Shown here one piece after another: positions 1 to 37,121 of a stretch of 37,121 nt of DNA. This stretch comes from a virus, in IMG/VR virus record IMGVR_UViG_3300028627_000020, positions 1-37,121 of that record; one strand, given 5' to 3'. Position numbers and translations under genes: made by a program. Positions within the stretch are counted from its first letter, which is position 1, and every line of letters begins with the position of its first letter. The notes under the pieces are model-generated. The model was given only the letters and a program-made list of their open reading frames with translations, was not told the DNA's origin and made no database searches.

Positions 1-2
1 AT

Positions 3-323
3 AGTGATACGGCGTTTTTGATAAATACCCCCGACGGTTTTAACGAGGTTGGCGAATTTTATATTAAATCGCCAAGACAAATTTATTTAATTAAAACTAA
101 AAGTAATTATAGAACAAAATGTTCTGAGGATCATAAGTTTGAAACTTCTTTAGGATGGAAATTTGCAAAAGACATAACAAAGGAAGATTATATTCTTACA
201 AAGGAGGGGTATAGAAAAGTTAATAAAATTAAGAAATACAAAAAATTAGAGGAAGTATATGATTTTGAGGTACTTCACGATAATCATCGTTATTGGTCGG
301 GCAATGGACTAAGCAGTCATAAC
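3..323 (+). mobile_element. Intein (C-terminal part) inserted in the RecA/UvsX P-loop
   Basis: INTPDG, block B CSEDHKF, block F VYDFEV and block G GLSSHN (CAT AAC 318-323), followed by the +1 Thr of TGKT. About 40 aa separate blocks B and F, so there is no central endonuclease. Confidence 0.88.
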
Positions 324-1418
324 ACAGGAAAAACGTATTTAGCATGTTCCATTGTTCGTAATGCTCAAGCAATGGATTATTTTCCTATTTATTATGATTC
401 AGAAGGTTCAATAGATGTTGATTTTGTTAAACGCCTGGGAATTGATACTTCAAAATTTCGTATTGAAAACGTAAACACTGTTGAAGAATTTGCCACATTA
501 ACTGCAAAATTAAATGAATCTATAAACGAAATTCGTAATCAAGGGAAAATTCCTCCTAAAATTATAGTTGTTCTTGATTCGCTTGGAAACTTATCTTCAA
601 TAAAGGAAAAAACTGATACAACATCTGGCTCTGACAAAAGAGACATGACTAAACAACAATCTATTCGTAGAATGTTTAGAGTTATTGGAAATGATTTTGC
701 TAAAAACGGAATCCCGTTCATAATAGCGAATCACACGTATTCATCGATAGGCTCTTATATTCCTGGGCAAACCATATCTGGTGGAGGTGGTGCTCAATTT
801 AATGCATCTATCATATTTATGCTTACAAAATCAAAGTTAACTGATAAAGACTCTGAGGAACATGTTAAAAAACGCGGTATTGATGCCACAAGAATAGGTG
901 TTGTTATTACAGTTACTCCCTATAAACAAAGATTTGCTCGTCCTATTAAAGTTCAGATTCATATCCCATTCTATAAAAAACCAAACCCTTATGTGGGTCT
1001 TGAAAAATTTGTTAACTGGGAAACCTGTGGCATTATACGCGGTAACATGATATCTGAAAAAGATTACGCAAAACTTTCAGATGTGGATAAGAAAAAATGT
1101 TATGAATTTGAAACTGAAGATGGAAAAATTGCATATGCAATGCCTAAAGACACTGCCAGAAAACTTGTATGCAAACATCTTAAGGGTGAAATTCCTATCT
1201 CAGAACTTTATACTGATAAAGTCTTTACACCTGAAATTCTTAAACAACTTGATGACAATATTATAAAGAAAACATTCATGCTTCCAAGCATAGAATCTCT
1301 TGAGGACTTAGCAGAGGTATCTGGAGATCTTTTAGACGGGGCTGAAATGGGAGATCCTAACATTGATAATGAAGTTGATATTTCTGAACTTGATAATTTC
1401 GAAGTTCCGGAGATATAA
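3..1418 (+). CDS. uvsX: RecA/UvsX-like recombinase containing an intein (5' end outside window)
   Basis: Frame is open from the window edge. After the intein end come TGKT (P-loop remainder), YYDSEGS, VVLDSLGNL (Walker B), FIIANHTY and GGGGAQFNASII, typical of RecA/UvsX. Confidence 0.9.
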   Translation, partial: SDTAFLINTPDGFNEVGEFYIKSPRQIYLIKTKSNYRTKCSEDHKFETSLGWKFAKDITKEDYILTKEGYRKVNKIKKYKKLEEVYDFEVLHDNHRYWSGNGLSSHNTGKTYLACSIVRNAQAMDYFPIYYDSEGSIDVDFVKRLGIDTSKFRIENVNTVEEFATLTAKLNESINEIRNQGKIPPKIIVVLDSLGNLSSIKEKTDTTSGSDKRDMTKQQSIRRMFRVIGNDFAKNGIPFIIANHTYSSIGSYIPGQTISGGGGAQFNASIIFMLTKSKLTDKDSEEHVKKRGIDATRIGVVITVTPYKQRFARPIKVQIHIPFYKKPNPYVGLEKFVNWETCGIIRGNMISEKDYAKLSDVDKKKCYEFETEDGKIAYAMPKDTARKLVCKHLKGEIPISELYTDKVFTPEILKQLDDNIIKKTFMLPSIESLEDLAEVSGDLLDGAEMGDPNIDNEVDISELDNFEVPEI

Positions 1419-1444
1419 ACATCTTCTATTTAACAGTTATTTAA

Positions 1445-1473
1445 GGTCTGGAATAAAACTTCAGACCCTTTTT
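1445..1473 (+). terminator. Putative intrinsic terminator
   Basis: GGTCTGGA/TTCAGACC stem followed by CTTTTT, just after the recA stop. Confidence 0.5.
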
Positions 1474-1499
1474 GATTTATAAAAATAAACCATTTTTAT

Positions 1500-1790
1500 A
1501 TGAAGCCCCTTGATATATCAAATGTAAAAATTAAAAATCTTATGGGAATTATCGAAGAACCAACCCACGAAGATCTTTTATTTGAAATTGTTTATTTTTT
1601 AGACGAAGAACGAAGATATGATCCAGAAACATCACAATTTAAGCCCAAGGAAGCATATTTTAAAACACGAACAAGAATTTTAAAATCCCTTTCAGATGAT
1701 TTGGATAGGTTGGTTGAAATGGGATACTTAGAACGAGTAAAGTACTCAAATTATCGTGTAGTAAAACATTTATGGGAAAAAGAGATATAA
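1500..1790 (+). CDS. Hypothetical protein, possible winged-helix
   Basis: 96 aa ORF between uvsX and helicase. The C-terminal LDRLVEMGYLERVKYSNYRV resembles a wHTH recognition helix and wing. Confidence 0.55.
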   Translation: MKPLDISNVKIKNLMGIIEEPTHEDLLFEIVYFLDEERRYDPETSQFKPKEAYFKTRTRILKSLSDDLDRLVEMGYLERVKYSNYRVVKHLWEKEI

Positions 1791-1809
1791 AACAAAATTA
1801 TTTTAAACA

Positions 1810-3300
1810 ATGAGTGTTACTTCATTTCAGGAACAAGTTTTTTATCATTATATCTTAGGCAATCAAATTTTTCTTAATACGACAAAGCCGGAGTTCTTTA
1901 TGAATGCAAACATTAGAGAACTTTTTAAAATTGCTAAAACACATGCCTTAAGATATAAAGAAGCTCCTTCAAAGGAACAAATGATTCAATTGGTTCAGTT
2001 ACAAGGACTAAGTGAAAAATATCCTGATGACCTTATATCATCATTATACAATGCAAAACAACTTTTAACACAATACGGAGATGAATGGTTAGAAGATAAC
2101 GTAGGTCCCTGGATCCAGGTTCGTAACTTGGATAACGTTATGCGTAAAGCAATTGCGTATATGAAGACAACTGCAGTTACAGCTGATAATGCCGGTGAAG
2201 TTGTTGAGAAAATACGTCATATGCTTTCGACAGAAACTGCTATTGACTTTTCGTTTAATCTCGGAACAAGTTTCTTTGACCCAACATCTCACTTACAAAC
2301 TCGATTGGCAAGGACAACTTCGGGATATAATTACATTGATATATGTACTAAAGGCGGATATTGGAAAGGAATGCTGATGGTCCTTTTTGGGATGCCAAAA
2401 GCTGGAAAATCGATGTGGTTGTGTAACTTAGCCGCAAAATCAGTGTTAAATGGGTATAATACAGCATATATAACATTAGAACTTCAAGAAGAATTGGTTC
2501 ATATGCGTATTGGTGCAAATCTTTTAAACGTGCAATTAGATAATTATGAGAACTTTACAAAAGATCAGGCATTATTAAAACAGAAACTGGGAACACTTAA
2601 ACAACGCCATTATTTACAACCATTAGGTGAATTGCATGTTAAAGAATTCCCAACAGCATCTGCTTCAGCCAATGATATTTCAGCATACTTGAAAAAAGCC
2701 CAAGAAACTTTAGGACTTAAGTTTGATAATGTTTATATTGATTACATTAATATCATGAGAAATTGGAGAAATCCTAATTCAGAAAATACGTATCTTAAGA
2801 TAAAACAAATTTCTGAAGATATACGTGCAATGGGTCAAGAAAATGATTGGGCGATTATAACCGTGACCCAGACGAATCGGTCAGGCTGGGAAAATGACGA
2901 TTTGGGATTAGGCTCAATTGCTGAATCTGCAGGACTATTACATACAACAGATATTCTTTTTGGAATTATTACAACTGCTGAAATGAAAGCGGCCGGTGAA
3001 TATTATCTTAAATGTTTAGCAAATCGTGTCGCAGGATATGAAAATACACGAAAAAAGTTTATAATGGAATGGCCGTATGCTCGAATTGAAGAAGATAGTA
3101 ATGCACGTATTGAAGATTTGGAATTTTTTATAAATAACTTTCGCTCAGGACAAAAACAACCAAGAGGTCAAGAACAAAACAAAGAACGATCTATAGACAT
3201 TCATTCTGCTATAAATGCCAATATATCAGCACTTGAACCTCAGGCTTCAGAAAATCCCGATTTTAAAAATATAAACGTTACAGGATCTAATTTATTTTAA
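1810..3300 (+). CDS. 41: DnaB-like replicative helicase (T4 gp41-like)
   Basis: Walker A GMPKAGKS, YITLEL, VYIDYINIM (Walker B), TVTQTNRSG and IAESAG. Located downstream of uvsX as in T4. Confidence 0.9.
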   Translation: MSVTSFQEQVFYHYILGNQIFLNTTKPEFFMNANIRELFKIAKTHALRYKEAPSKEQMIQLVQLQGLSEKYPDDLISSLYNAKQLLTQYGDEWLEDNVGPWIQVRNLDNVMRKAIAYMKTTAVTADNAGEVVEKIRHMLSTETAIDFSFNLGTSFFDPTSHLQTRLARTTSGYNYIDICTKGGYWKGMLMVLFGMPKAGKSMWLCNLAAKSVLNGYNTAYITLELQEELVHMRIGANLLNVQLDNYENFTKDQALLKQKLGTLKQRHYLQPLGELHVKEFPTASASANDISAYLKKAQETLGLKFDNVYIDYINIMRNWRNPNSENTYLKIKQISEDIRAMGQENDWAIITVTQTNRSGWENDDLGLGSIAESAGLLHTTDILFGIITTAEMKAAGEYYLKCLANRVAGYENTRKKFIMEWPYARIEEDSNARIEDLEFFINNFRSGQKQPRGQEQNKERSIDIHSAINANISALEPQASENPDFKNINVTGSNLF

Positions 3301-3311
3301 ATATATAAAAC

Positions 3312-3764
3312 ATGAAAAAGGAAGGAACTAAAGCCGAAATGTCGTTTATTGAAGATGAACACGTAGGAGAAGATTTTGGCTCAACGATTAAAGTAGAAGG
3401 CAGTGTTTCTCATTTATACGAAGATCAATTAGGAGATAACATTGTTGAAAATAGGATCATAAAAATGTTAGACAATGAAATGTTTGACATTTTTAAATCG
3501 TCTATCTATTATGAAAAATATCGTAAACGTAAAAAAGCTGATAGTAATGACAGAGTAAAAATGTATTACTACTTTAAGGAAGAACTTTTAAAGAGACGGC
3601 AATTTACAAACATGGAAATTTTTATTGCCTTTGCCGAATTTTTTGATATTAATTACACACAATTGTATTCTGAGATTGGAGTTTTAGATAAAGAAGGTTT
3701 GCTTCGTGAATTAAACGATAAATACGGATTGGCAAATAAAATTAAAACAAAAAGATTATTTTAA
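3312..3764 (+). CDS. Hypothetical protein, weak resemblance to gp33 late co-activator
   Basis: 150 aa ORF in operon orientation. The helical C-terminal half (FIAFAEFFDINY...LLRELNDKYGL) is loosely gp33-like. Unverified. Confidence 0.5.
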   Translation: MKKEGTKAEMSFIEDEHVGEDFGSTIKVEGSVSHLYEDQLGDNIVENRIIKMLDNEMFDIFKSSIYYEKYRKRKKADSNDRVKMYYYFKEELLKRRQFTNMEIFIAFAEFFDINYTQLYSEIGVLDKEGLLRELNDKYGLANKIKTKRLF

Positions 3765-3779
3765 AAATAAAATATTTTT

Positions 3780-4892
3780 ATGAGTAATTTAAAACAATAT
3801 AAACTTGATACAGAATACATACCATACAACCGAATATTTTTATTATCAGACTTACACTTTGGCGTTCGTGCAAATTCACTAGAGTGGCTTCAAAATCAAA
3901 AATCATTTTTTCAAGATTTTTATATTCCCTATCTTAAGAAAAATTATAAAGAAGGGGACATACTTTTTATTCTTGGTGACTGGTTCGATAATAGGCAATT
4001 GCTGGATATTTACGTAATGAATACATCCATAGATATTGTTATCGAATTATCGGAGATATTGCCAGTGTATTTTTTAACAGGGAATCATGATATTTATAAA
4101 AAATATAACACAGATGTTAACTCGATAGTGGCATTTCGTCATATTCCTAACGTAAGTATTTATCAAAAACCTACTATTCTTACAAACAATAACAACAAAA
4201 TATTAATATTGCCTTGGATAGGAAATAAAGAATCTGAAGAAAACTATGCTCGGGCAAACAAATTTGATTATATATTTGCACATTCTGAAATAATGGGTTT
4301 TAAATATGATAATGGACGTGAAATTAAATCAACTTCAGTAGACTTTAGAAAATTTCGAAACATTAAAAGAGTTTTTTCAGGACATATACATAAAAGACAA
4401 GAATTAGCCAATATCGTGTATATAGGATCTCCGTATCATATGAAACGCAGTGATATTGGAAATACTAAGGGCATATATATTTTTAACCCAAATGAAAATA
4501 CTTTTGAATTTATTGAAAATAATTATTCTCCCTTATTTCAACGTGTTACTCTTGAGTATATTTTAGATCTTTCTTTAAATAATACTGTAAAACTACTAAA
4601 CAATAATTACACTGATATTATAGTTCCTGATAAATATGTTCATACATTTAATCTTACTCGATTCTTAGATATAATAAAAGAATGTAAATATAAGAAAATT
4701 GAAGCTGCAACTGAAAGAAAAAAGTTTGAAGATGAAATTACTGAACTTGCAGAAGGAGTAGACATAAGAGACATACTTTCATTGCTTGAATTAAGCATTG
4801 AAGATTTGGGACATCAAGCTGAGATTCTTGTTAAATTGAAATTAATGAATAGACGCTATTATGAAAGAGCCAGTCGTGAAGATGTCGAATAA
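3780..4892 (+). CDS. 47: Mre11/SbcD-like metallophosphoesterase nuclease (gp47-like)
   Basis: Motifs SDLHFG, LGDWFD, TGNHD, AHSE and SGHIH. Confidence 0.92.
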   Translation: MSNLKQYKLDTEYIPYNRIFLLSDLHFGVRANSLEWLQNQKSFFQDFYIPYLKKNYKEGDILFILGDWFDNRQLLDIYVMNTSIDIVIELSEILPVYFLTGNHDIYKKYNTDVNSIVAFRHIPNVSIYQKPTILTNNNNKILILPWIGNKESEENYARANKFDYIFAHSEIMGFKYDNGREIKSTSVDFRKFRNIKRVFSGHIHKRQELANIVYIGSPYHMKRSDIGNTKGIYIFNPNENTFEFIENNYSPLFQRVTLEYILDLSLNNTVKLLNNNYTDIIVPDKYVHTFNLTRFLDIIKECKYKKIEAATERKKFEDEITELAEGVDIRDILSLLELSIEDLGHQAEILVKLKLMNRRYYERASREDVE

Positions 4893-4948
4893 CAAGATCG
4901 ATAAAACTGGGGTTTAAATTAATTATATAAAATAAAAAGGATATTGTA

Positions 4949-5380
4949 ATGAAGAAAAAGAAAATAAATGAACCTGTTGGTCGTCCAGTCTTTCCTTCTG
5001 AATTTGAATCTGACCCAGATTGTTATGTAATATTTGCAACTAATGGGTTAATGTTAGGAAGAATGATTGCAGCTTCTAAAGGGCAATATTGCGTAGAACA
5101 TCAAGGAGATCTTGTTATATTTAATGCAAATGTTATAACTAAAACTCATGGGAAGGTTTGGTATGGCGACTTAAATGTAAATTTAGATTTTGATAACTTA
5201 AAAAATGTAGCAGATACTATAGGAGAGGATTTATATATTTTAATGGAAGGCGATGCTCGATTTGGTTATGAAAATGCACCTATAGATGAATTAATTGCTA
5301 AAGCTAAGGCTGTTATTCGCTGTAAGGTTAAAACAGAAGAAGACAATAAAAACTCTAAAAAGAAAACAAAAAAATCGTAA
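4949..5380 (+). CDS. Hypothetical protein
   Basis: 143 aa ORF with an A-rich start context. Confidence 0.7.
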   Translation: MKKKKINEPVGRPVFPSEFESDPDCYVIFATNGLMLGRMIAASKGQYCVEHQGDLVIFNANVITKTHGKVWYGDLNVNLDFDNLKNVADTIGEDLYILMEGDARFGYENAPIDELIAKAKAVIRCKVKTEEDNKNSKKKTKKS

Positions 5381-5384
5381 AAGT

Positions 5385-5876
5385 ATGGCACTAATAATTA
5401 CTGCTCCCGAAGAAATATATTCGGTGCAAAATAACAAAAATGTTAAAATGTTTTTGGCCGGCGGGATAACAAATTGCCCAGATTGGCAAAGTTATGTTGT
5501 CAATGAACTAAAAGACATAGAAAATCTTACGGTTTATACGCCTCGAAGAAAGAATTTTCCTATAAATGATCCTAATGCTGCTGAAGAACAAATTGCGTGG
5601 GAATTTCAGCACCTAAAAGAGGCAGATATTCTTTTCTTTTGGTTTTCTAGAGGTTCATTGAATCCCATTGTTTTATATGAATTGGGAATGTGGTGTAATT
5701 CAGGTAAAAAACTTGCTTTAATAGGAATTGATCCTGAATATGAAAGAAAACAAGACGTTATCATTCAAACAAAACTTGCAAGACCTCGTGCAGTATTTTT
5801 CGATTCATTAGAAAAAATGATCGAAGAAGTAACTTATCTTTTTACAAATATTTTTACAGAGGAGGAAGAAGAGTGA
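5385..5876 (+). CDS. Nucleoside 2-deoxyribosyltransferase-like protein
   Basis: Start re-assigned to ATG 5385 (MALIITAP). Motifs FLAGGITNCPDWQ, YTPRR, QIAWEFQHLKEADILFFWF and PIVLYELG. Confidence 0.75.
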   Translation: MALIITAPEEIYSVQNNKNVKMFLAGGITNCPDWQSYVVNELKDIENLTVYTPRRKNFPINDPNAAEEQIAWEFQHLKEADILFFWFSRGSLNPIVLYELGMWCNSGKKLALIGIDPEYERKQDVIIQTKLARPRAVFFDSLEKMIEEVTYLFTNIFTEEEEE

Positions 5877-6034
5877 GACAAAGAAAATCAATGAAAATAA
5901 CATCTAAAAAATATGTAATTTTTCACGATGAAGATTTAGCACAATTCGGAGGTCTTTATATTCCTGAAGAAATTAAAAAGAAAAAGAAAACTTCTTCAAT
6001 AAAATTGTCTAAAATTTTTCAAAAAAGAAGTTAA
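5873..6034 (+). CDS. Small basic hypothetical protein (53 aa, not in ORF track)
   Basis: GTG start overlapping the upstream TGA (GTGA), reading MRQRKSMKITSKKYVIFHDEDLAQFGGLYIPEE...; fills the gap before gp46. Confidence 0.5.
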   Translation: MRQRKSMKITSKKYVIFHDEDLAQFGGLYIPEEIKKKKKTSSIKLSKIFQKRS

Positions 6035-6051
6035 AATAAAAATTGTAAAAT

Positions 6052-7752
6052 ATGCGTTTGCATAAAATTTCTTGGAGAAATATCGGGCCATTCGGTAATA
6101 AACTTCAGACACTTGAACTTCCAGATGAAGGTGGGCTCTGGATGGTGTTAGGGAAGAATGGAAATGGGAAATCATTTTTCGTTAACCTCCCAAAAATTCT
6201 TTATTATGGAAAACTAGACAAATTCAAGAAAGATGAAATTGCAAATCGCTTAAATAAACATGGATACATTAAAGGGCTTAATGAAACATCGCCCGGAACT
6301 TATGTTACAATTGAACGAAATTTATCACCTTCAAGCCTTACTGTGTGGAAACATACAGAAGACGAGGAACCCAATGATAATAATGATATTGGAAAAGCTG
6401 GCATTGTAGATTACCAGACATATATAGACACAGAGGTCACTGGATTGCCCTATCATATCTTCTCGAACATCATATCATTAAGTATTAATGATTTTAAATC
6501 TTTTATTTCAATGACCCCTAATGATAAGAGAATCATTATAGATAAATTGTTCGCAATGGATATTATTAACAAGATGAATCAGCTTGTTAAATCCGATTTA
6601 AGAGATATGAAATTTAATATGGATGCTTTTGACAGAGATATTATTACAATAAAAAATAATATAGACGTTGCTGTTAAAGAACTTCAAAAACTTCAAGTTA
6701 AATTAAACGAAGATAACAGTTCAAAGATTTTAGAATTAGCGGCAAAACTTGAAGAATACAAGCCTAAACTTCAAGAAGGTTATGATAAAAAGAAAGAATG
6801 GGAATCAAAGAAAGCAGACATATTAAAATCTCAAACTGTGTTTGTTAGGCAAAAGGCAAAAGTTTCTCAAGAACTACAGCATCTTCGAAATCAAATAAAT
6901 CTTTATAACCAAGATAAGTGCCCAACTTGTGCTACTCCTTTTGATGATGCAAGATTCGATTTAATTAAAGAACAACTTCAAGAAAATATTAAAACCGAGG
7001 AAAAAGAAATCGAATTAATAAAAGAAAATGAACAGAAATACAACATGGCTCTTGAAAATGTTAATCAAGGACTTGTTAAAATAGATAATTTTATTATTCA
7101 AATTCAAACATCATATAAACTTGTTGAGGCTGAGTTAACAAAATTAAAATTAAATAAATCTGCAGAATTTGAAAGCATACAAAATATTATATCTGAAAAT
7201 AAAGAATCATTAATCAAAAAATCAGATGACAAATTAAAATACGATGAAGAATACAAGTATCTTACAGTGTTAGAACAATTGTACTCTGATGCCGGTGTTA
7301 AAAAGAAAATTCTTGAAAGTTATTTGCCAACATTGAATAAAGAAATAGAATATACTCTTAATGAACTTCATTTCCCATATCGTCTAATATTTGATTCAGA
7401 TTTTGAGCCTAATATGTCACATTTAGGAGTTGATATTAGTGTTGATACATTGAGTACGGGTGAAAAGAAAAGAGTAGATCTTGCAGTTTTAATTTCAATC
7501 ATTAGAATGCTTAAACATAAATATCCTGGACTAAATATATTTATGTTAGACGAGGTTCTTTCCTCTATTGATGGTGATGGCATATATGATATTATAGGAT
7601 TACTTCAAAAACTTTCGAGAGAAATGGCCATGAACATATTTGTTATTAATTTTAGCCCACTCCCGATTGAACAATTTGACTATAAAATTGAAATACATAA
7701 AAATGCAGGATTTAGCGACTTAACAATTGAAAAATTAAACGAAGGAGATTAA
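6052..7752 (+). CDS. 46: Rad50/SbcC-like ABC ATPase (gp46-like)
   Basis: Walker A GKNGNGKS, coiled coil with CPTC zinc hook, signature LSTGEKKR, Walker B MLDEV. Confidence 0.93.
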   Translation: MRLHKISWRNIGPFGNKLQTLELPDEGGLWMVLGKNGNGKSFFVNLPKILYYGKLDKFKKDEIANRLNKHGYIKGLNETSPGTYVTIERNLSPSSLTVWKHTEDEEPNDNNDIGKAGIVDYQTYIDTEVTGLPYHIFSNIISLSINDFKSFISMTPNDKRIIIDKLFAMDIINKMNQLVKSDLRDMKFNMDAFDRDIITIKNNIDVAVKELQKLQVKLNEDNSSKILELAAKLEEYKPKLQEGYDKKKEWESKKADILKSQTVFVRQKAKVSQELQHLRNQINLYNQDKCPTCATPFDDARFDLIKEQLQENIKTEEKEIELIKENEQKYNMALENVNQGLVKIDNFIIQIQTSYKLVEAELTKLKLNKSAEFESIQNIISENKESLIKKSDDKLKYDEEYKYLTVLEQLYSDAGVKKKILESYLPTLNKEIEYTLNELHFPYRLIFDSDFEPNMSHLGVDISVDTLSTGEKKRVDLAVLISIIRMLKHKYPGLNIFMLDEVLSSIDGDGIYDIIGLLQKLSREMAMNIFVINFSPLPIEQFDYKIEIHKNAGFSDLTIEKLNEGD

Positions 7753-7770
7753 TTCTCCTTTTTCATTTTT

Positions 7771-7786
7771 GATATATAAAATAAAA
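7771..7786 (+). promoter_or_regulatory. Putative late promoter motif
   Basis: GATATATAAAATAAAA, a recurring motif upstream of many genes that resembles T4 TATAAATA. Confidence 0.5.
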
Positions 7787-7792
7787 TAGTTA

Positions 7793-8092
7793 ATGAGAGC
7801 TAAATTCGTAGATAGAAATAACGATACACCATTTGCAACTCATAGCGATCTTAGAAATAATGAAAGAACAGCGCATTATCCGCTAAGTCGTATCCAATAC
7901 GAAAATTCAGATGATTGGGATTGGGATATACCAATGCCTTGTCCAGCATGTGGAAGAGATACTCATGGAGAATACGAAAGAGGTGTTTGTTATAAATGTG
8001 CAGAACAAGGATTTTGGCTTGATAAATTCGGAAGAGTTCATAACTATAGAAGCAGAATTAGACCTGTTAAACAATATGAATCTAAAAAATAA
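7793..8092 (+). CDS. Hypothetical zinc-finger protein
   Basis: CPACG...CYKC; N-terminus MRAKFV. Confidence 0.7.
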   Translation: MRAKFVDRNNDTPFATHSDLRNNERTAHYPLSRIQYENSDDWDWDIPMPCPACGRDTHGEYERGVCYKCAEQGFWLDKFGRVHNYRSRIRPVKQYESKK

Positions 8093-8100
8093 AAGAATAT

Positions 8101-8721
8101 ATGAAAAGAATAATGATTGAAGAATCTTTATATGAATTCGCTAAACGTGGAAGACCCAGAAAAAATGCAAAGGGACCTATAAGAAAATCTTATGGTATTG
8201 ATACAACTGATGCATGGGACGATATTGAAGACGATGAAACAATTGACATGGATGATATAGATGTTGATACATCTGATATGGAAAATGCAGAGGAAATAGC
8301 AGTTGAAGATGAAGATGCATTTGATAATAATTTATTTAGAGCATTGAGTAATGAGATTAAAGCGCCTGAATTTTCAAGAAGAACTCTTGTATTTAGGCTA
8401 AAAGGAGATCTTTCAAAAATTCAAAATGGTGTTCCTATGGCAAAAATTGGAGATAATGCATTTTTATTTAAGCTTAAAGATGGCAAATTAAAAAAGATCT
8501 TTCTTAAAGACATTATTCTTGAAAACAAAAATATTTCTAATAGAGCTCGTATGGTATTTGAAGATTATGATGATACAGACGTAAAAGAATCTCGTAGGTT
8601 TGATCCTCAAACAGATGAAGAAATTCCTGAACATGACTGTTCAAGATACATAAATAGACATGGGCAATGTATGTACTGTGGAAAATGGGTTGAATCTGAG
8701 GATGAAGATTTTGAAATTTAA
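8101..8721 (+). CDS. Hypothetical acidic protein with AT-hook-like motif
   Basis: N-terminus MKRIMIEESLYE, KRGRPRK, D/E-rich stretch, C-terminal Cys/His cluster. Confidence 0.7.
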   Translation: MKRIMIEESLYEFAKRGRPRKNAKGPIRKSYGIDTTDAWDDIEDDETIDMDDIDVDTSDMENAEEIAVEDEDAFDNNLFRALSNEIKAPEFSRRTLVFRLKGDLSKIQNGVPMAKIGDNAFLFKLKDGKLKKIFLKDIILENKNISNRARMVFEDYDDTDVKESRRFDPQTDEEIPEHDCSRYINRHGQCMYCGKWVESEDEDFEI

Positions 8722-8736
8722 AATAAAAATATAAGC

Positions 8737-9006
8737 ATGAATCACTACTTAAAACATTTTATTGCTGGAGCAATTATATCTTTAATTACTCTTGTATTTT
8801 TTGTATTATTTGTTCATGTTCCTGTCTATGGATGGGATGCTGGAGTAGCTGCAATACTTACTGTTGCTGCAGGTGCAGGAAAGGAAGTTATATGGGATAA
8901 ATGGCTTAAAAGAGGAACTCCCGATTACTATGATTTTTTCTACACTATATGTGGGGGTTGGGCCACGATATTTCTTTGGAAAATTATTGAATTATTTTTC
9001 ATATGA
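8737..9006 (+). CDS. Small membrane protein
   Basis: 89 aa with three hydrophobic segments and GAGKEVIWD. Confidence 0.7.
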   Translation: MNHYLKHFIAGAIISLITLVFFVLFVHVPVYGWDAGVAAILTVAAGAGKEVIWDKWLKRGTPDYYDFFYTICGGWATIFLWKIIELFFI

Positions 9007-9212
9007 AATTAGTCAGAGAACATTTGAATGAAAAGAAACAAGAATCATATACGATGGATGATCTTTCGTATGAATTCATTACCGATATTCTTAAATTAGG
9101 AACAATGGATAATCTTTTCATTAAATTTCTCGAAAAGAAAAAAATAAATCAAAATTATTTAACGGATCTTATGAAAGCTGTAATTAAACGAATTGAAAAT
9201 AAATGGATATAA
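9003..9212 (+). CDS. Hypothetical protein (MKLVREHLNE leader)
   Basis: 69 aa; start overlaps the upstream stop region. Confidence 0.65.
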   Translation: MKLVREHLNEKKQESYTMDDLSYEFITDILKLGTMDNLFIKFLEKKKINQNYLTDLMKAVIKRIENKWI

Positions 9213-9213
9213 A

Positions 9214-9492
9214 ATGAAAGCAAAATTTGTAAATGAGAATTCTTATGATAGAATGACGCCTGCCGATTATGGATTTGAAGCAGCAAGAAAAGAAGGATAT
9301 GATGATCAAGTGTATGCACTTTTAAAAATACAAGATTATAGTACTGGAAATAAACCTAAAGTTTCTATAGAAGCAATGGGTTCAAGAGAAGATATTGTAA
9401 ATTTTAAAAAAGAATTAGAAAACAGAAACAAAAGACGTAATTATTCAGTACAATACTATTACTCAATCCAAAGAGTCCCAAAAATACTTTAA
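9214..9492 (+). CDS. Hypothetical protein (MKAKFVNE leader)
   Basis: Start re-assigned to ATG 9214, right after the upstream stop; 92 aa. Confidence 0.65.
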   Translation: MKAKFVNENSYDRMTPADYGFEAARKEGYDDQVYALLKIQDYSTGNKPKVSIEAMGSREDIVNFKKELENRNKRRNYSVQYYYSIQRVPKIL

Positions 9493-9506
9493 AGAATATG
9501 AAATTA

Positions 9507-9534
9507 AAAAGGCTTAAGAAAACTTAAGCCTTTT
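9507..9534 (+). terminator. Intrinsic terminator
   Basis: AAAAGGCTTAAG-AAAA-CTTAAGCCTTTT, a perfect inverted repeat. Confidence 0.75.
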
Positions 9535-9563
9535 GTTGTCATAAAATTTAAAATAAAATATAA

Positions 9564-11285
9564 ATGACAATTGAACAAATTAAGCTAAAACTTGAAGAAT
9601 TTCGAACAATTTTTCTTGGTAAAAATTTTGTTTGGCGAAAAGGACAACAAGATGTAATAATAGAAGTTATTAAGACTTACTTTGATAAATCCAAGAATGT
9701 TGTAATAATAGATGCCCCAGTGGGTAGTGGTAAATCATTAATTGGTATGGCTGTTGCTTGGATTCTTAACGAACAAAAGCTTAAAGGATACATTCTTGCA
9801 TCTGATTTATCTCTTCAAGAACAATATGAAAAAGATTTTGATCGTTTTAATTTACACTGGGGTTCAATAAAAGGTGTGGATAATTATCTCTGCATTGACA
9901 ATATGGAAAAAAATTCCTTAGGAACTTGTAGAATTCGAAATAAACCCCCACGCACTATGCCTTGTTATGATTCATGTCCCTATTTTGTGGTTAGAGATTT
10001 AGCCTCAAAATCGCCTACAGCATTATTAAATTATGCATATTGGTTGATCATGCAAAATTATGTTAATAAAACTATTGATGAGCCTTTATTTCCGCCAAGA
10101 CATTTTACGATATGTGATGAAGGGCATAAAATTCTTGACATAATTCAAAACCATTATTCCCCAAGATTTGATCCTAAAACAACTGAAAAACTTGAGAAAT
10201 TAACCGAATTTTTTGCAGTTTTTAAAGTTAAAGATCATTATATAGATTATAGAAATATTCAACGATGTATTGAAAAATTATTTAAAACAGAAAATCAAGA
10301 TAAACTTCACGAGATACTTTTAGAAATAGAAGAATCATTTGAAGAATATCTTCCATCCATAGAAACATTAAAGACAAAGGTTAATGATGATTATCCTGAT
10401 ACTGATCCTCCAAAGGAATGGAGAGAAGCCCTTTGGTTATCAGACTGGTTAAAAGATTTGCATTGTAAAGTTGAAGACTTTAATGAAATTATAGACAAAA
10501 CTTCAGTAAGAAATATTGTTAAAAACCCTACAGGTGAAAATGAATTAACATTTAATTGTCTTCAGGAATCTTATATGATGCATAAGTATTTTCACCAATG
10601 GACGGGTTTTACAATTTTAATGAGTGCTACATTTGCAGACCCTACAAAATATTTAAAAAGCATTGCGCTTAAAGATGCTAAGTATATAAAAATGGAATCG
10701 ACTTTTGACTTCTCAAAATCACCAATATATTTTTATAATCAAAGAAGAATGACTTATAATCAAATAGACGAAAATCTTCCTTGGTTATTCAGTAAAATAA
10801 ATGAAATTCTTGAACATCATCATAATCAAAATGGTGTTATACATACTGCATCTTATGACTTAGCGCTTAAAATATTTGTAGGACTCAGTAATAAAAATAA
10901 GAAAAGAATACTTGTGTATAATGGTTCTGAAGAAAAAAGGCAAGTACTTGAAATATTAAAAAGAAATAAAAATAAAGTAATAATGGGTCCATCATTACTT
11001 GAGGGATTAGATTTAAAAGATGATTGGTCTCGTTTTCAAATATTTGCTAAAGTTCCTTATTTATCTTTAAGCGATAAATTTGTTGCTACAAAACTTAAAA
11101 TTGATCCCGATTGGTACCGGTGGAAAGCGATAATTAACGTACTCCAGGGCAGCGGTCGTTCTGTAAGAAGTGAAACAGATTGGGCTATTACATATATGCT
11201 TGATGGTGCATTAGCAGATTTAATTCATAATAATAGAAAAGCCTTTCCTCCCGAATTCATGAAAAGAATAGTGGTTGTTGAATAG
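9564..11285 (+). CDS. DinG/XPD-family SF2 helicase with Fe-S cysteines
   Basis: Q motif (KGQQDVI), DAPVGSGKS, KGVDNYLC...TC...PCYDSCPY, ICDEGH, MSAT, EGLD and QGSGRSVRS. Confidence 0.88.
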   Translation: MTIEQIKLKLEEFRTIFLGKNFVWRKGQQDVIIEVIKTYFDKSKNVVIIDAPVGSGKSLIGMAVAWILNEQKLKGYILASDLSLQEQYEKDFDRFNLHWGSIKGVDNYLCIDNMEKNSLGTCRIRNKPPRTMPCYDSCPYFVVRDLASKSPTALLNYAYWLIMQNYVNKTIDEPLFPPRHFTICDEGHKILDIIQNHYSPRFDPKTTEKLEKLTEFFAVFKVKDHYIDYRNIQRCIEKLFKTENQDKLHEILLEIEESFEEYLPSIETLKTKVNDDYPDTDPPKEWREALWLSDWLKDLHCKVEDFNEIIDKTSVRNIVKNPTGENELTFNCLQESYMMHKYFHQWTGFTILMSATFADPTKYLKSIALKDAKYIKMESTFDFSKSPIYFYNQRRMTYNQIDENLPWLFSKINEILEHHHNQNGVIHTASYDLALKIFVGLSNKNKKRILVYNGSEEKRQVLEILKRNKNKVIMGPSLLEGLDLKDDWSRFQIFAKVPYLSLSDKFVATKLKIDPDWYRWKAIINVLQGSGRSVRSETDWAITYMLDGALADLIHNNRKAFPPEFMKRIVVVE

Positions 11286-11320
11286 TAATGAATAAATAAA
11301 ATAAACGCTAAAATAAATTC

Positions 11321-12676
11321 ATGGCATTACATAACAGATATAATAACGAAAATATACTTGTTCGTGCAGTTATTGCCGGATTGCTTAATATTCTTAATAA
11401 CAAGATTACATATGAACAAGTGTGGTCTAATGAAGATATTGAAACAGTAGAAGTTCCATGGTATTATAACATGTCAGGCGATGAAAGATTCATGCAAGAT
11501 TTTTATACACATTATGGAGATTGTATAGCCCCTAAACCCGCAGATGGAAATTTTGACATGATACCTCGAGGTGTAATCACTTATACTGGTTCTGAGATTG
11601 ATTCTGCTCGAACAACTTCTCGTTATGTTCAGGCAAATTTCCTTAAAGAAGTTAATGGACAATTACAATCTTTTAGGGCATTTCTTTATCTTATCCCTCT
11701 TAACGTAAATTTTGATTGTGAGATTTGGCTAGATACGCAAATAACCGGATTAAAAGTCGAACAAATGATAAGAGAGGTTTTCTACAAAACTATCACATTT
11801 TATATTTTCTATAAAGGACTAAGAATGGGTTGTTCAGTAGGATTCCCAGAAAGTGTTACACTTGAGAAAAATATTAATTATTCGTTTGAACAAGATAACA
11901 AAATAAAACTTACATTTAATTTACAAGTTGAAGCCTATCAACCGGTGTTTGACAACACAACTGAAGTTGAAGCAGATTCTTACATGAAAGGAATTGGATA
12001 CAGATTAGTAGATAAAAAAGACTTAGATAATGATGGCGAAATAATTATTACTACAGATTACAACAATAAGATTGTTCCTAAAGGCATACCACTTGTAATT
12101 GAATGGGACTATAAACAAGAGAATGCTGTCATTAATAGAGTAGATGTTGCATGGACTTTAACAACGGACAATGTAAAAACCAATATCGAAAAGGGTGTAA
12201 TTAATCATGAATATTATGTCTGGAATATCCCTGATACATTTACAAGTTTTAAGCCTCCTCAAATAATATGGGACACGGAATCAGCAGTTAAAGCATATAG
12301 AGAACCTGTAATTAGAATAGCGCCTAATATATCTACAGGAGAAATTGATACTTTATCATTTTATGTTGTTGATAGTGGCTATTTTGTATCTCCAATGGCA
12401 GATACTTCTATAAATGCTATATTAGAAATGAGAGACACGAATAACAGAGTTGTGTATTCAGGAGATGCATCATTATATTTTAATATTGTTGATTACCAGA
12501 TAGATGAAAATGATCCTGTTACGTTACCTTATGGGAACATTATTTATCCGGGGAATATTGATTACAAGACAATTAACTTATATGTAATTAATTCAGTAGT
12601 GGGGCATAGCGTATCATTATCCCCTTCTGATAATACGCAACCTTACGGGGTTATAACGAATTTAACTATTGTATAA
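11321..12676 (+). CDS. Tail terminator / sheath stabiliser (T4 gp15-like) with C-terminal extension
   Basis: The N-terminal ~215 aa parallel gp15 landmarks (VPWYY, PRG, PLNVNFDCEIW..KVEQMIREVF, LTFNLQVEAYQP). The remaining ~235 aa are beta-rich. Confidence 0.6.
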   Translation: MALHNRYNNENILVRAVIAGLLNILNNKITYEQVWSNEDIETVEVPWYYNMSGDERFMQDFYTHYGDCIAPKPADGNFDMIPRGVITYTGSEIDSARTTSRYVQANFLKEVNGQLQSFRAFLYLIPLNVNFDCEIWLDTQITGLKVEQMIREVFYKTITFYIFYKGLRMGCSVGFPESVTLEKNINYSFEQDNKIKLTFNLQVEAYQPVFDNTTEVEADSYMKGIGYRLVDKKDLDNDGEIIITTDYNNKIVPKGIPLVIEWDYKQENAVINRVDVAWTLTTDNVKTNIEKGVINHEYYVWNIPDTFTSFKPPQIIWDTESAVKAYREPVIRIAPNISTGEIDTLSFYVVDSGYFVSPMADTSINAILEMRDTNNRVVYSGDASLYFNIVDYQIDENDPVTLPYGNIIYPGNIDYKTINLYVINSVVGHSVSLSPSDNTQPYGVITNLTIV

Positions 12677-12705
12677 GATTTGGATAAAATTTTCGAAAAT
12701 ATTAA

Positions 12706-12720
12706 AATATATAAATAAAA
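12706..12720 (+). promoter_or_regulatory. Putative late promoter
   Basis: AATATATAAATAAAA contains the exact T4 late consensus TATAAATA. Confidence 0.55.
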
Positions 12721-12752
12721 TTAATATCATTAAATCAAATAATTATGTGGCT

Positions 12753-14828
12753 ATGATAGCAAAAATTAATGAATTAAAGACAAAAACGTCTATAAATGAA
12801 GTTAAAACATTATGCGAAACAGCAATTAGCGCAATTAGTTCCGCAATTTATAATGGAGTTACATTTGACGCTCAACATGAAATTGAAAGAGTTGCATTAT
12901 ATAACCTATTTGAAGGATTAAATAAATATGCTTCCAATTCTTATATTAAAGAATGGGTTGATAACCAAAAACGAATATATAGTGTTAAAAATTTAGGCGT
13001 TAGAACTGCAGTAAATAGATTAATCGAAAATGAATCTCGTTTTGACCCAACATTATCAATAGTTCTTGAAAATTTTCGAAATAAGGTTGAACAAAATATA
13101 CCGGAAGTTCTTCTTTATGAAGAATTTATTTCTGCATTATCGGGCTTTAATTACTTACCAGCAGTTAACACAGAATTAAATGCTGTTGCTAGCCGTGTTG
13201 ATCAGTATAAGAATGATGTTGATATTTCAAAGATAATTGCTACTATGGCAGAAACAAGAAGCAGTTATTTACTTCCTGTTATTGAGGATGTAGTTGAAAA
13301 CTATCTTAATAAGAAAACTGAACAAAATAAGAGTTCTCTTAAAGAAACTCTTATTAAATTTAGTTATGATCCTTTTATTAGAGACATTTTAAACATTGTA
13401 ACTCTTGATGCTACACAGCTACAATTAGAATATAATAACGCACAGTGTGATATTGATGATAAACTTTTTTCACCTATTCTTTATTTAGGTGAAAATGAAG
13501 CTCTTTTTAATGTTCGTGGTTCTTACTATGTTAAAAAAGGAAACAATGTGCACAAGATTAAAAACGCTGATGTAAATAAACTTGATGAATCTTTCAGAGC
13601 ACTTTGTGATATTATTAATCTTCCAAACGTAGAAATTTCTAAAAAAGACATTAAAGTTTATATTGGCAATAGAGAAGCAGAATTAACTGAGAATAAAACT
13701 ATAATCGACGGGCAAGAATTTTCAGCTAAACAAATAAATGAATCTGTTAAAGTTGCCGAATGGACAGGCGATGTTGAATTCTTTAAGATGATAAATTTAC
13801 TTAGAGAAAATTTTGATGAAATTGCAGAACTTGATTTTGTTAAAAGAGTTTATCTTAAAGAAAATGCAAATCATGCTGCTGACATATTCAAATTAAGAGA
13901 TAACATTTTTATCACCACATTTGATCCTGTTAATGATAAGACAACATTCTATCGTAATATTAATCCTATTCAGGCTGAAAAGATCATGATGGAACATATG
14001 AGATATGATGTTTCTAAGACGTTTGAAGATATTCTTCCTAACAAAGAAAAAATATTGAATGAAATCAATGAAACCAAACAAGAATACAATAATTATATTT
14101 CTGAGTTACGAGGAAAGATAGATTTATTTTCAACGTATGGTCCTGAACATTTTGTTGCATCAGAAGTAATTAAATCACTTCAAGAAGAATTAACAGAAGT
14201 TAAAGAAGAATATAAAAAATATCTTAATGAAATAGAATCATTTACAAGCGTAACTGAAAATTTAAACATAACTGTTCAAGATGACCAAACAGGAAAATCA
14301 TATACAGTTGTAGTTCCTACAGGTGCTATGGCAGCTAAAGGTTCTGGAACTCAAAATGAACCTGGAACTGATGCTGAAGGGGATGAATTCGGGACTACAG
14401 TAGGAAAATCAAGTATAACTGATCCTGTTGCAGGAGGTCCAGCTTCTACGGTTACATTTGATGATGATCAAACTGAATTACTAAGTGACATGCCTTCATC
14501 CGAAGAAGACAAAGTAGATCTTGATGCAGATGAATTGGAGGCTTATGCTGATAAAGTTGATGCTGAAGCTGAACTTGAAAAACCCGAAATGCCTAAAGGT
14601 GAGGAAGAATTCGGAGATGAAGAAGGAACTACAGAATTAGAACTTGATAATGAAACTGAAGAAGAAATTCCAGCTGAAGATGAAGAAGATAAGAAAGAAG
14701 AAACTGTAGGCGCACCTAATAAAAACTTAGAAAGAACAGCTTTTGATAAAGACAAGAATCCTAATGATTTAAATGAGCCTAAAAAAGTTAAAAAAGTATT
14801 TCTTAAGAGACCCAAACAAACAAAATAA
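12753..14828 (+). CDS. Large hypothetical protein, possibly head-associated
   Basis: Likely start ATG 12753 (MIAKINE), downstream of the promoter motif. Helical body, coiled coil and very acidic C-terminal tail. Confidence 0.7.
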   Translation: MIAKINELKTKTSINEVKTLCETAISAISSAIYNGVTFDAQHEIERVALYNLFEGLNKYASNSYIKEWVDNQKRIYSVKNLGVRTAVNRLIENESRFDPTLSIVLENFRNKVEQNIPEVLLYEEFISALSGFNYLPAVNTELNAVASRVDQYKNDVDISKIIATMAETRSSYLLPVIEDVVENYLNKKTEQNKSSLKETLIKFSYDPFIRDILNIVTLDATQLQLEYNNAQCDIDDKLFSPILYLGENEALFNVRGSYYVKKGNNVHKIKNADVNKLDESFRALCDIINLPNVEISKKDIKVYIGNREAELTENKTIIDGQEFSAKQINESVKVAEWTGDVEFFKMINLLRENFDEIAELDFVKRVYLKENANHAADIFKLRDNIFITTFDPVNDKTTFYRNINPIQAEKIMMEHMRYDVSKTFEDILPNKEKILNEINETKQEYNNYISELRGKIDLFSTYGPEHFVASEVIKSLQEELTEVKEEYKKYLNEIESFTSVTENLNITVQDDQTGKSYTVVVPTGAMAAKGSGTQNEPGTDAEGDEFGTTVGKSSITDPVAGGPASTVTFDDDQTELLSDMPSSEEDKVDLDADELEAYADKVDAEAELEKPEMPKGEEEFGDEEGTTELELDNETEEEIPAEDEEDKKEETVGAPNKNLERTAFDKDKNPNDLNEPKKVKKVFLKRPKQTK

Positions 14829-14847
14829 AAACTAAATCTTTACCGTT

Positions 14848-15609
14848 ATGTTAAAATTTAATAAACAAGAAATATACCTTATATTTGAAGGACTTAAGTG
14901 TTTAATGAATACTAAAAAATATTCACATAAAGATATAATGCCTCTAGTAAATAAAATGCTTGAAACCGGAAAAATTGATACTTCTCGACAAGATGCATTC
15001 AAAATTCCCGAATCAGTTAATGAAGAGCTACAATTACATGACAAAGTTAAATATGATAAGCAAACCGGGTTTATTACAGGAGAAATAAACGGAAAATTTA
15101 TTGTAATGATTCAGGGAAGAACCTACCTCGTAGATCCCAAAGAACTTAAGGAATATTCACCTAAGCCCGAAATAACAACTAAACCTCATATGAAATTTGA
15201 TGAAGAAACACAAAAACTTCTCTTTGAACAGTATGTTAAATGCGGAATTCATCAGGGCAACATTCCAGTAAAAACAAACAGATGCTTTGTTAGATATGAT
15301 CAATGGGAAAATGCAAGAGAAGATCAGCAAGTAAGAGTAAGCGTTGAAGGCATAGTTACATACGTGCCTAAAAATAAAATCGTAATATATGAAAATGTTA
15401 ACGATTTTGCTAATCCTGAAAATTATGTTCCTGGGGTATTGATTGATCAAGTTACAGAAGAAGCTACACAAAATATTTTAGTTAATGTTATTGACTATAC
15501 ATCTGCGTTAGGTGATGCTGATAGTATAAGAATAATCATACAAAATGATATGGGAGAGCAAGAATTTCAAACTGCTCCTAAATCAATGGTAAGAACGTTA
15601 TCAATTTAA
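14848..15609 (+). CDS. Hypothetical protein
   Basis: 253 aa ORF in the late operon. Confidence 0.75.
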   Translation: MLKFNKQEIYLIFEGLKCLMNTKKYSHKDIMPLVNKMLETGKIDTSRQDAFKIPESVNEELQLHDKVKYDKQTGFITGEINGKFIVMIQGRTYLVDPKELKEYSPKPEITTKPHMKFDEETQKLLFEQYVKCGIHQGNIPVKTNRCFVRYDQWENAREDQQVRVSVEGIVTYVPKNKIVIYENVNDFANPENYVPGVLIDQVTEEATQNILVNVIDYTSALGDADSIRIIIQNDMGEQEFQTAPKSMVRTLSI

Positions 15610-15613
15610 AATT

Positions 15614-16096
15614 ATGGCAACAAAGAAAAATATCACACCTACGTCATCGCCAGGGTTTTTAAAACCTATAAAATCGCTTTTAGATAATATTAAAAACGTA
15701 TGGGGATATTTTATGACTGTTGTTGCAATAGGAACATTTGTTTGGACATTAGGAGTTAAATCTGAAAGAAAAAGCGTAGATACTGCTAATCTTAAAAATG
15801 CTGTAGAATCATTAAAAGAAAACAGCAAAAAAATAGATACGTTAATTATTATAATTAATGATATTAAAAGTTCTCAGGCAAATTTAGTTGAAGGACAAAA
15901 TTCTTTACGGGATTCATATGTAAAATATTTGGTTAATGATCCAAAATTAACTAAAAAAGATTTTATGGAATACATGCAAGGGCTTGAATTTCAAATTGAG
16001 ATGCCAAATATTCCCGAGATTACAAAATCGACTAACGATACAATAGAATATAAGCCAAAGATTACAGTTAAAAAGGCTGGTTCTAATATAAAATAA
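15614..16096 (+). CDS. Hypothetical single-TM coiled-coil protein
   Basis: VWGYFMTVVAIGTFVWTLGV hydrophobic segment followed by a heptad region. Confidence 0.7.
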   Translation: MATKKNITPTSSPGFLKPIKSLLDNIKNVWGYFMTVVAIGTFVWTLGVKSERKSVDTANLKNAVESLKENSKKIDTLIIIINDIKSSQANLVEGQNSLRDSYVKYLVNDPKLTKKDFMEYMQGLEFQIEMPNIPEITKSTNDTIEYKPKITVKKAGSNIK

Positions 16097-16117
16097 TCAG
16101 TTAAGTTCACAAAAATT

Positions 16118-16146
16118 AAAAGCGTGTTAAAACTTATCACGCTTTT
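16118..16146. terminator. Hairpin, possible bidirectional terminator
   Basis: AAAAGCGTG-N11-CACGCTTTT. Confidence 0.55.
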
Positions 16147-16182
16147 GTTATATAAATTAAAAATTATATAAATTTTAACTTT

Positions 16183-16536
16183 ATGGCAACAAATCATTAT
16201 GTTAAAAACTCTGAATTACGGGAAGAAATAATACGATGTAAAAAGAATGATGTTTTATCAGAAGAAGCTATTAACATGTTTATAATCCTTGCTAAAAAAT
16301 ACTCCAATAAATATCAATATATGTATGAAGAAGATAGAGAAGATTGCATTTCATTTGCAGTTATGGACTGTTATCTTTATTGGAGAGGTTATGATCCTGA
16401 AAGATCACAAAATGCATTTGCCTATTACACTCAAATAGTCAAAAATGGATTCGCTAAAGGTTGGCGTAGATTATACGGGAATTTACCTAAATCACGTAAA
16501 ATATCTCTTTCAACTAACAATATATATAACATATAA
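16183..16536 (+). CDS. 55: T4 gp55-like late sigma factor (short)
   Basis: HYVKNSEL (cf. gp55 NYVNNKEL) and YDPERSQNAFAYYTQIVKNGF (cf. gp55 region 2 FD..K..N..AY.TQ). Confidence 0.8.
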   Translation: MATNHYVKNSELREEIIRCKKNDVLSEEAINMFIILAKKYSNKYQYMYEEDREDCISFAVMDCYLYWRGYDPERSQNAFAYYTQIVKNGFAKGWRRLYGNLPKSRKISLSTNNIYNI

Positions 16537-17127
16537 ATGGCTTTTAATGAATCATATAAGCATTGGCATAAACCGGATATGTCTCCTAATGCTAAAACAC
16601 AACAAGGATATTATAAGCTTCAAAACCCGCAAAAATATCTGGGCAATCCATCTCTTGTAATATATCGTTCTTCTTGGGAACATTCGTTTTGCCGTTGGTG
16701 TGATTTTTCTCCTTCTGTTTTACGTTGGAGTTCAGAACCCATAAGAATTCCATATTATGATAGAATCTCCAAACTTGAGGAATGTAAAAAACAAGGCTTA
16801 GATCCTAACAATCCAAAAAATTGGGTTGTTAAATATTATAATACAGATTATTGGATTGAAGTTGATAAAGGCGATGGTGAAATACAGAGAATGTTTATTG
16901 AAATAAAACCTTCAGGAAAATTAAAAAAACCTATCCCACCAAATGCAAATGCACCTCTTAAAGAAATTAGAAAATTTAACAACGATGCTAAAGAATACTT
17001 GATAAATGAAGCTAAATGGGCTGCAATGAATGCATGGGCAGAAAAAAGTAATGCTAAATTTTATGTCTTTACAGAGCATACGTTAGAAAAACTTATAGGT
17101 CGATTTTGGCCAGCGAATAACAGATAA
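16537..17127 (+). CDS. 4: Head completion nuclease (T4 gp4-like)
   Basis: NPQKYLGNP..IYRSSWE, WSSEPIRIPY, DYWIE, IEIKP, NEAKWAA and KFYVFTE. Confidence 0.88.
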   Translation: MAFNESYKHWHKPDMSPNAKTQQGYYKLQNPQKYLGNPSLVIYRSSWEHSFCRWCDFSPSVLRWSSEPIRIPYYDRISKLEECKKQGLDPNNPKNWVVKYYNTDYWIEVDKGDGEIQRMFIEIKPSGKLKKPIPPNANAPLKEIRKFNNDAKEYLINEAKWAAMNAWAEKSNAKFYVFTEHTLEKLIGRFWPANNR

Positions 17128-17831
17128 TGAAATCGCCTAAAGAATTACATGAAATATATAAGCGAATCGATGATATCGAAAAAGTTGCTTATGAAAGATT
17201 AATAGAAAATTACTTACGACTTGAATTAAAGGGTGATCATAAATTAATTGATATAGACTCAACTGATCAAGAATCTTTAATAGCTCGTGCTAATCGTGGG
17301 TTGCCTATCCCAGGAATGATTTATATTTTTATCAATGTTGATGAAAATAATCTAGTTGAATTAGAAAATTTTAAAACAGGAAAACAAGTTACTTTTCATG
17401 ATTTTACTCCAATAGTTTTTTGCACTTCTTTTAACCCGACAACAAAGTTAATTAAAGGCATTAACATGAATATTTTGCCACCTTCAGAAAGATTAAAGTT
17501 TCTTCAAGTGTATTATGAATATTATAAAAACTTTTTTCAAAAAATAGAAGAAAAAACTCAAAACAATAAATTAGCTGTTAATTATACATATATTATGGCT
17601 ACAATACTTGGTAAGAATCCTCAACTTTTTGAGATATTTAATAAAAAATATAACACTTTATTCGAGTTTGGTTATCGATCATACTATTTAAGAAATGTAA
17701 GAAAATTTAGAATGATTGAATACGAGGAATGGAAATATATCCCGTTCTTAACACCTTCTTATGCGTTTAAAAGAATTAATTTAGAAATACTTTATCAAAT
17801 GTATTGGGACAATCGAAATAACAAAGAATAA
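17127..17831 (+). CDS. 2: DNA end protector protein (T4 gp2-like)
   Basis: PGMIYIF, DFTPIVF, GINMNILPPSERLKFL and RSYY...EEW; adjacent to gp4. Confidence 0.7.
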   Translation: MKSPKELHEIYKRIDDIEKVAYERLIENYLRLELKGDHKLIDIDSTDQESLIARANRGLPIPGMIYIFINVDENNLVELENFKTGKQVTFHDFTPIVFCTSFNPTTKLIKGINMNILPPSERLKFLQVYYEYYKNFFQKIEEKTQNNKLAVNYTYIMATILGKNPQLFEIFNKKYNTLFEFGYRSYYLRNVRKFRMIEYEEWKYIPFLTPSYAFKRINLEILYQMYWDNRNNKE

Positions 17832-17853
17832 AAACCATAATTATATTGTTAAA

Positions 17854-17869
17854 TATAAATATATAAATA
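17854..17869 (+). promoter_or_regulatory. Tandem late promoter consensus
   Basis: TATAAATA TATAAATA, 16 nt upstream of the portal GTG. Confidence 0.6.
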
Positions 17870-17885
17870 AATAAAAGTAATTATT

Positions 17886-19649
17886 GTGGCTGGAATATTT
17901 TCATTACGCAATTTAGATAGAGGCTCCCGAGGATTTTTAGATAATTTACAAAGAAATATTCGTTATCTTTCTGTGCTAGGAATGAAATGGGATCAAAATC
18001 TCATTAAACAATCCAAGTCTATCGGAATATCTGAAATTCAAGAAGATTCAATGTATAGCCTATATGGTCAACCTCAAATGGCCGCAGGCAGAGATATTGG
18101 ACAAACAGAATTTATTGCTTTTTATGACAAAGAATATCCGACAAGAAGAGACTTCTTAAGAAGATTTGCAATGAATGGTGAAATAGAATACGTTTTAGAT
18201 GTTATTGCCGATGAAACTATTATCCAAGATGATGCTAACTTTTTTGCATATCCAAATACGCAAAAGCTTAAATCTGTTTTAAAAGCTGAAAAGGCTAAAG
18301 AAATTGTAGATGATTTAAATGAATCATTTAAAAGAGTTTATTATGCATTTGGATTTAATCAAGGACATGCTGCTTGGCACTATTGTAAAAAATTTCTTAT
18401 TGACGGATTTCTTGCCTTTGAAATAATTTATGACGGAGAAGGAGATGAAGATGCAAAAAACATTTTAGGATTTAAAGAATTAGATCCCGTTACATTAGAA
18501 CCTGAATTACGAATAGATGAAGAAGAAAATGAATATCGGGTTTGGGTTCAATTCAGAGGAGACGCAAAAAGACAAAGAGAATTAGTTGATGGTAATGTAA
18601 TTTATATCTCATGGGCACGAAATAATTTTATTTCAAGATTATCTTACGTAGAAAGATTGGTTAGATCTTTTAACATGCTAAGAACAATGGAAAATTCCCG
18701 TATTATATGGAACATTATTAATTCACAACACAGAATGAAAATAGTTGTTCCTATAGGTACACAATCTGAAGTTAAAGCTCGTACAAGATTATCAGAACTT
18801 AGAGGAATATATAAAGAAGATGTTAACATCGATTATGATAGCGGTGAAATAACTATAAATGGACAACCTAACTTTTCATTTGCAAAACAATATATTATTC
18901 CTTCTAAAGAAGGAAGCCAAACTGAAATAGATTCTTTTGCCCCAGCGGGATATGATCTTTCAGATACAAATGCGTTGGGGTATTTCTGGAAACGGTTTAT
19001 CATTGAAACGAAAATTCCAAAGGATAGGTTTTCTTCTATAAGTGGTGAAGATGCAACATCAGCATGGAATTCCGGAGGAGATAGTATTGCAAGAGAGGAA
19101 ATACGTTTCAATTATTTTATTAATAGAATTCGTACAATTTTACAGGAAATATTACACAAACCGATGTGGATTCAATTTTGTTTGAAACATCCCGAATTTG
19201 CAAAAGATAAAGCCTTGAAAGGCGCAATAGGCATTCAATTTATTGAAGAAAACTTATTTACTGAAGCTAAGAAAAGAGATATAATTTCAAAAGGCGCAGA
19301 TATAGTTGAAAAGCTTATGAACATTAGACAGCCTGAAGTAGATGATGAAGGAAAAATTACAATGGATGGAATGTACTTTGATCCAAAATTCTTAGTTGAG
19401 AAATATATGAACTTTACAGAAGAAGATCTTAAACTTAATGCAAAATACAAAAAGGAAAGAAGAGAACAACTTTCTCGTATTGCAGATGCAGTTAAAAGAT
19501 TAAATAAAAGCGATGAAGGCGAAAGTGGTGGTGGCTTTGGAGGAGGTTCTGATTTTGGAGGAGGCCCAGACATGGATCTTGGAGGAGGAGCTCCTGAAGA
19601 ACCAGGAATGGAAGAAATGCCTGATGCAGATAGCGACTTAGGAATTTAA
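17886..19649 (+). CDS. 20: Portal protein (T4 gp20-like)
   Basis: EIEYVLDVIADETI, FLIDG, SYVERLVRSFNMLRTMENSRIIW, QYIIPSKEGSQTEIDS and IPKDRF parallel gp20 motifs. Gly/acidic C-tail. Confidence 0.85.
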   Translation: MAGIFSLRNLDRGSRGFLDNLQRNIRYLSVLGMKWDQNLIKQSKSIGISEIQEDSMYSLYGQPQMAAGRDIGQTEFIAFYDKEYPTRRDFLRRFAMNGEIEYVLDVIADETIIQDDANFFAYPNTQKLKSVLKAEKAKEIVDDLNESFKRVYYAFGFNQGHAAWHYCKKFLIDGFLAFEIIYDGEGDEDAKNILGFKELDPVTLEPELRIDEEENEYRVWVQFRGDAKRQRELVDGNVIYISWARNNFISRLSYVERLVRSFNMLRTMENSRIIWNIINSQHRMKIVVPIGTQSEVKARTRLSELRGIYKEDVNIDYDSGEITINGQPNFSFAKQYIIPSKEGSQTEIDSFAPAGYDLSDTNALGYFWKRFIIETKIPKDRFSSISGEDATSAWNSGGDSIAREEIRFNYFINRIRTILQEILHKPMWIQFCLKHPEFAKDKALKGAIGIQFIEENLFTEAKKRDIISKGADIVEKLMNIRQPEVDDEGKITMDGMYFDPKFLVEKYMNFTEEDLKLNAKYKKERREQLSRIADAVKRLNKSDEGESGGGFGGGSDFGGGPDMDLGGGAPEEPGMEEMPDADSDLGI

Positions 19650-19685
19650 TTTTATGTTTAACTTAAATAAATCAAAACAAACACT

Positions 19686-20126
19686 ATGAAAACAGTACTA
19701 TTTATTACGTTAGGAGTAATAGCATTAATTCTTATTATTGGGTTAATTCAGCGTAGTCGTAGAAAAAGAATCGTTATACCTGAACCAATAAATGATAAGC
19801 AAATTTTAGATCCTACTAATTTTGGAGGTTCACAAATCAGTAATGAACCTACGCAAAATGAATTTCCAGTTACTCCCGAGAAACCGGAAGAAGAACAAGT
19901 ATCTATGAAAATTAAAGAAGAACCTCATATTGAAAAAGAAGATTTAAAAACTGATGAAAGTCTTCCTAAGGAAAAGCCTGCACCTAAGAAAAAGGCTCCG
20001 GCGAAAAAAACGTCAACAGAAAAAGTGCCAGCAAAAAAAGCTCCAGTGAAGAAAACTACACCTAAGAAGCCTTCTACTGAAAAGAAAGCAACTACTGCAA
20101 AAAAGACGCAAACAAAACAAAAATAA
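19686..20126 (+). CDS. N-terminal TM protein with histone-H1-like Lys/Ala/Pro tail
   Basis: Hydrophobic residues 4-21; KKAPAKK, KKAPVKK and KKATTAKK repeats. Confidence 0.7.
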   Translation: MKTVLFITLGVIALILIIGLIQRSRRKRIVIPEPINDKQILDPTNFGGSQISNEPTQNEFPVTPEKPEEEQVSMKIKEEPHIEKEDLKTDESLPKEKPAPKKKAPAKKTSTEKVPAKKAPVKKTTPKKPSTEKKATTAKKTQTKQK

Positions 20127-20139
20127 AATTCTATTAATT

Positions 20140-20415
20140 ATGAAAGATTTTTTTAAAAAACTTTGGACTAAAATTAAAAATTGGGCCATTGAAACAGCAT
20201 GGCCATGGTTAAAGAAGGGTTGGATGCATTTAGTTAACATTATTATTGTGGCTATAGCATATGGAAAACTGTATGATACATTGCCTGCTGTTGCAGCGCT
20301 TGTAGGATTTTGGTTATTTATTCTTTTAGCTTATTACATTTTCTGGAAATTTTTTGGCTTTGATAAAGTATGGAAAAATTTTATTGAAGAAAAAAGAAAA
20401 AAGAATAAAATTTAA
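20140..20415 (+). CDS. Small membrane protein
   Basis: 91 aa with two hydrophobic segments and basic termini. Confidence 0.7.
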   Translation: MKDFFKKLWTKIKNWAIETAWPWLKKGWMHLVNIIIVAIAYGKLYDTLPAVAALVGFWLFILLAYYIFWKFFGFDKVWKNFIEEKRKKNKI

Positions 20416-20433
20416 CTATAAATTAACAAAGTT

Positions 20434-20467
20434 AAAGTATCAAAATTGATTTTTGGTATTATATTTA
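20434..20467 (+). promoter_or_regulatory. Putative bipartite promoter for tmRNA
   Basis: AAAGTATCAAAA...TTTTTGGT..TATATTTA, with a near-identical copy at 23612-23645 at the same 26 nt spacing. TATATTTA resembles the Bacteroidota -7 element TAnnTTTG. Confidence 0.55.
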
Positions 20468-20472
20468 AGATA

Positions 20473-20730
20473 TTGAGACACTCCGAAAGGATAGTTAGAG
20501 AGTAGGTATGTAAGACGCGGGTTCGATTCCCGCCATCTCCACGATTCTTTTCCGTTGGAAAGGAACTTATAAAGGCTTTGATGATTGAGCCAGCTAATCA
20601 ATCATAAATGGGGATGACTTGGCTTTGATTGCATACTAAGGGTAATAGCGAACATCTCAAGACGCAATTAAACGGCGAACAGTTTAAAGAGTATCGTATG
20701 GCAGCTTAAGAAGTTTGTATACGACAAATG
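20473..20730 (+). ncRNA. ssrA: Circularly permuted (two-piece) tmRNA
   Basis: T-arm GCGGG-TTCGATT-CCCGC (20517-33) and 3' acceptor CATCTCC-A (20534-41) lie upstream of 5' acceptor GGGGATG (20610-16). The 7 bp stem includes G3:U70. Helix 2 is GTATGTAA/TTGCATAC. Tag ORF GEQFKEYRMAA-stop at 20674-20709. Confidence 0.92.
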
Positions 20731-20733
20731 AAA

Positions 20734-20761
20734 AAAAGGGTGGAATTAATTCCACCCTTTT
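20734..20761 (+). terminator. Intrinsic terminator after tmRNA
   Basis: AAAAGGGTGGAA-TTAA-TTCCACCCTTTT. Confidence 0.8.
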
Positions 20762-20781
20762 AAATTAAACATAATTTATGT

Positions 20782-21411
20782 ATGTCTAAGCATTATTATA
20801 ATTATTTCTATCGAGTAGTAAATTTAATTACAGAAAACTTTTATTATGGGGTACATAAAACTTCGAACTTAAACGACATGTATATGGGTTCGGGCAAATA
20901 CATTAAAAATGCAATTAAAAAATATGGAAAAGAAAATTTTAAAAGAGAAATTTTAAAATTTTTTAATACATTTGAAGAAGCATTGGATTATGAAGCAAAA
21001 ATTGTAAATGATAATGTTTTAAACGACCCCAAATGTTATAATTTAAAAATAGGAGGCAAAGGCGGCTCAGCAAAGGGCAGGATTTCTCCTATGAAAAATA
21101 AACATCATTCTGAAATTACTCGAAAAAAAATTAGTAATAGCGAAAAAGGAATATCAAAAAATAAGGGTATGCGCATGTCAGACATTACTAAAAGAAAGAT
21201 TAGTCTTAATAATGGTATGCGTAATAATGGCTATTTAGTTTCAGGAAATAAAAATGGCATGTTTAATAAAACTAAGGAAAAAAATCCGAATTATAATACA
21301 ATTTGGATATACAATAAAGATTTAAACTATACAAAAAGAATAGATAAAACTTTATTAGATGAATATCTTTTAAAGGGATGGGTAAAAGGGAGAAAAACTA
21401 AAGCTACCTAA
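20782..21411 (+). CDS. GIY-YIG (Seg-like) homing endonuclease with NUMOD3-like motifs
   Basis: YFYRVVNLITENFYYGVH, YMGSG, KKYGKENF and YNLKIGG, then KHHSEITRKKIS and NGMFNK. Confidence 0.88.
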   Translation: MSKHYYNYFYRVVNLITENFYYGVHKTSNLNDMYMGSGKYIKNAIKKYGKENFKREILKFFNTFEEALDYEAKIVNDNVLNDPKCYNLKIGGKGGSAKGRISPMKNKHHSEITRKKISNSEKGISKNKGMRMSDITKRKISLNNGMRNNGYLVSGNKNGMFNKTKEKNPNYNTIWIYNKDLNYTKRIDKTLLDEYLLKGWVKGRKTKAT

Positions 21412-21447
21412 GTGCCGGCTTTTTTTATCTTTTTTCATAGAAGTAAA

Positions 21448-21463
21448 GAATATATAAATAAAA
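21448..21463 (+). promoter_or_regulatory. Putative late promoter
   Basis: GAATATATAAATAAAA (contains TATAAATA). Confidence 0.55.
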
Positions 21464-21477
21464 TAAATGTTAAAGAT

Positions 21478-21759
21478 ATGAAGGCTAGAACAATCAATGA
21501 ACACGACTGGGACGATGAAAGATATGAAGGCGAAGACGGCCCTTTTATCAAAGATGATGGCTGGGATGAAGATGCTCTTGAAGAAGTAGGATTAATAGAT
21601 TGGATGGAAAATGTGCAGCGCCTTCAATACGAAATTCTTAATGCTAGAAGAGGTTCTTACGGCATTAGCGGAACAACAGCAGAATATCTTGTTGGTGATC
21701 TAGAGGAATTAAAACGAAGTCTAGAAGCTATAATAGAAAATATACAAGACGAACTTTAA
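21478..21759 (+). CDS. Acidic hypothetical protein (MKARTINE leader)
   Basis: Start re-assigned to ATG 21478, downstream of the promoter motif; 93 aa. Confidence 0.7.
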   Translation: MKARTINEHDWDDERYEGEDGPFIKDDGWDEDALEEVGLIDWMENVQRLQYEILNARRGSYGISGTTAEYLVGDLEELKRSLEAIIENIQDEL

Positions 21760-21779
21760 ATATTAATATTAAAGCATAA

Positions 21780-21796
21780 GAATATATAAAATAAAA
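21780..21796 (+). promoter_or_regulatory. Putative late promoter
   Basis: GAATATATAAAATAAAA upstream of ATG 21805. Confidence 0.5.
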
Positions 21797-21804
21797 CCAT
21801 ACTT

Positions 21805-22344
21805 ATGAAAGCAGGTAATTTCAACATTAATGATTATTTAGAAAAACTTTATGAAGATGCACTTCCTATGATGGATGGGGGAGAAGGATTAACAAATGCC
21901 GATGGTCTTATTATTCCAGATGAAAATAAGAAATCTTATGATTGGCTTAAAAAAGAATATCAAAAGAGCCAAACAGAAATTAAAGTTGAAATTAAAATGG
22001 GTGATGCCAAGTTTGATCCAAGATATGACCTACAAACGGACCTTGATTCCGTAAAAGAATTTAAACCTGGAATGTATGGGGAAATTAAAACTAAAGACAC
22101 ACCTGATACAAAAGATCAAAATTCTACGGGAAAATCAAGTCTTGACCCAAAGAAAAATAGCGCATCATTTACAAAGGAAGAAGGCGAAAAAGATAAATCT
22201 GATGAAACTGTTGAAAATAAATCTAATATAAATAAAAAATCATCTGTATCATTAGATAAGAATAAAGACGAAAAAGAAGAAAAGAAACAACCTTTGGATG
22301 ATAATACTAAAGTTAAGAAGATTGATCTTAAAACCAAAAAATAA
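21805..22344 (+). CDS. Hypothetical protein
   Basis: 179 aa with a charged low-complexity C-terminal half. Confidence 0.7.
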   Translation: MKAGNFNINDYLEKLYEDALPMMDGGEGLTNADGLIIPDENKKSYDWLKKEYQKSQTEIKVEIKMGDAKFDPRYDLQTDLDSVKEFKPGMYGEIKTKDTPDTKDQNSTGKSSLDPKKNSASFTKEEGEKDKSDETVENKSNINKKSSVSLDKNKDEKEEKKQPLDDNTKVKKIDLKTKK

Positions 22345-22625
22345 TGAAGAAAGATAATCTATTAGCAGATTATTTGAATAACGCTAAGGAAAATTCATTG
22401 CCTGAAGAAGACATAGCTCAAATGTCAGAAAAAACGTGGCCTGAACTTTTAACATTAAATTTAACATCATTTTTATTGCTTGTTACTCGTTCAGTCGTGT
22501 TTGGTTATTCATTAAAAATATTATTTGGCACAAACTGGGCTTTTATTGAAACGATATGTATAGGTTTAGGAATTGTATTTATATTTTCTTATTTAACAAA
22601 TATTTTATCAATCTTTAAAAAATAA
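22344..22625 (+). CDS. Small membrane protein
   Basis: 93 aa with two hydrophobic segments; TAATG stop/start overlap. Confidence 0.7.
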   Translation: MKKDNLLADYLNNAKENSLPEEDIAQMSEKTWPELLTLNLTSFLLLVTRSVVFGYSLKILFGTNWAFIETICIGLGIVFIFSYLTNILSIFKK

Positions 22626-22629
22626 ACAA

Positions 22630-23304
22630 ATGTCGGCAAAAATAATCTGTCTAGAAGGACTTGACTCTAGCGGAAAATCTACGCAAGTTATTTTATTGAC
22701 TAATTATTTAGATAAACATAGATTATCATATAGGTTTATTCATTTTCCTACATATGATAAAACCGTTGCAGGAAAAGTCATATCATCTTTTCTTTGTGGT
22801 GATCTCGGCGATATAAACGAAGTTGACCCAGTATTTGTGGCTAATATTTATGCAATGGACAGATATCTTTATCTTTCAAAAATAAATGACATACTTGATA
22901 AATATGATGTTTTAATTTTAGATAGATACGTATTTTCAAATATGGCATATCAAGGAGCGAAAGCAAAAACTGATTCACATACAAAAGAATTAAGAGATTG
23001 GATATATAATTTTGAGTTTAATTTTTTAAAACTTCCTTATCCCGATTTAACTATCTTTTTTGATGTTCCTATTAAAATTATCAAACAAAGATTAGAAACT
23101 CGGCGAACCGGAACTGATAGAGAATATCTTAAAGGAAAGGAAGACATTCATGAAAAAGACATAAAATTTCAATCAAAGGTTAGAGATAACTATTTAGCAT
23201 TAAAGGGCTACAGTAAGTATGTGATAATACCGACAAAGACGCTGTCTCCTGATAAAATTTTTAATAAGTATGAAAATTATTTATCATTTGTTTTAAATGT
23301 TTAA
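22630..23304 (+). CDS. tmk: Thymidylate kinase
   Basis: LEGLDSSGKST P-loop, FPTY, ILDRYVFSNMAYQ and PDLTIFFDV. Confidence 0.92.
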   Translation: MSAKIICLEGLDSSGKSTQVILLTNYLDKHRLSYRFIHFPTYDKTVAGKVISSFLCGDLGDINEVDPVFVANIYAMDRYLYLSKINDILDKYDVLILDRYVFSNMAYQGAKAKTDSHTKELRDWIYNFEFNFLKLPYPDLTIFFDVPIKIIKQRLETRRTGTDREYLKGKEDIHEKDIKFQSKVRDNYLALKGYSKYVIIPTKTLSPDKIFNKYENYLSFVLNV

Positions 23305-23593
23305 AAATAAGAGTATGGCATACACGTACCCGAATAAACCGAACTCCGAAAAAAATAAAATCAATGAATATATTTCTGATTATGCAGAAAATAAAGTTCT
23401 GTATGATTTAATGAAAAAACATTCGCCGTATCATGTAAAAATAATAGAAGACATTTCTGACAATTGGTTTATTCAAATTTTATTCTATAAACGAGGAACA
23501 GGGGTTATTGTAGATAAGCATTCTATTATTCGACCGGATTTAAAGACATGGATAAGCTATTTAGAATCTTTGGGATATAAAATTGTTAATTAA
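23297..23593 (+). CDS. Hypothetical protein
   Basis: 98 aa ORF overlapping the tmk stop. Confidence 0.65.
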   Translation: MFKNKSMAYTYPNKPNSEKNKINEYISDYAENKVLYDLMKKHSPYHVKIIEDISDNWFIQILFYKRGTGVIVDKHSIIRPDLKTWISYLESLGYKIVN

Positions 23594-23611
23594 TTTTTAT
23601 TTAACAGATAA

Positions 23612-23645
23612 AAAGTATCAAAAACGTCTTTTTGGTTTATATTTA
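23612..23645 (+). promoter_or_regulatory. Putative bipartite promoter
   Basis: AAAGTATCAAAA...TTTTTGGT.TATATTTA, matching 20434-20467. Confidence 0.55.
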
Positions 23646-23711
23646 TATAAAAACTTTTGAATATTCAATAAATATAATTAAATAATTTTTTAAACTAAAA
23701 TAAGTTAATTT

Positions 23712-24020
23712 ATGGCAAATAACGTTACAAATCCTATGGATCAAGCACTTACAGTTGATTCAACGCAAAAAATTGAAACTAAAGCATACGTTCCAACGTA
23801 TCGAATTAAACCCGAATTTAGAAAAGCTATCCTACAAGCTATTGGGGATATGCCCTTTAACCAGATTGCAGGCCTTATTAATGCAATTGATGTTGAAACA
23901 ATAGATCATCAGACATTGACTCAAATTGTTAACGCACTTGGGCAATTTCCCTTTGTAAGAGTAGAAAATCTTATGAAAAACATCAGTTCGTACGTACAAC
24001 AGGTTATTGATGACGATTAA
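23712..24020 (+). CDS. Hypothetical protein with internal duplication
   Basis: ILQAIGDMPFNQIAGLI and IVNALGQFPFVRVENLM are two similar helical units. Confidence 0.75.
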   Translation: MANNVTNPMDQALTVDSTQKIETKAYVPTYRIKPEFRKAILQAIGDMPFNQIAGLINAIDVETIDHQTLTQIVNALGQFPFVRVENLMKNISSYVQQVIDDD

Positions 24021-24053
24021 AAACACATATAAACATTAAAACACGTATAAACA
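24020..24053. repeat. Tandem direct repeat, 2 x 16 bp with 18 bp period
   Basis: AAAACACATATAAACA (24020-35) and AAAACACGTATAAACA (24038-53). Confidence 0.7.
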
Positions 24054-24082
24054 AAAATAAACATTTTTTACATTTTTTATTT

Positions 24083-24706
24083 ATGGCTAAAGACACAAGT
24101 ATTCAAACGTTAGCATTGAATTTTATAAAAAACAAAAATAACGAAAATTTTTCAAATCTTATTAAACGTCTTAAGCCCGGTCTTTTTTCTTTTGTGTACA
24201 ATTTTGTAAAAGATAAAGATCTTGCAAATGATGTTGTTTCGCAAACTATCATTTTGATGTGGCAAAAAATTGATCAATACAATCATAAGTACAATTTTTC
24301 AACATGGGTTTATGCAATTGCAAAAAATGAATCGTTAGGTGCTATAAGACAAAAGAATAAAGTTTTGTCTTATGATAAGTACATGAATAATCATTCTCGT
24401 TTACTTCAGTTATATAATCCCGTTTTTAACATGAATACTGAAGTAATAGGCCCGGTTGGAGAAGAACTTACACGAAAATTATTTGACGCCTCATTAGCTG
24501 TCATTAATGAATTAAAAGAGCCATATCGTACAGTTATGTTAGAAAGAGAAATTAAGCAAAAACAACTTAATGACATAGCAAATGATTTAGGATGGAATTT
24601 ATCAACTGTTAAAACAAGATTACGTAAAGGACGAAAGGATGTAGCAGAAGTTTTATATAAAAAATATCCTGATTTAGTGGATTCGTATCTTGGAAATGAA
24701 ACTTAA
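24083..24706 (+). CDS. ECF-type sigma-70 family factor
   Basis: Region 2 (DLANDVVSQT, FSTWVYAIAKNE) and region 4 HTH (IANDLGWNLSTVKTRLRKGR). Confidence 0.88.
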   Translation: MAKDTSIQTLALNFIKNKNNENFSNLIKRLKPGLFSFVYNFVKDKDLANDVVSQTIILMWQKIDQYNHKYNFSTWVYAIAKNESLGAIRQKNKVLSYDKYMNNHSRLLQLYNPVFNMNTEVIGPVGEELTRKLFDASLAVINELKEPYRTVMLEREIKQKQLNDIANDLGWNLSTVKTRLRKGRKDVAEVLYKKYPDLVDSYLGNET

Positions 24707-25199
24707 AACTGATATGTTTAATTTTTTAAAACCAAAAAACTGGGGTATCGTTAAAGTATATCGAGATCTTGAGAATTTTGCTGATTGGAAAAGAACTGTT
24801 CGTAGAGAAGAGGCTAATCCTAATTCAAAATTTTCTAAATGGAATATGCAACGAACAGCCTTCTATGACATTTATGTGATCATTAATCTTGAGGAAGAAG
24901 ATTATAATTTACCAGAAGTTGTTAAACGAACAAAAATTCTTGAATCATTATCTCCGATTAATAGATATTTAGATGAAGATTTAGGATTTGCTGAATGCTT
25001 AGACATTGAATTTAACCAATTTGAAGACGAAAAGGGTGTATTAACGTTATCTTATCTTATTTTATATAGATTTAGATTTGAAAAATTTTCTTTAAAATGG
25101 ATTATTAAATCATTAATTATTTTAGGCGTTATAATTTTCTTCATTGTAAGATTTGATCTGATACAACAATTTATATCTTGGGTCGTAAGTATTTTTTAA
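24696..25199 (+). CDS. Hypothetical protein with C-terminal TM
   Basis: ATG 24696 overlaps the sigma gene end; hydrophobic C-terminus. Confidence 0.7.
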   Translation: MKLKTDMFNFLKPKNWGIVKVYRDLENFADWKRTVRREEANPNSKFSKWNMQRTAFYDIYVIINLEEEDYNLPEVVKRTKILESLSPINRYLDEDLGFAECLDIEFNQFEDEKGVLTLSYLILYRFRFEKFSLKWIIKSLIILGVIIFFIVRFDLIQQFISWVVSIF

Positions 25200-25202
25200 A
25201 TA

Positions 25203-25982
25203 ATGTTTCAGTTTGATAAAGAAAATATACGTTGGATAAAAGATGAACGTGGATTACCATCTTGCTATTATAGAATAAAAATCCCAAGTGTTAGCACTAT
25301 TTTATCAGAAATGGTTCCTGATCCAGACTTTGAACAATGGGTTCTACGTATAGGAAAAGAAAAGGCCGAACAGATAATGACCGTAGCGGCCAATCGGGGT
25401 TCATCCATGCATCTTTTTATTGAAAACTTTATAATCCATTACCATCAAACTAAAGATGTTTCTAAGGCCCTAAAATACACACAGGAGGAAAGCCCTAAAA
25501 ATCTTATAACTGAAAACATTCCTGCTGTAAAAATTGAAGAAGGGCGTGATTTATTTTACAAGTTTTATTATTCAGATTATGCCCAACAATTTTCTGAGAT
25601 GATAGCAGTAGAAATGGGAATATTTTCAGCATCATTATTTTATCGAGGAAAATTAGATATTTTATATAAAGATAGAAATTTTGGATTGTCTCTCACAGAC
25701 TTTAAATCATCTAATGGGAAAATTAAAAAAGGAAGCGTTAAAGAACTTAAATATAAACTTCAACTTGGAGGTTATGCTTTAGCTCTTGATGAAATGTATA
25801 AAGAAAAGAACATTATAATTAACAGGGCATCAATACTTTGTGTTGATAAACAAAGCGATATTTTGCAAGAAATAGAATCTGTAGGCAAAGAATTAGCCGA
25901 GTATAAAGAAAAATTTAAAGAATTAGTAGTTCAGTATCATATTAAAAATAACACAGAGTATTTAATTAATGATAGAGAATAA
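25203..25982 (+). CDS. PD-(D/E)XK exonuclease (lambda-exo/Cas4-like)
   Basis: PSVSTIL, RGSSMH, VE, YRGKLDIL, LTDFKSS and QLGGYA. Confidence 0.82.
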   Translation: MFQFDKENIRWIKDERGLPSCYYRIKIPSVSTILSEMVPDPDFEQWVLRIGKEKAEQIMTVAANRGSSMHLFIENFIIHYHQTKDVSKALKYTQEESPKNLITENIPAVKIEEGRDLFYKFYYSDYAQQFSEMIAVEMGIFSASLFYRGKLDILYKDRNFGLSLTDFKSSNGKIKKGSVKELKYKLQLGGYALALDEMYKEKNIIINRASILCVDKQSDILQEIESVGKELAEYKEKFKELVVQYHIKNNTEYLINDRE

Positions 25983-26739
25983 AGATAAATTACATAATTT
26001 TCCGACTGTTAATTGGATAACGTTAGAAAAATCTGTGGATCGTAAAGAATGCATGATTTCACAACTAGATTCTTTAGGCTTAAAACATAATATGATAGAA
26101 GGTTATGATGGCTTAACTACAGATTACACGAATAGCCCTATTGTAAGCGGAGACTTTTTTTATCAAATGAATTCTCCTCAAATTGCTATCTCGATAAGTC
26201 ATGTAAAAAATATAAAGAACTGGTTTGAAAATACTGATGAAAATTATGGCGTTTTCTGTGAAGATGATGTTTTATTTGAAACAGTTAATTATTGGAATTT
26301 TACATGGGATGATATTATTAATAGATTACCTGAAAATTGGCAAGTTGTTCAGCTTTCTCTTATTAAAGACAATATATCTGAAGAAGATATGAAATTGAAC
26401 AAACGTTATAACATAAATTGGAGTGCAGCTTGTTATATTCTTACTCGAGAATATGCTAAATATTTTTTATCTAAATATGTTGAAGACAATGGGCATTATA
26501 GCTTAAGAGTTCCTGATGGGTTTGTTCCTTATTCAGAAAACATTATTTTTTTCAATGAGCATCATCCATTAAGACTAAGCTTGCCGCTTTTTACTACTGC
26601 TAATTTTCAAAGTGTTTTCACCCCATTGTTTTTTGACGATTCATATACAAATGTGCATTTAAAAAGTTCAAGCTTTATTCTTAATTGGTGGAAAACACAG
26701 GCTGATAATAAAAATCAATTAGATATATTGTTTCCTTAA
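25969..26739 (+). CDS. Glycosyltransferase, GT25-like
   Basis: WITLEKSVDRKECM, ISISHVKNIK, FCEDDV and SAACYILTREYA. Confidence 0.8.
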   Translation: MIENKDKLHNFPTVNWITLEKSVDRKECMISQLDSLGLKHNMIEGYDGLTTDYTNSPIVSGDFFYQMNSPQIAISISHVKNIKNWFENTDENYGVFCEDDVLFETVNYWNFTWDDIINRLPENWQVVQLSLIKDNISEEDMKLNKRYNINWSAACYILTREYAKYFLSKYVEDNGHYSLRVPDGFVPYSENIIFFNEHHPLRLSLPLFTTANFQSVFTPLFFDDSYTNVHLKSSSFILNWWKTQADNKNQLDILFP

Positions 26740-26791
26740 AACTTGAAAACTTGTTTTTTATATAAAAAATAATTAAAATAAATTAAAAATA

Positions 26792-27424
26792 ATGACAAAA
26801 AAAGAAACTAAACTGAAAGTCGTCAAAGCTGAAGAAAATATCGGAAATATGGCAGATGAAGAAAATACAAATAAACCTACTCCTGAAGAAATAGAACAAT
26901 ATAAGAATGAATTTCAAGAGGCTCTTAAAGCTTTTTCAGAAGAGAAATGGGCCATTAGCGATAAAGGAAATTTTGCTGCAAACGATGTTGGCTTATTCAT
27001 TGAAGATTTCATGAATAGATTTGCGTTTTGGTCAAAAAACGGGTGGATGGGAATGATAAAAATGTCAGAAGTTCTTCGACAAGCTATGTTATCTGCAGAT
27101 GAAGAAACTCCTCTTTTGCTTGATTATCAGGCTCTTGAATTTTGCGCTTATATGTTATCTAATCCGGGTGGAATAGGTCTTGAATTAGCACTAGAATTTG
27201 AGAAAATTGCCGATAAGTTCTCAAAAATTGGAATTGTTGTTGGAGAAAAACTTGAAGACGCAAGAAAAAAACTTAAGCATGTTCAATATCTTCAAGAAAA
27301 ATGGGCAGCAAGTGAACAAGGCTTTTATCTTGCAGATTTAGAGAAAAATGCAGATAAAGAAAATGAGAATGTTTCTATTGATGGAAACACAGTAGAAATA
27401 GATTTAACAAAGGAAGATAATTAA
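26792..27424 (+). CDS. Hypothetical protein
   Basis: 210 aa ORF bounded by AT-rich intergenic regions. Confidence 0.75.
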   Translation: MTKKETKLKVVKAEENIGNMADEENTNKPTPEEIEQYKNEFQEALKAFSEEKWAISDKGNFAANDVGLFIEDFMNRFAFWSKNGWMGMIKMSEVLRQAMLSADEETPLLLDYQALEFCAYMLSNPGGIGLELALEFEKIADKFSKIGIVVGEKLEDARKKLKHVQYLQEKWAASEQGFYLADLEKNADKENENVSIDGNTVEIDLTKEDN

Positions 27425-27446
27425 AATTTATTTATAGATATGTGCT

Positions 27447-27475
27447 AAGACTCAAGAAAACTTGAGTCTTTTTTT
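27447..27475 (+). terminator. Intrinsic terminator
   Basis: AAGACTCAAG-AAAA-CTTGAGTCTT followed by a T-run. Confidence 0.8.
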
Positions 27476-27526
27476 AACATATAAATTTAGGCATAAATAA
27501 AATATATAAAACAAAAAAACGTACAC

Positions 27527-27883
27527 ATGGCTACAACACCACAACAATTCTTTTCAAAAAACATGAAATGGTTTGCTTTAGCTTTATTGTTTTTACTTAT
27601 GATTAAGAGTGTGCAAAGCTGCAACAGAAAAACTCTTTTGAATATGGGATCAAAACAATACATTGAGCAAATAGATTCTCTAAAAACTCTTTACAATAAT
27701 TATTACAGGGATTCCCAGGACAGTATAAAGAAATTGAATTTCGAACTTAAACTTGCAAACGAACAGGTAAATGCTGCTAACAAAAGAGCTGAAGCTGTTC
27801 AATCTGCCGTTGAAAAAGTTCGTTCAAATACAACCATTACTGTTAAAGGCGCTGAAGAAGTTAAAGACACCTCTAAAAAATAA
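27527..27883 (+). CDS. Membrane-anchored coiled-coil protein (possible lipoprotein or spanin-like)
   Basis: WFALALLFLLMIKSVQSC followed by a coiled coil; upstream AATATATAAAACAAAA. Confidence 0.65.
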   Translation: MATTPQQFFSKNMKWFALALLFLLMIKSVQSCNRKTLLNMGSKQYIEQIDSLKTLYNNYYRDSQDSIKKLNFELKLANEQVNAANKRAEAVQSAVEKVRSNTTITVKGAEEVKDTSKK

Positions 27884-27888
27884 ATACA

Positions 27889-28170
27889 ATGAACGAAATT
27901 ACTCCTGAATTAAGAGAAAAAATTGCGCTATATTCAAAACATTTGCATGAAATTATTCATACAGATATTAGCGATGAAATGCTAAATGCTGTCAATATCA
28001 AAAGTGTAAGTATGATTAATGAAGTCATGACTGAATACCCAGCTGAACCACTTTTAATTGTTAAAAAATTAGATGGAACAGAAGAGCGCATCTGGGGATT
28101 TGTAAAAATCCCAGAATACTTGAATAATCTCATAGATCAAATTGAAAATTCAGGATACGTTAAAATATAA
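27889..28170 (+). CDS. Hypothetical protein
   Basis: 93 aa ORF. Confidence 0.65.
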   Translation: MNEITPELREKIALYSKHLHEIIHTDISDEMLNAVNIKSVSMINEVMTEYPAEPLLIVKKLDGTEERIWGFVKIPEYLNNLIDQIENSGYVKI

Positions 28171-28180
28171 AAATCATTAT

Positions 28181-29323
28181 ATGAATTTAAAAAATTTTAA
28201 AATTACAAACAAAGGTCTTTATTGGGGGCTTATTGTTACATTTGCCCTCCTATATTTGTGTGTAGGATTTGTATCAACTTTACACTCAATTACATTTTTC
28301 AACTTAGCGAATACTGTTGGCCTTGCAGTACTTCTTGGTATTACTTATGAAATTGGCCAAGCGTCAGTTTTATTTTCGATACTTATGACTAAGAATAAGG
28401 ATAGATTTTTGCCATGGGCTTTAATGTTTTTATTAACTGCTTTACAAGTCACGGCGAACGTTTATGCTTCATTCAAATATATGGTTATGTCAGGATCTAA
28501 TGATTGGCAATACTGGCAAAAATCAATATTAATAGGAGTACAAGCAGAAAATGCCGAAATGTATCAAGTAATTATATCCTGGATAGCCGGTGCTTTACTT
28601 CCTATCGTAGCTCTTGGTATGACAGCATTAGTAGCTCAAAATATTAAGTTAATGTCAGAAGAAGATGAAAAGAAATCTTTGCCTGAACCTGAAGAAATTC
28701 CTGAAATTGAAAAACCCTTAGAGCCTACAATTGTCAATGAGTATGAAAAAGATTATTTAGACGAAGAAATAGCATTAATAGAAGATGCAAAGCCTAAAGT
28801 TATTGATGAGCCTATACCCGAAAAAGAGATAGAAACAAAATTAGTCGAACAAATTGAACCAGAAAAACCTGTAACTGCTAAAAAACGAGGACGACCACCC
28901 AAAAAAGATGTTGTCGTTGAGCCAAAAAAAGAAAAGGAGCTCCTGCCAAAAGAGGACGTAAGAGTTCCAAAGAAAAGACGAACAGTTGATCCTCTTAAGA
29001 AAAAAACGAAAATAAAGAATCTTGACCTTAAGGAACTTCATAAACCTTCGGTAGGTGATAAGATTCTAGAATTAATCGAGAAACAAGAAAAAGATCAGAT
29101 AAAGGAATCCATTATAACCGATAATAAAGATGTTCTCGAATCACCTGGTGTCTCTCTGGTGCCTCCTGAAATAGAGGATGCAATTCCTTATGTTGAAGGA
29201 GGAGTAGAAGTCTTAGATGCCAAGGCAGTTCCAAAGCCTGAAAACGAAAAAAAAAAACTAAAATCGGAAAAGTTTGGTATCCCTATTAGTCCCAAAGAAC
29301 GCAAAAATTTCGATAGAATTTAA
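28181..29323 (+). CDS. Four-TM membrane protein with long charged C-terminal tail
   Basis: Likely start ATG 28181. Four hydrophobic segments in the first ~155 aa, then an E/K/P-rich tail with KKRGRPPKK. Confidence 0.75.
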   Translation: MNLKNFKITNKGLYWGLIVTFALLYLCVGFVSTLHSITFFNLANTVGLAVLLGITYEIGQASVLFSILMTKNKDRFLPWALMFLLTALQVTANVYASFKYMVMSGSNDWQYWQKSILIGVQAENAEMYQVIISWIAGALLPIVALGMTALVAQNIKLMSEEDEKKSLPEPEEIPEIEKPLEPTIVNEYEKDYLDEEIALIEDAKPKVIDEPIPEKEIETKLVEQIEPEKPVTAKKRGRPPKKDVVVEPKKEKELLPKEDVRVPKKRRTVDPLKKKTKIKNLDLKELHKPSVGDKILELIEKQEKDQIKESIITDNKDVLESPGVSLVPPEIEDAIPYVEGGVEVLDAKAVPKPENEKKKLKSEKFGIPISPKERKNFDRI

Positions 29324-29324
29324 C

Positions 29325-29348
29325 AAGAGGTTCTAAACCTCTTTTTTT
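29325..29348 (+). terminator. Intrinsic terminator
   Basis: AAGAGGTT-CTA-AACCTCTT followed by a T-run. Confidence 0.65.
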
Positions 29349-29403
29349 ATGAAATAAAATTCGTCAAATATTTAGATAAATAAATTAAAATAAATATGTA
29401 ATT

Positions 29404-30411
29404 ATGCCTATTGATCTTTTTAATCCAACATCAAATAATTATATTAATCCTGAATTACCAGAATGTCCTGGATCAGCTGCTGAAAATACAACTCTTGAAT
29501 TCTTAAATGGAAAAAAGATTGGAGTAATTTCGGGAAGCGATATATTAGTTTCCATGGAATTAGGTGATATATCTGAAATTGTTACTGCGTGGTCTCGACA
29601 AACAAAAATCGTTGAATCTGGTGAAGTTACATTTATTCAGGGATTAACAAAAGGCATTTCAAATCGAACCCAAAGATTTTTATTCGACGGTTCAACTATA
29701 TATAACGGTGTTGAACATGATTTATACATGAGTGCTAACTTACAAATAAACTATTATAGAAATTTTAGATACTACGATGTTTCATTATTTGTTACTAGTG
29801 ATCCAGAAAATTCTATAAGATTTGAAAATGCGTTAAATATAGTCTTTGGAGAGAATAACATATCAGTTACTGCAACATACGATCCAAGCGGTTTAACATT
29901 TGTAGGTTCACCTGCTGGATATTCATTTGATATTACTTCAATAGATGTTAGTGTATGGTTACCTGATACATCAATATATGGAAGCCCAATGGTTGAAGAT
30001 GTATCAGCAGAAATTCCCGCCTTTAAATATCCAAACACAGCAATGCTTGGATATGTTTTAAAAGTTACTTATCCTATCGATTCTAATGAATCTGATCGTT
30101 TTGTTAACATAAATCATATCCCCGATTATTTAACATATTACGTTTTAAATGAAGACTCTTCATGTTATGATAAAGATTGTGATGCTGTAGATGCTGGAAT
30201 GAGTGGCCCAAGTACAGATACCACAATTAGTGCCGGAGATTATCTTAATTATGTTGATGAAAATAATTTATGGGAAAAAGTTGGGCCTGTAAAAATATGG
30301 ATAAGTGTGCCTGATCCAGTTGATTCTAATGATGAAAATTTAATCACAGGATTTTATGTATTTAACCCTCATCCTTATCCTATTAAAATAGACTATATGG
30401 TATTTGTTTAA
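29404..30411 (+). CDS. Hypothetical acidic beta-rich protein, possibly virion structural
   Basis: 335 aa, rich in D/S/T/N/V; upstream GATAAATAAA. Confidence 0.7.
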   Translation: MPIDLFNPTSNNYINPELPECPGSAAENTTLEFLNGKKIGVISGSDILVSMELGDISEIVTAWSRQTKIVESGEVTFIQGLTKGISNRTQRFLFDGSTIYNGVEHDLYMSANLQINYYRNFRYYDVSLFVTSDPENSIRFENALNIVFGENNISVTATYDPSGLTFVGSPAGYSFDITSIDVSVWLPDTSIYGSPMVEDVSAEIPAFKYPNTAMLGYVLKVTYPIDSNESDRFVNINHIPDYLTYYVLNEDSSCYDKDCDAVDAGMSGPSTDTTISAGDYLNYVDENNLWEKVGPVKIWISVPDPVDSNDENLITGFYVFNPHPYPIKIDYMVFV

Positions 30412-30423
30412 AAAAATTAGAAT

Positions 30424-31218
30424 ATGAAAAAGTTAGTTAGAGAAAGTTTAATAAAAGAAAGTTACGGGGCAGGATTCTCAATGTCATCAGGAGGATTTCG
30501 CGGAGGAATGGGAGGCATTACACGTGGAGGATTTGGCGGAGCTAATAACATGGGTGGTCCAAACATGATGTACACGTATGAAATTAAGCCCTTAAATCAT
30601 TCTCTTGAACAAAGGCCAACAACAGCGGATATTGAAATTAATGAAATTAAAGTAGGTTCAATGATAACAGGCAATCCCGTAAAATCAAATGCAAACCCCG
30701 GAAACACAAAAATTAAAGGGATTGTACAACAAATAGTTAAAACAGATAATAACTCAATTAAATACTATATTGTTTTTGACGAAGCAACTGCAACTTCGGT
30801 TAAAATTGAACCTTTAAGCGCCCAATTAGTTGTTAATGCGCCAATGGCATCATATAATTCTGTAGAAACTAATAGATACAGGCCAAGAAGATCTTTTGTT
30901 AGAGAATCGATTTGCATAAATGAAACTTACGATATTACAGAAGCGACAACTGACGTTAAAGATAAAGTTAAAAATAGTCGTAAACTTCCTAAAGAAATGA
31001 AAGAAAAAATTTTTCCGTTGATAATGAAAAAGGGAATACACGGCACACAATATAAAAATGGTGTAGTTACACACTTAAAATATTCCAAATCAGGAGTAGG
31101 ATTAGGTGCAGATAAAAACGGATTTTTTGTTTTTACACATAGAGCAAGAAGTAAATCATACAAAGAAATAGATAAAATTCCCGAAAAAGATATTAAATTC
31201 ATAGAAAGTACAGGATAA
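30424..31218 (+). CDS. Hypothetical protein with Gly-rich segment (MKKLVRESLIKE leader)
   Basis: GGFRGGMGGITRGGFGG segment; internal second leader-like FVRESICINE. Confidence 0.75.
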   Translation: MKKLVRESLIKESYGAGFSMSSGGFRGGMGGITRGGFGGANNMGGPNMMYTYEIKPLNHSLEQRPTTADIEINEIKVGSMITGNPVKSNANPGNTKIKGIVQQIVKTDNNSIKYYIVFDEATATSVKIEPLSAQLVVNAPMASYNSVETNRYRPRRSFVRESICINETYDITEATTDVKDKVKNSRKLPKEMKEKIFPLIMKKGIHGTQYKNGVVTHLKYSKSGVGLGADKNGFFVFTHRARSKSYKEIDKIPEKDIKFIESTG

Positions 31219-31272
31219 TTTTGTATAAAAATTTTCTCGATTAAGAAATATTATTTATATTTACAAAATTAT

Positions 31273-31297
31273 AAGAGGTATAAAGCCTCTTTTGTTT
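31273..31297 (+). terminator. Putative terminator
   Basis: AAGAGG-N7-CCTCTT then TTGTTTT. Confidence 0.5.
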
Positions 31298-31339
31298 TAT
31301 GATTTTTAACATTAACTACATTATTAGGTACATTAGAAG

Positions 31340-31360
31340 TGAATATATAAAATAAAAATG
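31340..31360 (+). promoter_or_regulatory. Putative late promoter plus start context
   Basis: TGAATATATAAAATAAAAATG, identical to 35248-35228 on the minus strand. Confidence 0.55.
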
Positions 31361-32332
31361 AAAGATTTTAGAAGAAATGCGAATAATATGATAATATGTG
31401 AAGAGTGTGGTAAAACATTTAAACTTGTGGGTTCCTTAGCAAGACACATAAAACAATTTCATATTATTACTCAAAAAGAATATTTTGATAAATGGTTAAA
31501 AGAAGAAGGAGAAGGCGAATGCAAATTATGCGGAAAGGAAACTAAATTTATGAATTTTTCACGATATTATCAAACTACATGCAGTAAATTATGTAATTAT
31601 AAATTACTTGGAATTGGTATGGCGTCTACAGAAAGAAGACAAAAAATTAAAGAAACTTGTTTAAAAAAATATGGTGTTGATTCTCCTCTTAAATCTTCTA
31701 TTATAAGAACTAAGATAGAGCAAGAAAACATTAAAAATTATGGTGTAAAAAATAATTATCAGCGAAAAGATGTAAAAGAAAAAATCAAAAAAACTAAAAA
31801 GGAAAAATACGGTGATGAAAAATATCAAAATTGGGATAAACAAAGACAAACATGCTTAGAACGTTACGGAAACGAGTGCGCATTATTAAATATAGATATT
31901 AAGAAAAAGACAGCAGAAACTCTTAAAAAAAGATATGGAGTTGAACATCAATCTCAAAATGAAAATGTACATTATAAACAAATGAATAGCGGAAAGAAAA
32001 TAAAATATTTCAGACAAACTGATTTATGGTATCAGGGTTCTTATGAATTAGATTTTTTAGAAAAATATTATGATATGTTTGAAATACACAGAGCTAATTC
32101 CATTATCTATTATTTAAATGGAAAGAAAAAATATTATCATCCAGATTTTTATATACCATCTTTAAATCTCATTATTGAATGCAAAAATTCATATTATGAA
32201 AAAAGAGATAAAGAAGTATTAGAAGCAAAAGAAAAAGCCACTATTGCTAATGGCTTTAAATATATAATGATAGTTGATAAGAATTATTCTGAATTTGACG
32301 AATTTTTAAGCCAAGGCACGTCAAATTTATGA
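31358..32332 (+). CDS. Putative free-standing endonuclease: zinc fingers, YG repeats and PD-(D/E)XK domain
   Basis: CEECG..HIKQFH, CKLC..CSKLC, five KxTxLxxYG-type repeats, and C-terminal YQGSYE..YHPDFY..IIECK. Confidence 0.75.
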   Translation: MKDFRRNANNMIICEECGKTFKLVGSLARHIKQFHIITQKEYFDKWLKEEGEGECKLCGKETKFMNFSRYYQTTCSKLCNYKLLGIGMASTERRQKIKETCLKKYGVDSPLKSSIIRTKIEQENIKNYGVKNNYQRKDVKEKIKKTKKEKYGDEKYQNWDKQRQTCLERYGNECALLNIDIKKKTAETLKKRYGVEHQSQNENVHYKQMNSGKKIKYFRQTDLWYQGSYELDFLEKYYDMFEIHRANSIIYYLNGKKKYYHPDFYIPSLNLIIECKNSYYEKRDKEVLEAKEKATIANGFKYIMIVDKNYSEFDEFLSQGTSNL

Positions 32333-33117
32333 ATACGAACATCAAGTTTTTTGACGTGCACAGAATTTGAAGGAACGTTGAAAAGCATTATCGCGTCATC
32401 ACCTTCTTTCCAATTTTCATATTGATGAACTGCTTTATCTATAAGTGCTTGATTAAAATGATCTTTTGCGCTCCAATTCTCAAGTTTTTTACGAATATTT
32501 TTTCTTATCCATGCTCCATGAGCCATTCTAATTACTTCATCGGGAAATAAGTATGTGCCTATATTCATTGGATTATAAATTCTTCTAGTAGGGTCTGTTG
32601 GTCCTGGAGCAGGTCCATTAAATGTATACGTAAAATAGGTTGAATGAATACCCGGAACAAAAGGCCTAAAGGGATAAACAAGATAATGTTCAAAATCTTT
32701 ATAGTAATTAACATAACTCCAATATGTTATAGGCCACCCATTGGCATTAATCTGTTTTTTAACTTCTACGAATTGATCGCGATCATATATTTCATCTGCG
32801 TCTATGTTGAGAATATGTGAAAAACCTTTTTCCCTCATCATTGTAATCCCCATGTTTCTCTTATCTGTTTCTTGTTCTCTATGAGGTTTTCTGTAATCTC
32901 CTTGAAATTCAATTAATTCATCTATTAATCCTAATTTATGAAGTCGTTGAAGTTCTTCCATATCCTCTGGATCCATTTTGTTTCCACAGTATGAAACATT
33001 CTGATATATAGCAGCAACATGATCAACTTGATCACGTATTTCGCTTATTAACATTTCAAGAAGTTCAGAAGCATCGAAGCTGTTTATTGTTAGAGCTAAT
33101 CTCTTGATTTTTCCCAT
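32284..33117 (-). CDS. GT-A fold glycosyltransferase (GT2-like)
   Basis: ETDKRN...SHILNIDADEIY (DxD motif) and late His motif MAHGAW. Confidence 0.7.
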   Translation of the reverse strand: MGKIKRLALTINSFDASELLEMLISEIRDQVDHVAAIYQNVSYCGNKMDPEDMEELQRLHKLGLIDELIEFQGDYRKPHREQETDKRNMGITMMREKGFSHILNIDADEIYDRDQFVEVKKQINANGWPITYWSYVNYYKDFEHYLVYPFRPFVPGIHSTYFTYTFNGPAPGPTDPTRRIYNPMNIGTYLFPDEVIRMAHGAWIRKNIRKKLENWSAKDHFNQALIDKAVHQYENWKEGDDAIMLFNVPSNSVHVKKLDVRIHKFDVPWLKNSSNSE

Positions 33118-33119
33118 AT

Positions 33120-33314
33120 CTAATACGTTTTATTTTTTCTTTTACTTGTTAATTTTAAAAGTTCTTTATCTCTTTTTCGTTTTTTTCTATCCAGTTCTTT
33201 TATTTCTTTATTAATTTTTCTAATGTACATGATCATAACAACACCTAAAACAATAAGTGCAATTATTAACAATATCTCTAATGCTTTTTCCATGCATAGG
33301 TGTAATTTTTCCAA
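33120..33314 (-). CDS. Small membrane protein
   Basis: ILLIIALIVLGVVMIMY followed by a basic tail. Confidence 0.55.
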   Translation of the reverse strand: MEKLHLCMEKALEILLIIALIVLGVVMIMYIRKINKEIKELDRKKRKRDKELLKLTSKRKNKTY

Positions 33315-33481
33315 GTATATATCTGATCATAACAACATTCACATAATTGTCCTGCTCCTTCTACGTAATAACGTCTTTCATGTATAGGAGTGTTTTTTAT
33401 ATAAGGCGTTTCATTAAAACAAATAACACATTTTTCTTTTTTAATGCTAGCATCTATTGGATGCTTTTTTAAGTTTTCCAT
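33278..33481 (-). CDS. Small zinc-finger protein
   Basis: CVIC...YVEGAGQLCECC. Confidence 0.7.
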   Translation of the reverse strand: MENLKKHPIDASIKKEKCVICFNETPYIKNTPIHERRYYVEGAGQLCECCYDQIYTWKNYTYAWKKH

Positions 33482-33491
33482 TTCATAATCA

Positions 33492-34541
33492 TTATTTTTT
33501 AATGCCGGTGAATAATTCGGCTTTTATGCTTTTGTCTGACTTATAATTTGATAAAACAAAATCATCTATAGTAAGCTCTAATATGTCATCCAGTGACTTG
33601 AGTTCCTTTGTAATTGTTAGATAAGGTAACCTATTAGGCGTTCGTTTTAATTGCTCCTGTGCCATCGGAATATGGTCTAGATATAAATGGGTGTCTCCGC
33701 CTATCCAATATGCAATACCAGGAGCCATATTTGAAACTTTTGCTATAATTATTAACAATAATGACATTGAAGCCAAGTTAAATGGAACACCAAGAAAAAT
33801 ATCACATGAACGTTGATACATGTTTAGATCAAGGAAATATTTAGGGATATTGTAACAATCTAAATCTTCGTGCGAAAGAAAATTAGGTATATTCTCAGGT
33901 ATTAAATTTTTTCTTTCTTCAAATGACATTGGCCTCACAATAAATTGATAAAGAAGATGACATGGGGGAAGTGCCATCTCAGGAAAATCTACTTTATTCC
34001 AGCTATCTATTATATGATAACGACTATAAGGATTGTTTTTTAAGCCTTCAATGACATCTTTAATCTGATCTACTCCATTTTGATTTCGCCATTGATAGCC
34101 ATAGACTTTACCAAGATCACCAAGGTGATAATTCCCTATAACTTTAGAAATTAATCTATAATCTCTTCCTTTTTTAATAGCGTCTATGAATTCTTCTTGC
34201 GTTTCAAATCTATAAGGCAGTTCTTCTTGAAATCTTGATTCTAAATTAATAAATTCTTCATATTTTTTCAAATACCAACGATATGCATCGGATGACCAAA
34301 TATTAACACCGTTATCAACTAAATATTTTATATTTGTATCTCCTCTTAAGAACCAAAGGAGTTCATGAATTATTCCTTTCAAAAACATCTTTTTTGTTGT
34401 TAATAACGGAAATCCCTCGCCAAGATCCATTCGTATAGTTGCGTTTGAAATACCTATTGTATTCGGCATGTTGGGTCTTCCTGATTCCTTCTCTACACCC
34501 TCTGTTAAAATTTTATCTAATAGTTCGAGATATTGTTTCAT
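33492..34541 (-). CDS. thyA: Thymidylate synthase, full length
   Basis: FPLLTTKK, ELLWFLRG, YGYQWR, ALPPCH (catalytic Cys), YQRSCD, GVPFN and GDTHLY. Confidence 0.96.
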   Translation of the reverse strand: MKQYLELLDKILTEGVEKESGRPNMPNTIGISNATIRMDLGEGFPLLTTKKMFLKGIIHELLWFLRGDTNIKYLVDNGVNIWSSDAYRWYLKKYEEFINLESRFQEELPYRFETQEEFIDAIKKGRDYRLISKVIGNYHLGDLGKVYGYQWRNQNGVDQIKDVIEGLKNNPYSRYHIIDSWNKVDFPEMALPPCHLLYQFIVRPMSFEERKNLIPENIPNFLSHEDLDCYNIPKYFLDLNMYQRSCDIFLGVPFNLASMSLLLIIIAKVSNMAPGIAYWIGGDTHLYLDHIPMAQEQLKRTPNRLPYLTITKELKSLDDILELTIDDFVLSNYKSDKSIKAELFTGIKK

Positions 34542-35230
34542 TTTATTTCATTTTTATGTGTCCATTTGCATCCATCTATTATTCTATTATACTGAATTCT
34601 TTTTCTTATGGTTTCAGATTTTATTCCAGTTTTTTCAGAAGCGTCTTTTAAAGATTTGAATTCATGTAATATTTTATCGGTGTTAATATCAATAACCAAA
34701 ATAGGTTTTTTTAATTTTTCATGAGATTTAGCGTAATCTGTTTTTCTATTTTTAATAGATTCATACCACGATTCCCAATCTGTGTTATCTTTTATTTTTT
34801 GAAGTCTTACTGGATTATAATAATCTATTTTTTGACTTCTTTCTTTAAAATATTTTTTTCGTTCTTCTTCCGTTTTTCCTATTCCATTTAAGTGATCTGC
34901 GCGATTACTTTTATGGAAATTCGGATTTGAATAATTTATAAATAATGAAGTATCGCCTCCATCTCCTTCTTCGGGTCTTAAATTCGCCCATTCAGGAGAA
35001 TTTACTACATCTAATTCATTACTTATTTTTATTCCTTCATTAATTAATTCCTTAACATTAGTTGTTTTAAATACTATTTCAGTTAATATGTCTTTATGCG
35101 TTAAATTATGTTTTTTAATATGTCTTAACCAAATTTTTCCACTTCCTTTATATTTGAATGGATCTTTTGTAGTTTTTCCTAAATATTTTAGTCCATGAGG
35201 ACTTGTTTTAATATACAAATAATAAATCAT
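34538..35230 (-). CDS. GIY-YIG homing endonuclease with C-terminal NUMOD1-like HTH
   Basis: YYLYIKT...LKYLGKT, YKGSG..W..H, WANL.PE.GDGG, and FKSLKDASEKTGI. Confidence 0.88.
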   Translation of the reverse strand: MIYYLYIKTSPHGLKYLGKTTKDPFKYKGSGKIWLRHIKKHNLTHKDILTEIVFKTTNVKELINEGIKISNELDVVNSPEWANLRPEEGDGGDTSLFINYSNPNFHKSNRADHLNGIGKTEEERKKYFKERSQKIDYYNPVRLQKIKDNTDWESWYESIKNRKTDYAKSHEKLKKPILVIDINTDKILHEFKSLKDASEKTGIKSETIRKRIQYNRIIDGCKWTHKNEIK

Positions 35231-35248
35231 TTTTATTTTATATATTCA
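35228..35248 (-). promoter_or_regulatory. Putative late promoter plus start context for the GIY-YIG gene
   Basis: TGAATATATAAAATAAAAATG on the minus strand; it also contains the TAA that ends the thyA stub. Confidence 0.55.
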
Positions 35249-35454
35249 TAAAGAGATGGATATAAGTGGTACTTAATGTAAGATTTTCCCTTAAGATACA
35301 TTTTCTTAGTTGTTAATAACGGAAAACCACCGCTAAGATCCATTTTAATAAAGCCATGTGATAATCCTAACGTTTTAGGCATATTAGCACGCCCGGATTC
35401 TTTTTCAACACCGTTATTAAGGATATTTTGTAATAAATCGAGATACTGTTTCAT
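35233..35454 (-). pseudogene. thyA: Truncated thyA 5' fragment (56 homologous codons plus 17 unrelated)
   Basis: MKQYLDLLQNILNNGVEKESGRANMP...FPLLTTKKMYLKG is 40/56 identical to the N-terminus of the full thyA. Homology ends at 35287. Confidence 0.88.
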
Positions 35455-35521
35455 ATAAACATAATTTTAATTTATATGAAGAAAATGTTAAGAGTTTTAA
35501 AATTTTGTTAAAAAATCATAT

Positions 35522-37121
35522 TTATGCATTACTGATTTCTAACTTACCGCCGGTGCTATTATAGAATGTAAAATTAAATTCACCGTTAAGAAATCCTGCA
35601 GTAATTTTTTCTGCTATTTTATTTCCAATTGTTTCTGCCATTTGATTCCATTGTGCAGTTTGGTCCGCAGTTGATTGAGTAATAGTTCCACCTCTTGTTC
35701 CTGATGAAGTAGGTGCCGGGGCACTTTTTGCAGCTGTTGCAGCAGCAACTGAGAATGATTCAAACTTACTTACATCTAATTTACCCATCGATTCAACAAG
35801 CAATTGAACATTTTGGGCCATTGAACCTATAGACGCTGAAATTCTATCAATTCCATCACTGGATTTTGACATTTTATCTAACGTGTCTATAACCTTTGAG
35901 AAAGACTTAAGTTTTGTGTCTATTCTATCTGCACCAGTTAGATCAACTCCCTTCAATTGTGTTTCAAGACTAGATACGAATTTACTTATAGCTGTAACAA
36001 TTCCCTTTGTAACAACATCAATTTCTATAGGTTTACTTCCTGGAATAATTTGCCCGTTAGCATCAAGTCTCGGTATTTTTCCATCTTCGCCATAATCTGC
36101 AAGTTTTTGAATTATTTCAGAGAATGCCAGTATTCCTGCCAATAAACCACTTTTTTCTCTTCCACGAGATTTCTTTTCTCCCATAAGAGCTTTAGTAAGT
36201 TTGTCCATTTGTGTACGGGAACTACCACCAATGTTAAAGTTAGGGGCTTCATTACCCATTTCAGTAGCAAACTTTGAAAATGCAGAAACTATGTTTTTAA
36301 CAATACTTGTAATAGTTATAGGTTTATTCTTCAGTTCCTTAGGATCAATTATAGGATCACCTTTAGCGTCATATTCAATAAAGGTCATTTTTCCTGTTGC
36401 CCCTAATTCTGCAAAAGTTCGAAGTGTATCAGAAAAATCACTAATGCCTGAAAGCATACCTTTTTTGCCCATTATTGTTTTCTTGAAAGTATGCATACGT
36501 CTTCCAAGTTCACCTTCTCGTCTAAACATTGTTTCTTTACCTACTAATCCTTGAACGAATAGTGTAAATGCTTTAGTAATATTTGTAACTATTGTTGTTA
36601 TTGGAACATGTACTCCTTGACCAGTTTCTTCATTTCTTACGAATATTTCACCTTTAGCCCCAAATTTTGAGAATGTATCTATTGTTTCAGCAAATTCTGA
36701 GATACCAGAAATTAATCCTTTTTTACCTACTAAGGATCTGCTTAATATTTTAAGAGACCTTGCCTGAGTTCTTGTTAAATTTTGTGTATTGTTAATTAAT
36801 GAATTTAAGAATAATCCAAATGTATCTGCTATTGATTGGGCAATATGAGTTACATGGATTTTTTTGCTGTCATCAATTTTTGGCACTAAATTACCTTCAG
36901 CGTCTTCAATATATTCAAGTGAAGCTATTTCACCTACCTTAGAAAATGCTCTCAATCCTGACGCAAATTTTGACAATGAACCCGCAATATTACCAAAAAT
37001 TTTAAGAACTCTTTTAACCCTTCTAAATTGGACAATATCTCCTCGATCTAAATCAAGACGATTGTCTTGAACAGTTGCATTTGGATCTCCTGTTATTCCA
37101 CGAATAATACCGTTTAACACA
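35522..37121 (-). CDS. Large repeat-containing protein (partial), possibly tape-measure or tail associated
   Basis: Frame is open to the window edge. About four tandem ~90-100 aa units (GKKG(L/M)(I/L)SGIS.F...F...G..G...I..IV..I...F..F...L). Confidence 0.7.
   Translation of the reverse strand, partial: VLNGIIRGITGDPNATVQDNRLDLDRGDIVQFRRVKRVLKIFGNIAGSLSKFASGLRAFSKVGEIASLEYIEDAEGNLVPKIDDSKKIHVTHIAQSIADTFGLFLNSLINNTQNLTRTQARSLKILSRSLVGKKGLISGISEFAETIDTFSKFGAKGEIFVRNEETGQGVHVPITTIVTNITKAFTLFVQGLVGKETMFRREGELGRRMHTFKKTIMGKKGMLSGISDFSDTLRTFAELGATGKMTFIEYDAKGDPIIDPKELKNKPITITSIVKNIVSAFSKFATEMGNEAPNFNIGGSSRTQMDKLTKALMGEKKSRGREKSGLLAGILAFSEIIQKLADYGEDGKIPRLDANGQIIPGSKPIEIDVVTKGIVTAISKFVSSLETQLKGVDLTGADRIDTKLKSFSKVIDTLDKMSKSSDGIDRISASIGSMAQNVQLLVESMGKLDVSKFESFSVAAATAAKSAPAPTSSGTRGGTITQSTADQTAQWNQMAETIGNKIAEKITAGFLNGEFNFTFYNSTGGKLEISNA

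Follow-up and report, generated by a model that had tools for sequence, protein, structure and literature searches.

The window analysed here (the whole stretch of DNA, 37,121 nucleotides) is the entire 37-kb IMG/VR record IMGVR_UViG_3300028627_000020, whose CheckV completeness of 9% implies a genome near 400 kb. Its products include T4-like portal and gp15-like proteins as well as a helicase resembling DnaB and an ATPase resembling Rad50. Among deposited phages the portal protein is best matched by those of the Prevotella Lak megaphages (42-43% identity) and of the 462-kb uncultured LR756500.1 (38%), and DNA of the window occurs in many activated-sludge and wastewater runs. The open reading frames read through cleanly in code 11, so that this phage seems not to share the TAG recoding reported for Lak phages. 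A tRNA with a CTA anticodon (labelled Pyl) is called by ARAGORN in Lak-B4 (L046, 5272-5344), consistent with TAG recoding. The feature of interest is a tmRNA (ssrA) gene at about 20466-20761 on the plus strand, delimited by the match to Rfam model RF04321, the end-to-end alignment of the beta_tmRNA model, and aligned homologues; in the window and its relatives the gene lies some 0.2-2.9 kb downstream of the portal gene. A GIY-YIG/NUMOD3 homing-endonuclease-like gene (20782-21411) begins 20 nt past the tmRNA terminator.

We read the gene as a single precursor in which an acceptor piece, a spacer, a coding piece, and a terminator follow each other in that order. The acceptor piece probably begins near 20473-20478, the 5′ strand of the outermost inter-piece helix (the equivalent of helix 2c/d; partner 20655-20660). 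There follow a hairpin with a GAAA loop of the GNRA type (20482-20491; 3 bp in the window), the acceptor-piece strands of helix 2b (20494-20497; partner 20646-20649) and helix 2a (20506-20513; partner 20629-20636), a T-arm with a 5-bp stem and a 7-nt loop (20517-20533), and the 3′ strand of the acceptor stem with discriminator A (20534-20541). The next letters are CGA and CCA is not encoded; none of the examined members of the window's tmRNA family encodes it. The spacer (20542-20609; 68 nt), which presumably is removed, folds into two hairpins (20545-20553/20557-20565 and 20581-20588/20598-20605) with -15.7 kcal/mol and z = -2.05. At the predicted RNase P site the coding piece opens with the 5′ strand of the acceptor stem (20610-20616), which like the T-arm was found both by sequence check and by RF04321, followed by an analogue of the D-loop (20617-20628) that agrees with the RF04321 consensus, and by the strands of helices 2a (20629-20636), 2b (20646-20649), and the outer helix (20655-20660) with internal loops between them. 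The tag reading frame (20674-20709), as aligned by RF04321, consists of the resume codon GGC, the peptide GEQFKEYRMAA, and a TAA stop; it lacks a start codon, lies downstream of the 5′ half, and has the hydrophobic ending with Ala-Ala and a stop. Its last codons are contained in helix 5, a long hairpin of the minimum free energy (MFE) fold (20694-20724; arms 20694-20707/20711-20724) with the stop codon at its apex. The gene closes with a terminator-like G+C-rich hairpin and T run (20738-20761; hairpin 20738-20757) that aligns to the 3′ hairpin of beta_tmRNA; an A run precedes it, and the element reads both ways. The expected mature pieces measure about 72 nt (acceptor) and 150 nt (coding), about 220 nt in total. 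The tRNA-like domain (TLD) is thus permuted, its 3′ half (20517-20541) preceding its 5′ half (20610-20616), and is of the alanine type: a 7-bp acceptor stem including G3:U70 (G3 pairs with U20538), discriminator A, and a T-arm of 5 bp and 7 nt. Neither a T-arm nor an acceptor 3′ strand follows the tag in the window, as the one-piece layout would have it. The first-pass annotation had already placed the T-arm, both acceptor strands, the inter-piece helices, the spacer hairpins, the tag, and the terminator, and all of its coordinates were verified.

RF04321, the merged permuted-tmRNA model of Rfam, matches 20490-20709 in a full-length alignment (model positions 1-213) with 61.2 bits, above its gathering score of 47 and with E = 1e-9 for the window as a whole, and is the sole family to pass its threshold in the window. 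At relaxed thresholds beta_tmRNA (RF01850) aligns end to end with 20459-20762 (37.4 bits against a cut-off of 84; E = 3e-10). The alpha (RF01849) and cyano (RF01851) models have no match in the window at E ≤ 10, and the one-piece model RF00023 has none at its gathering score. ARAGORN makes no call on the window and also misses its close relative L101; it does report a permuted tmRNA for 14 of the 15 tested relatives and for four more. Its tag frame coincides with ours in 12 of the 14 and in all four extras, and starts one codon later in L067 and L078. Standard tools therefore detect the family while missing two of its copies: the warning that standard scans may miss the gene is borne out by ARAGORN on the window copy, but not by Rfam, which detects it, nor by ARAGORN on most relatives.

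Relatives were collected by pattern scans of IMG/VR and by a portal-protein search, and genes like that of the window, in the permuted order, are present on at least 19 different phage contigs of IMG/VR. The family comprises at least two subfamilies: subfamily A, with the window, its near-twin L101, the group of L028-L033, L077, and L120, and L060, L070, and L086; and subfamily B, with L009, L063, L067, L078, L082, L089, and L103. L035 is a further variant outside both. Relatives whose portals are 64-67% identical carry the gene less than 3 kb downstream of the portal gene. A blastn search with three family members against 50,697 deposited phage genomes revealed no family member at that sensitivity; two queries matched the T-arm only (30-35 nt, in actinophage tmRNAs and one Acinetobacter phage) and the third matched nothing. 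In a pattern scan of genome contigs none of the at least 120 matches listed had tmRNA anatomy; one match among them was T-arm-like, with a frame devoid of a tag.

For the covariation analysis the structure was written from the sequences, and pairs were counted on MAFFT alignments that had not been fitted to it. Counting was done per subfamily because a joint MAFFT alignment of both mis-registered the 5′ helices. In subfamily A, 95.5% of 528 cells are paired, which falls to 36-44% if the 3′ partners are slid; both sides are altered in 18 of 49 pairs, and none of the measures is matched by any of 500 shuffles. In subfamily B, 98.3% of cells are paired and six pairs have changed on both sides. 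The acceptor stem, the T-stem, helix 2a, and the outer helix, all proposed from the window by itself, are each supported in the relatives, as are helix 2b, the hairpin at 20482-20491, and the spacer hairpin before the coding piece. Covariation of the T-stem is seen across 18 sequences, four of its five pairs being altered on both sides family-wide. Helix 2a is 100% paired in subfamily A, with U-G, C-G, or U-A at one position and G-C replaced by A-U at another, and occupies the equivalent place in subfamily B with a different sequence. For helix 2b, 94.5% of cells are paired in subfamily A, and two pairs have changed on both sides in subfamily B, where one position of the outer helix is AU, CG, or UA in different phages. 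The GNRA-type hairpin is confined to subfamily A and absent from subfamily B; it has 4-5 bp in relatives, and its stems differ by changes on both sides. The inner stem of helix 5 is included in the subfamily A covariation, and the outer stem changes from A-U to G-C between the window and L077 (by eye). The G3:U pair is invariant (11 of 11 sequences in subfamily A and 7 of 7 in subfamily B). The hairpin immediately 5′ of the coding piece has five of eight pairs changed on both sides in subfamily A. As a whole the spacer has lengths between 16-17 and 135 nt, and the sequences of different groups are unrelated, which fits the expectation for a discarded segment. In an MFE cofold of the two pieces both the acceptor stem and the outer helix form, and other pairing takes the place of helices 2a and 2b; the cofold backs only part of the comparative structure, which we prefer.

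These data bear on whether the locus is functional at all. In favour of a decaying remnant, or of a product of misassembly or recombination, are the lack of an ARAGORN call on the window, the neighbouring homing-endonuclease gene, and a 3′ tail that looks mosaic among relatives. Against this, every helix covaries, the gene has been kept in phages with portals as diverged as stated above, and the divergence of the sequences excludes that the relatives are copies of one recent insertion. The whole stretch is present in fourteen DNA runs. Parts of it occur in six metatranscriptome runs (assembled contigs only), and RNA-library contigs with exact matches from three studies cross the spacer or the whole gene at a depth of 3.5-8; contigs from independent RNA runs that bridge the spacer cover 20505-20646 (X15) and 20489-20801 (X17). 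An assembly artefact across 20541-20610, the weak point that had been named for the permuted reading, is thereby ruled out, and a functionless locus of either kind is extremely improbable. The RNA-library contigs, of low depth and possibly due to DNA carry-over, show the unprocessed arrangement. Very deep pieces of 29-32 nt at 20514-20545 were considered as a signal of processing and rejected: they represent the conserved T-arm common to the tmRNAs of other organisms, and some carry adapter.

The relatives also vary in several other respects. L101 (IMGVR_UViG_3300026159_000219, 10909-11221, minus strand) has the T-loop ATCGTAC instead of the usual TTCGA pattern on an intact T-stem, and the one-piece phage genes L069 and L073 have the odd T-loop ATCGATA. 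The spacers of L009, L067, L078, L082, and L089 contain two copies of a 20-25-nt A+T-rich motif with a TATAAT-like end, the second of which ends 0-2 nt before the coding piece; this motif might serve as a phage promoter or as a hairpin for processing. In L063 and L103 its place is taken by perfect hairpins. In L035 (3961-4262) and L070 (7053-7249) the spacers are just 16-17 nt, with the pieces nearly abutting, and the L035 gene starts about 200 nt past the portal stop codon. The one-piece viral tmRNAs L102 (10790-11200), L110, and L124 have the same 5′ motif and unusually long frames after GGC GAA: 33 codons in L102, where ARAGORN reads a 19-residue tag ending in VAA. Different endonuclease genes stand at the spot matching that of the window (in L028 and L032 downstream of the tmRNA). 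L032 and L033 agree almost completely as far as mid-tag, beyond which tag end, 3′ tail, and endonuclease differ; by its sequence this switch resembles a gene conversion, linked to the endonuclease, that affected the 3′ portion of ssrA.

The window copy is strongly reduced. No pseudoknot was seen in it by inspection and nested-structure folding. Between the outer helix and the resume codon at 20674, where PK1 would stand in a standard tmRNA, there are just 13 nt; one-piece relatives have about 50 extra nt between helix 2 and the resume codon. Downstream of the tag there are only helix 5 and the terminator. The first-pass annotation had seen no room for pk2-pk4 in pieces totalling about 190-220 nt; PK1 is missing as well. 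By comparison, ARAGORN gives 288-432 nt for other permuted viral genes, and the sampled one-piece tmRNAs of Bacteroidota measure 350-394 nt. Judged by eye, subfamily B appears to keep one interleaved stem pair (a pseudoknot) after the tag, and in the L028 type the terminator loop may pair with the last tag codons. PK1 matters for E. coli tmRNA, and its absence may mean that activity is reduced or altered.

The loss of all pseudoknots, PK1 among them, speaks for a rival reading, in which the RNA is a mimic that does no tagging and instead absorbs host SmpB, AlaRS, or EF-Tu or blocks host trans-translation. Mycobacteriophage DS6A has a TLD-only RNA for which inhibition of tmRNA in E. coli is cited (PMC11915505, PMC4131195), ARAGORN passes over the window copy, and a search of the window and of four related contigs revealed no SmpB (PF01668), a null result that says little because all of these records are incomplete (9-64%). 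Huge phages with tmRNA and SmpB have been reported (PMC7162821). A pure decoy, though, needs neither a tag frame nor helix 5, and both have been kept. Throughout the family the frame opens with GGC GAA, runs for 10-11 codons, and closes with Ala-Ala-TAA, so that tag length, resume codon, ending, and stop are retained in every relative while the two Ala codons vary synonymously (GCA, GCT, GCG, and GCC); helix 5, which carries the stop codon, is likewise retained. We consider a mimic quite improbable. Much the best reading, on the combined evidence of the Rfam match, the covariation across the family, and the conserved tag frame, is the one first proposed: the gene is real, a circularly permuted and strongly reduced two-piece ssrA of a Lak-related jumbo phage, and it is very probably functional, with the steps from processing through tagging deduced from its sequence.

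If so, transcription of a single precursor would start at about 20466 and end with the terminator at 20757, and host tRNA-processing enzymes would cut this precursor, RNase P acting before G20610 and a 3′ nuclease after A20541. The CCA-adding enzyme would then complete the acceptor piece (about 72 nt), the 68-nt spacer would be discarded, and the coding piece of about 150 nt would be held to the acceptor piece by the acceptor stem and the helix-2 segments 20506-20513/20629-20636, 20494-20497/20646-20649, and 20473-20478/20655-20660. Host AlaRS would charge the resulting alanine-type tRNA-like domain, which has G3:U70 and discriminator A; with host SmpB and EF-Tu bound, the RNA would enter stalled ribosomes, and translation would resume at GGC 20674. 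The nascent chain would gain the Ala borne by the tmRNA and then GEQFKEYRMAA, and the ribosome would be released at TAA 20707. The limits of transcription, the processing sites, charging, the use of SmpB, tagging, and any benefit to the phage are what we infer from the anatomy; that the RNA might resist host nucleases or redirect proteolysis is speculation.

The origin of the permutation is illuminated by the Lak phages themselves. Lak-A1 (223026-223421), Lak-B4 (MK250023.1, 416686-417095; 1501-1910 of L302), and Lak-C1 (182229-182625) each carry a one-piece tmRNA gene (RF00023, 47-54 bits), which precedes the portal gene by about 370-400 nt. ARAGORN makes no call on these Lak genes and, like the one-piece tmRNA of LR756500.1, they are unannotated in the deposited records; RF04321 found no permuted gene in Lak-A1, B4, C1, LR756500, and LR756501. 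The Lak-B4 tag reads DDEIEFRMAA, and its last 18 nt differ from those of the window at one position (EFRMAA against EYRMAA). The second tag type of subfamily A, EMKMAA of the L028 group, is matched just as closely by EMRMAA in LR756500.1, whose tag GNNAEMRMAA belongs to a gene situated elsewhere, among tRNA genes. The permuted viral tmRNAs of alpha- or beta-like type present a different picture: 16 of the 17 called by ARAGORN have a GCN (Ala) resume codon and an AND-type or ADF tag (L007, in this set, is read with a GAT (Asp) start), and among the genes that the T-arm search matched a single one does not encode CCA. The tag ends shared with Lak, the adjacency to the portal gene, and the contrast with these AND-type, CCA-encoding viral genes together favour a permutation within the megaphage lineage. 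We therefore regard it as probable, though less firmly than the function of the gene, that the permuted form arose inside this lineage from a portal-adjacent one-piece gene; by the sequence features just given, the swap would most likely be separate from those of the known bacterial two-piece tmRNAs. The earlier suggestion of an independent viral permutation gains its backing from the portal-adjacent Lak genes with their near-identical tag ends, and may well be right.

An equally functional two-piece tmRNA could have been acquired horizontally in permuted form, from the alphaproteobacterial, betaproteobacterial, or cyanobacterial lineage or from their phages. Among viral contigs permuted tmRNAs are common and varied (26 loci, of which many have beta- or alpha-type scores), beta_tmRNA does align with the window gene end to end at a low E-value (3e-10), and subfamily A and the alpha-type genes both have U-A as the first pair of helix 2a. 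Yet the beta score is far below its cut-off and the alpha and cyano models are silent; resume codon, tag style, and missing CCA are unlike those of almost every alpha- or beta-like viral example, while the tag ends match the one-piece tmRNAs of Lak and LR756500 and the portal adjacency matches Lak. Capture is thus unlikely. It keeps some weight because the RNAs are short and the permuted viral tmRNAs form a broad continuum; with fast phage gene evolution trees would be weak, and the TLD by itself is too short and too constrained a comparison to settle ancestry.

The host of the phage with the permuted gene is inferred to belong to the Bacteroidota, from the kinship with Lak, shared tmRNA features, and the one-piece tmRNAs of that phylum. 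The sampled Bacteroidota tmRNAs have the same 5′ motif and usually no encoded CCA, several of them open the D-loop with the motif of the window, and their tags are GENNYALAA-like or end in AMAA. That Bacteroidota tmRNAs typically are of one piece, as had been assumed, is confirmed: RF00023 matched 57 of 61 sampled genomes, RF04321 exceeded its cut-off in 0 of 151, and a published table lists 24,380 standard against 48 permuted tmRNA genes. The full combination, namely an independent origin in the megaphages together with a pseudoknot-free tmRNA of about 220 nt that does tag and works in Bacteroidota-type hosts, lies just on the probable side. If true, a viral permutation whose one-piece ancestor survives in sister phages would cleanly exemplify convergence in the rearrangement of an RNA gene, with its intermediate steps open to study, and a tmRNA that tags yet lacks PK1-PK4 would offer a minimal substrate from nature with which to ask what the pseudoknots do. 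Since ARAGORN misses both the Lak one-piece genes and the window copy, surveys of huge phages that are based on it probably under-count tmRNA. What the window newly contributes is one more member of the family and the link to the one-piece tmRNAs of Lak.

Permutation of the tmRNA gene is known from three bacterial lineages and from protist mitochondria (PMC3985003). Two-piece tmRNAs in phages likewise are published, for T4-like myophages of aquatic habitats (the OM43 phage Melnitz, pelagimyophages, and related marine phages), and a 2021 survey classed 53 of 133 unique phage tmRNAs as two-piece by ARAGORN (PMC9004378); the two-piece phage tmRNA announced in the first-pass annotation is thus real here without being new to phages. 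Our literature search found no paper on a permuted tmRNA in Lak-type or Bacteroidota phages, and none on a pseudoknot-free two-piece tmRNA. The Melnitz-type genes resemble that of the window in being permuted ssrA genes of large lytic-type myophages, with a TLD made from two pieces, a tag frame, and a terminator. They are of the alphaproteobacterial lineage and detectable by ARAGORN, and that of Melnitz is associated with a glutamine riboswitch (PMC9004378), whereas the window has a Gly-Glu resume, no CCA, no detectable pseudoknot, and a Lak-related sludge megaphage as its bearer. With the bacterial two-piece tmRNAs (RF01849, RF01850, and RF01851), of which the Caulobacter type was shown to be functional (Keiler et al. 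2000, as related in PMC3985003), the window shares the order of acceptor piece, spacer, and coding piece, the joining of the pieces by the acceptor stem and helix 2, and a free 3′ tail on the coding piece. Those RNAs typically retain PK1 and PK2 flanking the tag in the coding piece (PMC3985003), neither of which was found in the window, and the window passes none of the three lineage models; its likely ancestor is a phage one-piece gene rather than a proteobacterial or cyanobacterial one. The tmRNAs of plastids and reduced endosymbionts have, like the window, lost most or all pseudoknots and kept the TLD (PMC3985003), but they are one-piece RNAs of reduced cellular or organelle genomes, whereas that of the window is two-piece and viral with a well-conserved tag. 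A further close system is that of the one-piece tmRNAs of Lak and LR756500.1. These are set apart by the standard gene order, a length of about 400 nt, some 50 nt at the PK1 position, and a long pseudoknot region; they agree with the window in phage lineage as judged by the portal, almost fully in the 3′ ends of their tags, and in not encoding CCA, and in Lak the tmRNA gene adjoins the portal gene as it does in the window, with the acceptor 5′ strand of Lak-B4 identical to that of the window.

Follow-up and report, generated by a model that had tools for sequence, protein, structure and literature searches.

The locus described here raises the question of how a homing endonuclease gene can enter the coding region of thyA and leave a complete thymidylate synthase gene behind without an intron. 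The window, meaning the whole analyzed stretch of 37,121 nucleotides (IMG/VR virus record IMGVR_UViG_3300028627_000020), is a phage genome fragment with a CheckV completeness of 9%, and its source is a large phage. All features of the locus lie on the minus strand, in the order of a thyA stub with 17 unrelated codons, an endonuclease open reading frame (ORF), and a complete thyA. The stub ORF (35454..35233) encodes 73 amino acids, of which residues 2 to 56 match positions 1 to 54 of the Pfam model Thymidylat_synt with an E value of 1.9e-9. The endonuclease gene (35230..34538) encodes 230 amino acids with matches to NUMOD1 and to phrog_314, "homing endonuclease," and its stop codon overlaps the start codon of the following thyA as ATGA. 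This second thyA (34541..33492) encodes 349 amino acids, covers profile positions 1 to 264 of 266 of PF00303 with an E value of 1e-85, and contains the motifs PPCH, YQRSCD, and GGDTHLY; it is predicted to specify a full-length thymidylate synthase, ThyA, with its catalytic motifs. ORF and Pfam analyses confirm the arrangement given in the first-pass annotation, namely, stub, 17 codons, endonuclease gene, and full thyA with the ATGA overlap. The same layout recurs in the independent assemblies L001, L002, and L094 and, for its portion of the locus, in L096. The contigs L094 and L095 end within the endonuclease gene, and L060 begins at codon 56.

The AlphaFold2 model of the endonuclease has a mean pLDDT of 82.9. 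Residues 2 to 86 of the model align with the catalytic domain of I-TevI (1ln0_A) with a Z score of 8.4 and a root mean square deviation of 2.6 Å over 80 residues, followed in the list of fold matches by the GIY-YIG domains of UvrC, Slx1, and PD-T4-3. Residues 163 to 228 match the regions with which I-HmuI and I-TevI bind DNA (Z scores of 7.5 and 6.1), and the NUMOD1 match has an E value of 1.1e-5. The model points to an enzyme with an I-TevI-like GIY-YIG N-terminal fold and a NUMOD1/helix-turn-helix DNA-binding end. The assignment to the GIY-YIG class is made on the predicted fold: the Pfam GIY-YIG model PF01541 does not match the endonuclease at E values up to 1, and a profile search against PDB sequences is likewise blank. 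The label "GIY-YIG" from the first-pass annotation holds at the level of the predicted fold (Z score of 8.4) but not at that of the Pfam model. An hhalign comparison with a bona fide GIY-YIG neighbor gives a probability of 69%. The search for homologues found 447 family members; Tyr6, Tyr16, Gly18, Asn83, and Glu87 are invariant in the family, and Arg36 is nearly so. The gene is intact in every copy seen, and its dN/dS values of 0.14 to 0.29 indicate that it is maintained under purifying selection. With a start codon and a stop codon of its own and no match to an Rfam family, the endonuclease gene is a free-standing ORF, without an intron or intein.

The two 5' ends of thyA differ strongly from each other. 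Over codons 1 to 56, the stub and the full gene share 40 of 56 residues and 118 of 168 nucleotides, with 19 identical codons, 21 synonymous differences, and 16 replacements (dN of 0.225 and dS of 1.79), and similarity is lost past codon 56 (15 of 54 nucleotides). These values bear out the reported divergence of the N termini with many synonymous changes and its abrupt end. In the tree of 5' parts, codons 1 to 56 of the full gene (34374..34541), regarded as the replacement 5' end brought by the cassette, form one clade with the 5' ends of the endonuclease-linked genes of L005 and L086 (support of 96/99). The stub lies outside this clade and groups with endonuclease-free relatives, and an approximately unbiased (AU) test rejects trees in which the stub is sister to the full copy (p of 0.032). 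The discordance of the full gene's 5' end that had been predicted is thereby observed. In a sliding comparison, codons 1 to 30 show 82 to 83% identity to L005 and L086 versus 66 to 74% to other relatives. A signature at codons 9 to 14, (D/N)KIL(T/A)EG, is common to all six endonuclease-linked genes; its interpretation as a target or immunity site of the endonuclease is unsupported, as the L005 stub retains the sensitive-type sequence there. For the 3' part, the nearest relatives are the syntenic L058 and L003, and the window, L005, and L086 cluster in no bootstrap tree; the discordance of the 3' tree is not significant by the AU test (p of 0.175).

The origin of the stub becomes clear from the relative L103. 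The 520 nucleotides of 5' flank and stub codons 1 to 52 (35299..35454) are 100% identical in DNA to the intact thyA locus of L103; in total, 678 of 678 nucleotides agree, comprising the end of the upstream gene, the spacer, and thyA codons 1 to 52. Because L103 continues past codon 52 as an intact thyA of 363 amino acids whose 5' end is without an endonuclease gene, the stub is identified as the stranded 5' end of the resident thyA, and the proposed match with an uninterrupted relative is found with 0 mismatches. L103 is mosaic in turn, with only ∼73% identity to the window in its 3' half and in the genes downstream, and for this reason its use as an empty allele is limited to the left flank. 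Unusual residues of the stub, such as Lys27 and Gly42, are not signs of pseudogene decay, since the same residues occur in the intact L103 gene. Stub-to-stub comparisons give dN/dS values of 0.04 to 0.16 at dS values of 0.7 to 1.2, which suggests that the stubs diverged while they were still working genes. A promoter-like motif, CATATAAATTAAAAT (35464..35478), lies 9 nucleotides 5' of the stub ATG. The window has a single copy of this motif, which is also conserved in L095 and L094 and in L058, a relative free of the endonuclease, and which is presumably a start-proximal signal of the resident thyA.

Stub codons 53 to 56 (TAT CTT AAG GGA; 35287..35298) differ from L103 at 3 positions and are interpreted as a left co-conversion tract that would move with the cassette. 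They are followed by the cassette tail (35233..35286), 54 nucleotides made up of the 17 non-thyA codons and TAA. The tail ends in a second promoter-like motif, TATATAAAATAA (35244-35233), which contains the TAA of the stub ORF and stops 2 nucleotides before the endonuclease ATG. With at most one mismatch allowed, this motif occurs 14 times in the window, compared to 4.1 expected, and the copies lie mostly 2 to 25 nucleotides 5' of start codons. The tail is seen only alongside this endonuclease, in the window type, L060/L095, L097, and L098 to L102, and a search for its source found no occurrence apart from the cassette. RNA folding of the tail region is no better than that of shuffled sequences (z of 0.22), and no terminator-like sites are found on the coding strand between the three ORFs.

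Comparison with L095 and L060 points to a recent movement of the cassette. The upstream gene of L095 has a protein identity of only 41% to that of the window, and codons 1 to 48 of the stubs agree at 111 of 144 nucleotides, with a stub dS of 1.17. In the stretch that begins at codon 49 and passes across the tail into the endonuclease gene, L095 and the window are identical at 147 of 148 nucleotides, with one synonymous change in codons 53 to 56, at codon 55. L060 matches the window in the tail (59 of 59), the endonuclease gene (690 of 690), and thyA codons 1 to 85 (100%); all 18 mismatches fall past codon 86, and its downstream genes are only 68 to 76% identical. L060 and L095 are separate contigs of the same metagenome with an overlap of 123 of 123 nucleotides and probably represent one genome. 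Between stub codon 49 and thyA codon 85, a single base separates L095/L060 from the window, suggesting that the cassette was recently transferred horizontally between the lineage of the window and this diverged phage.

The exchanged sequence continues to the right of the insertion site. Codons 57 to 88 of the complete thyA (34278..34373) show many mismatches to L103 and are read as a right co-conversion tract of donor type. In the remainder of the gene (codons 89 to 349 and the stop codon, 33492..34277), codons 89 to 142 are of resident type, with only 3 codons different from L103, and divergence sets in from codon 143. The proposal of foreign codons 1 to 56 stands insofar as the cassette brought them, but the tract extends further, to about codons 85 to 88. 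A second pair of relatives shows a comparable situation. L097, with an endonuclease 84% identical to that of the window, has a stub of 52 codons, after which come the same tail and endonuclease gene, and its upstream flank through codon 29 differs at 1 position in 2,352 nucleotides from that of L104, an endonuclease-free chimeric thyA holding cassette codons 29 to 133. This chimera contradicts the earlier view that the element is hard to lose. The three tracts, codons 53 to 88 (window versus L103), 49 to 85 (L095/L060), and 29 to 133 (L104), each span codons 56/57 and by their positions indicate flanking co-conversion centered on the insertion site. Judged from the same alignments, occupied and empty alleles coexist in close relatives, as in the window versus L103 and L097 versus L104.

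Other relatives show further arrangements. L086 and L090 have a free endonuclease gene directly 5' of an intact thyA; their contexts are unrelated, no stub is present, and the layout is likely the ancestral one. L005 has a 23-codon stub fused in frame to the endonuclease, the stub of L098 has 26 codons, and that of L097 is frameshifted. Split-gene solutions in thyA occur in L060, L080, L088, and L098, a mirror form with a replaced 3' end occurs in L066 and L103, and the thyA of L002 contains a patch at codons 91 to 140. A distant-mode search of the public phage genomes in INPHARED gives only short thyA matches at 70 to 80% and no relative with this layout.

The explanation that is considered probable is an intron-less homing cassette within thyA of a large phage. 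The mobile unit would consist of the 54-nucleotide tail with its promoter-like motif, the gene for the I-TevI-like GIY-YIG endonuclease, and thyA codons 1 to 56. Located between resident codons 56 and 57, the cassette would leave the resident 5' end stranded as a stub, and its own 5' end would run in frame into the resident body, forming a complete chimeric thyA without splicing. The endonuclease is proposed to cut an endonuclease-free thyA near codons 53 to 57, a site deduced only from the positions of the exchange tracts. In the subsequent repair from an occupied genome, homology would be provided on the left by the donor stub and on the right by the thyA body, so that the cassette is copied together with short flanks. 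The first junction may have arisen from a donor with the endonuclease gene free just 5' of thyA, through repair guided by homology on one side only, the left join being illegitimate. For T4 intron homing, one-sided illegitimate repair of double-strand breaks is described in a passage of PMC2988022 that cites Parker et al. 1999.

Stub, endonuclease gene, and thyA would be cotranscribed, with translation coupled by the tight spacing of stop and start codons. Judged solely from the gene overlap, expression of thyA would depend on the endonuclease gene. A further idea, which is rather doubtful, is that the element exploits the stub as both expression leader and left homing arm, with the endonuclease and ThyA in one coupled chain. 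In the window and L095, ribosomes from the resident thyA start would stop 2 nucleotides short of the endonuclease ATG, and in L005 they would read directly from the stub into the fused endonuclease; the chain, continued by the overlap of the endonuclease stop with the thyA start, would be driven by signals of the host gene itself.

The principal alternative is ordinary homologous recombination between coinfecting mosaic phages, in which the endonuclease gene is carried along passively or is inactive and the stub is a relic of one old illegitimate recombination. Cleavage by the endonuclease is a prediction, thyA is a patchwork in this phage family (the patch of L002 and the mosaics L103 and L104), and phage nuclease genes are known at exchange boundaries (PMC10448857). 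This reading is nevertheless unlikely: three independent tracts are centered on codons 56/57 beside the endonuclease gene, which is intact in all copies seen and under purifying selection; one transfer is very recent, with 690 of 690 identical nucleotides while the stubs differ by a dS of 1.17; and the pattern fits classical flanking-marker co-conversion.

Tandem duplication of the 5' part of thyA within the genome, with later insertion of the endonuclease gene, could account for two copies of codons 1 to 56 in direct orientation. It is very improbable, given that the copies are just 70% identical in DNA with mostly synonymous differences, that a sister relationship is rejected by the AU test, that the stub is 100% identical to the intact gene of another phage, and that the full copy falls among endonuclease-linked genes. 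Splicing of the stub and downstream body as exons around an undetected group I or other intron housing the endonuclease gene, as in T4 td, has the same very low probability. Although thyA/td genes are classical intron hosts and divergent phage introns can escape Rfam models, Rfam gives no match in the region at E values up to 1 and none in six related loci at the gathering threshold; the downstream gene is whole, starting at an ATG of its own and fully matching the Pfam model; a splice from the stub to codon 57 would bypass a good 5' end; and the stubs of relatives are frameshifted (L097) or shortened to 26 (L098) or 23 (L005) codons. The lack of a detectable intron and the full gene's own start codon agree with the chimeric gene without splicing put forward in the first-pass annotation. 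That annotation had also named an assembly chimera, here of two thyA alleles from different strains, as a way to refute its proposal. Some contigs do break at the cassette edges (L060, L094, and L095), but the complete layout in the window, L001, L002, and L097, from different samples and assemblers, rules out this alternative for practical purposes.

Among known systems, the homing cassette proposed for the window can be compared with I-TevI, which resides in the group I intron of T4 td. Both involve the same target gene family and an enzyme whose GIY-YIG domain is connected by a linker to a DNA-binding end. In contrast to T4 td, the window shows no intron, with no Rfam match and a downstream gene that is complete alone; the insertion lies at codons 56/57 and not at the td intron site, and the identity of the endonuclease to I-TevI is only 16 to 18% over the aligned fold. 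The free-standing GIY-YIG-type genes segB, segF, segG, and mobE of T4-type phages adjoin their target genes (PMC2988022, PMC2330249, and PMC2790892) and share with the present locus presence/absence polymorphism among relatives and flanking-marker co-conversion. The layout of L086 and L090 is exactly that of this intron-less homing. T4-type genes lie between genes and leave no stub, whereas the cassette of the window lies inside a coding region and restores the gene with the 5' segment that it carries.

Genes split by endonuclease insertion are known from Aeh1 nrdA/mobE with assembly tails (PMC3045599) and T4 genes 39/60 with mobA (PMC2988022). As in the window, an endonuclease gene lies inside an essential gene of nucleotide metabolism or replication without an intron or intein, and sequences created by the insertion keep the gene working. 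Those genes yield two polypeptides, whereas a single full-length ThyA is predicted here. A likeness in gene-end replacement is seen in fungal mitochondria, where mobile ORFs replace the ends of atp6 in Allomyces macrogynus and of atp6, atp9, cox2, and nad3 in Glomus, and where C-terminal duplications of cob and atp6 accompany mobile endonuclease ORFs in Endoconidiophora (PMC3630166 and PMC6279837). There too, a free-standing endonuclease ORF moves with a foreign copy of a host gene end to form a hybrid functional gene, the native end is stranded nearby and matches close relatives, and the inserted end is phylogenetically discordant. In the fungal elements, it is the 3' (C-terminal) end that is exchanged, often with an in-phase fusion to the host gene, in contrast to the window, where the 5' end and start codon of a phage gene are replaced and the stranded piece lies upstream; the 3' version is present in the relatives L066 and L103. 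Full-text literature searches found no phage precedent for a cassette replacing a 5' end, although absence from these searches is not proof.

The cassette would represent a third natural route into an important phage gene, besides introns or inteins and gene splitting, in which a spare gene end is carried along. For annotators, it would account for short thyA fragments beside endonuclease genes in phage contigs, and it provides a predicted cleavage site near thyA codons 53 to 57 for an uncharacterized endonuclease family with more than 400 members. Within the phage family, thyA occurs as the empty gene, with a free upstream endonuclease gene, with stub and cassette, and as an in-frame fusion, as well as in the form of an endonuclease-free chimera, split genes, and the 3' mirror form. 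These states make it possible to reconstruct, and to test, the steps by which a free-standing endonuclease may enter a coding region.

The thyA locus lies on the minus strand of a phage fragment whose completeness is rated 9%, the window being the entire record; other genes include a helicase, SbcCD-like genes and a portal gene. The first ORF of the locus (35454..35233, 73 codons) is a stub of 56 thyA codons (Pfam positions 1-54, E 1.9e-9) followed by a tail of 17 unrelated codons and a TAA. The endonuclease ORF (35230..34538, 230 codons) begins 2 bases past this stop, and its TGA overlaps, as ATGA, the ATG of a complete thyA gene of 349 codons (34541..33492; PF00303, E 1e-85). The arrangement of stub, endonuclease and complete thyA described in the first-pass annotation is real, and the proposed absence of an intron is borne out, as Rfam finds none at this locus or at six related loci. 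The two thyA starts share 40/56 residues and 118/168 nucleotides, with 21 codons differing only synonymously; beyond codon 56, only 15/54 nucleotides are alike and the similarity is gone. The large gene upstream of thyA (35522-37120; 3-2519 in the related contig L001) is repetitive and tape-measure-like, gives no family match and contains in L001 an extra tandem copy of a ∼95-residue segment.

A search using the window ThyA identified a 363-residue protein whose first 52 residues equal those of the stub. The encoding contig, L103, shares 678/678 bases with the window, a stretch that takes in the upstream gene's end, the spacer and codons 1 to 52 of thyA. Past codon 52, its thyA runs on uninterrupted, with no endonuclease gene in front. 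For the left side only, L103 represents the empty allele; by this comparison, the stub is the native 5' end of the resident gene, matching an uninterrupted relative as anticipated. A reading of the stub's unusual residues as decay is rejected, since the intact L103 gene has the same residues, which are therefore native. Stub length varies among lineages: 56 codons in the window, 52 in L097 with a frameshift at the junction, 26 in L098 plus an unrelated insert of ∼270 nt, and 23 in L005, fused in frame to the endonuclease (5249-6004, a 251-residue ORF with the full thyA behind it). The stubs differ mainly at synonymous sites (dN/dS of 0.04 to 0.16, dS of 0.7 to 1.2) and therefore diverged within working genes and were captured separately. 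Among other relatives, L058 (864-1917), the nearest syntenic relative without the endonuclease in IMG/VR, has a thyA frame change near residue 213, and in L078 (6001-6510) thyA is cut off after YGYQWRNQ, the zinc-finger gene coming directly after it.

The 5' end of the complete gene has a different affiliation. A tree of the first 168 nt groups it with the thyA genes of L005 and L086, which follow homologous endonucleases (support of 96/99), and places the stub among syntenic relatives that lack the endonuclease; a topology constrained to unite the stub with the full copy is rejected (AU test, P = 0.032). The discordant phylogeny that had been predicted is therefore recovered. A (D/N)KIL(T/A)EG motif at codons 9 to 14 is common to all six endonuclease-linked thyA genes, and codons 1 to 30 show 82 to 83% identity to L005 and L086, compared to 66 to 74% with other relatives, an advantage lost downstream. 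For the 3' part, window, L005 and L086 cluster in no bootstrap tree, and the AU test does not reject their clade (P = 0.175). These comparisons indicate that the replacement 5' end and the endonuclease belong together.

Two contigs from the same metagenome, L095 and L060 (overlap of 123/123), indicate that the cassette moves between diverged phages. The upstream gene of L095 has 41% protein identity to that of the window, and its stub codons 1 to 48 match at 111/144 nt; over the stretch that begins at codon 49, crosses the tail and enters the endonuclease gene, 147/148 positions are identical. L060 is identical to the window in the tail (59/59), the endonuclease gene (690/690) and thyA codons 1 to 85; all 18 mismatches fall after codon 86, and the downstream genes are only 68 to 76% identical. 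In the L097 lineage, whose endonuclease is 84% identical, the stub is accompanied by the same tail and by a complete thyA. No copy of the tail was seen apart from this cassette.

Compared with L103, the window's gene carries foreign sequence starting at stub codon 53, including the cassette and ending at codon 88, and is resident-like over codons 89 to 142, where only 3 codons differ. The L095/L060 tract spans codons 49 to 85, and L104, which has no endonuclease gene, carries window-type codons 29 to 133. All three tracts straddle codon 56/57, the signature expected from repair of a break there, from which we infer the cut. As far as thyA codon 29, the upstream flanks of L104 and L097 differ at 1 of 2,352 nt, and the intact chimeric thyA of L104 (2264-3340) joins codons 1 to 29 of the L097-lineage stub type to window-type sequence. 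L104 is a candidate product either of cassette loss, the stub having recombined with the full copy, or of conversion lacking the endonuclease gene. Its retention of cassette-type codons without that gene contradicts the suggestion that the element is hard to lose. L002 and L096 are 99 to 100% identical to the window except at thyA codons ∼91 to 140 (window 34270-34121), where the variable insert has another, longer form; this is a recombination patch, beginning right where the cassette's co-conversion tract stops.

The only Pfam match in the endonuclease is NUMOD1, and PHROGs labels the 230-codon protein a homing endonuclease. An AlphaFold2 model built with 44 homologues (mean pLDDT of 82.9) resembles the I-TevI catalytic domain at residues 2 to 86 (Z of 8.4, root mean square deviation of 2.6 Å over 80 residues) and the DNA-binding parts of I-HmuI (Z of 7.5) and I-TevI (Z of 6.1) at residues 163 to 228. 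Because Pfam sees NUMOD1 only, the predicted GIY-YIG class rests on fold and architecture rather than on a sequence profile. The family, in which 447 members are detectable, is under purifying selection (dN/dS of 0.14 to 0.29).

The stub's TAA falls within TATATAAAATAA (35244-35233, minus), a motif enriched in the window (14 matches with one mismatch allowed versus 4.1 expected). Copies mostly lie 2 to 25 nt ahead of start codons, as do those at 4924, 7773, 21783 and 31344 on the plus strand. The motif recalls T4 late promoters and may serve as a promoter of the phage or as a start-proximal signal. A related motif, CATATAAATTAAAAT, upstream of the stub is conserved in relatives without the endonuclease gene. 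The ATGA overlap recurs in L005, L097 and L098, the spacers in L090 and L086 measure 1 to 6 nt, and no terminator-like site occurs on the coding strand among the ORFs of the locus; together, these features make coupled expression of endonuclease and thyA plausible. One copy of TATATAAAATAA ends 2 nt ahead of a second endonuclease-like ORF (31358-32332, plus; 324 residues; phrog_15137 endonuclease, phrog_3339 homing endonuclease), which lies just past, and slightly overlaps, the end of a 277-residue gene adjoining the thyA block. A similar ORF adjoins the same gene in L080 (8192-9145).

In L086 and L090, in unrelated genomic contexts, the endonuclease gene is free-standing just upstream of an intact thyA, with no stub; this layout is likely the ancestral donor state. 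A break in a recipient thyA could be repaired from such a donor; with homology confined to the thyA side, the join on the left would need to be illegitimate. An event of this kind is documented for T4 intron homing (PMC2988022). The product would read stub, donor upstream sequence (the tail), endonuclease gene and donor 5' end, and the stub, once formed, would provide left-arm homology for ordinary homing. The mechanism first proposed is largely right in its resident stub, foreign 5' end and lack of an intron, and is not supported in the claim that the element is hard to lose.

Other layouts occur in related thyA genes. In L060 (749-2884) and L098 (2237-4348), a second endonuclease gene, of the classical GIY-YIG/NUMOD3 type, interrupts the cassette-linked thyA once more, at codon 156; a tail (..DDELYEDYLKSVK..) closes the N-part and a head (..GRPYTKEEFLKQLKIDKEF..) opens the C-part, both resembling thyA segments at residues ∼88 to 130 and the flanks of the L088 split. 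Possibly they are assembly peptides of the type known from the split NrdA of phage Aeh1 (PMC3045599). In L080 (4602-6873), a 329-residue DUF7487 ORF, possibly a zinc-ribbon nuclease, splits thyA near codon 66; the C-part starts MKMKKQYL.. and has a head peptide similar to that of L060, and Rfam finds no intron in this split gene. In an unrelated phage, L088 (2637-4609; also L087 and L093), an E. coli-like thyA contains a 61% identical member of the window's endonuclease family and is split by it at residue ∼104 into ORFs of 104 and 304 residues. A 3' mirror image is seen in L066 (6001-9475), L103 (521-3059) and L070: full thyA, NUMOD3 endonuclease gene (with small ORFs) and a stranded thyA 3' fragment (78 residues in L066, 87 in L103).

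Among known systems, the nearest are mobile endonuclease ORFs of fungal mitochondria, which introduce a C-terminal gene segment of foreign origin and leave the native segment stranded (PMC3630166, PMC6279837); the window locus, in a phage, mirrors them at the 5' end. Full-text searches turned up no account of a phage cassette that replaces a 5' end, an absence that is not proof. The locus extends T4-type intron-less homing (PMC2988022, PMC2330249) and split-gene solutions such as Aeh1 nrdA (PMC3045599).
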